From an uncultured Agathobacter sp. (GTDB lineage: Bacteria; Bacillota; Clostridia; Lachnospirales; Lachnospiraceae): a DNA stretch of 64,000 nt. How positions within the stretch are numbered: the stretch's first letter is position 1; the number at the start of each line of letters is the position of its first letter. A model generated the notes under the pieces. It was given only the letters and a program-made list of their open reading frames with translations, was not told the DNA's origin and ran no database searches. The DNA is taken from contig CAKRLV010000009.1 of the NCBI GenBank assembly GCA_934359755.1, forward strand, positions 35,139 to 99,138, written 5' to 3'. Positions 1 through 64,000 of the stretch are shown here, piece after piece. Made by a program: the position numbers and the translations under genes.

Positions 1-38
1 TATTACCACATCAGGTCTAAAAATTCTATTTGGAAATA

Positions 39-2105
39 CTATTTAGAAATTCTTACTTTCTTTATTGCACTCCATCCACTGTAATTCTTGCCATTAAAGC
101 ATCTTACGTGTACATAGTAAGTTTTTCCTTTTCTAAGGCCTTTGATTACTTTCTTGACCTTGTTAGCTCCGCCAACTTTTACTGTCTTAACTGTACCCTT
201 GAAGTTTTTCTTAAGCGAGTACTGGATCTGATATCCTCGTGCTTTTGGATTCTTCTTATAACTTACTGTCAAAGTTCTCTTAGCAGAATTAGATGCCTTT
301 GAAAGTGCAGGAGTTGTAAGTCTTACAATTGACTTGCTTCCTGACTTCTTACCTGATACTACAACTCTGTAATAGAATTTCTTTCCATTTTTATTTTTAA
401 CAGAGGTATCTGTATAGCTTGTCTTTGATACTTTCTTGATAGTCTTCCAGTTCTTTTTATTTGTGCTTCTTTGAACTTTATATTTCTTTGCACCAGCTAC
501 CTTATTCCATGTAATCTTGATTCCTTTTGAGCCATTCTCTACCGACTCGAGGCTCGTTGCATGAGGAGTGGTACTGTTGTTAGTGATAGCTTTTATACAG
601 AAATCTCCACCATCTGGAAAATAATTACTGCAAATCCAGGTGCCAGCATAGTTAAAGAAACTGTTTCCTGACGCTGTAGCTTCTGACTTATACCCAAAGC
701 CATATCGTGCTGGCATATCAAAATCAGCTTCGATATCAAGCTGTCCATTATCCTGCGTAAGAACGATAGAGTATTTCTCTCCAGGATTTACCTCAATTGG
801 ATTATCAAGCTTAACTGTATATATACCAGCATATGTTGTGGTTCCCTTCTTAGTAGCTACTAACTTACCACTTGTAGGGTTGTCCTTGTGCTTGACGTTC
901 TTGTATACCTCAATCTTATAGCTTACATCTGTTGAGTTAGTAACCGAAATCTGTACTGCCTCAATCTGCTCTCCGTATTCAGAATTCTTAGTAGTAAATA
1001 CATTGGCAGCTTTTCTGACTTGTACTGGTGCTCCACCTACCATGAATGCACCATCATACTGATACAGATTCTGGTAAGTTCCCGCTGGAACAAAATCAAA
1101 AATATATGCTGCATCTGCAATTCCTGCATCCTGATATGACATCCAGAAATAGCTTGACATAGAATTTCCTGTAGTAGTAGTCCAGCTGTTTCTTACAAGC
1201 CATGCTCCATTTCTTGAAGGTGATGAAACAAATGCTGAAGCTGGGAAATTGTCATCCCATCCTACAACTGTTACTGCATGATTTGCTTCCATTCCTCCAA
1301 TTCCATCATAGTAATATGTAGAAACTGTCTGTCCATTATACTCTGCATCTTTGTAATAATATTCATCCGCATAGTACGAAATAGCAACTGCACCATGGTC
1401 TACGATTCCCTGCTTTACAGCAAGCATCTGCGAATGGATATTAACCATCTGCGCATTTGTAAGAGTAGCTGCATTGTGTCCATATGCAAGTCCCGGGTCT
1501 ACTCCACCATATACTGTGCTTGGAGCTGCTGCATAAGGAAAGTCTGCCTCATTAACTACCCCCATCCATCCTGCTAATACTCTCATCGCATAGTACTGGT
1601 TACCGCCCTGCTCAAGGTACGAAGCTACATTAGGCTGACATACCATAGAGTTCGAATCTCCAGCTGTTCCACCAAGTGGATCTGTCACTGTATGATATGT
1701 AAAATATGCAAGATGAAGAGGACTGTAATATACGTCCTTTGCTGCATATCCTTTAGTTACCATATCAAACTCAGCAAGTGATACTGTCGAAAATGCCCAA
1801 CATGTGCCATATGGCTCCTGATTTCTTGTATCCGGATAATAATTAACAAGCTCATCTACTGTTCTATATGCAGGTGCATAAGCGTTCTTAAGCATGCCAT
1901 TGTTCGCCCTGGATACTGGAGTGTTATAGTCATATCCGATTGACATATAATCTCCCGCTTTGTCCTGATGCATTGTAGTATCAACTGAAATTTTATTAGG
2001 AATTCCATCTATTTCCTGCGCGCTGACTGTCGCCGCATTGACTGGCAATGCTGTAATAGCAAGTGCCATTGCAAGTCCTAATGCTGCAATTTTCTTTTTA
2101 AACAT
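39..2105 (-). CDS. Secreted papain-like cysteine peptidase (C1 family) with C-terminal Fn3/Ig-like repeats
   Basis: N-terminal signal peptide (MFKKKIAALGLAMALAITALPVNA). Catalytic Cys motif GTCWAFS, His motif HAVTVVGWDD and Asn motif NSWTT are present. The C-terminus has two lysine-rich Fn3-like repeats. Confidence 0.75.
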   Translation of the reverse strand: MFKKKIAALGLAMALAITALPVNAATVSAQEIDGIPNKISVDTTMHQDKAGDYMSIGYDYNTPVSRANNGMLKNAYAPAYRTVDELVNYYPDTRNQEPYGTCWAFSTVSLAEFDMVTKGYAAKDVYYSPLHLAYFTYHTVTDPLGGTAGDSNSMVCQPNVASYLEQGGNQYYAMRVLAGWMGVVNEADFPYAAAPSTVYGGVDPGLAYGHNAATLTNAQMVNIHSQMLAVKQGIVDHGAVAISYYADEYYYKDAEYNGQTVSTYYYDGIGGMEANHAVTVVGWDDNFPASAFVSSPSRNGAWLVRNSWTTTTGNSMSSYFWMSYQDAGIADAAYIFDFVPAGTYQNLYQYDGAFMVGGAPVQVRKAANVFTTKNSEYGEQIEAVQISVTNSTDVSYKIEVYKNVKHKDNPTSGKLVATKKGTTTYAGIYTVKLDNPIEVNPGEKYSIVLTQDNGQLDIEADFDMPARYGFGYKSEATASGNSFFNYAGTWICSNYFPDGGDFCIKAITNNSTTPHATSLESVENGSKGIKITWNKVAGAKKYKVQRSTNKKNWKTIKKVSKTSYTDTSVKNKNGKKFYYRVVVSGKKSGSKSIVRLTTPALSKASNSAKRTLTVSYKKNPKARGYQIQYSLKKNFKGTVKTVKVGGANKVKKVIKGLRKGKTYYVHVRCFNGKNYSGWSAIKKVRISK

Positions 2106-2225
2106 TTACATATCTCCTTCCAAAACTTATAACGAAAAATAACAAATAGATTATACCATTTTAACAGCTGTTTTCAATAGAAAATCTTTCCTATCCCCAT
2201 CAAACTACAGTCATAAATATATAAT

Positions 2226-5048
2226 CTACAGATTTCTATCCTGCTTCTTTTTCAAAAGTGCCTGGGTATCTATCACCTGTGGAGCACTATCCTTTTTAGC
2301 TGCTTTTGATGCTTTTACCCGTTTTGCAGATTTTTCTGGTGTTGCATTATTTACTGTTTTTGCGGCATTTACTGTTTTTGCAGTATTTACTGTTTTTGCG
2401 GTATTTCTATTTGACTCATTCTTATCTGCAATAGTCTTCTGTTCTGCTGTCTTTGCACGATTCTTTTGGCTGACACATTTTCTTACTACACTTTCAAATG
2501 CATATATCCAGTCCACATGCATACGCCTGAATACAACATCAATCACAAACATAAAAACAGCTATGATAAGAAATATCATCGTAAGGTCATGTCTGGATAC
2601 TGCGCCTTTTAACTTTGTGTTAAAAACTTCATCTGGTTTATCTATATATTTACCTGATACCTGATTGACAAAGTTGCCAATATTGCTCTCCATATCAGCG
2701 TATCTGTATTCCTGTGAATATTGCATTGCTGTTGCTGTATTTAAGCTTTTTTCTATCGTATTTCCTGTCTGCCTGCGCACATTTATACTATAGACACCAG
2801 TCTCTTCAAGTGGTACATCAGCCTGATATTTTCCAGGCGCAACAGCTGTAAGCTTTACCTGTGTCTGATTGCCGTCCTCATCAGTAACAACCGCCTCTAC
2901 TTTCGTATCCGCCGTATACTCGTCCGTATCATAAGTAATTACCGCAGAAGATGCCTCCTGTTTTACCTCTAAAGTATCATCTCCCAGTGCATCATCATAT
3001 ATAGTCCAGTCTATTATATTGCGCCACAGGTTGGCGTAGTTCTGCCACCCTGCGAAATTTGCAGTCCACTGATTAGTTCCATCACTCGTCCATGCAGCTG
3101 TATGCCCAAGTCCATACTGCCAGCATGCCAGAATGGGATCTCCTTTATCTGATTCAAGCAGTACTTTCGCAGTCTGCTTTGGCGTTGTGGCAATATATCC
3201 AAGCAGGCTTGGTGAGCCATCATCGAAGACTCCTTTTAAAATATCGTGTGTACTTACGATAGCTGGTACAAATTCCTCATTTATAAGATATTCCTGGGTT
3301 GACAGATAAACTTCCTGTGCAAAAATTCTTGGAAGTGCAGTTCCCGCATCTGAATAGTAATATCTTCCGTTACATTGTTCTGCCAGTTCTTTTAGCATCT
3401 GTGAATCTGCATCCTGTCCTACAGCAACTGTAGAAAGTGTTATATTATCTTTTTCTATCTGGTCTACCAGTTCAGAATACTCTCGATATCCGTCCTGTCC
3501 ATCCGTGAGCAGAACTATATGTTTTATGGCTGCATCCGATTTTGCAAGAGTCTCCTCTGCATGTGCAATCGCTGGATATATACTTGTTCCACCACCGCTT
3601 CTTATGTCTGCTATATTCTGCTCAATCGAATCAATATCTGCTGCACTTTGTAATTTGACTGCCCATGAATACCTATCGTCAAATGCAAGTACACCAACCT
3701 CATCAATCTCCCTTAAAGAAGATAGCGAGTTAATTGCTGCCTGCTTTGCCACATCAAGACATGTAATTCCGCCGCCCACTGTCGAACCAGCTTCCATACT
3801 TCCTGAATGGTCAATTACCATCATCATTGCAATCTTCGGAATCTGCTTGTCACCTTCAAGTTCCATACTCACCGGAAGTACTTCCTCAAGCGGTGAGTTC
3901 TTATAATTTCCAAGTGCGTAACTGTTTGTTCCGCCAATCACTGCAAGTCCACCCGCATAATCCTTCACATAGGTCTCAAGTGTATCCATGAACCCTTCAC
4001 GCAGATCATCCGCATACACATCAAGCATGACTACAGACTGATACCTGAGCATATCAGAAATTGTCCCTGGAACTCCTGATGGCGAAACAACCTCGTAATC
4101 ATAGTTGCACGACTTAAGAATTTCCTGAAATAAAAGACTCTCATCCTTCATTCCTTCCACAAGTAGTATTTTTGCTGGTGCGCATACCTTTGTAAACGCG
4201 CTATAAGTGTTATTGACAGATACAGTGTCCTTGTCGCTTTCTACCACAACTCTATAACTTTTTATGCCGCTTTCCACTCCCTGGTCTGAGAAGACAAGTT
4301 TATTGTTCCCTTTCTGGAGTTTGACATCTTTTTTCCCTTTTAATGTTCTTCCTGAATAAAGGGAAACGCTCGCATTAGTCGCATCTGTTGCATATATATC
4401 AACGTTCACGTCGAATTTATCTCCCTCAGATATAGACTCTGGAAGATCCACGCTGCTGACATATACCTCATCTGACACACTGCTGTCAAAGCTTTTTATT
4501 TTAAGCTCTATCTGCGCTCCGGCCACTGATGATGCAATATCGGCTGCACTGCCCTCATTCTCCGCTCCATCTGTAAGCAGAACCAATCTCCTTGCACTGC
4601 CATCTGGAAAAAGTGCCATTGCCGTAGTAATCGCCTGTTCTATATTAGTAGCTGTACCAACCACTTTTGACTGCACCTCGGTAAAAGCCTTTTTATCGGA
4701 TACAAATTGTTCTATCTTCGCCTGCGCACCAAACACTACGATTCCTGCATTATTCTTGTCCGGCATCTTAGAAATAGCATCCTGTACATACTCTACTTCC
4801 GCCTGCCAGTTCGTCTTCATGCTATCGGACATATCTACAAGAAAAACTGTTGTTGTGACATCACTTTTTCTATGGATACTCGGTCCTGAAAGTGCCATTA
4901 CTGCCAGAATTATCACAATACTTCTTATTATGATTTCTCCTATGATTCTGCTATTTTTCTGACGATGAAAAAGTCGAATCGCTGTAATAAGTATTATCAT
5001 TATGGGTATTAGAACCAGTACCCACGGCTTTGCAAATTCCAGTGTCAT
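2226..5048 (-). CDS. Large membrane-anchored protein with two von Willebrand factor A (vWA) domains (BatB-like) and a basic repetitive C-terminal tail
   Basis: N-terminal TM segment, then MIDAS-type motifs VFLVDMSDSM and MMMVIDHSGSM. Start set at the internal MTLEF (5048), which is preceded by AAGGAG, rather than the ORF-track start at 5090. The C-terminal tail contains TAKTVN repeats. Confidence 0.7.
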   Translation of the reverse strand: MTLEFAKPWVLVLIPIMIILITAIRLFHRQKNSRIIGEIIIRSIVIILAVMALSGPSIHRKSDVTTTVFLVDMSDSMKTNWQAEVEYVQDAISKMPDKNNAGIVVFGAQAKIEQFVSDKKAFTEVQSKVVGTATNIEQAITTAMALFPDGSARRLVLLTDGAENEGSAADIASSVAGAQIELKIKSFDSSVSDEVYVSSVDLPESISEGDKFDVNVDIYATDATNASVSLYSGRTLKGKKDVKLQKGNNKLVFSDQGVESGIKSYRVVVESDKDTVSVNNTYSAFTKVCAPAKILLVEGMKDESLLFQEILKSCNYDYEVVSPSGVPGTISDMLRYQSVVMLDVYADDLREGFMDTLETYVKDYAGGLAVIGGTNSYALGNYKNSPLEEVLPVSMELEGDKQIPKIAMMMVIDHSGSMEAGSTVGGGITCLDVAKQAAINSLSSLREIDEVGVLAFDDRYSWAVKLQSAADIDSIEQNIADIRSGGGTSIYPAIAHAEETLAKSDAAIKHIVLLTDGQDGYREYSELVDQIEKDNITLSTVAVGQDADSQMLKELAEQCNGRYYYSDAGTALPRIFAQEVYLSTQEYLINEEFVPAIVSTHDILKGVFDDGSPSLLGYIATTPKQTAKVLLESDKGDPILACWQYGLGHTAAWTSDGTNQWTANFAGWQNYANLWRNIIDWTIYDDALGDDTLEVKQEASSAVITYDTDEYTADTKVEAVVTDEDGNQTQVKLTAVAPGKYQADVPLEETGVYSINVRRQTGNTIEKSLNTATAMQYSQEYRYADMESNIGNFVNQVSGKYIDKPDEVFNTKLKGAVSRHDLTMIFLIIAVFMFVIDVVFRRMHVDWIYAFESVVRKCVSQKNRAKTAEQKTIADKNESNRNTAKTVNTAKTVNAAKTVNNATPEKSAKRVKASKAAKKDSAPQVIDTQALLKKKQDRNL

Positions 5049-5062
5049 GTTACACTCCTTTA

Positions 5063-6913
5063 TTAAGTCAATCTTACATACACAATCCACTCTAATATCA
5101 TAAGAATCAGTAACAGCACAAGCAGATACCGGCTTAAGTCATGCGTACCAGCTTTGATATCAGCCTCTTTGATATTATCATTCGATAAAATAGTACTCTT
5201 TACCGACTCTACAGAAGACTCCTCCCTGGTAGGGAAAAGCACTGCAAACTGTTCCTGCAACGTCTCCTTATCTACCTCCTGGGACACATTGTATAAACCA
5301 GGATTGTCCACCTGAATATATGTGCCAGCTGCCTGTGATGCAGATATATTTTTACGACTGCCATCAGGCTGTATAATCGAAATTGCAGAACCCTTTGTGC
5401 TTCCATGAAGAACCACATTATCTCCTGATGTGTATGTTACATCTTCAAGCAGACTTCCATCCAGCATATAATCAGCCATATCTGATATAAGTATCGGGAA
5501 CTCTGCCTGTAATCCAAAATCCGTCTGGTGAATATCGAATCCTATAGTAGCAATTTTGCGTCCATCATATATACCATAAAATCCTGCTGATAACGAATCC
5601 TTTTCCTTGCCAGCTGCGCGTATATATGACTTTGCCCAATGCGGTGTATGATAGACATATGATTTATTTACCCCTATCCGCACTCCTGAGACATAGGTGG
5701 TAATATCACAGTCCTCTAATATAAGCTTAGTGTTCTCTACAGACTTTTTATTTTTGAAAAACTCACTCTTCTTACAGTTTATAAAAAGAAGACTTCCTTT
5801 CTTTGGAATATTATCAGGAATTTTCCCATCGAAAATGTACATATCATAATCTGTATCCTCATCAAATACAGCCTCATCTGATGTCTTATAAACCGTGACT
5901 CCTGCGATATTATCCATCGCTTTTTCAATGAACATATTAGAATCTGTATAAAGTAAAACCTTCTTTTCTTTCTGTTCATTCTCTACGCACCACGAAGAAT
6001 TGTCCGCCACAAGCGAGTCTTTGTCATTGATTTCAGCCCGAAAACCTGTGTATCTGCCTACATCTTTTGACTTGAACTCAAAATAAACAGAGTCTGTTTC
6101 CTCTGCTGAAATATCCACAGACTTTATGTCAAGAAGACTCTCTTTTCCACTTTTGTCTGTTCCATATAAGTTAATTTCTCTCTTTAAATTTGAATTTGAG
6201 TAATTCGTAAGCTGCGCAAGTACCTGAGTATCTTCCCCTTTTGCCGCATAGCTTACAGACTCCATAGCCACATTTATATTTTCATTGTAGAAAGAATCAA
6301 TAGATGCGCTTATATTTCCTGCATCGAATACGCTGTCAGTCATAAATACTACATCTGCATTCTTCGCCTGCTGTATGCAGGATTCCACAAGTCCAAGCGA
6401 TACCGACAAATCACCTGCAAGATAAGTCTGTTCTATGCTCTTTATTTTGTTTTTTGCTTCAAGCTTATCATTGCAATTTGCAATCTCAAGCACTGCCTGC
6501 TTATTTCCACTTATTACATAGACGCTTGTCTCTGTTGACGCATCATCAACATATGCACATGCCGATTCCTTTGCGGCATCAAGTCTTGTCCTGTTATCAT
6601 CATATAAAGTCGCCATGCTGGCACTATTATCAATAACAAGTATCAGCTGACCACCTGTAGTTCCAAAACCCTTTATCCACGGATGCATCATCGTCACTAC
6701 AAACAGTAACACGGTAAGAATCTGTAGAAATAAAAGTATATTTTTCTTAAGCTTTTCCCATGGTTTTGTTGCCTCCATATTGCGGACAACTTCCTTCCAC
6801 AGCATCGAAGATGAAAATTCCTTCGGTTTCGTCTCCTGCTTAAGAATGTATAATAAAATTATTATTGGCACCAGCACAAGTAATGCCAGCGGCCATAACG
6901 AAAGAAAGCCCAC
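5063..6913 (-). CDS. vWA domain membrane protein (BatA-like)
   Basis: N-terminal TM helices followed by MIDAS motif LILVIDNSASM. Lies directly downstream of the DUF58 gene. Confidence 0.7.
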   Translation of the reverse strand: MGFLSLWPLALLVLVPIIILLYILKQETKPKEFSSSMLWKEVVRNMEATKPWEKLKKNILLFLQILTVLLFVVTMMHPWIKGFGTTGGQLILVIDNSASMATLYDDNRTRLDAAKESACAYVDDASTETSVYVISGNKQAVLEIANCNDKLEAKNKIKSIEQTYLAGDLSVSLGLVESCIQQAKNADVVFMTDSVFDAGNISASIDSFYNENINVAMESVSYAAKGEDTQVLAQLTNYSNSNLKREINLYGTDKSGKESLLDIKSVDISAEETDSVYFEFKSKDVGRYTGFRAEINDKDSLVADNSSWCVENEQKEKKVLLYTDSNMFIEKAMDNIAGVTVYKTSDEAVFDEDTDYDMYIFDGKIPDNIPKKGSLLFINCKKSEFFKNKKSVENTKLILEDCDITTYVSGVRIGVNKSYVYHTPHWAKSYIRAAGKEKDSLSAGFYGIYDGRKIATIGFDIHQTDFGLQAEFPILISDMADYMLDGSLLEDVTYTSGDNVVLHGSTKGSAISIIQPDGSRKNISASQAAGTYIQVDNPGLYNVSQEVDKETLQEQFAVLFPTREESSVESVKSTILSNDNIKEADIKAGTHDLSRYLLVLLLILMILEWIVYVRLT

Positions 6914-7786
6914 TTATCCAAAAATCCCTTTCTGTTTCATTGTCTCAAATACTACTTTTTCAATGTCTTCATCGGATGTAATCTGCATATATGCGCATCC
7001 GTATTTCTTCGCCAGCCGCTGTATTTTCTGGTTATGCGATTCAAGTGTCTTCTGATAATTTTTAATAGTCTGGCGGCTCATTGTAACCCTGACCTCGTCT
7101 GAAGTCTCCATATCCTTTATAGCAAAGGTTCCCTCTTCATCGAACTCTATTTCTTCATGCGCAAGCACCTGCAAGAGCATAACTTCCTGCCTTTTAAAGA
7201 TCAAAAATTTTATTGCCTCATCGATACCCTCTGGATCAAGGAAATCCGAAATGATTATTGTGACGCCTCGTCCATTTATCTTCGCCCTGCTTATTGCTTC
7301 ATTTATCCCTGTTGTCCCGCCAAAGCTGACTTTTTCAAGTTCATCCAGCATTCTTGCAAAACTGCTTCTTCCAGTTATCGGACTTGTCCTATCCAGCCTG
7401 CCGTCGCTAAGTGTAAATATCTCCACACGGTCCAGCTGTTTTTGTACCAGCCAGACAAAGACTGCTGCAAGCTTAAGTGCCATATCAGATTTCTTCTTTT
7501 CTCCAAAATTCATCGACGCACTGCTATCTACAAAAATATGATAAAATGCCTCTTTTTCTTCCATGAACTGCTTAATGAACAGCTTATCAAGTCTGCCATA
7601 TACATTCCAATCGATGCGTCTTATATCATCACCTGGAATATATTCCCTGAAATCAGAAAATTCTACCGATGAACCTTTTGCCGATGATTTTCTTGCTCCG
7701 CTCATACCTTTATCTATGCGTATGTTCATTGCAAGCTTTAGTCTGTTAAGTTTTTGAAAAAATTCTTTGTCAAATAATTCACTCAT
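6914..7786 (-). CDS. DUF58 domain protein (MoxR-associated)
   Basis: Motif REYIPGDDIRRIDWNVYGRLDKLFIKQF is typical of DUF58. Position between the MoxR ATPase and the vWA genes also fits. Confidence 0.7.
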   Translation of the reverse strand: MSELFDKEFFQKLNRLKLAMNIRIDKGMSGARKSSAKGSSVEFSDFREYIPGDDIRRIDWNVYGRLDKLFIKQFMEEKEAFYHIFVDSSASMNFGEKKKSDMALKLAAVFVWLVQKQLDRVEIFTLSDGRLDRTSPITGRSSFARMLDELEKVSFGGTTGINEAISRAKINGRGVTIIISDFLDPEGIDEAIKFLIFKRQEVMLLQVLAHEEIEFDEEGTFAIKDMETSDEVRVTMSRQTIKNYQKTLESHNQKIQRLAKKYGCAYMQITSDEDIEKVVFETMKQKGIFG

Positions 7787-7797
7787 ATTTTTATCCG

Positions 7798-8778
7798 TTA
7801 TTTACATGCTTCGAGAATCTGTTGAATTATCATATCTGCACTCATGTTGTCTGCAATCGCCTCAAAATTCGTGATAAGTCGGTGGCGAAGTGCCGGGAAT
7901 GCCACATATTCTATATCTTCATATGAGACATTGTATCTTCCCTCTATCATGGCTCTTGCTCTGGCGGTCTTTATTATTGCCTGTGCAGCTCTTGGGCTTG
8001 CTCCTGCTGCCACATATTTCTTTACCACATCTGGTGCACCATCTACCTCTGGATGTGTTGCAACAACGATTGAAAGTGCATAATCCATTACAGCATCAGC
8101 AATAGGAATCTCCCTTACCACTTTTCTCATCTCAAGTATATCTTCACCCGACATCATCTCATAAAGCTGCGGACGCTCGTTTCCAACTGTTATATTCAAA
8201 ATATCTCTAAGCTCATCCTTTGATGGAAAATCCACCATAAGCTTAAATAAAAATCTGTCCAGCTGTGCTTCTGGAAGAGGATATGTTCCCTCATTCTCAA
8301 TAGGATTCTGGGTTGCAAGAACGAGAAATGGTGTTGGAAGCTCATAAGTAGTGCGTCCTGCTGTTACTGTCTTTTCCTGCATTGCTTCAAGTAATGCCGC
8401 CTGTGTCTTTGGTGTTGCTCTGTTTATCTCATCCGCAAGTACAAGCTGCGCAAATACAGGGCCTGGCTCAAACTGAAATACATTCTTATCTCCCTCTTTA
8501 AGTATGAGATTTGTACCTGTAACATCAGCTGGCATAAGGTCCGGTGTGAACTGTATTCTCGAAAAGCTCATATCAAACACCTTTGATATTGCTTTAACAA
8601 GCTCAGTCTTTCCAAGACCTGGAACACCCTCAAGAAGAACATTTCCATCAGCAAGTATTGCAAGAATTGTCTGTCTTATTATATCTTTCTGACCTATTAT
8701 TCCTTTTCCTATCTCCTGCTCACAGACTCGTATCTTGTCTACCATTTCTTTAATCTGCTGCTCATTTATTTCACACAT
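7798..8778 (-). CDS. MoxR-family AAA+ ATPase
   Basis: Walker A GVPGLGKTELVKA and MoxR-like sequence throughout. Start set at MCEIN (8778), which is preceded by GGAGG. Confidence 0.85.
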   Translation of the reverse strand: MCEINEQQIKEMVDKIRVCEQEIGKGIIGQKDIIRQTILAILADGNVLLEGVPGLGKTELVKAISKVFDMSFSRIQFTPDLMPADVTGTNLILKEGDKNVFQFEPGPVFAQLVLADEINRATPKTQAALLEAMQEKTVTAGRTTYELPTPFLVLATQNPIENEGTYPLPEAQLDRFLFKLMVDFPSKDELRDILNITVGNERPQLYEMMSGEDILEMRKVVREIPIADAVMDYALSIVVATHPEVDGAPDVVKKYVAAGASPRAAQAIIKTARARAMIEGRYNVSYEDIEYVAFPALRHRLITNFEAIADNMSADMIIQQILEACK

Positions 8779-8791
8779 ATATGTCCTCCAA

Positions 8792-10327
8792 TTAATTTGA
8801 AATCTTCTCAAAATATGATTTTATTATATCCTGTACTCCTGATGGATAAGTTCCATTTTCAATAGATGAAAGTGCTTTCTGCTTATACTGGGCAAATACC
8901 GAACTGTACTCGACCTGTCTTCCTGTCCATGATATCGATGGTCCACCATGCGACAGATATGTTTCCCCCTGTGAATTCTGCCCTGTCAGGTTCTCATCAT
9001 CTCCTGTTTCATTTGGTATAGACACCATATCTCCGCCAAATATATCATCTGATTCTTTTCCTTCTTTACTTCCATAATTCCAGCCACCACCGTGACCTGA
9101 ACCATTGCCGCTTCCGTTTCCAGTACCACTTCCCGATCCGTTTCCTGAACCGTTGCCGTTGCCATTTCCGTTGCCGCTGCCATTTCCGTTGCCATTTCCG
9201 TTGCTGTTGCCATTATTTGAGTTGTTGCCATTATTTGAGCTGTTGTTAGAATTGTTATCGCCCGGATTACTTGCAAGCATCTGCGATGCTTTAAGTCCAC
9301 TGACTGTTGCCTTTGCACTTGCAAGTGCCTGATTATTCGACTGCCCTGATGTAATCTGGCTTGCAAGTTCACTGAGACTTTGCAGTTCTTCATCTGACAT
9401 TTTCGACGCTGCAATATCCTTTAAATTTTCAAGCTGTTCAAGCAGTTCTTTCTTCTCTTCATCTGACAGTTCAGAAAGATCATTCACATCTGACAGCATA
9501 TCATCTAGTTTTTGTACTTCTGCAAGCACCTCATTGTCCTGTCCATTGTCTGTGCCATTCTTTCTATCCGCATCAATACTCTTAGCAAGTTCACTCATTG
9601 CTTCCTTCGCTTTCTCGCTCTTAGTCTTTTCAGCCATCTGCTCTAGCTTTGTCTTGGCACGCTCCAATGATTTATCAATCTCTTCTTGTGTAGAAGCCTC
9701 CTTTAGTTCACTTATTATATCCTTGAGAGTTTCTTCATACTCTGCCTTTTCCTGAGCACTTATCTCATCCTTTAACTCATCCTGAACCTTCTCGACTTTT
9801 GCTGCTTCCTCTTTTGCCACGCTTGCGACTTCATACTTTTGCGCAGCTATATCTTTTGCATTTGACGGAAGCATTGCAAATACAATCATGATAAATCCAC
9901 ATGATAAAACTACCAGAGATTGTTTCCACTTAAATTCAAGCGGTATCATTTTGTAAATCTTATCGCCTAACATTGCCCTGTAAGCATCCCTTTTCTGGAT
10001 TGTAGCAAACATGCTGTCCTGTCCAAGAAGTTCAATTGCGGTCTGTGCCCTTTCTTCCAGTCCACTTTTATCGAGTTCTTTTGCCGCATCTTTTTCAGAA
10101 GGGAATCTGATAACCGCATATAAAAGGACCGCAAGAAATGACAGAATGATAATTCCCATTGAAAAATAATGCACCAGGTACCACGGTGTAAAATATGCAA
10201 TTATCTCAAATATCATTGCAACACCAACACCACACATCAGACAATATATACTGCCAGATAATATATTTTTCAGAAATACCCATATTCTTGCTTTAGTAAT
10301 TAATTTCTTAATTCTTTTATCCATCAA
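8792..10327 (-). CDS. Membrane protein with long E/K-rich coiled coil and Asn/Gly-rich low-complexity tract (hypothetical)
   Basis: Two to three N-terminal TM helices, about 200 aa of E/K/L heptad-like sequence, then NSSNNGNNSNNGNSNGNGNGNG...GSGHGGG. The gene is translationally coupled within the MoxR operon. Confidence 0.55.
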   Translation of the reverse strand: MMDKRIKKLITKARIWVFLKNILSGSIYCLMCGVGVAMIFEIIAYFTPWYLVHYFSMGIIILSFLAVLLYAVIRFPSEKDAAKELDKSGLEERAQTAIELLGQDSMFATIQKRDAYRAMLGDKIYKMIPLEFKWKQSLVVLSCGFIMIVFAMLPSNAKDIAAQKYEVASVAKEEAAKVEKVQDELKDEISAQEKAEYEETLKDIISELKEASTQEEIDKSLERAKTKLEQMAEKTKSEKAKEAMSELAKSIDADRKNGTDNGQDNEVLAEVQKLDDMLSDVNDLSELSDEEKKELLEQLENLKDIAASKMSDEELQSLSELASQITSGQSNNQALASAKATVSGLKASQMLASNPGDNNSNNSSNNGNNSNNGNSNGNGNGNGSGNGNGNGNGSGNGSGSGTGNGSGNGSGHGGGWNYGSKEGKESDDIFGGDMVSIPNETGDDENLTGQNSQGETYLSHGGPSISWTGRQVEYSSVFAQYKQKALSSIENGTYPSGVQDIIKSYFEKISN

Positions 10328-10344
10328 TATATCCTCACTGATGA

Positions 10345-11277
10345 TTATTTTCTTCCATGTTTCCTACCTGGTGCATCAATCTTTCTTGCTGTAAAAAACA
10401 AAAATAAGAAACCGATAACAATCATCACAATAGAACCAAACAATGTCCAGTGACTCATTACAAAATCAAATCCCGATGCATTATCTGCAAGTTCAAATAA
10501 TCTTGCCGATATGGCATTTACTATTCCCACTGTTGAATTTGATGTCAGAAGCGAATTAATGGATGTAATAAAAGGATCAAATAACAGAAGAAGTCCTGAC
10601 CATCCCATATACACACTACCTACTGTCTGATTAGTATTTGCAGCTGCCAGAAGCTGGCTATTGTAACGCATCGTATATATCACAATATAAATAATAAGTG
10701 GAACAATATAAAATATTGCTTCCATAAGCATTGTCATGATTACCGATACTATGGTCTTCTTAAACATAGCAGAACACCACACCCCGATTGCACCAACGAA
10801 AAATGCTAAAAGCATAATATCTACAATAAATATCAACAGATAATGCCACTCAATTCCACCATAGAGAAAACAAAGAGACAATGCTGGAAGTGTTCCTATG
10901 ATAAACATAAATACATTTGCAAGTGCCGCTGTAAGTTTACCGGCTGCAATCGAAAAAGAGGATATTGGTGCTGTAAGAAGAATATCAAGAGTCTGTCTCT
11001 CCCTCTCTCCCGCAATACTGCTTGCTGTTATGACGGGTACTATTATGCATATCATGACTACCTGACCTATTGCAAGTCCCACAAAACTTGTGTTCATTCC
11101 AGAATATGAGACTGTAGCTCCAGAACCATATCCGAAATCTCCTGCGTTCATAATCATGAGAAAAAATGATATTGCCGCAAATGCCATAGAATAAAATGCT
11201 ATACTAAGAGGAAATCTAAATGTCCTTGCTCCAAGCTTAAATTCCTTCTTGAGAATTGGATTAATTTTTATTTTCAT
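10345..11277 (-). CDS. ABC-2 family transporter permease
   Basis: Six hydrophobic TM segments. Start at MKIKINPILKKEF (11277) is preceded by GGAGG and overlaps the upstream ATPase gene. Confidence 0.7.
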   Translation of the reverse strand: MKIKINPILKKEFKLGARTFRFPLSIAFYSMAFAAISFFLMIMNAGDFGYGSGATVSYSGMNTSFVGLAIGQVVMICIIVPVITASSIAGERERQTLDILLTAPISSFSIAAGKLTAALANVFMFIIGTLPALSLCFLYGGIEWHYLLIFIVDIMLLAFFVGAIGVWCSAMFKKTIVSVIMTMLMEAIFYIVPLIIYIVIYTMRYNSQLLAAANTNQTVGSVYMGWSGLLLLFDPFITSINSLLTSNSTVGIVNAISARLFELADNASGFDFVMSHWTLFGSIVMIVIGFLFLFFTARKIDAPGRKHGRK

Positions 11278-12214
11278 TACTATTTCCTCCCACACCATTT
11301 TCGCTTGTAAGCTCTAAGAAAAGCGACTCAAGATTTCCTTTTTCCTTATAGAAACTCTCCACCAGAATTTCCTGCGCCATCATTCTTTGCAGAAGTCTTG
11401 CTGTCTCCATCTCATCTCCCATATAATCAGCAACAATATAATCTTCTCTCTCCGATACGTGCTTCGTCTTTGGATCCTCTCTTAGGATCTTTATTGTCTC
11501 CTCTTTGTGATCTAAGACTTTGATATTAAGCGGTCTTGCATGAAGTGCTTCCATCTGTATCTCATCTACAGTTCCATGCATGATAAGCTTTCCATGCTGC
11601 ATAATTCCTATTGTCGTACACATATCTGCAAGTTCAGGGAGAATATGTGAACTTATGATAACAGTCTTTCCCATTGAACCTAGATTTTTCATAATCTCTT
11701 TCATCTCAAATCTTGCTCTTGGATCAAGCCCTGACGCCGGCTCATCGAGAATGAGAAGGTCCGGATTGTGCACCAGGCTTCTTGCCAGACAGAGTCTTTG
11801 CTTCATGCCTCGCGACAGGCTGTCTACATAACACTCTGTCTTGTCAGATAAATTCACAAGTTCCATAAGATTTAAGCTGGTCTGTCTTGCCTCTTTTCCT
11901 ACAATTCCGTACATAGATGCGTAAAATTCCATATATTCTATAGCCTTGAGATTATCATATGTTCCAAAGAAATCCGGCATATAACCAATCTTTCTTTTTA
12001 TCTCTTTTCTATTTGCAAAGGCATCAATTCCATCAATATAGACATCTCCTGATGTTGCCGCCAGAAGTCCCGCTACAATCTTCATAGTAGTTGTCTTGCC
12101 TGCTCCGTTGTGTCCAACGAAGCCAAACAACTCTCCCTTTTCAATGTGAAGATCTAAATTATCTACTGCGGTGAACTTTCCAAATGTCTTATTTAACTGC
12201 TTTATCTCTAACAT
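11261..12214 (-). CDS. ABC transporter ATP-binding protein
   Basis: Walker A GHNGAGKTT, signature LSRGMKQRLCLARSL, Walker B LLILDEP. Confidence 0.9.
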   Translation of the reverse strand: MLEIKQLNKTFGKFTAVDNLDLHIEKGELFGFVGHNGAGKTTTMKIVAGLLAATSGDVYIDGIDAFANRKEIKRKIGYMPDFFGTYDNLKAIEYMEFYASMYGIVGKEARQTSLNLMELVNLSDKTECYVDSLSRGMKQRLCLARSLVHNPDLLILDEPASGLDPRARFEMKEIMKNLGSMGKTVIISSHILPELADMCTTIGIMQHGKLIMHGTVDEIQMEALHARPLNIKVLDHKEETIKILREDPKTKHVSEREDYIVADYMGDEMETARLLQRMMAQEILVESFYKEKGNLESLFLELTSENGVGGNSNENKN

Positions 12215-14670
12215 TATTCTTCTCCTCCTACCACAGTGATAAATGGTGCATAGTCTTCATTTACAGTCTTTATTGTGAATTTAAGCTTTATTATTCCATC
12301 TTCACCCAAATACGGACAATCATCTTTAAACTTCATGATAATATCGTCAGTGAAAATTTCATCATATTGCTGTGTCTTATAATTCCATGCATATATTTTG
12401 GTATTCTTTGTATTTCCATATTTTCTATCAGAATCCTTCGCTCTTATAAGCGCATATACTTTCTTTACATCCTCTCCCAGATTAAACCCGACTTCTACCT
12501 CCTGTGCATATATCTGTCCATCGTTCATATCCCATGTATCTGTCTGATTTGCATACGAAAAAAGATTAAGCACCCTGGCATCCTCGTAATCACTGTAGCC
12601 GACATTTTCCCGTTTTACATATGCGCCTTTGTTATACTCCTCGACATTATTGTCCGCAATATAATCACATTCATATTCATCAATATATCCAATTGTATAT
12701 ATTTCTGATCTGTTTGTATCGAGTCCATTGTAATATTTACCAAGCATAGAATATGTTGTAATAATCTGATTATATATTTCGCTTTGTTGATCAATGTCTT
12801 TATATTTTATACTGTTCGTGTCCATATCAAAGAAACTTTCATTCTGCTGTTCACCAAATTCAACGCTCTGTCCCTTCTTGATATCCCCAAGTGGAACTGC
12901 TTTGCCATAAGCAAGTACACACACCTGCTTCATATCGTATCCGCTTTTATTTGTAACCTTGCCACTTATACCTGATACAGTTCTCTTATATTCAGTCTGC
13001 AATCCATCTTTTGCATTGGACTCTCCTGTATACTCAAAATTGATATATTTTGTCTGGAAAGTACGCTGATTGTCATACCCTAAGACATATCCATCTGCCC
13101 CTTCTTTAACTGATGATGTATAATCATCGTTCCAGTCAATTTTACTTCCATCACCATCATAATAAACATTGTTGATATCGTATATCTTAAGCTGTGACAT
13201 TCCTTCATTTGTCTTTACTTCTGTATGGCTTGTTCCAGGTACCATTATTCCAAGAGAAGCTGTTGTTGAAGTTGTTCTCTCATCGTCATCAACCTGGTCA
13301 TATATGACTGTAATTGATTTTGATATTGGATACCTTATTCTTATATCTGAATTTACCACAAAAATAATTACTGTAAAACAAATCGAACTGAGTGGAATTA
13401 TAATCCACAGTAATTCTCTCTTATCAAGCTTCTTAAGTACAAAATAAATAATAGGACTAAAAAGAATAAAGATTATCAGAACAATCATAATCGCTGTAAA
13501 ATGTGGAAATTTATCATCCATCGCATTGTCGATTACATTGCAGGTACTCCATAAATCATCACCAGCACCATAGCTGATATTTGCCACTCTCTGTGCAGCA
13601 TAGCCAGTTGCCGACTTATTGAATAGATTAGTCGCAAATGTTCCTTTATCTGCCCAGCTTACAATTGGCTCCATCCCAAGATTGAATCCTGTAAAAATAA
13701 TCGAGCCTTTATTGTATTCATACCTTTTTATAAGGGAACTCTCTGATATTATTCCTTTAGCACTTGATGCACCCTTGATTTGTGGCTCAATAAGTCCGCT
13801 TTCATCAGTAAACGTGATATTTTTGTCCTCACCTTTTGCCAACGTGTCAGTGGCTTGAAACTTTGCCGAAATGCTTTTTGCATTTTCTATAGATAAGACA
13901 TCTTCAAATCCTGATACAGTCTGTTTATAATCATTTCCTCCACCGATGATAAGTGTTCCACCTTTGCTCACCCAGTCTTTTATTGCACTACGCTGGGCGT
14001 CTGTAAGATTGGTTGTATCATAACTGTTTATGATAAGATATGATAATATTTCAATTCCAGATGCCTGATCTGGAATCATATCTGCATTTAACTCCAAAAG
14101 CTGTGATTTTCCATCATAATATCCATTTGATATTTTCGCACCATCAAGATAGTTAAGAGCTGTGTAATCATCGCTCAAAACTCCTACCAGCGCATTTTGA
14201 TTTGCTCCACTGCCAATCTTCACTGGTACATCTACTATTGACTTTCCCTTTTCATTCTCAAGCTGAAAAGTAAGCTTGCTTGTAGAATTTGAGCTATACA
14301 CAGACATTGAAATATGCTTTGAACTATCCTTTGTCAAAAGGATTTCTTTCTCATATGCAATAGCCTCTATACCATCGTTTGTACTTCCCGGAACAATCAT
14401 TCTTATTGTTCCTGTGAAATCGGCATTCTTGCTTTTGATGTCTATATTTACCGGAATGGCTGAATTATATTTATACTGACCGCGTATTCCACACACTACC
14501 GTTATGTCAAAGTCTTCTGTGCTGATGTTGCCCTTTGCATCAGTAGCTTTTGTGTCGGTATTTGGCTGACTTATTTGGGTTTCTGTGCTTTCTGCTGCGT
14601 AGACATTCGCCTGCGTGCCTATCAATGTAAGCAGTGTAAGCAACAATACAAATTTCCTTATTCTTTTCAT
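12214..14670 (-). CDS. Large exported/membrane-anchored protein, possibly GldG-like ABC-transporter auxiliary component
   Basis: Signal peptide, a single TM helix near residue 480 (FTAIMIVLIIFILFSPIIYFVL), and a GGTLIIGGG segment reminiscent of the GATase1-like fold of GldG/DUF4350 proteins. First gene of the ABC-2 / MoxR operon. Confidence 0.4.
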   Translation of the reverse strand: MKRIRKFVLLLTLLTLIGTQANVYAAESTETQISQPNTDTKATDAKGNISTEDFDITVVCGIRGQYKYNSAIPVNIDIKSKNADFTGTIRMIVPGSTNDGIEAIAYEKEILLTKDSSKHISMSVYSSNSTSKLTFQLENEKGKSIVDVPVKIGSGANQNALVGVLSDDYTALNYLDGAKISNGYYDGKSQLLELNADMIPDQASGIEILSYLIINSYDTTNLTDAQRSAIKDWVSKGGTLIIGGGNDYKQTVSGFEDVLSIENAKSISAKFQATDTLAKGEDKNITFTDESGLIEPQIKGASSAKGIISESSLIKRYEYNKGSIIFTGFNLGMEPIVSWADKGTFATNLFNKSATGYAAQRVANISYGAGDDLWSTCNVIDNAMDDKFPHFTAIMIVLIIFILFSPIIYFVLKKLDKRELLWIIIPLSSICFTVIIFVVNSDIRIRYPISKSITVIYDQVDDDERTTSTTASLGIMVPGTSHTEVKTNEGMSQLKIYDINNVYYDGDGSKIDWNDDYTSSVKEGADGYVLGYDNQRTFQTKYINFEYTGESNAKDGLQTEYKRTVSGISGKVTNKSGYDMKQVCVLAYGKAVPLGDIKKGQSVEFGEQQNESFFDMDTNSIKYKDIDQQSEIYNQIITTYSMLGKYYNGLDTNRSEIYTIGYIDEYECDYIADNNVEEYNKGAYVKRENVGYSDYEDARVLNLFSYANQTDTWDMNDGQIYAQEVEVGFNLGEDVKKVYALIRAKDSDRKYGNTKNTKIYAWNYKTQQYDEIFTDDIIMKFKDDCPYLGEDGIIKLKFTIKTVNEDYAPFITVVGGEE

Positions 14671-14892
14671 ATCTTTTCCCTTTCATTTTTAATTTCTATT
14701 TAAGTAGTGGCTCGTAATGAGGTAATTTTAGTATTCTGAGGGGATGGGACTTAGTGCTGTGAATATAATCAAGGATGTGGCTATTGTATTTTTTGTGCGC
14801 TCCAAGTCCTCGTGTTAAGATACTCTAAATAATTCAATTTAGAATATCTATAAGTGACGTGTCGCTCATATTCGCCGTCCTGGCTCAGTGAA

Positions 14893-15242
14893 TCTTTACA
14901 GGATTTGCATTCTTCGCACTTCACAACCTGAAATTGCTTTGCACTACACAATGTATCTGTCGGAGAGCATGTATGTGTTCCGAAGAAAACAAATACGGAC
15001 TACACCGAGGCTCCGCTACGTATGGCAAACACAATAACGTAGCAAGCAACAAAAATCTATCCTTAATCAGGCTCGGGGTTAATTCCGTATTTTTTTCTGA
15101 GGAATATCGTACATGCTATGCCGACATCCAACACACCCGAAGTGCAAAGCACTACAAACCTCAAAGTGCAAAGCTTTACAAAACTCAAAGTGCAAAGCAC
15201 TACAAACCTCAAAGTGCGAAGCTACCACTCATGTAAACAGGA
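14893..15242 (+). mobile_element. MITE-like intergenic element, copy A (about 350 bp), with terminal inverted repeats and internal roughly 24-bp tandem repeats
   Basis: Left end TTTACAGGATTTGCATTCTTCGCACTT and right end AAGTGCGAAGCTACCACTCATGTAAACAGG are inverted repeats of each other. The body is about 90% identical to the reverse complement of 52007-52332. Internal repeats are AAAGTGCAAAGCACTACAAACCTC-like units (x4). Confidence 0.7.
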
Positions 15243-15385
15243 GTTGCCTCATGGACATATTATAGCAAAAAAAGATTAAGATGAAACTCTGAAAACATTT
15301 AAGATTTTATTAAGAAATAAGTGCGCCACAAAAAGTATTATGCTAAACTAAAACCATAAATTCTGACAGCATACGGAGGACAATT

Positions 15386-16057
15386 ATGAGATTATTACTA
15401 GCCGAAGATGAAAAAGAACTCAGCAATGCTCTTGTTACCGTTCTCAAGCATAATAACTATTCTGTTGACGCAGTATACAATGGTCAGGATGCACTTGATT
15501 ATCTCGAGACCGAGAACTATGATGGTGCAATTCTTGATATCATGATGCCCAAAATGGACGGACTTACTGTGCTTAAGACTATACGCTCTCACGGAAATTC
15601 TGTACCGGTTCTTCTTCTGACTGCCAGGTCGGAAATCGATGATCGTGTTGAGGGACTTGACTGTGGCGCTGATGATTATCTTACTAAACCTTTTTCCATG
15701 AAGGAACTTCTCGCAAGGATACGTGCCATGACAAGGCGAAAAACTGACACAACCGATTCTGTCTTAAAGTATTCGGATATCGAACTTGATCGTTCCACAT
15801 ATCAGCTTTCAAGTAAAGGAAAAGAACTACGGCTTGCAAGTAAGGAATATCAGATGCTTGAAATGCTTATGGTTAATCCTGGACAAATTATATCTGCCAA
15901 TCAGTTCATGGACAGAATCTGGGGCTATGACAGCGAGGCTGAGATGAATGTAGTATGGGTATATATTTCTTATCTGCGAAAAAAACTTGCCTCGATTGAT
16001 TCATCCGTCCAGATAAAAGCAACCCGTGGACTTGGATACTCTCTGGAGGAAAAATAA
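15386..16057 (+). CDS. OmpR-family two-component response regulator
   Basis: Receiver domain (LLAEDE...D) plus a winged-helix C-terminal domain. Confidence 0.9.
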   Translation: MRLLLAEDEKELSNALVTVLKHNNYSVDAVYNGQDALDYLETENYDGAILDIMMPKMDGLTVLKTIRSHGNSVPVLLLTARSEIDDRVEGLDCGADDYLTKPFSMKELLARIRAMTRRKTDTTDSVLKYSDIELDRSTYQLSSKGKELRLASKEYQMLEMLMVNPGQIISANQFMDRIWGYDSEAEMNVVWVYISYLRKKLASIDSSVQIKATRGLGYSLEEK

Positions 16058-17349
16058 TGCTAAAGACGCTAAAGAAAAAATTCATAATGGCAGCGATGGT
16101 TTCTACCACTATTGTCCTTTTTATAATAATTGGAGGTATTAATCTGGCCAACTATATTAATGTAAACAACAGTATAGATTCCAAGCTGCAGATGATTTCT
16201 GACAATGATGGGCACCTTCTTACACCAGATACTTCCACAGTATCCGACTCCACGGAGAATTCTAGAAGTGGACAATTTCCTGATAGCAACCAGACTCCGC
16301 CTGATAAGAAATCGCATGAGGGACAGCATTTTCCCCGTGAAACTGCTTTCGACACAAGATATTTTACCGTCACCTTAAAAAGTGATGGCTCTGTATCCTC
16401 AATCGACACTGGTAAAATATATGCAATAGATACCGAGACCGCATCAGAATATGCTACAAGCCTTTTTTCCAGAAATAAACAGGAAGGTTCCATTGATAAT
16501 TACAAATACAAGGCCTATGATTCCAACTCCGATGATACAATCATGTATATCTTCATAGACTGCGAACGTGAATTTAGAAATCTAAATTCTTTTCTGATGG
16601 CCAGTGTTGGAATGAGCCTTTTAGGACTGCTTCTTGTCTTTATCCTTGTTTTCTTCTTGTCAAACAGGATTGTAAAGCCAATTGCCGAAAGCTACGCAAA
16701 GCAGAAACGTTTTATCACAGACGCAAGCCACGAACTCAAGACTCCGCTTACCATAATAGATGCCAACACCGAAGTTCTTGAGATGACCACTGGTGAAAAT
16801 GAATGGACCAACAGCATCCGAAATCAGACCCGGCGACTTGCTTCTCTTACCGAGAAACTTGTTTTTCTTGCCAGAATGGACGAGGAAAACGTCAAGCTCA
16901 CTCTAAATAATTTCTGCATCTCAGATGCCATTTATGATTCTGCTGAACCTTTTATTTCAGTTGCAAATTCCAAAGGAAAAGAGCTTACAATTGATGTGGA
17001 TAATGACATCAATTATACTGGTGACGAAAAAAACATACGACAGCTTGTCTCGATTCTTCTGGATAATGCTATCAAGTATTCGGCTGACAATGGTTCTATC
17101 AAGTTGAACTTTTATGAACAAGGCAAAAACAAGATACTTACTGTATGGAATACTGTAGATGAGATTTCTCCAGGCAAACTCGATGTACTTTTTGAAAGAT
17201 TTTACCGAACAGACTCATCTCATAACTCACAGACCGGTGGCTTTGGAATAGGACTTTCTATTGCCCTTGCAATTGTAAATGCTCATAAAGGGAAAATCAC
17301 AGCCAAAAGTGATGATGGAAAAAGTATACGATTTGTTGTAACATTATAA
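16057..17349 (+). CDS. Sensor histidine kinase
   Basis: N-terminal TM helix, an extracellular Ser/Thr-rich domain, a second TM helix, HisKA motif FITDASHELKTPLT, and HATPase_c motifs (GGFGIGLSIA). The start overlaps the response-regulator stop. Confidence 0.9.
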   Translation: MLKTLKKKFIMAAMVSTTIVLFIIIGGINLANYINVNNSIDSKLQMISDNDGHLLTPDTSTVSDSTENSRSGQFPDSNQTPPDKKSHEGQHFPRETAFDTRYFTVTLKSDGSVSSIDTGKIYAIDTETASEYATSLFSRNKQEGSIDNYKYKAYDSNSDDTIMYIFIDCEREFRNLNSFLMASVGMSLLGLLLVFILVFFLSNRIVKPIAESYAKQKRFITDASHELKTPLTIIDANTEVLEMTTGENEWTNSIRNQTRRLASLTEKLVFLARMDEENVKLTLNNFCISDAIYDSAEPFISVANSKGKELTIDVDNDINYTGDEKNIRQLVSILLDNAIKYSADNGSIKLNFYEQGKNKILTVWNTVDEISPGKLDVLFERFYRTDSSHNSQTGGFGIGLSIALAIVNAHKGKITAKSDDGKSIRFVVTL

Positions 17350-17461
17350 ATATGATTAAAGAGGTCAAAAGGTATCATCGATACACATAGTAATCTGATT
17401 AATCACAATGAGAGGCAAATACCTTTTGACTCTCATATCAAAATATATAAAGGAGGTTCAC

Positions 17462-17686
17462 ATGGATATTTACGAAAAGATAGATTTGTACGATTGTCCA
17501 CTTTGCGGTGGCGGCGCACTTCTTGAAGAAGAAAACGGCTGCTCATACTATGTCATGTGCATGGAATGTGGCTGTCACTCAGTCAATATCGACTTCAAAT
17601 CTGATGAAGACAGACTGCAGGCTGCAGAGCGTACTGCACTTTTATGGAATACGGGTAAGGTTATTTCAAGCAGCCCTGGAGAATAA
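17462..17686 (+). CDS. Small zinc-ribbon protein, Lar (restriction alleviation)-like
   Basis: 74 aa with CPLCGG and CMECGC motifs. Strong RBS AAAGGAGG 8 nt upstream of the MDIYEK start. The ORF-track start at 17408 is upstream of the RBS. Confidence 0.5.
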   Translation: MDIYEKIDLYDCPLCGGGALLEEENGCSYYVMCMECGCHSVNIDFKSDEDRLQAAERTALLWNTGKVISSSPGE

Positions 17687-17689
17687 AAA

Positions 17690-17722
17690 TAAGGTCAGAA
17701 GATTTTATTTCTTCTGACCTTT
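17690..17722. terminator. Bidirectional rho-independent terminator
   Basis: AGGTCAGAAGATTTTATTTCTTCTGACCTTTTTT hairpin between convergent genes. Confidence 0.7.
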
Positions 17723-17751
17723 TTTACGTCTCTTTAAAGCTTGCTTAATAT

Positions 17752-19710
17752 TTATGCTCCTTGGCGCATGTTTCTTGATATATTACTATAAATTATATTG
17801 TCGAGGCTTATTGAAGTCGTTGTGTCTCCTGCTTTAAGGGTATATGTCTCACCTGTCTTAAGCATTGATGAACTTATCTGCACGCAGTCATAACTTTTTG
17901 CTGGTGTATAACTTATTATCTCATTTCCATCGCTGTCAGTAAGCACCACTTCTCCACTTATATTATCATCAGATACCTGGACGTTAATCATAGCCTGCTC
18001 TGATGAGGTGTCAAACTCTTCCACCATTCCAGCACATCCAATTGCAATCACTGTTCCGCCATTTATATATCCATTTGCGCCATCACCGATATCTATTGCG
18101 GAATTTCCATCGTTTGCGGGACCATCTATGGTAAGTTCTCCACCATTTATTTTTATATCTCCATTTGAATCTATTCCATCACCCTCTGCATTTACATAAA
18201 CAGTTCCACCATTTATCTCAATGAGACTACTCACAGAAGTGTCATCACCTGCAGCGTTTATACCATCGTCACTTGATACGATTTTTATATCTCCACCATC
18301 TACTGTGACTGTGATACCTTCAAGACCTTCGTAGGATTTCGATATATCGATACTTCCATCTGACACCAGAAGTGCTCCATCTGCATGCATTGCATCATCA
18401 CCTGATGATATAGTAAAAGTTCCTCCTGAAACAGTCATTGCCATATTTGTCTGGAATGAATCATCTGCACTGTCCACATTGAACGTTCCACCATTTATAT
18501 ACAGATTATTATCCGCCTTTATACCTTTAGTCGATACCGTGTCGCTGCTGTCACTTGTACTATTATCCGTATCGGCGTTCTTATCTGTACTTACGCTCTT
18601 ATTATCACTTGTGCTGTTGCCTGTACTATTTGTATCATTCTCTGAATTTTCATCACCTGACTTTTCACTTTCTGATTCGTTGCCACCTGGCATATCACCA
18701 CTTGGTTTTTCTCCACCTGGCATATCACCACCTGGTTTTTCTCCACCTGGCATATCACCACTTGGTCTCTCTCCTCCTTTTCCACCGCCTGGTCCCATAT
18801 TGTGTGTCTTTGTTGAATTAGCACTACCCCCACCAGCAACAATATTTACTTCACCATCATCCACCTGTACTACATTTGAGGCATCGATTCCATCACCTGT
18901 GCTTGTTATATCAAGCTTTCCACCAGATATATACACAAAACCTTTGCCCGCATCTTCAGTATTATCACTGTGAATTCCATCTTTTCCAGCTGTTATTGTG
19001 ATAGTTCCGTCTGCAATTCTTACACTGTCCTTACCCTCGAGTCCATGTCCTGATGCAGTGATATTGTATGTACCACTGATTATTTTGAGGTCATCCTTGG
19101 ATGTAATTCCATTGCCATCTTCTGTGCTTACAGTCAGACTTCCTTTTCCGTTTAATGTGATGTCCTCCTTTGAAAAAATAACAGCGTCTATGTTATTGTC
19201 ATCATCTGTCTCAAAAGTTCCAGATGTCGTAAGTTTATTTTCTGTACCATCTGCTAATGTCACAAATACCTTATCTGCGCTCTTTACATATATTGCTGAG
19301 CTTGACTTCTTTGTGATATCCACACCATTTAATACAAGCTGCACTTTCGCAGCGTCAGCATCAACTACAATCTGTCCATCCGAAAGATTACCTGACAATA
19401 CATAAGTACCTTCCTGCGTTATGGTAATGGTACTTCCATCAATTGTCACATTCCTGGAATCACAGCTTGCAGATGAATCACTAAGTTCTATGCTTACTGC
19501 ACTTGTATCATCATATCCAATCTCTTTATCCCTGTCCGTAAACATCTCTGACGCATCTAACTGACCAGACGATGTGGCGGTGGCAGTTGCTTCTGTTTCT
19601 GTATTATTTTTTGTTGTGCTAATGGCACTGGCCGCTACACACGCACTAAGTAAACCCATGAGCGTTGCAGCACATAACAGTGCACATATTTTCTTCATTC
19701 TATAACTCAT
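17752..19710 (-). CDS. Lipoprotein with right-handed beta-helix-like repeats (carbohydrate-binding-domain-like) and PGGEKP/GDMPGG linker repeats
   Basis: Lipobox LLSAC. Many GxT/DGI repeats. Triple 30-bp DNA repeat encoding GDMPGGEKP at 18690-18780. Confidence 0.55.
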   Translation of the reverse strand: MSYRMKKICALLCAATLMGLLSACVAASAISTTKNNTETEATATATSSGQLDASEMFTDRDKEIGYDDTSAVSIELSDSSASCDSRNVTIDGSTITITQEGTYVLSGNLSDGQIVVDADAAKVQLVLNGVDITKKSSSAIYVKSADKVFVTLADGTENKLTTSGTFETDDDNNIDAVIFSKEDITLNGKGSLTVSTEDGNGITSKDDLKIISGTYNITASGHGLEGKDSVRIADGTITITAGKDGIHSDNTEDAGKGFVYISGGKLDITSTGDGIDASNVVQVDDGEVNIVAGGGSANSTKTHNMGPGGGKGGERPSGDMPGGEKPGGDMPGGEKPSGDMPGGNESESEKSGDENSENDTNSTGNSTSDNKSVSTDKNADTDNSTSDSSDTVSTKGIKADNNLYINGGTFNVDSADDSFQTNMAMTVSGGTFTISSGDDAMHADGALLVSDGSIDISKSYEGLEGITVTVDGGDIKIVSSDDGINAAGDDTSVSSLIEINGGTVYVNAEGDGIDSNGDIKINGGELTIDGPANDGNSAIDIGDGANGYINGGTVIAIGCAGMVEEFDTSSEQAMINVQVSDDNISGEVVLTDSDGNEIISYTPAKSYDCVQISSSMLKTGETYTLKAGDTTTSISLDNIIYSNISRNMRQGA

Positions 19711-20395
19711 TTATATTCACCTCCTGACGGCATATTGCAATCTCAAGATTTCCATTTCTACATCTAAGTTCGTCTATGAACTCTTTTTCATTTTCTATGC
19801 TTTTCAAAGTAATATTGTATGTCAACTTATAAAGACTTCCCATATTTGATGTCTTTACAGAAACTGTCTCACAGCTTTTTGTATACTTCTCAAATAAATC
19901 ATAAAACACTTCACCGTAATTCAAGTCCTCTGGAATTGTTATCTTAAGTGTCTTATCAAGTGATGGGCGCTTATTGTTCCACACATCTACTGTGTTTAAT
20001 AAGAACATCACAATTCCCATGACTACTGTAAAAAGTACTGCGTATCCTAAGTAACCCATGCCTGCAATAAGTCCTGCTGCCATTGCCAGAAAAATAGTTC
20101 CTATTTCTTTAGCAGTTCCTGGTACCGAACGGAATCTCACAAGCGAGAACGCACCAGCGACCGCTACTCCGGCACCAACATTACCATTTACCATCATAAT
20201 TACAATACACACTGTTGCTGGCAGCATCATAAGTGTCACCACAAAACTCTTCGTGTAATTGCTCCTATAAGCATATACTCCTGCGATAAAAGCACCTATT
20301 AAAAGCGATACTAAAATACATATCATAAAATCTCCAACTGATATTGTTGTCTCCGCAACCGATTCAAAAATTCCTCCGAAAATATTATTAAGCAT
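19700..20395 (-). CDS. DUF4956-family membrane protein
   Basis: Four N-terminal TM helices plus a soluble C-terminal domain. Gene overlaps the VTC-domain gene. Confidence 0.55.
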   Translation of the reverse strand: MLNNIFGGIFESVAETTISVGDFMICILVSLLIGAFIAGVYAYRSNYTKSFVVTLMMLPATVCIVIMMVNGNVGAGVAVAGAFSLVRFRSVPGTAKEIGTIFLAMAAGLIAGMGYLGYAVLFTVVMGIVMFLLNTVDVWNNKRPSLDKTLKITIPEDLNYGEVFYDLFEKYTKSCETVSVKTSNMGSLYKLTYNITLKSIENEKEFIDELRCRNGNLEIAICRQEVNINEL

Positions 20396-21224
20396 AATTT
20401 ATTAATCCTCCATTTAATTCCTTTGATTGTTCTTCTTTTATCTGTTCCTCTGTAAGTTTTTCTTCTATTTGTTTTTCTTCTATTTGTTCTTCTTTTACCT
20501 GTTCTTCTTCACAGAGCGTCTTGTACTTACAGCCCTGCCGCATATACAACTGCTCATACGCCTTTGCATATTTTGAAAATGATGTCCTATAAATATGGTT
20601 GTCATTTAGAAATCTCACCAGCCACATCGGCATCGCATTTGCAACCTTTACTTCCAACATTATCTGCTCATCATTCAAAATTGGCTCACCATAAAAACCT
20701 TTATCAAGTGCAAGATCATAATTTCTCCATTTGATATTTTCATCAAATGTCATCCTGAATTCATGATCATCTTTTCCGTAAAATGCCTGCCTGTCATAAG
20801 AAAGAAATATTGCTGGCGCAAGATTTTTGTACTGCCTCATACAATAATCTATCTCATGTGTTATCTGCGTATCTGGGTTAACCGTCTTCTCTATCAGATA
20901 CTTTTCCATCTCATCCCTGCTAAGTGCAATACGCCTTTTGTATGTCACTGAATCATATTTCTTTTTGAGTTCTATAAATACTGTAGAATCCCTATCTGCA
21001 ATACCGTAACTTCTTACACGAAGTTTTTCTTTGTACATAGGATGCTCCATTGACCGTCGCACCAGCAGGAAATGCGGTGTATCAAAATACAAACTACAAT
21101 TTGTACTTTTTCCATGAACATCTTCTATCATGTAGTTCTTCATCTCGTCATGAAGTTCTTTAAACTGTGCACGGTTTAGCATATATTTAATCTCAAATCT
21201 TTTGAAAATCATCTGTTCTGCCAT
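20388..21224 (-). CDS. VTC-domain (polyphosphate polymerase-like, CYTH-like) protein
   Basis: N-terminal FKRFEIKYML...LYFDTP...LRVRSY motifs. Start at MAEQ (21224) is preceded by AAAGGAG. EEQ-rich C-terminal tail. Confidence 0.6.
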   Translation of the reverse strand: MAEQMIFKRFEIKYMLNRAQFKELHDEMKNYMIEDVHGKSTNCSLYFDTPHFLLVRRSMEHPMYKEKLRVRSYGIADRDSTVFIELKKKYDSVTYKRRIALSRDEMEKYLIEKTVNPDTQITHEIDYCMRQYKNLAPAIFLSYDRQAFYGKDDHEFRMTFDENIKWRNYDLALDKGFYGEPILNDEQIMLEVKVANAMPMWLVRFLNDNHIYRTSFSKYAKAYEQLYMRQGCKYKTLCEEEQVKEEQIEEKQIEEKLTEEQIKEEQSKELNGGLINYA

Positions 21225-21333
21225 ATAATTATTGCTCCTTTCGTTTGAGTACATAATAAAGACAGAACCTTAAACCAACCTTAAGAAAAAATTTTTTTTA
21301 TATTTTTCTTTTGTATTGCGAAAACCGGGTACA

Positions 21334-21360
21334 AAAAAACCAGTCATCACGACTGGTTTT
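21334..21360. terminator. Bidirectional terminator
   Basis: AAAAACCAGTCATCACGACTGGTTTT hairpin. Confidence 0.7.
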
Positions 21361-21404
21361 CCTTTATAAACTATATAAATTTGTCATTAATTTACAACTT
21401 TTAG

Positions 21405-21989
21405 TCAAATTCTACTTAATACTCGTCTGACTACAATTCTCGCATCTGAATAATCACACCCCGAAATTCCTATGAAATAATCTACAGCATCATCAATTGT
21501 ATCAAGCGTATAATTATCGCATATGTACTTCTCTACTGCGTTAAGAGTTGCATTGTCAAGCACCGGATACCTGCCTTCTAACACATCCTCTATCACACTA
21601 ACCCATTTCTTTGCCACTGAACAACTGTAGCCTTCGATAGGACTGCCCTCATAATCAAATACAAGGCGCCCAAGCTTAATCCTTGGATTCTCAATCTGTT
21701 CTATGTCATACTCAGTCTCAACACCCATGTCTGACACAAATACTATCATGCCTTTTCTAAGTTCGAGTCTGCCTGTTGTAAGCTTAAGATTCGCTTCTGA
21801 ACGGAAGTAAACAGTCTTAGCCAGCTGATTCATAGTACGCTCAACCCCCATAATAGCACACGACTGTTTAGGCTGCTTCTTCAAAGTCTCCCTGTAATAT
21901 TTAAGAGCCATGTCAAATTCTTCACATTGCTCGCATTGCTGTGCTACATTCAATAGTTCTTCAATTGTGTAATCTTTCTTATTCTGCAT
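21405..21989 (-). CDS. Hypothetical protein
   Basis: 194-aa ORF with an RBS. No recognisable motifs. Confidence 0.5.
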   Translation of the reverse strand: MQNKKDYTIEELLNVAQQCEQCEEFDMALKYYRETLKKQPKQSCAIMGVERTMNQLAKTVYFRSEANLKLTTGRLELRKGMIVFVSDMGVETEYDIEQIENPRIKLGRLVFDYEGSPIEGYSCSVAKKWVSVIEDVLEGRYPVLDNATLNAVEKYICDNYTLDTIDDAVDYFIGISGCDYSDARIVVRRVLSRI

Positions 21990-22219
21990 GGTCGCCCCTC
22001 TAAATGTTATACTCTTACTCTTATATGTTGCTATTTATTTTTTTATTTCTTGCTTCTTATACTCTTGCTTCCCACTTTTTATTTATGATATTAAGGTCAA
22101 AAGGTATTTGCCCTCTCATATGTGATTAATCAGATATATAATAAGGACTACTTGAAAAACAAGCAGCCCGTGCCCCAGAGCTTTCGCTCTCACCAATCTA
22201 TGATTGATGTGCCAAGGAA

Positions 22220-22293
22220 TCGGAATGACGTGATTCGAACACGCGACCCCCTCGTCCCGAACGAGGTGCTCTACCAAACTGAGCCACATTCCG
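22220..22293 (-). tRNA. tRNA-Pro (anticodon CGG)
   Basis: Cloverleaf CGGAATG/CATTCCG acceptor stem, D arm GCTCAGTTTGGTAGAGC, anticodon arm CCTCG-TTCGGGA-CGAGG, T arm GCGTG-TTCGAAT-CACGT. CCA is not encoded. Confidence 0.85.
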
Positions 22294-22521
22294 AAATTAA
22301 CAGCATATACATTATAACACCTTAGGACTAGAATTTCTATATCAGTATGCCTTTTTTTTTCTATAAATCAATGATATTATGTTACTGTTTAAACACAAGC
22401 CTGGCACCTCGCTGTCAAGCCATGCGCCATAGAGCTAATTGTTGAGTGATATTATGATATGAGAGCCAAAAGGTATTTTGCCCCCTTAAACGGCTTGTAG
22501 ATTATTAATGGAGGAATATAT

Positions 22522-23253
22522 ATGAGCAAAAATATATTAATTACTGGTGCTTCGCGCGGAATCGGTGCTGCAATAGCATATAGATTTGCTGCAGACGGAT
22601 ACAATATTTCTATATGCTGCCGAAATAGTACCTCTGAGCTTAATTCTCTTGCAGACGACTTGAAAAAATTATTCCACGTGGATGTACTTTCCTTTGTTGG
22701 CGATGTTGGAGATGATTCATTTGTAAGCAATATGATATATGAAACAATCAGGCAATTCGGTCACATTGATGTACTTGTGAACAATGCAGGTATCTCATAT
22801 ATTGGACTTTTATCTGATATGAATCTCGATGACTGGAATACAATAATAAATACTAACCTCACATCCGTATTTCTTACCTGTAAATACGCCACTCCTCATA
22901 TGGTAGCCAGACAATCTGGAAAAATCATCAATATATCATCCGTGTGGGGAAATGTCGGAGCTTCATGCGAAGTTGCCTATTCAGCGTCAAAGGGCGGAAT
23001 AAATGCTTTCACAAAGGCGCTTGGCAAGGAACTTGCACCTAGCAATATCTCTGTAAACGCCATTTCATGCGGTGTGATAGATACAGCTATGAACAGCTGC
23101 TTTGACGAAGAAGAAAGACAATGTCTCGCAGACGAAATACCCGCTGGCCGCTTTGGAAAAGCAGATGAGGTAGCCTCTCTTTCATTTTCTTTAGCAAACG
23201 AAAGCAGCTACCTCACCAGTCAGGTTATCACTCTTGATGGTGGCTGGCAATAA
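22522..23253 (+). CDS. SDR-family oxidoreductase (FabG-like)
   Basis: TGASRGIGAAIA Rossmann motif, NNAG, and the Y..K catalytic pair. Confidence 0.85.
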   Translation: MSKNILITGASRGIGAAIAYRFAADGYNISICCRNSTSELNSLADDLKKLFHVDVLSFVGDVGDDSFVSNMIYETIRQFGHIDVLVNNAGISYIGLLSDMNLDDWNTIINTNLTSVFLTCKYATPHMVARQSGKIINISSVWGNVGASCEVAYSASKGGINAFTKALGKELAPSNISVNAISCGVIDTAMNSCFDEEERQCLADEIPAGRFGKADEVASLSFSLANESSYLTSQVITLDGGWQ

Positions 23254-25386
23254 TTATTCAGCCACTAGTATTATTGCCGTTCTCTCCGGCACACGGATTG
23301 TATTTACACCAAGGATTTCTGTCATGGAACCAACGTCCTCTCCATCCTTGTATTCACAATATGTGTTCACATCCACTATCCAGTGCAGTCCATTTGGCAA
23401 TACAGGAAGCTGTATTACAAGTGGCTGCCAGTAAGCATTCATACAGTAAAATACAATATCATCTTCTGTGTCCTCTTCGTTTCTTCCCGCAAACATTACC
23501 CCGATCATATGTGTGTCAAAGTTGGTATTTGCATTAAATGGTGTACCATTGTGTATACTTATCTCAGGAAGCTGGCACGCCGCTGGCTTAGTACTTTTTC
23601 TTAAAATAGGATGGTTCTTTCTAAATTGTATCATGTGTCTTGCAAAATCATGAATTTCTTTGTATTCCTCAAGTCGGTTCCAATCCAGCCATGAAATTAT
23701 ATTGTCCTGACAGTATGCGTTATTGTTTCCAAACTGTGTATTACAGAATTCATCTCCCGCAAAAAACATCGCTGGTCCCCGGCTGCACAGGAGTGTCGCA
23801 AATGCATTCTTTACAAGTCTGCTTCTTAATCCGTTCACACCCTGGTCATCAGTCTCACCCTCGAATCCACAGTTCCAGCTATGACCATTATTGTCACCAT
23901 CTGTATTATCCCATCCGTTTTTCTCATTATGCTTATTATTGTAGGAATAAAGATCATATAGTGTAAATCCATCGTGACATGTAAGGAAGTTAACGGATGC
24001 ACGATGACCACGTCCTGATGGGCTATACAAGTCTCTTGAACCAGTGATTCTGGCGATAGCATTTCCAGCCATTCCATCGTCACCTTTTAAGAAACATCTC
24101 ATCTCATCTCTGTATCTTCCATTCCACTCTGCCCATCTGTTCCATGATGGGAAACTTCCTACCTGATACAATCCTCCTGCATCCCATGCCTCTGCGATAA
24201 GCTTCATTTTACCGAGCAATGAATCAAATGCAAGACTTTCAAGTATTGGTGGATTTGCCATAGGTGCACCATTCTGATCCCTGCCAAGAATTGATGCAAG
24301 ATCGAATCTGAATCCGTCAACTCTGTATTCTATTGCCCAGTGTCTGAGACAGTCCAGTATAAAATGTCTAACCACAGGGTGGTTACAATTCATAACATTA
24401 CCACAGCCACTGAAATTATAATAGTATCCATCTGGCGTCAACATGTAATATACATTGTTATCAATTCCCTTAAATGAGAAACAAGGTCCAAATTCATTTC
24501 CCTCCGCAGTATGGTTAAATACTACATCGAGAATTACTTCTATGTCGTTCTCTTTAAGCTCTTTTATTAATTTCTTTAGTTCATCACCTTCACGGTTATG
24601 TTGGTCATTATACGCATATCCAGTATTTGGTGCAAAAAAGGATACTGTATTGTAACCCCAGTAATTATAAAGCTGCTCTCCATCGACAACTCTTGCGCTC
24701 TCCATCTCGTCAAACTCAAATATAGGCATAAGCTCGACTGCATTTATTCCAAGATCCTTTAGGTAAGGAATCTTCTCTCTAAGTCCCTCGAACGTACCTG
24801 GTGCATTTACTCCTGACGATTTATCCTTCGTAAATCCCCTTACATGTGCTTCATAGATTACAAGATCTTCGAAGTCATGCTCTAGCTGCTTTATATCGCC
24901 CCAGTCGAAATTACTTTTGACAACTCTGGCTCTGTATACAAATGGCTCTCCATTTTTTCTTTTCTCACCCCAGTTCTTCTGGCCTGTTACAGCTTTAGAA
25001 TATGGATCAAGTATTATTCTGTCTTTATTAAACAAGAATCCTCTTGCCGGATCATAAGGACCATCAAACTGGAATGCATATTCTATTCCATCTGGCTTTA
25101 TGTCATAGACGAGCATAGAATAAGTATCACCTATTCTATAGGCATCCGGATATGGCAATGTAGCAAAAGGCTCTTTCTCTCCTTCGTGGAAAAGTAACAG
25201 CGTACATGCTGTTGCATTATGTGAACTTACTGTAAAACTTATTCCATTTGTTGCCTGACATGCTCCATTCGTCCTGAAAAAACCAGGTCTGACCCTGAAA
25301 CCATTTATCTCATCAAGTGCCTGAAGATTTGTGTCCACAATGTCAGCTTCTTTATCACCGATGATTCTCTCTCTCCAAATATTCAT
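23254..25386 (-). CDS. GH13 glycogen debranching enzyme / type I pullulanase-like (CBM48 + alpha-amylase catalytic domain)
   Basis: Motifs YNYWGYNTVSFFAPN, YRVDGFRFDLASIL, EAWD, FLTCHDGFTL. Confidence 0.8.
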   Translation of the reverse strand: MNIWRERIIGDKEADIVDTNLQALDEINGFRVRPGFFRTNGACQATNGISFTVSSHNATACTLLLFHEGEKEPFATLPYPDAYRIGDTYSMLVYDIKPDGIEYAFQFDGPYDPARGFLFNKDRIILDPYSKAVTGQKNWGEKRKNGEPFVYRARVVKSNFDWGDIKQLEHDFEDLVIYEAHVRGFTKDKSSGVNAPGTFEGLREKIPYLKDLGINAVELMPIFEFDEMESARVVDGEQLYNYWGYNTVSFFAPNTGYAYNDQHNREGDELKKLIKELKENDIEVILDVVFNHTAEGNEFGPCFSFKGIDNNVYYMLTPDGYYYNFSGCGNVMNCNHPVVRHFILDCLRHWAIEYRVDGFRFDLASILGRDQNGAPMANPPILESLAFDSLLGKMKLIAEAWDAGGLYQVGSFPSWNRWAEWNGRYRDEMRCFLKGDDGMAGNAIARITGSRDLYSPSGRGHRASVNFLTCHDGFTLYDLYSYNNKHNEKNGWDNTDGDNNGHSWNCGFEGETDDQGVNGLRSRLVKNAFATLLCSRGPAMFFAGDEFCNTQFGNNNAYCQDNIISWLDWNRLEEYKEIHDFARHMIQFRKNHPILRKSTKPAACQLPEISIHNGTPFNANTNFDTHMIGVMFAGRNEEDTEDDIVFYCMNAYWQPLVIQLPVLPNGLHWIVDVNTYCEYKDGEDVGSMTEILGVNTIRVPERTAIILVAE

Positions 25387-25393
25387 AACGAAT

Positions 25394-26566
25394 CTACTCC
25401 TTTATCATTAATTTTCCTTCCGAGTCAAAGCTGATGTTACTGTATGGTTCGGAATATGTATTAATATTGTCTATTATTGATTGTTTCCTGTCGTCTGTAA
25501 CTACAGTCGGGCAAAAATCATTGTAGCCGCTTACTGAACTGAGTGTACACGGAATAATATGTGCATTTACATCCTGCTGCAGCTGACCATCAACATACGT
25601 AAATGTCTGCTGATACAACATAGTATTTTTGTCGGAAGGATTCCTGTTTCCTCCAAAACAGAAATTTCCAAGGCTGTAACATATTACTTTTCCATTATAA
25701 AGTTCTACACCTTGCAAAACATGTGGATGATTACCGATTACCAGATCCGCTCCGCAATCTATGAGCGAATGTGCAAGTGTCCTCTGAAAATCCTGTGGAT
25801 AGTATTGGCGTTCTATCCCCCAGTGACAACACGCAATTATCAGATCAATCCCCTGTTCCTTCAAGCTGGCTATTCCATCTTTGAGGTAATTAATACTCTG
25901 CTCACCCTGGAAAATAACATTTGATGATACAATTCCAATCTTTAACCCATCATCTGTCGTATATATTCCTGCCTGGTCGTTATATCCATATATTATTCCA
26001 GCACCATCAAGAGCGTTCTGCGTATCAGTAAGACTCTGTGGTCCATAATCACTTGAATGATTATTTCCAAGCGAGCAGGCTTCTATTGAACTGCCTGTCA
26101 TGATATCAACATACTCCGGTTCACCTTTTAGGTTGTATGTCTTCTCAACTCTTTCATTGGATGTGGTCAGTACACACTCCAGATTAATAAGTGTAAAATC
26201 ATCCGCTTCAAATATGCCCCTTACACCGCTGAAGAAATAATCCGCCCCCTTACTGTCATAGTATGCCGCAAATGAACCCTCATATCCCTGCTTCTGGGTC
26301 TTACCTAATGTACAGTCTCCTGTGGCTGTGATAGTTACTGTCTTTATGCTGTTATCGGTTTCAGCTTCAACCTGTGTATTTTCTTCCTCTATTGCTTCTG
26401 TTGGTGTATCATTATCCTTTTTAGAGATATCTTCTTCTGCTGACGGAGACTGCTGTGCACTATTATTTGTCTCCTGCGATTTTGTGTCACTTTTCGAATT
26501 GCCAAGAGCGCATCCTGACAGAGCAATGCAGCCCATCGTCATAAAAATAAGCAGTTTCTTTTTCAT
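25394..26566 (-). CDS. CapA-family (poly-gamma-glutamate/metallophosphatase-like) lipoprotein
   Basis: Lipobox LSGCA. Motifs TGDCTLG, CCHWGIE, GNHPHVLQGVE. Confidence 0.7.
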   Translation of the reverse strand: MKKKLLIFMTMGCIALSGCALGNSKSDTKSQETNNSAQQSPSAEEDISKKDNDTPTEAIEEENTQVEAETDNSIKTVTITATGDCTLGKTQKQGYEGSFAAYYDSKGADYFFSGVRGIFEADDFTLINLECVLTTSNERVEKTYNLKGEPEYVDIMTGSSIEACSLGNNHSSDYGPQSLTDTQNALDGAGIIYGYNDQAGIYTTDDGLKIGIVSSNVIFQGEQSINYLKDGIASLKEQGIDLIIACCHWGIERQYYPQDFQRTLAHSLIDCGADLVIGNHPHVLQGVELYNGKVICYSLGNFCFGGNRNPSDKNTMLYQQTFTYVDGQLQQDVNAHIIPCTLSSVSGYNDFCPTVVTDDRKQSIIDNINTYSEPYSNISFDSEGKLMIKE

Positions 26567-26573
26567 GTTGTCC

Positions 26574-27356
26574 TTATCCTCTTTGCAAAATATCTACTGT
26601 ATGGGCTGTGGCTCCCATCAAATCAGCTCTCTCACATACCGTTAGATGGTATTCTATGAATTTGTTGAATTCCTCTTCATTTAGTCTGTTTAATACAGGT
26701 CTCATATAATTCGCTGCACCATCTGCTGCAATTATCTGAACCCTGTCAAGTTCTGCGTCCGCATTGAGTGATTCTATATCCTCTGTTCTCACAAAACTAT
26801 ATAGCTCATTCGCCTTGCTTGTGCAGTGATATGATTCATCAAGCATGCCCTCTTTAAGCCCTTCTAATATATGTCCTTCCTTGAATGCATAAGTGATAAC
26901 ACTGTATTCGTTCATAATATAGGCAACCAATATATAGCCGCCCTTTCTAGTAACGCGCTTTGCCTCTGAAAGTGCTTTGAGCTTGTCTTCTCTGGAATGC
27001 AGATGATACATTGGTCCAAAAAGCAATGTCAGATCAAAACTCTCATCATCGAATTTAGATAACTTTAAGGCATTGCCCTGATATGCTTTTACGCCTGCGT
27101 CTTTTTGCTTTAGGCGGCTTAAATTATGCTTAACAAGTTCGACTGCCGAAACATCATACCCCTCAAGTGCAAGTGGAACACTGTATCTGCCGGTTCCTGC
27201 ACCAATATCAAGTATCTTCGGCTCACTTTGTTCTTTTAAAATATCGAGATATTTATGAATATATCGCATCGATGTGACGAACTCGACCTGCCCATGCCTG
27301 CTGTTTAGTCTCTTCTCTTCGTTGAATTTGTTGTAATATTCTTCTATATTTGTCAC
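26574..27356 (-). CDS. Class I SAM-dependent methyltransferase
   Basis: Motif LDIGAGTGRYSVPLA. Confidence 0.75.
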   Translation of the reverse strand: MTNIEEYYNKFNEEKRLNSRHGQVEFVTSMRYIHKYLDILKEQSEPKILDIGAGTGRYSVPLALEGYDVSAVELVKHNLSRLKQKDAGVKAYQGNALKLSKFDDESFDLTLLFGPMYHLHSREDKLKALSEAKRVTRKGGYILVAYIMNEYSVITYAFKEGHILEGLKEGMLDESYHCTSKANELYSFVRTEDIESLNADAELDRVQIIAADGAANYMRPVLNRLNEEEFNKFIEYHLTVCERADLMGATAHTVDILQRG

Positions 27357-27589
27357 TGATATAATCCTTTTGTTTCTAATTGTCGTAACTGCTCAGTACC
27401 TTCACAGTTGCGAGCCGCATATTTCTGTACTGAATAGTTACTAATTATTGTCCTGAATATAAAAAATAAACTCTGTGAAACAGTTATTACATATCATTCT
27501 ATCAACAATATACGCTATATATTGTATCATAATTATTATATAAATACAATCTATGTAACTACTTCTATCTATCTTATAGCCTTATAGCG

Positions 27590-27625
27590 CAAAAAAGAGG
27601 CATCACTGCCTCTTTTTTATCAAAT
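27590..27625. terminator. Rho-independent terminator
   Basis: AAAAGAGGCATCACTGCCTCTTTTTT. Confidence 0.7.
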
Positions 27626-27652
27626 ATATTCAGTCTATTAAATTTGCTCTGA

Positions 27653-28015
27653 CTACTGATGTTCAATATGCTCTCTGCCCTGTGCAATAATACTTCGCAC
27701 ATGCTCATCATCAAGAGAATAAAAAATCGACTTTCCTTCCCTGCGGCTCTTGACAAGCTTATTCTGCTTTAAGATTCTAAGCTGATGCGATATCGCCGAC
27801 TGTGTCATGTTCAAAACAGCAGCCAGATCACATACACATACCTCTGCCTCAAACAAAACAAACAATATTCTTATCCTTGTCGAATCGCCGAATATTTTGA
27901 ACAATTCAGCCAGATCATATAACTCGGTCTCCTCTGGCATCGTATCATTTACGACCTTAAGGAGATCTGGATGTACCTCACATACTTCACAACATTCTTC
28001 ATCTTTCTTCTGCAT
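27653..28015 (-). CDS. ArsR/SmtB-family metalloregulator (CadC-like)
   Basis: HTH DSTRIRILFVL...CVCDLA, and an N-terminal CCEVCEV metal-binding site. Confidence 0.8.
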   Translation of the reverse strand: MQKKDEECCEVCEVHPDLLKVVNDTMPEETELYDLAELFKIFGDSTRIRILFVLFEAEVCVCDLAAVLNMTQSAISHQLRILKQNKLVKSRREGKSIFYSLDDEHVRSIIAQGREHIEHQ

Positions 28016-28017
28016 AC

Positions 28018-29919
28018 TTACCTCAATTTCTTCACCATCAATGCCCTTATTGCATTAATAACAGCGATTACCATTACGCCTACATCTGCAAAAATAGCTG
28101 CCCACATATTGGCAATTCCGATTGCTCCAAGTATAAGGCATATTACCTTAATACCGATTGCAAAATAAATATTCTCATATACAATTCTAAGACACTTTCT
28201 CGATATCTTGATTGCCCTTGAAATCTTAAGAGGATCATCATCCATAAGAACAACATCAGCTGCTTCTATGGCTGCATCCGATCCCATTGCCCCCATAGCA
28301 ATTCCAATGTCAGCTCTTGACAGAACCGGTGCATCATTTATTCCATCACCGACAAACACAAGCTTGTCTTTCTCGTTCTTATTAGCAATGAGTTCCTCTA
28401 CCTTTGATACTTTATCAGCTGGCAGAAGTTCACTGTATACCTTATCTATTCCAAGTGTACCTGCGACATCTTCTGCTACTTCTTTAGCATCGCCAGTAAG
28501 CATTATTATATTCTTAACTCCTGCTTTATGCAACTTTTCAATTGCTTCCTTAGCTGTTGGTTTAATCTTATCCGATATAAGAATGTAACCTACATATCTG
28601 CCATCTACTGCAACATGAACTATAGTTCCTACCTCATGACTCTCATCACATGCAAGTCCAAGCTTTCTCATGAGCTTTGAATTACCAACCGCAACACTTA
28701 TTCCATCTACCTTAGCAGTAATACCATGTCCACTTATCTCTTCAATATCTGTAACACGGTTCTTGTCTATCTCCTTGCCATATGCCTGCTGTAAGCTCTT
28801 GCTTATAGGATGACTTGAATAACTCTCAGAATATGCAGCATACTCAAGTACTTCATCTGCTGTCAGATTCTTATTGTTAATCCTGCTCACCTCAAATACA
28901 CCCTGAGTCACAGTTCCTGTCTTATCAAGTACAACATACTTCGTCTGCGATAATGTCTCAAGGTAACTCGAACCCTTAACAAGAACTCCTGTGTTACTTG
29001 CTCCACCGATTCCTGCAAAGAAGCTAAGCGGAATACTTATAACAAGTGCGCATGGACAGCTTATTACTAAGAAAGTAAGTGCCCTGTATATCCATTCTCC
29101 CCACATAGGAGAGCCATTCATAAAAAGCATGATAAAAATTGGTGGCAGGATTGCAAGTGCAAGTGCCCCATAGCAAACAGCCGGTGTATAGTACCTGGCA
29201 AATTTGGAAATAAAATTCTCTGAACGTGACTTCTTTGAGCTTGCATTCTCTACAAGATCAAGAATTTTTGATACTGTAGAATCCCCAAATTCCTTGGTCG
29301 TCTTTATCTTCAAAACACCTGACATATTGATACATCCACTTATGATTTCATCACCTTCCTTTACATTTCTAGGAAGACTCTCACCCGTAAGTGCGCTTGT
29401 GTTCAATGTAGATGTGCCTTCTTCGACAATTCCATCGATTGGAACTTTCTCACCTGGCTTTACAATTATAACAGTTCCGATTTCAACCTCATCAGGATCT
29501 ACTTTCTCGATATTGCCATCTACGTCTATATTAGCATAATCAGGTCGTATATCCATAAGCTCACTTATATTCTTACGGCTCTTGCCTACAGCATAACTCT
29601 GGAAAAGTTCTCCAATCTGATAGAAAAGCATAACAGCTATCGCCTCTGTATAATCACCATTCTCATATATTGCTATGGCCATGGCACCGATTGTCGCTAC
29701 CGCCATCAGGAAATTCTCATCAAATACCTGCTTATTGCGGATTCCCTTAAAAGCCTTAAGCAATATATCGTAACCAACTACCAGATAAGGTATCATATAC
29801 AGCACAAAACGAATTACTCTTACAGGTATACCCTCGCCAAAAGGAATAAATTTGAGAACTATCATAAAAACTGCTGCTATAATAATTCTAATCAGCATCT
29901 TTTTTTGTTTCTTGTTCAT
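28018..29919 (-). CDS. Heavy-metal (Cd/Zn-type) translocating P1B-type ATPase lacking an N-terminal HMA domain
   Basis: Motifs CPC (SCPCALVIS), DKTGTVT, GDGINDAP. Confidence 0.85.
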   Translation of the reverse strand: MNKKQKKMLIRIIIAAVFMIVLKFIPFGEGIPVRVIRFVLYMIPYLVVGYDILLKAFKGIRNKQVFDENFLMAVATIGAMAIAIYENGDYTEAIAVMLFYQIGELFQSYAVGKSRKNISELMDIRPDYANIDVDGNIEKVDPDEVEIGTVIIVKPGEKVPIDGIVEEGTSTLNTSALTGESLPRNVKEGDEIISGCINMSGVLKIKTTKEFGDSTVSKILDLVENASSKKSRSENFISKFARYYTPAVCYGALALAILPPIFIMLFMNGSPMWGEWIYRALTFLVISCPCALVISIPLSFFAGIGGASNTGVLVKGSSYLETLSQTKYVVLDKTGTVTQGVFEVSRINNKNLTADEVLEYAAYSESYSSHPISKSLQQAYGKEIDKNRVTDIEEISGHGITAKVDGISVAVGNSKLMRKLGLACDESHEVGTIVHVAVDGRYVGYILISDKIKPTAKEAIEKLHKAGVKNIIMLTGDAKEVAEDVAGTLGIDKVYSELLPADKVSKVEELIANKNEKDKLVFVGDGINDAPVLSRADIGIAMGAMGSDAAIEAADVVLMDDDPLKISRAIKISRKCLRIVYENIYFAIGIKVICLILGAIGIANMWAAIFADVGVMVIAVINAIRALMVKKLR

Positions 29920-30000
29920 ACTCCAACCCTCACATAATCTAAATATGGGTATTTCTAAGATTCATATCATATACAGCATTCATGCCACATCTGATATATT

Positions 30001-30219
30001 CTATAAGTAAATCTCGCAGTCATCTTCTACTTTCTTGCAATTCTTAAGGACTTCCTGCATTATAGCCTTAGCATCCTGACCATCTTCAAATTCAACATTC
30101 ATCTTAAGAGTCATGAAATTAACAGTAGCATTTTTTACTCCTGCTGTCTTCTTAGCTGCCTCCTCCATCTTGTTAGCACAGTTCGCACAATCCACCTCGA
30201 TCTTGTATGATTTCTTCAT
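30001..30219 (-). CDS. Heavy-metal-associated (HMA) domain metallochaperone
   Basis: 72 aa with a CANC metal-binding motif in a ferredoxin-like fold. Confidence 0.7.
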   Translation of the reverse strand: MKKSYKIEVDCANCANKMEEAAKKTAGVKNATVNFMTLKMNVEFEDGQDAKAIMQEVLKNCKKVEDDCEIYL

Positions 30220-30231
30220 AATGTGTTCTCC

Positions 30232-30275
30232 TTTTCTTATTAATATTATAATATGAGCATTTGTTCATATGTTTG
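30232..30275 (-). promoter_or_regulatory. Putative CadC/ArsR operator palindrome upstream of the HMA-cadA-cadC operon
   Basis: ATATGAGCATTTGTTCATAT imperfect inverted repeat, just upstream of the RBS of the HMA gene. Confidence 0.35.
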
Positions 30276-30317
30276 ATTATAGTATAGCACGAGATCCATC
30301 AATGTCAACTGTTTTTA

Positions 30318-30356
30318 TTAAAAAAAGGAATGCTGCCGAAGCCGCATTCCTTCTTT
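30318..30356. terminator. Terminator downstream of the MCP gene
   Basis: AGGAATGCTGCCGAAGCCGCATTCCTTCTTTTT. Confidence 0.7.
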
Positions 30357-30438
30357 TTCTATTATTATGATATAAGGATTCAAAAGTCTTTTGCCACTTA
30401 TTTCATTATTACGCATTTTTTAAATAATTATGTATCTT

Positions 30439-31893
30439 TTAGTTGAGTGTCTGTGCAATATTGAAGATTTCCTGCAGCTGTTCCTTGCAGTTTTTCATGC
30501 TTTCAACTGCATCCGCTGAATTTCTAAGGCTTTCTGTAGATGTTGCAGAGATTTCCTCAGTAACAGCTGAAATATGCGACGTACTGTCTGTAATACTTGA
30601 TGTCGAATTAAGTATATCATTTACGCTCTGGTTTGCGGTTGTGATAGTTTCTGATAATTCCATCATTTTAACCTTGATATCTTCAAATTCTCTCTGTAAC
30701 TCTTCTATCATTGCATTTTGTTTTGTCACAGATTCTACAGAATTATCAACACTCTTGTTTGCTTTTACTGTGTCATTATTCAAATCTTCTATAATACTTG
30801 TAATCTTATTAGAGGCATCTGTAGTCTGCTCTGATAATGTTCTGATTTCATCGGCAACAACAGCAAAACCTTTTCCTGCCTCACCTGCTCTTGCTGCCTC
30901 GATAGATGCGTTAAGTGCAAGCAGGTTAGTCTGGCTGGCAATATTAAGGATTGTTCCAACAAAGGCTTCAACTTCTTCTACTTTCTTTGTCAGGCTTACT
31001 ATAGTCTCAACTGTTGTATTGCTTGTGTTCTCGACATTCTCTGACTGTATCTTAAGTTCTGTGATTTCCCTTGCACCATTTTCTACAAGTTCCTTAGTCT
31101 TCTCGGCTGTGTCAAGCATCTGCGCAATATCTTCCATAGTTGCACCGCTGATTTTCTGAATTTCGTCACACATTGCAACCTGCTGCTGAACAGCTTCAAC
31201 TGTACTATCCATGCTATCTGAAATATTCTGCATAGCCTCATTATTTACGCTTATCGCTTCGTCAAGCTTGTCAATTCCACCCATAGATAGATTAAAATTA
31301 TCTACAACAGTATCAGCGACCTTACGCATCTTTTTATGATTCTGTTCCTGCTCTGTGGCTGCGTCCATTATCTCTCCCATATTCTCATCATTGAATGCAC
31401 AAAGAAGCCCGGTAATCTTATATGTCATATAAATAACCAAGACAGTGGTAAACATCATTATAAAAGACTGTGTTCCCCACATATCAAATTCCAATAAACT
31501 CTTTGTCGTTATTACCCTTATAATATTTGCTACAAGAATTACAACGCTGGCTATTTTGGTAAGACGTATATCAAGGAAAATAATTACTGTAAAAACAAGA
31601 ATATCACCATATATATGCACACCAAGTGTACTGTTTAATGCTGCAATTGTCATATATGAGAGTGCTGTACAAATCATAATAATCGTAGTAGTTCTATTTG
31701 CTGCTTTATCTTTGAAGTACACCGCACTCGTCACAATAAGACACAGCAGGCACACTATCATCTGTACCACAACCTTCGTCCCACCTTTTGCTGAAAGCAT
31801 AGCCAGTATAAATGAGATACTCATATACCCCAGCAATATGGTTAATATTATGTATGCCGTTGTATTTGCTCTTTTTCTTTGTTCGTCTTTCAT
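30439..31893 (-). CDS. Methyl-accepting chemotaxis protein with polytopic N-terminal membrane domain
   Basis: MCP signalling-domain motif [28 protein letters not shown]. Five to six N-terminal TM helices. Confidence 0.85.
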
Positions 31894-32184
31894 CTAAAGT
31901 TCCTCCATTTTAGTCAATTTACCTTTTTCTTCTGCTTCCTTATAGTTTCTTTATCTAAAAATTCCGAAAACTGTATATTTATTATATCATATTGACACAA
32001 AAAATGCATATATATTAATTAAAAAATATCAATTTTATATATAATTATGCACAAACGAAATTTATAACAAATCGTCACTTCGCGACCCTTTGGGCACCCG
32101 TATGTATGCACAAGTACATATTCAATTTTACATGGGTTGCATCCCTGCGGAGCGTTTTACTTTGCCAGAAAAGAATTTTCCTAT

Positions 32185-32215
32185 AAAAAAAGAAGCCCAC
32201 CATCCGGTGAGCCTC
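32185..32215 (-). terminator. Rho-independent terminator after thrH
   Basis: On the minus strand: GAGGCUCACC-GGAU-GGUGGGCUUC followed by UUUUUUU. Confidence 0.7.
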
Positions 32216-32235
32216 TGCACAACTAAATCCTATGC

Positions 32236-32838
32236 TTAGTCGAGTACTTTCTTGATTGCAGCTAATAACTCATCATATGTCTCATACGCTGGAAACTGAG
32301 GATAATCTGCCTTAATCTGGTCTGTAGTTCTAAAAAGAAATCCAGCCTTGCTGGCAGTAATCATTCCGAGATCATTATGACTGTCACCACTTGCAATTGT
32401 ATCATATCCTATAGATTGTAATGCCTTGACTGTTGTAAGCTTTGACTGCTCACAGCGCATCTTAAATCCTGTAATCTCTCCATCTGGTGCAACCTCAAGT
32501 GAATTACAGAATATCGTAGGCCATCCAAGCTTCTTCATAAGCGGGCTTGCAAACTGAGTAAATGTATCACTAATGATGATTACCTGTGTGAGCTCACGAA
32601 GCTGGTTCAAAAACTCTAAAGCTCCTGGCATTGGATCAATTGTGGCAATTGTATCCTGAATCTCTTTAAGACCCAATCCATGCTCCTTCAAAATACCTAT
32701 TCTATAATTCATAAGCTTATCGTAATCAGGCTCATCTCTTGTAGTACGCTTAAGCTCTGGAATTCCTGTAGCCTCCGCAAAAGCAATCCATATTTCTGGT
32801 ACAAGTACGCCTTCTAAGTCTAAACAAACGATATTCAT
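32236..32838 (-). CDS. thrH: Bifunctional phosphoserine phosphatase/homoserine phosphotransferase ThrH (HAD family)
   Basis: Near-colinear similarity to Pseudomonas ThrH (CLDLEGVLVPEIWIAFAE, TTRD.PDYD, IISDTF, GDSHND). Start at MNIVCL (32838) is preceded by GGAGG. Confidence 0.8.
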   Translation of the reverse strand: MNIVCLDLEGVLVPEIWIAFAEATGIPELKRTTRDEPDYDKLMNYRIGILKEHGLGLKEIQDTIATIDPMPGALEFLNQLRELTQVIIISDTFTQFASPLMKKLGWPTIFCNSLEVAPDGEITGFKMRCEQSKLTTVKALQSIGYDTIASGDSHNDLGMITASKAGFLFRTTDQIKADYPQFPAYETYDELLAAIKKVLD

Positions 32839-32920
32839 ACTTTTTCCTCCATCCAATTTATCAATTTAATCGGATAAAGTATACCACACCTTCCTTTCTT
32901 TAACAACAAAAACAATCCAA

Positions 32921-33118
32921 TTAAACCTGCATTCCTGCAATTCTTCGGCTCTCCTGCATAAGCAGTTGCGAAAAATCAAGTCCGTCTCTATCACCCGCAT
33001 TTGCAGTGGACTGTCCCTGTCTGGCTCTTTGTCCCATACCCGAAGACATCTGAGAACCAAATACCAGAAATGGTTCTTGATTGATTGTGAAACTTACTTC
33101 CTGTAAAAAATCTCTCAT
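32921..33118 (-). CDS. Small hypothetical protein (65 aa)
   Basis: AAGGAGG lies 7 nt upstream of the MRDFL start. No recognisable domain. Confidence 0.4.
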   Translation of the reverse strand: MRDFLQEVSFTINQEPFLVFGSQMSSGMGQRARQGQSTANAGDRDGLDFSQLLMQESRRIAGMQV

Positions 33119-33460
33119 ATGGCATCCTCCTTGATTACAATACGAGTCTACGAGTTGCATAATTAATCACCTCAAATATGAAGCAATTAATTTAAGTTTC
33201 ATAACTTAAACGTCCTCGATTCATACACTAGATAAGTGTCGAATACTATATATTGTATATATCGTCCGTTTTTCAGAAATATAAACACTATTTCGGTTAT
33301 CATTTGTGATAATTTTGAATTTTGTGCAATATGCCTAATAATATTAAGTGTAAATATTCCTGTATTTGCAAAATAGCAGGTTGTAGAACAGACTTTGGCT
33401 CGTTGCTCGCGTAAATAAAAAACGCATCAACACCACTAAATGATGTTAATGCGTAATATA

Positions 33461-34630
33461 TTATCTGATATCAAAAAAACTATGACGTATCTTATATAAA
33501 ATATCATCATTCAATATAAGATTATGACGTATCGCCCTCTCTGTATTCGCAAGAATTTCCGAAATATCAACAGGTTCAAGCCTGCCATCCCTCATATAAT
33601 GCACCAGCATGAACTGCATCATAAACTGCAGGTCTATTATAGCTAAAAGTCCCTGCCCTAATACATAATAGTCTTCGTATGCTTTACAGTACATCTGCTC
33701 AATCAGATAAGAGAAATATGAGCAGAAAAACAACTCCATCTCCGGCTGCTTCTGACACATTTCATCAAATGTCTTCTCAAAAAAGGCATCCGCTTCTTTC
33801 TCAGACAAATCGCCAAATAAAACTTCATATCCCTTGACTAAGTCATACAAGTATCTATTTTTCTTCTTCAGTGCAGAACTTGAAAATTTGTCATAAATTA
33901 TATGGTTCAAAAACCATACTGGATAAAATGGAAAATGTCCTGCTACCGATGAAATCACAGGGATATTGTACTTTGCCTGTTCTTCCTGCAAAAGTGGAAT
34001 ATGCAGCGCCAAAGCCGAGTCCATATCATTCCTTGAAATATACTGATTCTCAACATACACATACATGTATATCTGATATATCTTCTGCGCCAATGTACTT
34101 TGCTCTTCATCCTGCTGCCAGAGATAATTAAGTATCTTCTCTCTGTCGCATCTTAGAAGTTCAAGAAACCTGGGGCTGTCATTGCCAATTGTCCAGTTCT
34201 CTTCTACCGAAGTCTTGCTCTCTATAAACTGGTGGCGTCCAATATTCTCAACAAATAGCTCTGCTGCACGGATACACGATAGTTCCAGTGTGACTTCATT
34301 GTATTGTCCAAAACATATGCTGGTGCGCGGATACTGTCTGCACACCTTTGGCATCATCACTTCCTGTCCAGTCTTATGAAATCTGCACAATCCCTCTGTC
34401 GTATAGAACGGGCAGGTAGAGTTCACTTTTCTGATACTTCTGATTCCATCCTTTTTTCCTGACAGAAGTCTATAAATGATATTCTTCGGGAATGCCATAT
34501 TGCAATATCTGCTATATGTCTCATCATCAATTGCAATCTGCCATCCCTTGCAGCATGTATATGGACAGCTTCCACCTATACATTCAAATTTATCATAGAA
34601 ATCAATAACATATGTTTTTCTGGATTCCAC
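33461..34630 (-). CDS. FliB-family flagellin lysine-N-methylase-like protein
   Basis: N-terminal FECIGGSCPYTCCKGWQIAIDDETYSRY matches the FliB/YkgJ-like Cys cluster (C..GS.C...CCKGW). Confidence 0.6.
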   Translation of the reverse strand: MESRKTYVIDFYDKFECIGGSCPYTCCKGWQIAIDDETYSRYCNMAFPKNIIYRLLSGKKDGIRSIRKVNSTCPFYTTEGLCRFHKTGQEVMMPKVCRQYPRTSICFGQYNEVTLELSCIRAAELFVENIGRHQFIESKTSVEENWTIGNDSPRFLELLRCDREKILNYLWQQDEEQSTLAQKIYQIYMYVYVENQYISRNDMDSALALHIPLLQEEQAKYNIPVISSVAGHFPFYPVWFLNHIIYDKFSSSALKKKNRYLYDLVKGYEVLFGDLSEKEADAFFEKTFDEMCQKQPEMELFFCSYFSYLIEQMYCKAYEDYYVLGQGLLAIIDLQFMMQFMLVHYMRDGRLEPVDISEILANTERAIRHNLILNDDILYKIRHSFFDIR

Positions 34631-34632
34631 AA

Positions 34633-36003
34633 TTATTTCTCCACATTTGGAAGAGTTGAAAGGGACTTAGCAAGTTCTTCATCTGTAGGAATGTAATCTG
34701 ACATCTCACCATCATTGTATTTCTGGTAAGCATACATATCAAAATATCCTGTTCCTGTAAGACCAAATACGATATTCTTCTCCTCACCAGTCTCTTTGCA
34801 TTTTAATGCCTCATCAATTGCAACCTTGATTGCATGGCTGCTCTCTGGTGCTGGGAGAATACCCTCTACTCTTGCAAAAGTCTCAGCTGCCTTAAATACT
34901 TCTGTCTGCTCAACACTTCTTGCCTTAATATAACCCTGATCGTAAAGTTCTGAAACAACTGAACTCATTCCGTGATAACGAAGTCCTCCCGCATGGTTTG
35001 CTGATGGAATAAATCCTGAACCAAGAGTATACATCTTCGCAAGCGGACATACCTTTCCAGTGTCGCAATAATCATATGCATACTTTCCTCTTGTAAGGCT
35101 TGGACATGAAGCTGGCTCAACAGCGATAAGCTCATAATCAGCCTCTCCACGAAGCATCTCTCCTGCGAATGGCGAAATAAGTCCTCCAAGGTTTGAACCA
35201 CCACCAGCGCATCCTATAATCATATCTGCTTTTATTCCATATTTGTCAAGAGCAGTCTTTGTCTCAAGTCCGATAACTGACTGGTGAAGAAGTACCTGTG
35301 TAAGCACAGAACCCAGAACATAACGGTATCCTTCCTGCTTTGTAGCAGCCTCTACAGCCTCAGAAATAGCACATCCTAGTGAACCTGTTGTTCCAGGGAA
35401 CTCTTCATTAATCTTACGCCCAATCTCTGTAGTCATAGATGGTGATGGTGTAACATTGGCACCATATGTTCTCATTACCTCCCTACGGAAAGGCTTCTGC
35501 TCATATGAGCATTTAACCATATATACCTGACAATCCAGATCAAAGTATGAGCATGCCATGGAAAGGGCTGTTCCCCACTGACCTGCACCAGTCTCTGTAG
35601 TGACACCTTTAAGTCCCTGCTTCTTAGCATAATATGCCTGTGCAATTGCAGAATTAAGCTTATGGCTTCCTGATGTATTATTACCCTCGAACTTGTAGTA
35701 AATATGTGCAGGTGTCTGAAGCTTCTCCTCAAGACAATATGCACGTACAAGTGGTGATGGTCTGTACATTCTGTAGAAATTGCGGATTTCTTCAGGGATA
35801 TCAAAGTAAGCTGTAGTATCATCAAGTTCCTGCTTCGCAAGTTCTGTACAGAAAATAGGCGAAAGTTCTTCCACCGTAACAGGCTTTAATGTAGCCGGAT
35901 TTAAGATAGGCGCCGGCTTCTTCTTCATATCTGCGCGAACATTGTACCACTGCTTTGGCATCTCATTCTCTTCAAGATATATTTTGTATGGTATTTCTCT
36001 CAT
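34633..36003 (-). CDS. TrpB-like pyridoxal-phosphate-dependent enzyme (tryptophan synthase beta-like, TrpB2 type)
   Basis: 456 aa with beta-family PLP enzyme motifs (GSHKLN, GAGQWG..., GGGSN). Confidence 0.75.
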   Translation of the reverse strand: MREIPYKIYLEENEMPKQWYNVRADMKKKPAPILNPATLKPVTVEELSPIFCTELAKQELDDTTAYFDIPEEIRNFYRMYRPSPLVRAYCLEEKLQTPAHIYYKFEGNNTSGSHKLNSAIAQAYYAKKQGLKGVTTETGAGQWGTALSMACSYFDLDCQVYMVKCSYEQKPFRREVMRTYGANVTPSPSMTTEIGRKINEEFPGTTGSLGCAISEAVEAATKQEGYRYVLGSVLTQVLLHQSVIGLETKTALDKYGIKADMIIGCAGGGSNLGGLISPFAGEMLRGEADYELIAVEPASCPSLTRGKYAYDYCDTGKVCPLAKMYTLGSGFIPSANHAGGLRYHGMSSVVSELYDQGYIKARSVEQTEVFKAAETFARVEGILPAPESSHAIKVAIDEALKCKETGEEKNIVFGLTGTGYFDMYAYQKYNDGEMSDYIPTDEELAKSLSTLPNVEK

Positions 36004-36264
36004 AATAAATTACCCCTTTTATATTTGTATTTTTGCAACTGTGAAATTACTGAACAGTTACTATTTTTTACTATAAATCACCCGCATCATTGCATCTGAT
36101 AATTTATAGTCGATTCTAATTATATCATAAAATATAGTTTATGGATAATCTAAATAAATTATAGTATATATATCTGTTTCACATAGCTAAAATTGTTGGA
36201 CTTATATATACAATATGGTAGAATGATTCAAGATGCCAAATGTACATTATATAAGGAGGAGCTT

Positions 36265-36801
36265 ATGAAAAGAAAAATTGTCATGTTAGTACTTTGCATG
36301 TCACTGATATTGCCAAATGCTGCAGCCTGCGGTGATTCTGCTGCTTCCAGGAATGAAGTCAGCTCACAGGCACAAGCTGGGACTGAATCTCAGACTGAGT
36401 CCACATTCCAGACAAATCCGACCGAATCAGTTTCTGAAAATCCTACAGAACTCGATGAGGCCGATTTCAATTCGGAAATATACTTAGATTTCACCAAATG
36501 TCTGGATGCCATTTATGATGTTCAGGCTGGTTCGGCTGGTGCAAGTCTTCGAGCAGAGAATGCTGTAGATGAACTTAAGAGATTCGCTTCAGCACACCCT
36601 GACGAACTTGACGAAAAAGATTTGTGTGATTACACCGACTTATGGTTCTCAATGCACTCACAGAATAGAGAATCTGTGGTAAATGATTTTACAGAATGTC
36701 TCAACACAACACTTGATGTCGCTTACGAGAATGATTCTGCACTCAAATCAGATGAGAACTTCACACTTATTATCGAATCAATCAAAAAACTATTAAAATA
36801 A
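36265..36801 (+). CDS. Lipoprotein, hypothetical
   Basis: Lipobox LPNAAAC. RBS AAGGAGGAG upstream of the MKRK start. The ORF-track start is further upstream. Confidence 0.55.
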   Translation: MKRKIVMLVLCMSLILPNAAACGDSAASRNEVSSQAQAGTESQTESTFQTNPTESVSENPTELDEADFNSEIYLDFTKCLDAIYDVQAGSAGASLRAENAVDELKRFASAHPDELDEKDLCDYTDLWFSMHSQNRESVVNDFTECLNTTLDVAYENDSALKSDENFTLIIESIKKLLK

Positions 36802-36815
36802 AGGATGGTATATTT

Positions 36816-38348
36816 ATGAGCAAACAACGTGATACCTGGGCTTCAAGGGGGACATTTATCCTCGCAGCAATCGGCTCAGCTGTTGGTCTTGGAAATGCAT
36901 GGAGATTTCCCGGTCTTGCCGCAAAGCACGGCGGTGGAACTTTCCTGCTAGTATATCTTGTTGCGCTTTTTACAATGGGAATTCCACTTCTTATGATGGA
37001 AATTTCTGTCGCCCGCAAATTCCACAAGGGTGCGATTGAATCAATGCGTGGTATAAATAAAAAAGCTGAATTTATTGGATGGGCAGCAACATCTAACGCC
37101 TTTGTAATCGTCACATATTATTCAGCTGTATTCGCATGGGTACTTCTTATGGTATTTTATTCAGTAAAATTTGCTGGAATGACTGGTGATTCTCAGGCAG
37201 CAAGCCAGCTGTTTTTCAATGTAACAGAGACAACAGGACTTATATCTGGAATATCTATTCCAATTCCTGTCCTGATTGCACTTATCGGTGCGTGGGCACT
37301 TATATATTACTGTATACGAGATGGCGCAAGCAGTGTTGGAAAGGTTGTAAAATATACCGTTTTCCTTCCAATCATTCTTCTGATAATCATGGCAGTTAAA
37401 GGATGTACAATGCCTGGCGCTATGGCAGGACTTCACAAATTCTTTGTTCCAGAGCTGTCAGCCTTCGCAGATGCATCTCTTTGGATTGATGCTGTAGGAC
37501 AGGTTTTCTATAGTCTGTCTATCATGATGGCGATTATGTTTGCATATGGTTCATACCTGGATAATAGTTCCAATCTTGCCGAGGACTGCTTCATTATCGC
37601 TTTTTCCGATGCGGCAATAAGTGTCTTATCAGGTATAGTTATGTTCTCGACGATGGGTGGTGTTGGAATGCTTGATTCTATTTCAGCTTCTGGAATTGCA
37701 ACTGCATTTGTTATCTACCCACAGGCAATCGTTAACCTGACTTCAATCGGCTGGGTAAATGCACTCTTTGGGGTTATTTTCTATCTTATGCTTGTAACCC
37801 TTGCAATTGATTCTGCGTTCTCGATTGTCGAAGGTGTTTCTGCATCAATTGCAGACAAATTCAAGCTTACACCTAAGAAAGTCACAATCGGAATATGTGC
37901 CATTGCATCTGTTATCTCTCTTGTATATGCCACAAGAGCCGGACTTGCATGGCTTGATATCGTTGACAACTGGACAAACCAGTTCAACCTTATAATTATC
38001 GGTATTATGGAATGTATCGCAATCGGATGGTGCTTCAATCTCGACAAGGTACTACAGCAGATTAACCTCTATGCGAAGAAATTCAAGATGCCACGACTCT
38101 GGTTTAGACTTTCAATCCGCTTTATTTCACCGCTTTGCCTGTTCATTCTTTTAATCTGGAATGTATATACACTCTTTATTAAAAATGGCGGACACTACAA
38201 TGCCGATTATCCAATCTGGGCGGAAATTACAGCAGGATGGGTTGTTACCGGACTTGTATTCCTAAGTGGAATTATCGCAAAGATTATTATCAGACATAAA
38301 GTTAAAAAAGGCTTCGTAGAAGAAGAAATCATCTGGAAAGAAGATTAA
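36816..38348 (+). CDS. Sodium-dependent NSS-family (neurotransmitter:sodium symporter) transporter
   Basis: Signature WRFPGLAAKHGGGTFLLVY near the N-terminus. Eleven to twelve TM helices. Confidence 0.85.
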   Translation: MSKQRDTWASRGTFILAAIGSAVGLGNAWRFPGLAAKHGGGTFLLVYLVALFTMGIPLLMMEISVARKFHKGAIESMRGINKKAEFIGWAATSNAFVIVTYYSAVFAWVLLMVFYSVKFAGMTGDSQAASQLFFNVTETTGLISGISIPIPVLIALIGAWALIYYCIRDGASSVGKVVKYTVFLPIILLIIMAVKGCTMPGAMAGLHKFFVPELSAFADASLWIDAVGQVFYSLSIMMAIMFAYGSYLDNSSNLAEDCFIIAFSDAAISVLSGIVMFSTMGGVGMLDSISASGIATAFVIYPQAIVNLTSIGWVNALFGVIFYLMLVTLAIDSAFSIVEGVSASIADKFKLTPKKVTIGICAIASVISLVYATRAGLAWLDIVDNWTNQFNLIIIGIMECIAIGWCFNLDKVLQQINLYAKKFKMPRLWFRLSIRFISPLCLFILLIWNVYTLFIKNGGHYNADYPIWAEITAGWVVTGLVFLSGIIAKIIIRHKVKKGFVEEEIIWKED

Positions 38349-38351
38349 AAA

Positions 38352-38398
38352 ATACCTTCATAGTCCTGTTAACCAAGGCTATGAAGGTATTTTATTTA
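38352..38398. terminator. Bidirectional terminator between convergent genes
   Basis: AATACCTTCATAG...CTATGAAGGTATTTTATTT. Confidence 0.7.
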
Positions 38399-38543
38399 TA
38401 CTTTAGGAATCACTTTGCCATCAACAACTTCCACTGAGGTAATCTGCATTAGTCTCTACAGATGTATCAACACCAAAAGGTCCTTCCCTTATTTATATGA
38501 ACATAATCTATAACTGATATGCATTTATAGCTTCATAACTCTA

Positions 38544-39011
38544 CTACACAATCATAAACAATATCACTGTTCCTGCCATTGCTATAAGTAGCAATACTCC
38601 TGAAATAAAAAAAAGAAGCATAATAATTTCAAGACATGTTATAAGTCTCTCTTTTCCAGCTGATGGAACATACACATGTGTTGGGTTAAAAGGATCATAG
38701 AACAAAGGAACAAGCTGCCCTATCTGATACCTTGCAGCATCTATACCTGTTGAGCCAAGTTCTCCCTTTGCCGTCGTCACCCTGCTGTCTACTACATATT
38801 CAAATGTTGGAATATAAACATATGTTATTGGTCCAGTTCCCTTTGCACAAACTCTCTGTAAACTAATTACCTTGGCTGTTGTTTCTCTTGTGCACCTGCT
38901 CTTCTGGTATTCAAGCTTGTCACTCATATTCTTTTTAACAGCATATAAAATACCTGCCACTGTCCATGTAACAACCAATCCCAAAAGACTACTTAATATA
39001 ATAATAAACAT
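38544..39011 (-). CDS. DUF3592-like membrane protein
   Basis: N-terminal and C-terminal TM helices flanking a PTFEY...YDP..P domain. Confidence 0.5.
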   Translation of the reverse strand: MFIIILSSLLGLVVTWTVAGILYAVKKNMSDKLEYQKSRCTRETTAKVISLQRVCAKGTGPITYVYIPTFEYVVDSRVTTAKGELGSTGIDAARYQIGQLVPLFYDPFNPTHVYVPSAGKERLITCLEIIMLLFFISGVLLLIAMAGTVILFMIV

Positions 39012-39126
39012 TTTGTACCTCCAGTTTTTTGGCAGAAATTATTCTATCATATATTTTGTAAAAAAACCGTTTTTCCGACAGACGACACGATTTTCGCGAC
39101 GAACGACCAGTTTTTATGTTTTTTAA

Positions 39127-39663
39127 TCATTTTTTCCATGCTTTTTTGCACAAAATATTAAATTCCATACACTTTATTGCTACAAATACAGTAGCAGTTA
39201 TGACTGGCATCCAGAGTGTTATATCACTCAATACTGCGCTTTCATTTTTGAAATTGACAATACGTATCAATACTGCTGCCATCTGTCCTGCCAGAACTGG
39301 AATTCCAATAATCCTTGCCGTCACAATCACCTTTGCTTTGCATAGCATTTTAAAATCAACCGGTGTATATATGTATTTTTCAAATATGTTAGTCCGCACA
39401 TCGCCCTCTCTTACATATGATAAATACACTGCCGCCATCTGATATATCGCAGCTATGATAAGTGCACATCTAATTGCGACATCCATATCCCCTCTGTCAA
39501 TCCCAAATCCATATATACACGATATGAACACAGAAAATATCAATCCGAGATAAATCAAAATATATGTTCCGTTCGTCTCCTCCTGCATCCTGTGTTTCCA
39601 TTCTATATATTCCTTTTGCGCCAGCGTCCTCAAAGTCATATCTGTGCCTCCCTCATTTTGCAC
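39127..39663 (-). CDS. Membrane protein (putative ABC permease-like partner)
   Basis: Four TM helices. Gene overlaps the upstream ATPase gene. Confidence 0.5.
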   Translation of the reverse strand: MQNEGGTDMTLRTLAQKEYIEWKHRMQEETNGTYILIYLGLIFSVFISCIYGFGIDRGDMDVAIRCALIIAAIYQMAAVYLSYVREGDVRTNIFEKYIYTPVDFKMLCKAKVIVTARIIGIPVLAGQMAAVLIRIVNFKNESAVLSDITLWMPVITATVFVAIKCMEFNILCKKAWKK

Positions 39664-40289
39664 TGTCCATTTTCTATATCAATGACATAATCTGCTATCC
39701 TCGACAAATCCTCCTGCAAATGCGTAGCAATAAGAATTGTCATATCATAATCAGCCACAAATTTCTGCAATATTCTAAGGAAATCATCTCGAAATACTGT
39801 GTCAAGATTTGCGGTCGGCTCATCTAGTAAAAGCACATCAGGTCTGTACGCCGCCGCAAAAGCAAGCTGATATTTTATGTATTCACCAGTAGAAAAAGCT
39901 TTCAGATTTTTGCTCATAGATAATTCCATTTCATTCATCCACATGTGATAAACTTCATTGTCCCAATCTGTGTAAAAAGGAGCATACTTTTTCTCATTTT
40001 CAATTGCATTCTCGCCCATGAATAATGAATGGTCCTGCGATATGAATCCTACCTTTTGCAATGCACTGCATCTTTGTGTCACGGCATCACAGCCATTTAC
40101 ATAGATGTGTCCCTGCATATTCATGTATTTTCCCAGTATCATACGAATAAGGGTTGATTTGCCAGCTCCGTTATCCCCCTGGATTCCAACTATATATCCT
40201 CTGGGGATTTCCAGATTTACTGGCTTCATAATGAATTTGCCAAGCTTTATGCCAGCATTTTGTATTTTAATAACACTTTCTTCCATCAT
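39636..40289 (-). CDS. ABC transporter ATP-binding protein
   Basis: Motifs GDNGAGKST, LSTGEYIKYQLAFA, LLLDEPT. Confidence 0.85.
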   Translation of the reverse strand: MMEESVIKIQNAGIKLGKFIMKPVNLEIPRGYIVGIQGDNGAGKSTLIRMILGKYMNMQGHIYVNGCDAVTQRCSALQKVGFISQDHSLFMGENAIENEKKYAPFYTDWDNEVYHMWMNEMELSMSKNLKAFSTGEYIKYQLAFAAAYRPDVLLLDEPTANLDTVFRDDFLRILQKFVADYDMTILIATHLQEDLSRIADYVIDIENGQCKMREAQI

Positions 40290-40657
40290 TTCTCCCCCAA
40301 TACCTTAATAAGTTCTATGATATCATCTATAGACATTCCTGCATTTTCACATTCGGCTATAAGCTCCAGAATCCTATTTTCAATGTTCATAATCTGCTTT
40401 TCTCTTAAGTGGTCATTTTTCTGTTCACAGACATAAAATCCCCTGCCCGGTCGCGACTCAATTACCCCTTCCTTCTCCAGTTCTTCATATGCACGCTTAG
40501 TTGTAATAACGCTTACTTCAAGTTCTTTCGCCAAAACACGTATAGACGGCATCCCCTCGCCTGCTGCCACTTCCCCCTTAATGACAGCATCACGTATCTG
40601 ATTGACTATCTGCTCATATATCGGCATATTCATTGTTGTTGAAATAACTATCTTCAT
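40286..40657 (-). CDS. GntR-family transcriptional regulator (YtrA subfamily)
   Basis: Winged HTH motif PSIRVLAKELEVSVITTKRAYEELE. Short (123 aa), as in YtrA. Confidence 0.85.
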   Translation of the reverse strand: MKIVISTTMNMPIYEQIVNQIRDAVIKGEVAAGEGMPSIRVLAKELEVSVITTKRAYEELEKEGVIESRPGRGFYVCEQKNDHLREKQIMNIENRILELIAECENAGMSIDDIIELIKVLGEK

Positions 40658-49532: not shown

Positions 49533-49705
49533 TTTTCACGGTCATAACTTTCTATATGACAGTTGTTTTTCACAGTCATGACTTTCTATATGACAGTTGT
49601 TTTTTACGGTCATGACTTTCTATATGACCTCTATATGACAGTTGTTTTTCACGGTCATGACTTTCTATATGACAGTTGTTTTTCACGGTCATGACTTTCT
49701 ATTTT
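49533..49705. repeat. Five roughly 35-bp direct tandem repeats
   Basis: GACAGTTGTTTTTCACGGTCATGACTTTCTATAT x5 with small variants. Confidence 0.85.
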
Positions 49706-51102
49706 TCATCCGTATTGCTTACATATACACCTCTGCTCTTATCACCTTCTGGGTTCTTTCCGAACTCATAATCATTGCCTGGCAAAATGGCATTTAGCAG
49801 GATTCCTGCAATCGCAGCTATTGCAAGGGCTGTAAGTGTGATTGATGTTCCGGCTATTTCAAATGTAAGACCATTCGAGAAACCAAGTCCACATACAAAT
49901 ATAACACCTGCAATAATGAGGTTACGTGATTTTGTCAAGTCAACCTTGTTTTCTACAACATTTCTAACTCCAATTGCTGAAATCATTCCATAAAGCATAA
50001 ATGATACTCCACCAATTATAGCTGTTGGCATTGTTGAAATTATTGCTGAAAATTTAGGAATGAATGAAAGTACAATTGCAAATACAGCTGCAATTCTGAT
50101 TACAATTGGATCATATACTTTCGATAACTCTAACACTCCTGTGTTTTCTCCATATGTTGTATTCGCTGGTCCGCCAATCAATCCTGAAAGTGATGTTGCA
50201 AGTCCGTCTCCAAGAAGCGTTCTGTGAAGTCCAGGCTCTGCCAAAAAGTTCTTTCCTACTGTCGCAGATATAGCTGACATATCACCGATATGCTCCATCA
50301 TCGCTGCGATTGCGATTGGTGCCATAACAAGGATCGCAGTAAAATCAAATTTGCACAACTGGAACTGTGGCAATCCGACGATTCCTGCGTCAGCGACCGC
50401 CTTGAAATTCAGGATAGCACTTCCATCTGCGTTTAGCATTCCACATGCATTAAAAATCACTGCACACACATATGAGATGATAACGCCCATGAGAATCGGG
50501 ATGATTTTAAATAATCCTTTTCCCCAGATATTGAAAATAATAATTACTCCTAGTGCAATAATTGCCAGAAGCCAATTGTTTGATGCATTTGAAACTGCAG
50601 ATGGTGCAAGTGAAAGTCCAATACATATAATGATTGGTCCTGTAACTACAGGTGGCAAAAACTTCATAACACGGTTTACACCAGCCAGTTTAATAATCAA
50701 AGCTAAAATAAAATACAGCAAACCAGCAACTACAATTCCACCACACATATATGCAGCTCTATCATTTGCAGACATATTTGCATATATTCCAGTATCAAGA
50801 TTTGCAATTGTGAAAAATCCACCCAGAAATGCAAATGATGAACCTAAAAATGCTGGAACCTGTAATTTAGAGCAAAGATGGAATACAAGTGTTCCAAATC
50901 CTGCACAAAATAGTGTAACTGATACTGTAAGGCCTCTGCTTGGAGCCGCTCCTACAGCCTCTGTAAGATATCCTGAAATCAAAATTGGAACAAGTATTGT
51001 TGCTCCAAACATTGCAAACATATGCTGAAGACCTAATATCAGCATTTTGGGAATTCCCAGTGTCTTGGCGTCATAGATTGCGCCTTCTTTTTTTTCATAC
51101 AT
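49699..51102 (-). CDS. NCS2-family uracil/xanthine permease
   Basis: GLQHMFAMFGATILVPIL signature and about 12 TM helices. Start at MYEKKEG (51102) is preceded by AAAGGAG. Confidence 0.85.
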   Translation of the reverse strand: MYEKKEGAIYDAKTLGIPKMLILGLQHMFAMFGATILVPILISGYLTEAVGAAPSRGLTVSVTLFCAGFGTLVFHLCSKLQVPAFLGSSFAFLGGFFTIANLDTGIYANMSANDRAAYMCGGIVVAGLLYFILALIIKLAGVNRVMKFLPPVVTGPIIICIGLSLAPSAVSNASNNWLLAIIALGVIIIFNIWGKGLFKIIPILMGVIISYVCAVIFNACGMLNADGSAILNFKAVADAGIVGLPQFQLCKFDFTAILVMAPIAIAAMMEHIGDMSAISATVGKNFLAEPGLHRTLLGDGLATSLSGLIGGPANTTYGENTGVLELSKVYDPIVIRIAAVFAIVLSFIPKFSAIISTMPTAIIGGVSFMLYGMISAIGVRNVVENKVDLTKSRNLIIAGVIFVCGLGFSNGLTFEIAGTSITLTALAIAAIAGILLNAILPGNDYEFGKNPEGDKSRGVYVSNTDEK

Positions 51103-51982
51103 AATATTCTTTCTCCTTTTTATATATATCAGGTCGTCTATCCCTGAAAAGCCCCCAGCTTTTACGCTCTTTTTCAAACTCATCAAGATCAAATTTGTGC
51201 AATATAAATCCTTCTGTGACTCTGTCCATCTCTTCAACTACTTCGCCTGTAGCATCTGTTATAAAAGAGGAACCATAAAATGTCAGTGCAGAACTCTGGT
51301 TTCCATTTTCGCTGCATGGTTCAACCGTCTCCGTTCCAACTCTGTTTGCTGCAACTACCGGCATCAGATTACAAGCCGCATGACCTGTCATGCACCTTCT
51401 CCAATGTGGCATACTATCACATTCCAAAATAGGTTCACTTCCTATTGCAGTCGGATAAAATAATATCTCTGCGCCCTTTAATGCCATTGCACGCGCGGTC
51501 TCAGGAAACCACTGGTCCCAGCATATTCCAACACCAATTGTTCCATATTTAGTTTTAAAGGCTTTAAATCCTGTATCTCCAGGTGTAAAGTAAAATTTTT
51601 CCTGATAATAATGATCATCTGGGATATGCGTCTTTCTGTAGATTCCCAGCACCTCTCCATCAGCATCTACAACTGCCACTGTATTAAATAGCTGTCTGTT
51701 ATCCCCAGCCTCATAAAAGCTTACAGGAATAACCACTCCAAGTTCTTTTGCCAGCACTCTCATACTCTGTACTGCTTCATTTTCGTCAAGTGGCTTTGCA
51801 TATTCATAATACTCATAACGTCTTTCCTGACAAAAGTACTGCCTTTCAAACAACTCCGATGGAAGTATTATCTGAGCGCCCTGACTAGCGGCTTCTCTTA
51901 TAAGTTTTGAGGCTTTTTCGATATTTTCTTTTACATTTCTGCTGCAGCTCATCTGTATTGCTGCTACTGTGACCTCTCTCAT
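51095..51982 (-). CDS. aguB: N-carbamoylputrescine amidase (carbon-nitrogen hydrolase family)
   Basis: CN-hydrolase motifs (E...K...C catalytic triad context: IGVGICWDQWFPE). Polyamine-gene context. Confidence 0.8.
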   Translation of the reverse strand: MREVTVAAIQMSCSRNVKENIEKASKLIREAASQGAQIILPSELFERQYFCQERRYEYYEYAKPLDENEAVQSMRVLAKELGVVIPVSFYEAGDNRQLFNTVAVVDADGEVLGIYRKTHIPDDHYYQEKFYFTPGDTGFKAFKTKYGTIGVGICWDQWFPETARAMALKGAEILFYPTAIGSEPILECDSMPHWRRCMTGHAACNLMPVVAANRVGTETVEPCSENGNQSSALTFYGSSFITDATGEVVEEMDRVTEGFILHKFDLDEFEKERKSWGLFRDRRPDIYKKEKEYYV

Positions 51983-52006
51983 TTTTCGTCCTCTCTATTC
52001 TAAACT

Positions 52007-52332
52007 CTCGTTTACATAATTTGTGTTTTCGAACTTTTTGGGGGCTTGTAATGCTTTGCACTTTGGGGGCTTGTAATGCTTTGCACTTTGGGTGTATGGA
52101 CGTCGGCATAGCATGTACGATATTCCTCTGAAAAAAATACGAAGTTAACCCCGAGCCTGATTACAGATAGGATACCACAATTTGTCACATTATTATGTTT
52201 GCTATATATAGCGGAGCCTCGGTGTAGTCCGTATTTGTTTTCTTCGGAACACATACATACTCTCCGACATATACATCGTGAGTGCAAAGCAATTCAGGCT
52301 GTGAAGTGCGATGCCACAAATCATGTAAACAG
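52007..52332 (-). mobile_element. MITE-like element copy B, inverted relative to copy A, inserted between aguB and aguA
   Basis: Terminal inverted repeats CTCGTTTACATAATTTG ... CAAATCATGTAAACAGG. About 90% identical to the reverse complement of 14893-15242. Internal GGGGGCTTGTAATGCTTTGCACTTT x2 tandem repeat. Confidence 0.7.
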
Positions 52333-52335
52333 GAA

Positions 52336-53466
52336 TCAAATCGGTATTTGCTGTGTAATACAGTGAATATTTCCACCGCCCACAATTATATCCCGTGCGA
52401 AAATCGGATACACCTTCCTGTCAGGGAAAAGTCCTCCTATGATTTCAACAGCTTTTTCATCCATCTCATCCCCGAACTGTGGCACAAGCACTCCGCCATT
52501 TGTAATATAGAAATTCACATAACTTGCGGCAAGTCTCTCACCTGCCTCTCTCTCATCCTCGCCTTCTTCAAATACGAATCCTGCCAGTTCATGTTCTGTG
52601 ATACATACCGGCTTCCTTGGAATCGGGACTTTATGAACGACCAGCTTTCTGCCTCTTGCATCTGTTACTTTTTCCAGAACGGCTATATCTGCTGCCGACA
52701 TTTTGTATTGTGGATCACTCTCATCATCTGTCCATGCAAGTGCCACATGTCCAGGTTCGGTAAATGCACATATGTTGTCAACATGTTCGTTTGTCTCGTC
52801 ATTATATATGCCATATGGTATCCATATTATTTTCTTTGCACCAAGATAGTCCTTTAATTTCTGTTCGATTTCTTCTTTAGATAAAGATGGATTGCGTCCT
52901 TTACTAAGTAGACAGCTTTCTGTCACAATTACCGTTCCTTCTCCATCTGTGTGTATTGCTCCGCCTTCCAGCACAAACGGATGTGCATCATAAACATCAT
53001 ATCCCGTCTCTTCGCAGAATGTCGATGCTACCTTATCATCTTTTTGCCAGCTGGCATACAAACCATCAAATTCTCCGCCCCAGGCATTGAACTGCCAGTC
53101 TATTCCACGCACATCGCCCATTCCATTTATGGCAAATGTAGGTCCGACATCTCTTGCCCACGCATCATCGGATTCCATCTCTATATAATTTATTGGAAAT
53201 TCACATTTATATTTTCCAGATTGGGCAAGCACCTCTATAATCTCTCTTGCATTGTCAATTACATCGGATTCCGCCAGCACGTATACCTGCTCTGATTCAG
53301 CAATCGCACATATTACATTGGCAAATGCTTCCCTCGCCTTTTTTGCTCCGTATATCCATGAGCCGGGTCTTTTAGGCCAGATAATGATTGTTCCTCTATG
53401 CAGTTCATATTCTGCTGGCATATAAAATCCATCTTCGCTAGGACAGCCTGTTTTTAAAATCTTCAT
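52336..53466 (-). CDS. aguA: Agmatine deiminase
   Basis: Porphyranase/PAD-type agmatine deiminase motifs (MPAEYE..., GGNIHCITQQ). Start at MKIL (53466) is preceded by AGGAGA. The ORF-track start at 53499 is further upstream. Confidence 0.8.
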   Translation of the reverse strand: MKILKTGCPSEDGFYMPAEYELHRGTIIIWPKRPGSWIYGAKKAREAFANVICAIAESEQVYVLAESDVIDNAREIIEVLAQSGKYKCEFPINYIEMESDDAWARDVGPTFAINGMGDVRGIDWQFNAWGGEFDGLYASWQKDDKVASTFCEETGYDVYDAHPFVLEGGAIHTDGEGTVIVTESCLLSKGRNPSLSKEEIEQKLKDYLGAKKIIWIPYGIYNDETNEHVDNICAFTEPGHVALAWTDDESDPQYKMSAADIAVLEKVTDARGRKLVVHKVPIPRKPVCITEHELAGFVFEEGEDEREAGERLAASYVNFYITNGGVLVPQFGDEMDEKAVEIIGGLFPDRKVYPIFARDIIVGGGNIHCITQQIPI

Positions 53467-54655
53467 ACCCGAATCTCCTGATAACCTTACACTCGCCATC
53501 TGCCTCCATAACTGCTATATCCGGAAGCGGCATTCCGTTAAATGTATTATTTTTCACCATTGAATAAATCGCCATATCGCAGAAAGTGAGCCTGTCGCCT
53601 ATCTTTATCTCTTTGTCAAATGAATAATCTCCAATCACATCTCCCGCAAGGCACGTACATGATGATAATCTGTAAGTGTACTTTTTCTCACCTGCTTCTC
53701 CGCTATCTCTAAGTGGCGGACGATACGGCATTTCCAAAACATCTGGCATATGACATGCTGCCGATGTATCTAAAATGAGGATATTTATCTCTCCATTTTT
53801 TACTATATCAAGTACTGTAGTAACCAGATATCCTGCATTAAGTGCAACGGCCTCACCCGGTTCAAGATATATTTCAAGATTGTACTTTTCCTGCATATGC
53901 CTGATGCATTTTTCTAAGCGTGATATGTCGTAATCTTCTCTTGTAATATGATGACCGCCACCCATATTGAGCCATCTGACATCATATAATAAATCACCAA
54001 ATTTTTCCTCAACCGCCGCAAGGGTCTTTTCCAGATCATCCGAATTCTGCTCGCAAAGCGTATGAAAATGCAAGCCATCTATTTTTGACAGATCCAGCCC
54101 GTTTTCAAGCGCTTTGTCAAGCTCAGCCCTTGTAATTCCCAGTCTTGAGCCAGCTCCGCATGGATCATATATCTCATGTCCCTCCTGCGTTGAACACTCA
54201 GGGTTTATCCGAATCCCTACACTTACAATATCGCCACCATCCACCTGTCCATCTTTTCCCACACGTTTTGAAATAAGCTGTAATTTCTTTGCCGCCTCAA
54301 TTTTAGGCTGATGATACAGATACTGCGACACCGAGTTAAAAACTATATGATCGCATATACGAACAAGTTCATCCATTTCTTTCGGCAGAAATGCTGGACA
54401 GAATACATGGTTTTCTTTACCCATTTCCTCATGCGCAAGTCTTGCCTCATACAGTCCGCTTGCTGTGGTTCCACTTAAATATTGACCTATAAGTGGATAT
54501 TCATAAAAGGCACTAAACGCTTTCTGTGCAAGAAGAATCTTCGCTCCCGTCCTTGTCATCACACCGTTTAAAATTTTCAGATTATCCGTCAGCCTGCCCT
54601 CATCTATCACATAGCAGGGTGTTTCGAGTTCATCAATCCTCATCTGCTTCTCCAA
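53438..54655 (-). CDS. nspC: Carboxynorspermidine/carboxyspermidine decarboxylase
   Basis: Length and motifs of CANSDC (YVIDEGRL, GGGHH). Confidence 0.75.
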   Translation of the reverse strand: MEKQMRIDELETPCYVIDEGRLTDNLKILNGVMTRTGAKILLAQKAFSAFYEYPLIGQYLSGTTASGLYEARLAHEEMGKENHVFCPAFLPKEMDELVRICDHIVFNSVSQYLYHQPKIEAAKKLQLISKRVGKDGQVDGGDIVSVGIRINPECSTQEGHEIYDPCGAGSRLGITRAELDKALENGLDLSKIDGLHFHTLCEQNSDDLEKTLAAVEEKFGDLLYDVRWLNMGGGHHITREDYDISRLEKCIRHMQEKYNLEIYLEPGEAVALNAGYLVTTVLDIVKNGEINILILDTSAACHMPDVLEMPYRPPLRDSGEAGEKKYTYRLSSCTCLAGDVIGDYSFDKEIKIGDRLTFCDMAIYSMVKNNTFNGMPLPDIAVMEADGECKVIRRFGYEDFKNRLS

Positions 54656-54679
54656 ATTTATATTAAATTACCACATATG

Positions 54680-54810
54680 TTCTATAGTTATTTTGGGATT
54701 CTCTATAGCATTTTTTAATGCTCCATAGTTTTTTGAATGATCTATAGTTATTTTTGAATTCTCCATAGTTATTTTTGAAGTCTCTATAACTAATTCTAAC
54801 TATTTTGCAT
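54680..54810. repeat. Six degenerate roughly 21-bp tandem repeats (TCTATAGTTATTTTTGAATTC-like)
   Basis: Visible as repeated CTATAGTTATTTT units between nspC and the dehydrogenase gene. Confidence 0.75.
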
Positions 54811-54882
54811 TTAAATCTCATATGCCATATTATTAGAATTTATTGTACACTTTGAAAACAAGTCTAGTTACATTTCTGTATC

Positions 54883-56178
54883 CTAGTCCATATGCACAGA
54901 CTCATCAGCCGTCTTATAACAATCCACAAGTTCCGGATTCTCAACTACTTTCCATGGAAGTCCAAATTTATTAAGCGCATCCATGTATGGATCTGGATCC
55001 ATCTCCTCAAGATTAAATACGCCCGGCTTTTTCCACAATCCTGTCACAACCATCATTGAACCAATCATAGCCGGTACACCTGTTGTGTATGATATTGCCT
55101 GTGATTCAACCTCTTTGTAACATTCCTGATGATCACATACATTATAAATATAGATAGATTTTTCTTTTCCATCTTTGATTCCTGTAAAAATACATCCAAT
55201 GTTTGTCTTTCCTACAGTACGTGGTCCAAGTGATGCAGGATCTGGTAAAAGTTCTTTAAGAAGCTGAATTGGAACTATCTCTTTTCCATCTACCATTACA
55301 GGATCTGTTCTTAACATTCCAACATTTTCAAGACATTTCATATGTGTGAGGTAACTCTGTCCAAATGTCATAAAGAATCTGATTCTCTTGATTCCTGGAA
55401 TATTTTTAGCAAGCGATTCTATCTCTTCATGATGAAGCAGATACATGTCTTTTTCTCCAACCTGGTCAAAGTTGTACTGCGCGCGCCACTCCATTGGCTC
55501 TGTCTCTACCCAGTGTCCATCTGCCCAGTATGAACCGTTTGCAGACACTTCACGGAGATTTATCTCTGGATTGAAGTTCGTCGCGAATGGATATCCATGG
55601 TCGCCACCATTACAATCGAGAATATCAATTGTATGAATCTCATCAAAATAATGTTTTAATGCATACGCTGAGAAAACAGAAGTTACACCTGGATCAAATC
55701 CGCTTCCGAGAATAGCTGTAAGCCCTGCTTCTTTGAACTTCTCCTGATATGCCCACTGCCATGAATAATCAAAGTACGCTGTAAATCCAAGTTCCCTGCA
55801 TCTCTTCTCATATATCGCACGCCACTGTGGATCCTCTGTGTCCTCACATTCATAGTTAGCTGTATCAATATAATCTACACCACATGCAAGACATGCATCC
55901 ATAATAGTAAGATCCTGATATGGAAGTGCAACATTAAGCACAGCGTCTGGTTTATATGAATTAATAAGTTCCTTGAGTTCTTCTACATTATCCGCATCCA
56001 CTTTTGCAGTCTCAATCCTGGTTGTAGTAGTTCCTTCAAGTTTAGCCTTCAAATCATCACATTTTGACTTTGTGCGGCTCGCAATCATTATCTCCGTAAA
56101 AACTTCACTGTTCTGACAGCATTTTCTGATAGCTACAGATGCAACGCCTCCGCATCCAATAATAAGTAATCTGCTCAT
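54883..56178 (-). CDS. Carboxynorspermidine/carboxyspermidine dehydrogenase (saccharopine dehydrogenase family)
   Basis: MSRLLIIGCGGVASVAIRK Rossmann motif. Saccharopine dehydrogenase-like sequence. Confidence 0.75.
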   Translation of the reverse strand: MSRLLIIGCGGVASVAIRKCCQNSEVFTEIMIASRTKSKCDDLKAKLEGTTTTRIETAKVDADNVEELKELINSYKPDAVLNVALPYQDLTIMDACLACGVDYIDTANYECEDTEDPQWRAIYEKRCRELGFTAYFDYSWQWAYQEKFKEAGLTAILGSGFDPGVTSVFSAYALKHYFDEIHTIDILDCNGGDHGYPFATNFNPEINLREVSANGSYWADGHWVETEPMEWRAQYNFDQVGEKDMYLLHHEEIESLAKNIPGIKRIRFFMTFGQSYLTHMKCLENVGMLRTDPVMVDGKEIVPIQLLKELLPDPASLGPRTVGKTNIGCIFTGIKDGKEKSIYIYNVCDHQECYKEVESQAISYTTGVPAMIGSMMVVTGLWKKPGVFNLEEMDPDPYMDALNKFGLPWKVVENPELVDCYKTADESVHMD

Positions 56179-56195
56179 TTTTATCCCTCCTGATT

Positions 56196-57053
56196 TTAAT
56201 TGTTTTCCTCTTCTTCCAATAAATCTTCAACATATCGCGGCAGCATAAATGCCCCCCTATGCAAGTTAGTTGTATAGTACCACGTCTTAAGTCCAAGTGC
56301 TTCCCATTTTGCAGGATTCAAATCATTCAATGGATGATATTTCTTCGATGCAAAACCAAACAGCCAGTATCCCGACGGGCACGTAGGAATATGTGCCTGA
56401 TATACTCGGCTTATTGGAAACGACTTATATACTTTTCTATGCATTTTCCTGCACTCGACCTCATCCTCATCATAGAACGGACTTCCATGCTGATACACCA
56501 TAACACCATCTTCTTTAAGTGCCTTGTAGCAGCTTCCATAAAATTCTTTTGTAAAAAGTCCTTCTGTATGTCCCAGAGGATCTGTTGAATCATTGATAAT
56601 CAAATCGTATTCATCATTTTTCCTTCTGAGGAATCTAAGACCATCATCATAGTGCATTGAAATCCTTGGATCATCAAGTCCACACGCCACTTCAGGAAAA
56701 AAATTTCTACACACATCGACAAACATCTTGTCCGTTTCAACCACATCAATCTGTTCGATTGATGGATAATTGATAAGTTCCTTGGCAACACCGCCGTCAC
56801 CACCACCGATTATAAGCACTTTTTTCACATTAGGGTGAACCGCCATCGGTACGTGCGTAACCATCTCATCATATATGAACTCATCTGTATCCGAAAAAAC
56901 AATCTCACCATCTAACGCGACCATTTTTCCAAATTCATATGATTTAAAAACTTCTATTTTCTGGTAATCACTCTGTCCCGAAAAAAGCTGTTCTTCTATT
57001 CTGACATCCAGCCTGACATTCGATGTGTGATATTCCGAAAACCACATATGCAT
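56196..57053 (-). CDS. speE: Polyamine aminopropyltransferase (spermidine synthase)
   Basis: VLIIGGGDGGVAKE and DSTDP motifs. Confidence 0.85.
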   Translation of the reverse strand: MHMWFSEYHTSNVRLDVRIEEQLFSGQSDYQKIEVFKSYEFGKMVALDGEIVFSDTDEFIYDEMVTHVPMAVHPNVKKVLIIGGGDGGVAKELINYPSIEQIDVVETDKMFVDVCRNFFPEVACGLDDPRISMHYDDGLRFLRRKNDEYDLIINDSTDPLGHTEGLFTKEFYGSCYKALKEDGVMVYQHGSPFYDEDEVECRKMHRKVYKSFPISRVYQAHIPTCPSGYWLFGFASKKYHPLNDLNPAKWEALGLKTWYYTTNLHRGAFMLPRYVEDLLEEEENN

Positions 57054-57129
57054 ATCATTCTACCTCCACTGTATTTTAATGAACTCCCAATATCTTTGTC
57101 ATTTAGCGTCGGATTTAAGGGTGCTCATA

Positions 57130-58590
57130 TCAGACCTCTGTATCTGCAAGCACCTGCAGATATTCAACAGCGGGATCTTCCGTTCCCTGCATTGAACATC
57201 CCTTTTCCTTTGCATATAAAATATATTCTGCAATCTCTTTTGTGATAAGCTCACCTGGTGCAAGAATAGGAATTCCCGGCGGATAACACATCACAAACTC
57301 TCCGCTTATACAGCCAACCGAATCCTTAATCTGTACTGATTTTTTTTCTGAATAAAATGCTTTCTGTGGTGACACTGCCACCTGCGGATTAATGTATTCC
57401 CCTGATAAAAGTCCTGTTTTATCCTTGCTGTACAATCTCTTTATATCCTCGAGCGCACCTACAAGTCTTTCTATATCCTGTATTCTGTCACCAATTGATA
57501 TATATGCAAGTATATTACAGATATCACCAAACTCTATCTGTATGTCATATTCGTCACGAAGCAGATCATATACTTCAATTCCAGCCAGTCCTATATCAAG
57601 CGTATAAATGGATAACTTCGTCACATCATAATCATATATGCTTGTTCCATTTACCAGATCCCGCCCATAAGCATAATATCCACCAATCGAATTAATTTCC
57701 TGCCTTGCATACTCCGACATCTGTGCCACTTTTTCAAAAGATTCTGCTCCACGCAATGCCAGATTTCTTCTCGAAATATCAAGACTTGACAAAAGCAGAT
57801 ACGAGGCGCTTGTAGTCTGTGTGAGATTAATTATCTGCCTCACATAATCTGCATTTACATTCTTTCCCGTAAGGAGAATCGAACTCTGCGTCAGGCTTCC
57901 TCCTGATTTGTGCATTGAAATTGCCGACATATCTGCACCTGCTGCCATTCCCGATATAGGAAGATTTCTTCCAAAATAAAGATGCGTACCATGTGCCTCA
58001 TCTGTGAGAACTTTCATTCCTTTTGCATGAGCTGCTTTTACAATTGACTTTAAATCTGAACATATTCCATAGTAAGTAGGATTGTTGACAAGTACTGCCT
58101 TTGCATCGGGGTTCTCTTCAATTGCTTTCTCTACCTGATTTACTTCCATCCCAAGAGAAATTCCAAGCTTTGCATTCATCTGTGGATTCACATATATAGG
58201 AATTGCGCCACATAAAACTAACGCATTGAGTGCGCTCTTGTGTACATTTCTTGGAAGTATAATCTTGTCACCTGCCTTACATGTTGACAAAATCATCGCC
58301 TGTACTGCCGATGTCGTTCCTCCAACCATAAGAAAAGCGTTCTCCGCGCCAAATGCATCTGCTGTAAGCTCCTCCGCTTCTCTGATAACAGAAACCGGGT
58401 GGCACAGATTATCGAGAGGCTTCATAGAGTTTACATCAAGGCCTACACACTTTTCTCCTAATAGCTGCACTAATTCTGGATTTCCTCTGCCTCTTTTGTG
58501 TCCGGGCACATCAAAAGGAACCACTCTCTTTTTCTTAAACACCTCAAGTGCCTCGTATATCGGCGCACGCTGCTGTCTTTTTATATCCAT
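57130..58590 (-). CDS. speA: Orn/Lys/Arg decarboxylase family PLP enzyme (arginine decarboxylase SpeA-type in Firmicutes)
   Basis: SMHKSGGSL lysine-PLP motif. 486 aa, fold-I decarboxylase. Confidence 0.75.
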   Translation of the reverse strand: MDIKRQQRAPIYEALEVFKKKRVVPFDVPGHKRGRGNPELVQLLGEKCVGLDVNSMKPLDNLCHPVSVIREAEELTADAFGAENAFLMVGGTTSAVQAMILSTCKAGDKIILPRNVHKSALNALVLCGAIPIYVNPQMNAKLGISLGMEVNQVEKAIEENPDAKAVLVNNPTYYGICSDLKSIVKAAHAKGMKVLTDEAHGTHLYFGRNLPISGMAAGADMSAISMHKSGGSLTQSSILLTGKNVNADYVRQIINLTQTTSASYLLLSSLDISRRNLALRGAESFEKVAQMSEYARQEINSIGGYYAYGRDLVNGTSIYDYDVTKLSIYTLDIGLAGIEVYDLLRDEYDIQIEFGDICNILAYISIGDRIQDIERLVGALEDIKRLYSKDKTGLLSGEYINPQVAVSPQKAFYSEKKSVQIKDSVGCISGEFVMCYPPGIPILAPGELITKEIAEYILYAKEKGCSMQGTEDPAVEYLQVLADTEV

Positions 58591-58707
58591 TATTTATTAC
58601 TCTCCTCTGTGATTCTAAATATAAAAGAGTCTCCCTGCGACTCCCTGCGAAGCCTGATGCAAACTACTTGTGAGAGTCTTTACTACTCTACGCGCAACCA
58701 TGTTGTA

Positions 58708-58740
58708 AAAAAAAGATGATGCCCTCGCATCATCTTTGTT
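58708..58740 (-). terminator. Rho-independent terminator upstream of speA promoter
   Basis: On the minus strand: AAAGATGATGCGAGGGCATCATCTTTTTTTT. Confidence 0.7.
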
Positions 58741-59507
58741 TAATATTCTTCACATGTCTCAAGCTTAAAAGTTGCCTTTTCGTTTTATTGACCGTTTCAC
58801 AAGATGATGTGCAATTAGCACTGATTATTAAGTAATCAACTTATAAAATTTGAGCTTCTAACTCAATCAATAATGTGGTCTCCCACGCTCGGCAACCGCC
58901 CCGCCTGTCCGTATGGGCTTAACTTCTGTACTATCCAGAAGTGGGCTATATGTTTTAAACTGACTTATCGTCGAATTGTTCTAACATACTTATAAAATCG
59001 TAACACACACGAATATGTTATGCAAGATTTTTTATATATTCTTCCGCAAAATTGTTGTTTATCGCGCTAGCGTTATTTACGTAGTGGCTCGAAATGAGCT
59101 TCCAACCAATCGAATCAGGGCAACCGCTATATACTAAATTGGCATGAGCGATAGTATTATCTTGATTTGCACCAATACCTTTGAAAAGATTTGATGGCTG
59201 ATAGTATATTTTAAGAGCGATTCCGCAACGACGTAGAGTATCTTAATAATTCGCTCGTAATCAGCGGGAAATTGCCACGGACGGCAATTTCAGCGAACAT
59301 GAGACAGGACGTCGAATGTGAGCGACGCGTCACTTATCGATAAACTTATCGAATTATTTAGATACTCAAGGAAGTGAGGACCTGGCGAATAAAATATACT
59401 ATCAGCCATCAAATTAAATTCACAACACAAAATAGCAAATCAAAATAAATACTATCGCTCATGCTTCACAAAGTAAAAAGGTTGCCCGAACCTCGACAAA
59501 CAGCAAT

Positions 59508-60245
59508 TTACGTTTCAATCCAGGATATCATGGTAAGCCCATGTGCTGGCGCTGTCGGTCCTGCTGCATTTCTGTCGCAGGCTTCCAATATACTTCTCAT
59601 ATTATCAACAGAAATTGTACCGTCTCCAACCTTTATCAACGTTCCCGCTATTATTCTTACCATATTGTACAAAAAGCCATTGCCCTTTATACGGATAGTA
59701 ATAACATCATCCTTTTTATTTACATCGCATGAATATATCGTGCGTACAGTAGTCTTCACCTGGCTCCCCGCACTGCAAAAGCTCTTGAAGTCATGTTCCC
59801 CCACCAGTATGTCTGCCGCTCTCTGCATCTTATACACATCCAGCTTGTAGTGGAAGAAATATGTATCAAGTCTGCGTGTAGGGTCAGGGAATTTTCTGTT
59901 CAGGATTCTATATTCATATGTCTTCGTACTGTTTACATATCTCGGATGCCAATCATCTGGCACTTCCGCTGAATCAACTACCACAACGTCATCTGGCAGG
60001 CTTTGATTTATGGCGTAGCATATCTTATCCCCTGGCATTCTCGTATTTGTGTCAAAAACACATATATTTCCAAGGGAATGTACCCCTGAATCAGTTCGGC
60101 TCGCACCGCTTACTACTATCTCTTCACCCAAAAGTATGCTAAGTTTCTCATTTAGAACCTGTTCAATTGTAATTCCATTCGGCTGCACCTGCCAGCCACA
60201 ATAATTGGTGCCATCGTAGGCAACCGTCATTCTTATTCTTTTCAT
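59508..60245 (-). CDS. truA: tRNA pseudouridine(38-40) synthase
   Basis: VAYDGTNYCGWQVQPN...RTDSGVHS catalytic Asp motif. Confidence 0.9.
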   Translation of the reverse strand: MKRIRMTVAYDGTNYCGWQVQPNGITIEQVLNEKLSILLGEEIVVSGASRTDSGVHSLGNICVFDTNTRMPGDKICYAINQSLPDDVVVVDSAEVPDDWHPRYVNSTKTYEYRILNRKFPDPTRRLDTYFFHYKLDVYKMQRAADILVGEHDFKSFCSAGSQVKTTVRTIYSCDVNKKDDVITIRIKGNGFLYNMVRIIAGTLIKVGDGTISVDNMRSILEACDRNAAGPTAPAHGLTMISWIET

Positions 60246-60407
60246 TCTTTAAATACCCTATAGTTTAAATATCCAATAACCACTACGAGGGGCAAACGCC
60301 TTGCCCCTCATAACTATATCCATATATCAACATCTTTAAGTACACATCTATATGCCTGCACACCTATACGCCTGCACATCTATCTATACACATATCCCTA
60401 TATGTCA

Positions 60408-61223
60408 TTACTGTGGAAATGGTAAAAAAATTCTAAGCACAATTACCGCTGCCATAAAAATAATTGACCAAGCATACACAACATAATCTCTTCTTGCATA
60501 AGCAAGTGGTTTCATCTTAGTTCTTCCTTCTCCACCATTATAACATCTTGCTTCCATCGCCATCGCCAGATCATCAGCTCTTCTAAATGCTGATACAAAA
60601 AGTGGTACAAGAAGCGGCACCATATTCTTTGCCTTCTTGATAATTCCACCCGTCTCAAAATCAGCCCCTCTTGCCATCTGTGCTTTCATAATCTTGTCTG
60701 TCTCTTCTATCAGAATAGGTATGAATCTAAGAGCAATTGACATCATCATCGCAATCGCATGTACAGGCACATTAATCCTATTCAATGGATGAAGTGCTTT
60801 CTCAAGACCATCTGTAAGCTGCTTTGGCGTTGTCGTAAGTGTCATAAGCGATGTTCCAAGTATCAGATATACAAGTCGGATTGTCATAGTAACCGCATTG
60901 GATATTCCTTCATCTGTAATCTGAAACACGCCGTATTTCCAATAAACCGTTCCTGTAGGAGTCAAAAGAAGATTAAATGCTGAAGTAATAAGCAACAGAA
61001 TAAGAATAGCCTTGAGTCCTTTTACCATATACTTAAATGGCACTTTAGAAATATAAATACTCCCTATCAGAAAGCATGTGATAAGAACAAATCCAGCAAC
61101 TCCCTTATATGTAAAAAGGGCAATTATATACAATAACGTCACAAACAATTTTACTCTCGGGTCCAGCTTATGCACTAACGAATCAGCAGGATAATACTGG
61201 CCTATCGTAATATCTCTAATCAT
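60408..61223 (-). CDS. ecfT: Energy-coupling factor transporter transmembrane component
   Basis: CbiQ-like sequence. Position after the two ecfA genes. Confidence 0.85.
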   Translation of the reverse strand: MIRDITIGQYYPADSLVHKLDPRVKLFVTLLYIIALFTYKGVAGFVLITCFLIGSIYISKVPFKYMVKGLKAILILLLITSAFNLLLTPTGTVYWKYGVFQITDEGISNAVTMTIRLVYLILGTSLMTLTTTPKQLTDGLEKALHPLNRINVPVHAIAMMMSIALRFIPILIEETDKIMKAQMARGADFETGGIIKKAKNMVPLLVPLFVSAFRRADDLAMAMEARCYNGGEGRTKMKPLAYARRDYVVYAWSIIFMAAVIVLRIFLPFPQ

Positions 61224-61228
61224 AATAG

Positions 61229-62086
61229 TTACCCCTTAACCTTATTATAAGCTTCTATAATACTCTCACATGCTTCATCAACAGTGGTAGCATCCAAGTC
61301 TACTTGTATGCCTCTATCATTTAATTCATGCATAAAATATGTGACCTGTGGTGCAGCAAGTCCGACTTCTTCAAGTTCTTTGTAATGGTGGAATACTTCT
61401 TTAGGCTTTCCATCTAACATCACTTCACCTGAATTCATAACAATAATTCTTTCAACATACTGAGCAACATCTTCCATGCTGTGCGATACAAGAATTACTG
61501 TTATTCCTATCTCTTTATGCATCTTCGATATGAGTCCAAGTATCTCGTCACGGCCTGCTGGATCAAGTCCTGCTGTTGGCTCGTCCAATATAAGCACATC
61601 CGGTCTCATAGCAAGAACTCCCGCGATAGCCACACGTCGCTTCTGTCCTCCCGATAGATCAAATGGAGAATTTGAATAAAATTCATCTGGGAATCTGACA
61701 TTGCGGAGTGCCTCTACTGCACGTGATTCTACTTCTTCTTTTGGCAAGCCGAGATTCTTAGGTCCAAAACATACATCCTCGAAATTCGTCGTCTCAAAAA
61801 GCTGATGCTCTGGATATTGAAATACCATTCCGACCTTGAATCTAAGCTGTCTTAAGTCATACTTATCTGAGTAAATATCCTCGCCATTGTACAGAATAGT
61901 CCCCGAAGTTGCTTTAAGAAGTCCGTTCAAATGCTGTACCAGTGTTGACTTCCCAGAACCTGTATGTCCAATTATTCCAACAAATTCCCCATCGCCTATA
62001 GTAAGATTTACATTCTTAAGTGCCTGCACCTTGTACGCCGAATCCTCACTATAGCAATAATTTATATTCTTTAATTCTATCGACAT
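61229..62086 (-). CDS. ecfA2: ECF transporter ATPase EcfA2
   Basis: GHTGSGKST, LSGGQKRRVAIAGVLAM, LILDEPTAGLDP. Confidence 0.9.
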   Translation of the reverse strand: MSIELKNINYCYSEDSAYKVQALKNVNLTIGDGEFVGIIGHTGSGKSTLVQHLNGLLKATSGTILYNGEDIYSDKYDLRQLRFKVGMVFQYPEHQLFETTNFEDVCFGPKNLGLPKEEVESRAVEALRNVRFPDEFYSNSPFDLSGGQKRRVAIAGVLAMRPDVLILDEPTAGLDPAGRDEILGLISKMHKEIGITVILVSHSMEDVAQYVERIIVMNSGEVMLDGKPKEVFHHYKELEEVGLAAPQVTYFMHELNDRGIQVDLDATTVDEACESIIEAYNKVKG

Positions 62087-62098
62087 TGTGACTCCTAA

Positions 62099-62962
62099 TT
62101 AGTTACCAAAGCATTTGCTTACCGCATCAACAAGTTCTTCTCTCGTCAATACCCCTGCTGGTATATCCATTCCTTTTTTTCTAAGTTCATATCCTAAGAG
62201 AGTAACCTGTGGAACATCAAGTCGGTGTGCTTTGAGCTTCCCAACCTGCGAAAAAATATCTCTTGGTGTTCCATCCATGATTATCTTTCCTTTTTCCATG
62301 ACGTATACATAATCTGCATCCACTACTTCTTCCATATAATGAGTGATAAGAAGTATTGTTACACCCTTGTCTTTATTGAGCTTATGGGCAGTTGCAATTA
62401 CTTCTTTACGTCCATTCGGATCCAGCATAGCTGTTGGCTCGTCAAATATTATGCACTTAGGTTCCATAGCCACAATGCCCGCGATTGCGACCCTCTGCTT
62501 CTGACCTCCGGACAGCTTATTCGGTGAATGCTTTCTGTACTTCGTCATGCCTACTGCCTTAAGACTCCTGTCTACCCGCTCAAGTATCTCTTCAGTCGGA
62601 ACTCCTATATTCTCAGGTCCAAATCCTACATCCTCTTCAACCACACTTGCTATAATCTGATTGTCCGGATTCTGGAATACCATTCCTGCATTCTTACGGA
62701 CCGGAATAATATTCTTTGGATCAGATACATCCATGCCATCTACCCAGATTGTGCCCTCTGACGGTGCAAGAAGCGCATTAATATGCTTTGCAAGTGTAGA
62801 TTTACCCGAACCATTATGTCCGAGAATAGCTATAAACTTACCTGGTTCAATGTCAAGATCCACACCGTCAAGCGCAGTATTTACAGCTTCAACATTGCCT
62901 TCCTCATCTCTTCTGATAAACCTGTGAACCAATTTACTTGCCTTAATTATACCCATATTCAT
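62099..62962 (-). CDS. ecfA1: ECF transporter ATPase EcfA1
   Basis: GHNGSGKST, LSGGQKQRVAIAGIVAM, IIFDEPTAMLDP. Confidence 0.9.
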   Translation of the reverse strand: MNMGIIKASKLVHRFIRRDEEGNVEAVNTALDGVDLDIEPGKFIAILGHNGSGKSTLAKHINALLAPSEGTIWVDGMDVSDPKNIIPVRKNAGMVFQNPDNQIIASVVEEDVGFGPENIGVPTEEILERVDRSLKAVGMTKYRKHSPNKLSGGQKQRVAIAGIVAMEPKCIIFDEPTAMLDPNGRKEVIATAHKLNKDKGVTILLITHYMEEVVDADYVYVMEKGKIIMDGTPRDIFSQVGKLKAHRLDVPQVTLLGYELRKKGMDIPAGVLTREELVDAVSKCFGN

Positions 62963-63462
62963 TCGTCCCAGCTCAATCTATGAAGCTGTCCTTCTAATTT
63001 CATATGATCAAAATCATTCTGTCTTAGTGCCTCATACAAAACAATAGCAACAGAATTTGAGAGATTAAGAGATCTTGTCTCACCAATCATTGGAATTCTG
63101 ACACATGTATCCGGATTTTCCTTTAGAATCTCCTCTGGTATTCCTGCACTCTCTTTTCCAAACATAATATAACAGTCTGATTCATAATCCACTTCTGAAT
63201 ATACATGACGCGCTTTAGTTGTCGCATAATAAATCTTCACTCCTGGATTCTTTTCACAGAAATCTTCCCAGTTCACATATGTATGAACATCTAAATCCTT
63301 CCAATAATCCATCCCCGCTCTCTTAAGTGCTTTCTCGCTAAGTGAAAACCCAAGCGGCTCTATAAGATGCAGACTTGTTCCTGTTGCAACACATGTTCTT
63401 CCTATATTTCCTGTATTAGCCGGAATCTCCGGCTCATATAAAACTATATTTAGTTTAGCCAT
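62959..63462 (-). CDS. trmL: tRNA (cytidine/uridine-34 2'-O)-methyltransferase, SpoU/TrmL family
   Basis: 167 aa, SPOUT fold motifs (IVLYEPEIPANTGNIGRT, FGKESAGIP). Confidence 0.8.
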   Translation of the reverse strand: MAKLNIVLYEPEIPANTGNIGRTCVATGTSLHLIEPLGFSLSEKALKRAGMDYWKDLDVHTYVNWEDFCEKNPGVKIYYATTKARHVYSEVDYESDCYIMFGKESAGIPEEILKENPDTCVRIPMIGETRSLNLSNSVAIVLYEALRQNDFDHMKLEGQLHRLSWDE

Positions 63463-63478
63463 TTTATGCCCCTGTTAT

Positions 63479-64000
63479 TTATTTTCGTTTAGCTCTGAGT
63501 TCATTAATAAAGACTTCTATTCTTCCAAGTGCTTCCTTTAAGTCTTCTACTGAATATGCATATGATATTCTAAGGAATCCCTCACCACACTCACCGAATG
63601 CGGTTCCTGGAACAACTGCGACTTTCTGTGACTTAAGAAGTTCATTTGCGAATTCTTCCGAAGTCATTCCAAATTCCTTAATTGATGGGAACATATAAAA
63701 TGCACCAAATGGTTCAAAACACTCAAGTCCCATCTCTTTAAATCTGTGAAGCAGATATCGTCTTCTCTGATTATATTCTTCGCGCATCATCACTACATCT
63801 TCATCGCCATTCTTGAGAGCCTCAACAGCTGCATACTGACTTGTTGTAGGCGCACACATAATTGCGAACTGATGAATCTTGGTCATCTGCGATATAATGA
63901 CTTCTGGACCACACGCATATCCAAGTCTCCATCCTGTCATAGCGTATGCCTTTGAAAAACCATTAATGAGAATAGTACGCTCCTTCATTCCTGGAAGTGA
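63479..64000 (-). CDS. Class I/II-fold PLP-dependent aminotransferase (C-terminal part; the gene continues beyond the window end)
   Basis: INGFSKAYAMTGWRLGY lysine-PLP motif. Confidence 0.75.
   Translation of the reverse strand, partial: SLPGMKERTILINGFSKAYAMTGWRLGYACGPEVIISQMTKIHQFAIMCAPTTSQYAAVEALKNGDEDVVMMREEYNQRRRYLLHRFKEMGLECFEPFGAFYMFPSIKEFGMTSEEFANELLKSQKVAVVPGTAFGECGEGFLRISYAYSVEDLKEALGRIEVFINELRAKRK

Follow-up and report, generated by a model that had tools for sequence, protein, structure and literature searches.

The window analysed in this study, the whole 64,000-nt stretch of DNA (GC content, 38.6%), contains two mutually inverted, non-coding copies of an intergenic element, here called X, which on balance is probably an uncatalogued structured element, most likely an RNA, carrying in the window copies a lineage-specific palindromic extension. 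The fold of X, the strand that folds, its occurrence in multiple copies, its non-coding nature and its insertion and allele exchange were established by the comparisons given below. The 90% cluster of ribosomal protein L13 includes Roseburia inulinivorans, which places the window no more closely than among Roseburia/Agathobacter-like Lachnospiraceae, and 24 kb of the window had no megablast match among plasmid records. In the human colon, A. rectalis (Agathobacter rectalis) and related species rank with the most abundant bacteria, and A. rectalis is culturable. X, at 215 nt, combines more than 30 covarying pairs with invariant loops and has several paralogues in each genome, which makes it a strong candidate for a functional RNA that has not been studied before.

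Copy A was located at 14895-15241 (+) and copy B at 52007-52333 (-), in agreement with the initial annotation, which had described an inverted pair of MITE-like elements at these places. The homology between the two copies extends from TTTACA to TGTAAAC(A/G), and the flanking DNA is unrelated. The identity of about 90% given in that annotation holds for the core, where the ungapped arms 14947-15045/52182-52280 (99 nt) and 15057-15130/52097-52170 (74 nt) are complementary at 90% and 92%, respectively, and does not hold for the whole element, which is 84% identical over the padded alignment and 85% identical over 288 nt by BLAST. Both copies are indeed intergenic. Copy A is situated between an 818-aa ORF (end 14670) and a response regulator (start 15386) that is paired with a histidine kinase, and copy B lies between aguB (51095-51982) and aguA (52336-53499), on their strand, the products of which are of the carbamoylputrescine amidase type (CN_hydrolase) and the agmatine deiminase type (PAD_porph), respectively. 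As had been reported, no transposase was present within or adjoining either copy in the window, and a scan of the window with covariance model R1 gave no third copy of X. The features of the two copies and of the neighbouring RNAs are listed in Table 1.

Table 1. Positions of the features of X in the window and of TwoAYGGAY RNAs (RF01731) in the window and in strain contigs
Feature	Position	Strand	Remarks
Copy A, outer left arm (TTTACAGGATTTGCATTCTTCGCACTT)	14895-14921	+	Pairs with 15212-15241; holds a second copy of the P1 5' strand (CTTCGCAC)
Copy A, CACAACCTGAAA motif, 5' side	14922-14935	+	Elsewhere in family X, the 3' half of the P1-P2 loop
Copy A, core X unit	14936-15150	+	Model R1, 170 bits forward and 48 bits reverse
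Copy A, P1 5' strand (GCTTTGCAC)	14936-14944	+	
Copy A, P1 3' strand (GTGCAAAGC)	15142-15150	+	
Copy A, invariant loop segment (TGTGTTCCGAAGAAAA)	14974-14989	+	
Copy A, invariant loop segment (CTGAGGAATAT)	15097-15107	+	
Copy A, tandem repeat, 24 nt x 3.5	15140-15222	+	Unit is loop motif plus P1 3' strand
Copy A, outer right arm (AAGTGCGAAGCTACCACTCATGTAAACAGG)	15212-15241	+	
Copy B, outer left arm (CCTGTTTACATGATTTGTGGCATCGCACTT)	52304-52333	-	Starts directly after the aguA stop codon
Copy B, core X unit	52078-52290	-	Model R1, 174.9 bits forward and 46 bits reverse
Copy B, tandem repeat, 25 nt x 2.2	52037-52092	-	Content as in copy A; period not divisible by 3
Copy B, outer right arm	52007-52036	-	25 nt upstream of the aguB start codon
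Truncated half of TwoAYGGAY RNA abutting copy A	14817-14890	-	Intact in other strains; outside X
TwoAYGGAY RNA, window	59221-59382	+	
TwoAYGGAY RNA, contig L070	2516-2676		
TwoAYGGAY RNA, contig L073	2516-2676		
TwoAYGGAY RNA, contig L085	1678-1840		

Folding of the whole element gave z-scores against dinucleotide shuffles of -9.0 for copy A and -8.2 for copy B, and of -5.4 for the opposite strand of copy A. X forms a single long irregular helix of six stems with a variable tip that, by inspection, apparently consists of two small hairpins between the conserved GUUCCAU and CUAUCC. In an alignment of 22 sequences made with MAFFT only, RNAalifold identified 48 pairs, 26 of which were compensatory. 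In the model-based alignment of 40 sequences, standard pairs occupied 96.1% of the cells and double-sided changes occurred in 31 of the 48 pairs, a number reached by none of 500 shuffles, and the covariation score was 0.354 versus 0.178 ± 0.006 for the shuffles. An alignment fitted to the model, as these 40 sequences were, favours structure, and the result from MAFFT only agrees with it. Furthermore, when the partners were slid by one to three columns, pairing fell to 36-47% and 7-11 double-changed pairs were left. The structured-RNA alternative that the initial annotation had left open is thus strongly supported by covariation, and also by strand asymmetry. Among the 40 sequences, G·U and U·G pairs numbered 140, against 27 for A·C and C·A. 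The loci scored with the covariance model gave 140-220 bits forward versus 28-97 bits reverse. This excess of G·U over A·C and the forward scores, about three times the reverse ones, indicate that one defined strand folds. Some of the differences among A. rectalis strains in X at the map-DUF4317 locus also create G·U pairs.

The invariant internal loops are purine-rich and comprise 5'-GUGUUCC-GAAG-AAAA against UUUUUC-WGA-GGAAUAU, in which the helix GUGUUCC/GGAAUAU never varies, and a CU/UGAC loop further up the helix. To judge from the facing bases, tandem G·A pairs could arise between 5'-GAAG and 5'-C(U/A)GA. Because the patterns used for collection required TTCCGAAGAAA and GAGGAATAT, part of the invariance of these strings is a matter of ascertainment. 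Outside this species, X lacks the outer inverted repeats, and its ends are a 9-bp helix in which the sequence varies through compensatory substitutions; the loops of the interior, in contrast, do not vary. At the level of sequence comparison, such conservation reads as the signature of a strand-specific folded RNA or single-stranded DNA and not as that of ends bound by a transposase.

The X unit is about 215 nt long and extends from a 9-nt 5' strand (consensus GCTTCGCAC) through to its complement, GTGCGAAGC. BLAST against plasmid records gave a single, distant homologue, in an A. rectalis entry listed by PLSDB as an unnamed plasmid. The loops of this homologue are those of the window copies (GGAGAGCATG..TGTGTTCCGAAGAAAA ... 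TTTTTCTGAGGAATAT....CATGCTATGCCG), and the stems between them differ yet stay complementary. A scan of one genome per species with the pattern TTCCGAAGAAAA-N(92-122)-GAGGAATAT returned 68 stretches, about 20 of them true members of X; by the titles of their records, the genomes concerned were three of Agathobacter/'Lachnobacterium' with 4-5 members each, one of Acutalibacteraceae with 3, and two other MAGs. In metagenomes, at least 120 loci matched the pattern; model R1 gave 140-220 bits for 79 of the first 80, almost all of which were from the human gut. With nhmmer, at least 159 non-overlapping copies, 156 of them complete, were identified on the fetched loci; among the copies listed, the complete ones fell into 15 sequence clusters at 88% identity or more, that is, about 15 diverged paralogue groups in Agathobacter and other gut Firmicutes, and the paralogues outside the window were strongly diverged from one another. 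Further copies of X exist in relatives, so that the finding named initially as pointing to a local segmental duplication, a lack of other copies together with loss of the terminal repeats, does not apply. The window subtype is known from two loci, and its pattern had no match in the metagenome_contigs collection. No match to X was obtained by BLAST in phage records, and two patterns run against IMG/VR yielded either no match or chance matches that failed the covariance model. The neighbours of X are ordinary core genes (map, nadC, rsgA, prfB, metG, metK, greA, dus, secA, clpB and those for transketolase, sugar transport and two-component systems).

X corresponds to no Rfam family at the gathering threshold. 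In searches of the window and six X loci with Rfam 15 at gathering and permissive thresholds, only generic matches to long-hairpin miRNA precursors far below threshold were obtained, and a sub-threshold TwoAYGGAY match of 26 bits at 14817-14965 rests on the truncated neighbour of copy A, not on X. Nothing on X was found in the literature searched on its loop sequences, on MITEs of Lachnospiraceae and on structured RNAs of E. rectale. In addition, X is absent from the first 200 of the 408 supplements of the catalogue of Fremin and Bhatt (PMC8040213).

The inverted ends of about 30 bp noted initially are present in imperfect form, with arms of about 27-30 bp across both copies. Those of copy B (52010-52036/52304-52330) are 27 nt long and 81% complementary, and those of copy A are gapped. 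The end 17-mer CCTGTTTACATGATTTG, with up to three mismatches, has three matches in the window, all of them element ends, versus 0.37 expected. As each copy folds end to end as a rod, these "terminal inverted repeats" are the outermost part of an element-long palindrome; they consist of P1, the basal helix, and of a further outer helix seen only in this species. The internal tandem repeats were also recovered, with Tandem Repeats Finder (Table 1), and their pattern has 5 matches in the window versus 0.01 expected; they reiterate the P1 3' strand and the loop motif next to it. Three additions set the window subtype apart from the X unit: on the left, a further P1-like 5' strand with a CACAACCTGAAA motif; on the right, the loop motif and P1 3' strand repeated two to five times in tandem (2.2-3.5 units in the window copies and up to 5 in strains); and an outermost TTTACATGA / TCATGTAAA pair. 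In the window and the 209 fetched loci, the outermost 13-mer is restricted to this species, at these two loci, and the outer arms of the window copies are conserved in sequence on both arms rather than as covarying pairs. We incline to the view that both loci hold a lineage-specific extended version of X. Some strains of A. rectalis have a tandem duplication of 14 nt in the P1 3' region, and its resemblance to the window repeats suggests that the 3' end of X is prone to slippage in general.

Comparison of strains revealed that X-containing spacers are exchanged. An identical AguB is encoded on seven contigs, and X lies between aguA and aguB in one only (L075). Five of the seven have a different insert of about 580 nt with a bona fide TwoAYGGAY RNA (87 bits), and in the remaining one (L073) truA is joined to the TwoAYGGAY-containing insert. 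The X allele and the TwoAYGGAY allele take the place of one identical stretch, which extends from the aguA stop codon to about 30 nt short of the aguB start. In a related species, whose aguA and aguB are 78-80% identical in nucleotide sequence, there is no spacer at all: the genes share 4 nt, and the C-terminus of AguA is 11 residues longer, with 16 residues after the shared HCITQQ versus 5 in the window. It follows that the aguA-aguB spacer, whether it holds X or TwoAYGGAY, was inserted in this lineage. At the other locus, the spacer upstream of the response regulator ranges from 711 to 1399 nt in ten contigs, and in strains it contains an intact TwoAYGGAY (104 bits in L085) and one or two tandem copies of X, whereas in the window form the 3' half of TwoAYGGAY and the linker have been lost by deletion. 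An insertion of copy A into TwoAYGGAY was considered and rejected, since other strains have an intact TwoAYGGAY followed by X and the window form is therefore a deletion derivative. The tandem X copies have about 35 nt upstream of them in common, a pattern in line with duplication and not with transposition.

In A. rectalis, X was present between map and the DUF4317 gene in all 11 strains. In three of the 11, the terminator and the P1 5' strand have been deleted between the short direct repeats GGTAAGTA and CATAAGTA, with the rest of X intact, which indicates that the full fold is dispensable at some loci. The map-DUF4317 spacer of A. rectalis (L215-L224, about 3376-3912) is a mosaic of a terminator, an optional GC-rich palindrome of about 75 nt, X and an optional 14-nt tandem duplication. 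Taken locus by locus, the strain record, including that of the 11 A. rectalis strains, shows X to be long-lived and seldom moving.

In this species, the TwoAYGGAY RNAs themselves (RF01731, 87-104 bits) act like inserts that can be exchanged between intergenic regions. Like X, TwoAYGGAY is a long hairpin; it is an orphan RNA motif of gut Clostridia and uses the same intergenic slots as X here, as the alternative allele between aguA and aguB and as the element adjoining X upstream of the response regulator. However, its sequence and structure are different, and X fails its model. This sharing of slots by X and an orphan motif shows something of how these intergenic spacers change. In L073 (1651-3000, compared with the window at about 52340-59500), truA is directly joined to the TwoAYGGAY spacer and aguB, and a polyamine cluster of about 6.9 kb is missing; this loss fits recombination between two TwoAYGGAY copies. 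Repeats of this kind apparently mediated the loss of the cluster of about 7 kb in this one strain, which would link orphan RNA motifs to genome plasticity. In the window, the polyamine gene cluster is headed by an SpF59/ldcC RNA (58889-58947, minus strand; RF02440, 61.8 bits).

The preferred explanation of these data is that X is selected, most likely, as a folded RNA. The RNA would be transcribed together with its neighbours, as might be the case for copy B inside the aguA-aguB transcription unit, or alone, and the invariant loops would serve as a docking site for a conserved cellular factor. Locally, the outcome could be processing of the transcript, a change in its stability or an uncoupling of the flanking genes, and X would spread or turn over rarely, through insertion, recombination or slippage. 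We infer that X is transcribed, has a protein partner and affects neighbouring genes; most likely, it would act at the RNA level, as a module for protein binding or for the direction of processing. At sites between co-directional genes, about 5 copies of X are co-oriented and about 4 antisense, and co-transcription is therefore not a general rule. A cis-regulatory leader or riboswitch of the 5'-leader type was rejected because the orientation of X to its neighbours is mixed. As a bolder and distinctly tentative proposal, X may represent an unrecognised class of functional RNA of the dominant gut Firmicutes, in which the loops would bind a dedicated protein or catalyse a reaction such as self-cleavage, and which would be semi-mobile and compete with TwoAYGGAY for slots. 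If so, the two would be members of a wider system of exchangeable RNA cassettes.

An alternative at the RNA level is that the copies are genes for trans-acting small RNAs with their own promoters, which act on mRNAs or sequester a protein and were dispersed by gene duplication. Diverged paralogues at conserved orthologous loci in three Agathobacter-type genomes are compatible with this, and at four loci X is antisense to both neighbours, so that expression there would need a promoter of its own; by inspection, a TAAAAT/TATAAAT/TAGAAT box stands 1-7 nt before P1 in several copies. However, neither a consistent -35/-10 pair nor an intrinsic terminator after P1 was found, and across the X loci no convincing conserved promoter or terminator emerged from scans, which were uninformative, or from inspection. 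For a trans-acting small RNA, about 15 paralogue groups would be an unusually high number. Moreover, in some strains a deletion has removed the P1 5' strand with all that precedes it, and X is still conserved directly after the map stop; copy B, for its part, fills a spacer within an operon whose genes overlap in the related species. Small RNA genes of this kind are accordingly an unlikely account of X.

The interpretation put forward initially, a classical MITE, would make X a deletion derivative of an insertion sequence, with ends of about 30 bp bound by a transposase encoded elsewhere and moved by cut and paste. Part of that description stands. X is small, non-coding and palindromic, it is present in more than one copy, and its DNA has undergone insertion or exchange. 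On all four arms, the sequence of the inverted ends, TTTACATGAnTnG...TCGCACTT, is conserved, the flanks of the two copies are unrelated, and the aguA/aguB junction is empty in the related species. Bacterial MITEs such as Correia/NEMIS, bcr1 and Nezha are similarly small, have terminal inverted repeats without an ORF, and insert between or next to genes. The mechanism by transposase and terminal repeats, on the other hand, was not borne out. MITEs have target-site duplications, ends of a parent insertion sequence and near-identical copies, none of which was demonstrated for X. No direct repeat was seen at either copy, and at the sole empty site, in a species about 79% identical, the spacer is too diverged to fix the junction. 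No transposase or integrase was encoded among the neighbours at about 20 X loci. The outer ends occur nowhere else in the window or the 209 loci and are missing from members outside this species, and the ends are the least conserved part of X, with an interior that is more conserved and compensatory changes, the reverse of the MITE pattern. The extra copies at the response-regulator locus are tandem and share upstream flank, as expected from duplication, and X is fixed at one locus in all 11 A. rectalis strains. A MITE origin is therefore doubtful, and the case serves as a warning for annotation that, viewed from a single genome, long structured RNAs can resemble MITEs.

Similarly doubtful is a single-stranded DNA element of the REP/REPIN or IS200/IS605 PATE type, whose folded hairpin would be recognised by a single-copy HUH (Y1) transposase such as a RAYT. 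With REP/REPIN and RAYT systems X shares a hairpin-forming, strand-specific nature and a long-lived, vertically inherited existence with slow duplication. The G·T-tolerant pairing, the conservation of structure rather than of stem sequence, the small number of rarely duplicated copies and the proneness of the 3' end to tandem reiteration would also fit. Nevertheless, the 215-nt multi-loop rod of X greatly exceeds a REP (20-40 nt) or a REPIN (about 100 nt) and has no GTAG-type 5' motif, and no RAYT, TnpA or HUH-type gene was seen among the neighbours of X copies, whereas REP/REPIN elements have the motif and a flanked RAYT gene. The window copies, in addition, lie on opposite strands within 37 kb, so that their orientation is not tied to the direction of replication.

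Two further readings are far less probable. An inverton, in which a site-specific recombinase flips the segment between the inverted repeats and controls the downstream genes, would agree with inverted repeats around an intergenic segment of about 300 bp directly upstream of genes and with a weak match to an outward-facing promoter where copy A ends on the right, but it is very improbable, given that all 20 strain copies have one and the same orientation relative to their flanks, that pairing is conserved along the whole element, beyond the ends, and that a recombinase gene is absent nearby. A small protein, encoded by the 90-100-codon frame MxCxxxCICRRxCMCSEENKYGLHRGSA noted initially or by a 50-codon frame through the tandem repeats, is hardly credible and was rejected: the frame is open in window copies A and B (100 and 91 codons) and is not conserved in the family, being interrupted in most of the 40 members, where the frame through CSEE is usually open for just 12-36 codons, and cut to 29 codons in strain L085 at the locus of copy A, while indels of +1, +2 and +3 nt follow GAAGAAA, the tandem unit of copy B is 25 nt and substitutions track base-pairing, not codons.

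Returning to X as a structured element, its behaviour is closest to that of intergenic palindromes of the ERIC, BOX and REPIN types and not to that of a transposase-driven MITE. ERIC (IRU) sequences of Enterobacteria are imperfect intergenic palindromes of moderate copy number that occupy orthologous sites in related species and maintain a hairpin, and we know of no transposase for them. X resembles them in being a palindrome, in its intergenic position, in its orthologous sites and in the hairpin that is kept. ERIC, however, is about 127 bp long, belongs to Proteobacteria and is unrelated in sequence, whereas X is about 215 nt long, belongs to Clostridia and has internal loops that are asymmetric and invariant, with a tip of two hairpins that varies. 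The BOX elements of Streptococcus pneumoniae (and also RUP and SPRITE) are non-coding and intergenic, combine pairing end modules with variable tandem sub-repeats and form stable RNA hairpins. The window copies of X and their strain counterparts, with their varying numbers of tandem units, have a comparable modular build. Nonetheless, the two are unrelated in sequence, the module repeated in X comes from the basal helix, being its 3' strand, and the core of X is conserved across genera with compensatory changes.

Other repeats were observed in the window. At 49517-49742, five to six tandem 34-nt repeats (AAAGTCATGACCGTGAAAAACAACTGTCATATAG) stand between a permease stop and the consensus TTGACA-17-TATAAT promoter of rplM-rpsI, and each unit resembles the -35 region of that promoter. 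Non-coding duplicates with a terminator-like hairpin are present at 43690-43987 and 46877-47285, about 3.2-3.3 kb apart; they are 77-94% identical piecewise, the two longest pieces being 89% and 94% identical. An intergenic 24-nt tandem repeat (AATAATATGAGTGTGTTTGGCTTA, 3-4 units) is located at 42359-42472. Finally, the 30-nt sequence AAATACCTTTTGACTCTCATATCAAAATAT at 17414-17446, 22083-22112 and 22449-22478 recurs, inverted, at three intergenic sites near a tRNA gene (22220-22293), and these sites may be a shared promoter or operator.

Follow-up and report, generated by a model that had tools for sequence, protein, structure and literature searches.

The genes aguA and aguB, for agmatine deiminase and N-carbamoylputrescine amidase, lie on the minus strand of a 64,000-nt stretch of DNA from an uncultured Agathobacter sp., here called the window. 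All genes around the gap between them share this strand. The gap measures 353 bp and is filled by a repeat that we call element X. Genes (assigned with Pfam) and other features of this region are listed below.

49699-51237, minus strand: xanthine/uracil permease gene, downstream of aguB and overlapping it
51095-51982, minus strand: aguB, N-carbamoylputrescine amidase (CN_hydrolase)
51983-52003, minus strand: remaining spacer with the aguB ribosome-binding site (GAGAGGACGAAAA-ATG), predicted to be mostly unpaired
52004-52335, minus strand: copy B of element X, filling the aguA-aguB spacer, its sense strand being the operon strand
52336-53499, minus strand: aguA, agmatine deiminase (PAD_porph)
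53438-54655, minus strand: Orn/DAP/Arg decarboxylase family (carboxyspermidine decarboxylase)
54883-56178, minus strand: saccharopine-dehydrogenase family (carboxyspermidine dehydrogenase)
56196-57053, minus strand: spermidine synthase
57130-58590, minus strand: Orn/Lys/Arg decarboxylase (speA-like)
58737-58712: terminator-like hairpin before speA (terminator scan)
58889-58947: ldcC/SpF59 leader motif before speA (Rfam scan of the window at gathering thresholds)

With the ldcC/SpF59 leader and the terminator-like hairpin before speA, the operon has a control region of the 5' leader type. Apart from the leader, the Rfam scan of the window at gathering thresholds returned only a TwoAYGGAY motif (59221-59382) and a tRNA. 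The operon had been described as tightly packed except between aguA and aguB. This description holds in part, as a second gap of about 227 bp, which also bears repeats, lies at 54656-54882 between the carboxyspermidine dehydrogenase and decarboxylase genes.

A nested palindrome between aguA and aguB

The original prediction was that a miniature inverted-repeat transposable element (MITE), present in the window as copies A and B, occupies the aguA-aguB gap. The repeat is real and far beyond chance: copy B, at 52004-52335 within the 353-bp gap, matches positions 14895-15181 of copy A in inverted orientation with 85% identity over 288 bp (E = 4.6e-86). This E value, together with 23 distinct copies of X from independent samples that are alignable end to end, refutes chance or low complexity as the source of the A/B similarity and leaves it practically no probability. 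A search of the window with an nhmmer profile built from the 23 copies finds copies A and B only. Copy A lies between an 818-aa ORF on the minus strand and a response-regulator/histidine-kinase operon on the plus strand. X is a nested palindrome of about 330 bp and represents a previously undescribed, low-copy family of interspersed repeats. The parts of the two window copies are as follows.

14697-14887: half of a TwoAYGGAY-type element, directly next to copy A; the element is complete at this site in other strains
14889-15245, plus strand: copy A of element X, its sense strand being the plus strand
15140-15222: subterminal 24-nt repeat of copy A, 3.5 units
52004-52026: terminal inverted repeat of copy B on the aguB side, degenerate, complementary to the other end at 18 of 23 positions
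52037-52092: subterminal 25-nt tandem repeat of copy B, 2.2 units, with the small palindrome GTGCAAAGCA(C/T) in each unit
52101-52157, minus strand: conserved inner arm (sense 3' arm), containing a terminator-like motif of a hairpin plus U7
52158-52213, minus strand: hypervariable apex, with several sequence types and about 63% identity
52214-52269, minus strand: conserved inner arm (sense 5' arm, TGTCGGAGAG...CCGAGGCTC), with a mean identity of 96% between loci
52281-52293: one unit of the GTGCAAAGC palindrome motif, inverted, towards aguA
52313-52335: terminal inverted repeat of copy B next to aguA, reading ATTCCTGTTTACATGATTTGTGG on the operon strand

The consensus end of X, (G)ATTCCTG, shares the last 1-2 nt of the TGA stop codon of aguA (52336-52338). 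The terminal inverted repeat has the consensus ATTCCTGTTTACATGATTTG and a length of 17-23 nt. This consensus and its complement are found at both ends of copy B and of the copy at a further locus, C (see below), and they are degenerate at loci A and D. The 18 of 23 complementary positions in copy B were counted manually, base by base. The right-end 17-mer CCTGTTTACATGATTTG occurs with at most 3 mismatches at both ends of copy B and at one end of copy A, where 0.37 occurrences are expected by chance, and the terminal-repeat motif is confined to the ends of X in the window and the 64 loci searched. The subterminal modules consist of 24-25-nt units, each with the small palindrome AGTGCAAAGCACT. 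The sense-5' side has a single such unit, in inverted orientation, and the 3' side has from 2.2 (copy B) to 3.5 (copy A) units, with numbers that differ among strains.

The inner arms are about 57-70 nt long and pair imperfectly with each other. Between loci, their mean identity is 96% and 91%, while that of the outer terminal zone is 62% and that of the apex 63%. The conserved part of X is therefore its inner arms and not its termini, which the original prediction had missed. The apex varies in sequence at a fixed length, with a distance from CCGAG to CTCGG of 72 nt in 22 of the 23 copies. Two apex types segregate among locus A strains that have identical arms.

The sense strand of both window copies contains an open reading frame of 91-100 codons. 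X is ruled out as a coding gene: the homologous ORF calls (P0001-P0003) start and stop inconsistently and run into neighbouring genes, and ORF calls across X have no Pfam match. In copy B the frame has neither an ATG nor a ribosome-binding site, and several stop codons lie between it and aguA. X was also rejected as a member of a known RNA family, with no Rfam match even at E <= 10 among 4227 models. The whole element is predicted to fold as one long hairpin, with -113.6 kcal/mol (z = -8.6) for the operon-sense RNA and -107.2 kcal/mol (z = -5.2) for the antisense RNA. The RNAalifold consensus contains 63 pairs, nearly all of them invariant, with a double change in only 2. In explicit pair counts, the two candidate apex hairpins do no better than controls, with 82.1% paired against 82.4% in shuffles. 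The predicted structure thus draws its support from thermodynamics and not from covariation.

Distribution, alleles and possible mobility of X

Further copies of X were found by using the spurious ORF as a handle, and all of them come from human-gut metagenome assemblies (Hadza, MERR22 and others). X is present at five or more loci, with about 5-6 known. Five of these are used in the text.

Locus A: the same site as copy A of the window
Locus B: the aguA-aguB gap, with copy B
Locus C: the gap between an ABC-permease gene and a chemotaxis-receptor (MCP) gene that converge, with X reaching from one stop codon to the other
Locus D: flanking an Rpn-family PD-(D/E)XK gene
Locus E: a fragment of X, upstream of a paralogous Rpn-like gene

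The sense strand of X is co-directional with the flanking gene or genes at all five loci. X starts 0-26 nt past the stop codon of the co-directional gene at loci B, C and D, and does so after the Rpn-like gene as well. At loci A, C (contig L021), D and E, sequence of the TwoAYGGAY element adjoins X at its sense-5' end. In this species, TwoAYGGAY is itself a repeated, polymorphic intergenic module.

The scans of GTDB genomes and of metagenomes, one each, used a core 19-20-mer of X as the query. Among 185,579 GTDB species genomes the core 20-mer gave one chance match and nothing real, and the JGI metagenome scan gave one true match (contig L040) and two chance matches. X was matched neither in four scans of viral contigs nor in blastn searches of plasmid and phage collections. 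The AguB proteins of the X-bearing species are 82-90% identical to proteins annotated as 'Agathobacter sp.'. X is a rare family that is essentially restricted to one uncultured human-gut Lachnospiraceae species near Agathobacter.

Comparison with relatives had been proposed as an empty-site test of the insertion, and its outcome agrees with the prediction. X is absent from the aguA/aguB junction of three sister species: in one the two genes overlap by 4 nt (ATGA), in the second they lie 29 nt apart, or 84 nt where a 55-nt hairpin is added, and in the third their spacing is 106 nt. None of these species has a conserved 350-bp spacer lacking identity to copy A, the pattern that had been named as speaking against an insertion. 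Since the C-terminus of AguA and the position of its stop codon are conserved, the 353-bp spacer is a derived insertion that left both proteins intact. The reading frame of aguA is untouched by X. The aguB ribosome-binding site lies outside the element, is intact, and is mostly unpaired in the predicted ensemble. The insertion point of X falls precisely in the interval from the aguA stop codon to the ribosome-binding site of aguB.

Among conspecific sequences, about 23 contigs at locus B include no empty allele. None was found at locus A either, where 12 of 12 spacers (11 contigs and the window) are filled. Locus B is dimorphic among conspecific strains, which carry either X or an unrelated block of 607 bp. 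The 607-bp allele contains a TwoAYGGAY RNA match of 87 bits and is in part an inverted copy of the truA-speA intergenic region of the window (59051-59509). Homology between the two alleles is lost inside the aguA stop codon (TGA/TTCCTG vs TAA/ATTTC, the slash marking the break) and returns about 20 nt before the aguB start codon. This dimorphism of the aguA-aguB slot had gone unnoticed in the original prediction. Two different AguA protein variants exist, and each is found with both alleles. A further arrangement is seen in contig L014, where truA is joined via a 612-bp TwoAYGGAY-type spacer straight to aguB and the five genes from speA to aguA are missing.

At locus B, 9 other complete contigs have an X allele with 100% identity to that of the window over 353 nt, and one partial contig adds to these. 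A single, comparatively recent origin of this allele is pointed to by the sequences, because X is invariant while the flanking genes of the 9 contigs differ by 0.5-0.8% and strains diverge by 2-9% in their X copies at locus A. Across the 5' part of aguB, the X allele goes with a haplotype of its own, with a minimum divergence of 1.1% between X-bearing and TwoAYGGAY-bearing sequences, which suggests that the allele spread by homologous recombination. Other copies of X are at most about 88% identical to copy B, so that no nearer donor exists among the known copies. The allele is common, occurring in at least 10 samples. The insertion is tolerated, being frequent among strains, and its sequence does not vary.

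The case for mobility of X consists of its terminal inverted repeats, its presence at five or more unrelated loci, its absence in sister species, its derivatives, its arrays and an adjacent deletion. Internal-deletion derivatives occur, and truncated forms include a mini-X without the inner hairpin and a fragment without most of the core, and tandem arrays of X with a period of about 395-442 bp occur at locus A. In the window, half of the TwoAYGGAY element next to copy A is missing, through a deletion whose start coincides exactly with the end of that copy. Size (about 330 bp, below 500 bp), the non-coding nature of X and its terminal inverted repeats are all as in a MITE. Against mobility stand the lack of a target duplication, of an autonomous partner and of a conspecific empty site, together with low copy number, a composition that is not AT-rich and termini that drift. 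The junctions of loci A, B, C and D show no recognisable target-site duplication, but this is weak negative evidence because flanking direct repeats decay with age (PMC10969869). A search of the window, the 64 loci, viral contigs, and plasmid and phage collections found no autonomous element with matching ends. MITEs are AT-rich, whereas X has a GC content of 41-42% against 38.6% for the window. Conservation is lower in the termini than in the arms (62% vs 91-96%), which is the opposite of what transposase-driven conservation would predict. X is thus a MITE-like or BOX/SPRITE-like small interspersed repeat and not a proven MITE. Of the element as predicted, the repeated, non-coding palindrome bounded by terminal inverted repeats in a derived intra-operon slot stands, and the name MITE goes beyond the evidence.

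Probable transcription through X and competing readings

The effects first proposed for the insertion were those of an attenuator, a terminator or a new promoter that decouples aguB and the permease gene from the genes upstream. The promoter finds no backing, as a consensus scan of both strands detected no sigma-70-like site in X or after it, and the aguB start codon follows X at a distance of only 22 nt. At copy A, the one promoter candidate was rejected as a weak hybrid site (TAAACA, 18 nt, TATTAT) that spans the end of the element. The terminator fares better. On the operon strand, copy B has a hairpin-U7 motif, CGGGGTTAACTTCG followed by TATTTTTTTC (52153-52130, minus strand). A simple scanner flags a terminator-like motif in copies B, A and C, and the U7 run, at about 52136-52130 in copy B, is kept in all full-length copies of X. 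The structure before U7 is predicted to be either an irregular 100-nt hairpin of -22.6 kcal/mol or a local 5-bp hairpin of -2.0 kcal/mol. The closing stem of the 100-nt hairpin is A/U-rich and has 7 pairs, only two of them G-C, and the motif matches canonical Firmicute terminators poorly. An attenuator or terminator at this site is plausible, but the prediction is of a weak one. The arms contain GAAAAAAATACG...CGTATTTGTTTTC, so that both strands read as an A-run, a hairpin and a T-run. Between the convergent genes of locus C there is no terminator-like feature other than X. This, and the co-directional orientation at five loci, suggest that the sense strand of X matters and that its terminator-like core is perhaps used by the host.

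Because no promoter was detected in X and just 22 nt remain between it and the aguB start, aguB and the permease gene would be transcribed from the speA leader through X. Their decoupling from the upstream genes is thus not upheld: aguB would have to be read through X, and any effect would be a polar dampening. In the operon mRNA, X would form an imperfect hairpin of about 150 bp whose conserved core places a hairpin right before the U7 run. A fraction of the polymerases might stop at this hairpin-U7 site, giving partial termination. In addition or instead, on the model of Correia and ERIC repeats (PMC10969869), the X duplex is a candidate for double-strand-specific cleavage of the RNase III type, which would change how stable each mRNA half is. 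Either process would lower the output of aguB and the permease gene relative to speA-aguA. Translation of aguB would be independent of X, given its intact and unpaired ribosome-binding site. A strong block would cut putrescine synthesis, yet the X allele is frequent, and a leaky polar effect is therefore favoured over decoupling. Judged by its predicted folding, X is probably a leaky terminator or an RNA-processing site. Our overall reading, held with moderate confidence, is that a member of a new repeat family sits between aguA and aguB and, we infer, is read through with a modest dampening of downstream expression.

The main rival reading makes X a bidirectional terminator or insulator of the SPRITE kind, recruited by the host, which would truly separate aguB and the permease gene from speA-aguA and leave aguB on an unrecognised promoter. 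The conserved inner arms would then serve to end transcription from either side. Near-invariant inner arms between loci whose termini and apex drift would fit such a role. So would the order of A-run, long hairpin and T-run on both strands, the exact filling of the gap between two convergent stop codons at locus C, and the start of X 0-26 nt past a co-directional stop codon at loci B, C and D, as also downstream of the Rpn-like gene. However, the closing stem is weak and A/U-rich, the 100-nt hairpin is irregular, and mini-X copies lack the inner hairpin altogether. With no promoter in X and 22 nt left to aguB, a strong stop would also silence aguB and break the agmatine-to-putrescine route, and the X allele is nonetheless common, in at least 10 samples. 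We regard this reading as unlikely. It is quite improbable that X encodes or is a structured RNA, whether small or cis-acting, whose function resides in the conserved arms and whose palindromic DNA is secondary. Such an RNA would explain why the arms are more conserved than the terminal repeats, why the orientation to flanking genes is consistent at all five loci, why folding is more favourable for the sense than for the antisense strand (z of -8.6 vs -5.2), why U-G pairs of the consensus stem correspond to A-C mismatches on the other strand, and why the apex keeps its length of 72 nt despite turnover of its sequence. It is at odds with the failure to match Rfam at E <= 10, with invariant stem pairs that give no covariation signal, with apex hairpins no better than shuffled controls, with the lack of a detected promoter and with the restriction of X to essentially one species.

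Very improbable, in our estimate, is a reading in which X is a DNA hairpin or cruciform substrate of an Rpn-family PD-(D/E)XK nuclease ('putative transposase') that moves or rearranges it. In contigs L040 and L064, an Rpn-like gene (PF12784) lies between a full X and a mini-X, which are in direct orientation to each other. A 78%-identical paralogue has an X fragment and a TwoAYGGAY fragment about 0.8 kb upstream, another PDDEXK_2 gene lies 3.7 kb from locus C, and X in the window abuts the deletion of half of the neighbouring TwoAYGGAY element. Rpn proteins of E. coli promote RecA-independent recombination (PMC5350276), although they act there as toxic defence nucleases (PMC10400941). Rpn proteins are not known to be site-specific. 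The sample contains only two Rpn paralogues, tblastn finds no Rpn gene in the 64-kb window, the arrangement X - gene - X in direct orientation is unlike a classical insertion sequence, and the association could reflect hot spots of the accessory genome. If true, this reading would account for allele replacement, for deletions adjacent to X and for tandem arrays. A functional link between X and Rpn is a low-probability but interesting lead, given the two paralogues.

A broader version, to which we give a similarly slim chance, treats X and TwoAYGGAY as interchangeable structured cassettes of one rearrangement system. Rpn nucleases would recognise hairpin or cruciform DNA and would drive insertion, replacement, adjacent deletion and tandem amplification at gene ends. 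If true, X would be the first cognate cis element for the Rpn 'putative transposases', and the orphan TwoAYGGAY motif would be recast as a mobile DNA module and not a small RNA. To our knowledge, no function has been assigned to TwoAYGGAY since 2010. We also know of no work that substantiates the 'transposase' label of the large Rpn gene family.

Relation to known repeats and significance

Palindromic repeats within operons are well known, and a single finding of this kind is therefore not surprising. X is a new and rare family of a well-known type, namely the small interspersed palindromic repeats of the MITE, BOX and SPRITE kind. Prokaryotic MITEs in operons include Chunjie of Geobacter uraniireducens, which sits inside an operon, and X shares with them a size below 500 bp, boundaries of terminal inverted repeats and a non-coding nature (PMC10969869). 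X and the Chunjie-type MITEs also have in common a transcript that folds, for X by prediction, into a very stable stem-loop, and a position between co-transcribed genes, neither of which is destroyed (PMC10969869), as well as size variants and partial copies. X is unlike MITEs in that it has no target-site duplication and no parent insertion sequence, is found at about 5-6 loci, is not AT-rich, and has termini that are less conserved than its interior.

Like the pneumococcal BOX element, X is modular, with a variable number of internal or subterminal modules (PMC3049150). Like SPRITE, it has a terminator-like stem and a U-rich tract, is longer than normal Firmicute terminators and lies near the 3' ends of genes (PMC3049150). 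For SPRITE, as for X, a target-site duplication or an empty site could not be established (PMC3049150). Different families of BOX, RUP and SPRITE cluster and insert side by side (Croucher et al. 2011, PMC3049150), as X does with TwoAYGGAY. X differs from BOX, RUP and SPRITE in sharing no sequence similarity with them, in its larger size (about 330 bp), in having a handful of copies against 30-125 per genome, and in its hypervariable apex of fixed length. The Correia (NEMIS) repeats of Neisseria and the ERIC repeats of enterobacteria are palindromic like X and are co-transcribed, as X would be, and they are the model for the mechanism considered here. Correia hairpins are cut by RNase III, and ERIC hairpins alter mRNA decay (PMC10969869). 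The TA duplication, functional promoters and IHF site of Correia were not found in X, and both Correia and ERIC belong to another host phylum and reach very high copy numbers. REP/BIME repeats with their RAYT, a Y1 transposase, have palindromic units of 20-40 nt, a size that does not fit the 330-bp unit of X.

The TwoAYGGAY RNA motif (RF01731; Weinberg et al. 2010, PMC2864571) shares with X the species, the intergenic slots and a long, palindromic, structured module. Its relation to X is that of an alternative allele at aguA-aguB and of a constant neighbour at loci A, C, D and E. X has neither a match to the RF01731 model nor sequence similarity to TwoAYGGAY. The motif occurs in Clostridiales, in gamma-proteobacteria and in human-gut metagenome sequence, whereas X is not so widely spread.

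What X adds to this familiar picture is its dimorphism with TwoAYGGAY, the conservation of arms over termini and the link with Rpn. The association of X with Rpn is a cheap, testable lead on a large gene family, and the behaviour of TwoAYGGAY is a lead on that motif. The population data show how, in a gut commensal, the junctions between genes of a conserved biosynthetic operon turn into landing pads for structured repeats. Strains that carry the same operon with X, with the TwoAYGGAY block, or with five genes deleted amount to a natural experiment, and expression of aguB relative to aguA across these alleles would directly measure the effect of a hairpin element on operon polarity.

X at stop codons and inserts at the aguA-aguB junction

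X is a nested-palindrome repeat of about 330 bp. Wherever it faces a gene 3' end, it abuts or overlaps the stop codon, and this holds at every such junction. The junctions (a slash separates stop codon and X) are:

Window 52336-52338: aguA stop, TGA/TTCCTG
L019 5050-5363: ABC permease stop, TAA/GATTCCTG
L019 5050-5363, other strand: MCP (chemotaxis receptor) stop, TAA/TTCCTG

At the latter locus (locus C, the convergent permease/MCP gap), zero unique spacer remains beside X. Strains of a sister species differ at the aguA-aguB junction by a 55-nt hairpin insertion (L030 2916-3001 vs L029 2971-3001; GTCTCACA...TGTGAGAC), and this junction therefore gains palindromic inserts repeatedly.

Other spacers and the leader of the polyamine operon

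The carboxyspermidine dehydrogenase and decarboxylase genes are separated by a second unusually long operon gap (window 54656-54882), which holds 5.3 copies of a 21-nt repeat and varies from 221 to 239 bp among strains. In sister species the gap measures just 13-110 nt. The spacer between the permease and rplM-rpsI also varies in length from strain to strain. It contains a tandem array (window 49527-49702) of 4.9 copies of a 34-nt unit, AGTTGTTTTTCACGGTCATGACTTTCTATATGAC. On one side of the array is the stop codon of the permease gene, on the other a promoter for rplM-rpsI that fits the consensus perfectly (49527-49499, minus strand). The region upstream of speA holds an ldcC/SpF59 RNA motif (window 58889-58947, minus strand) and, after it, a strong hairpin resembling a terminator (58737-58712, minus strand). 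Together, motif and hairpin suggest that the whole polyamine operon is under leader-attenuation control.

Rpn-family genes and a duplicated block

X is also found near genes of the Rpn family (PF12784), whose PD-(D/E)XK products are annotated as putative transposases. One such gene stands between a full X and a mini-X that are arranged in direct orientation, and a 78%-identical paralogue has X and TwoAYGGAY fragments about 0.8 kb upstream. The segments are:

L040 38-997: Rpn-family gene, with X at 1-41 and 1132-1412
L064 595-921, 1025-2032 and 2029-2146: Rpn-family/X segments
L059 1922-2204 and 3001-3948: Rpn-family paralogue region

The protein family has many members, and the majority of the genes are found on short contigs, which is what one expects of repeated genes. 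Elsewhere in the window, 43690-43987 and 46877-47285 form a direct repeat pair about 3.2 kb apart, 89-94% identical over several collinear segments, which indicates tandem duplication of a gene block.

TwoAYGGAY copies and a probable operon deletion

The orphan RNA motif TwoAYGGAY (RF01731) is found at:

Window 59221-59382, plus strand
Window 14697-14887
L002 7287-7447
L022 4590-4752
L021 4824-4984

The copy found upstream of speA runs antisense to the operon, and a half copy adjoins X copy A. In other strains, X has full copies alongside, and the 607-bp alternative allele of the aguA-aguB junction is itself TwoAYGGAY. In one strain (L014 5388-6001, compare window 52336-59100), a 612-bp TwoAYGGAY-type spacer links truA to aguB, and the five genes from speA to aguA are missing. 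In strains carrying the 607-bp allele, TwoAYGGAY-type repeats stand on both sides of the speA-aguA block, and the loss appears to be a deletion between them. In this species, TwoAYGGAY behaves as a polymorphic, repeated intergenic module.
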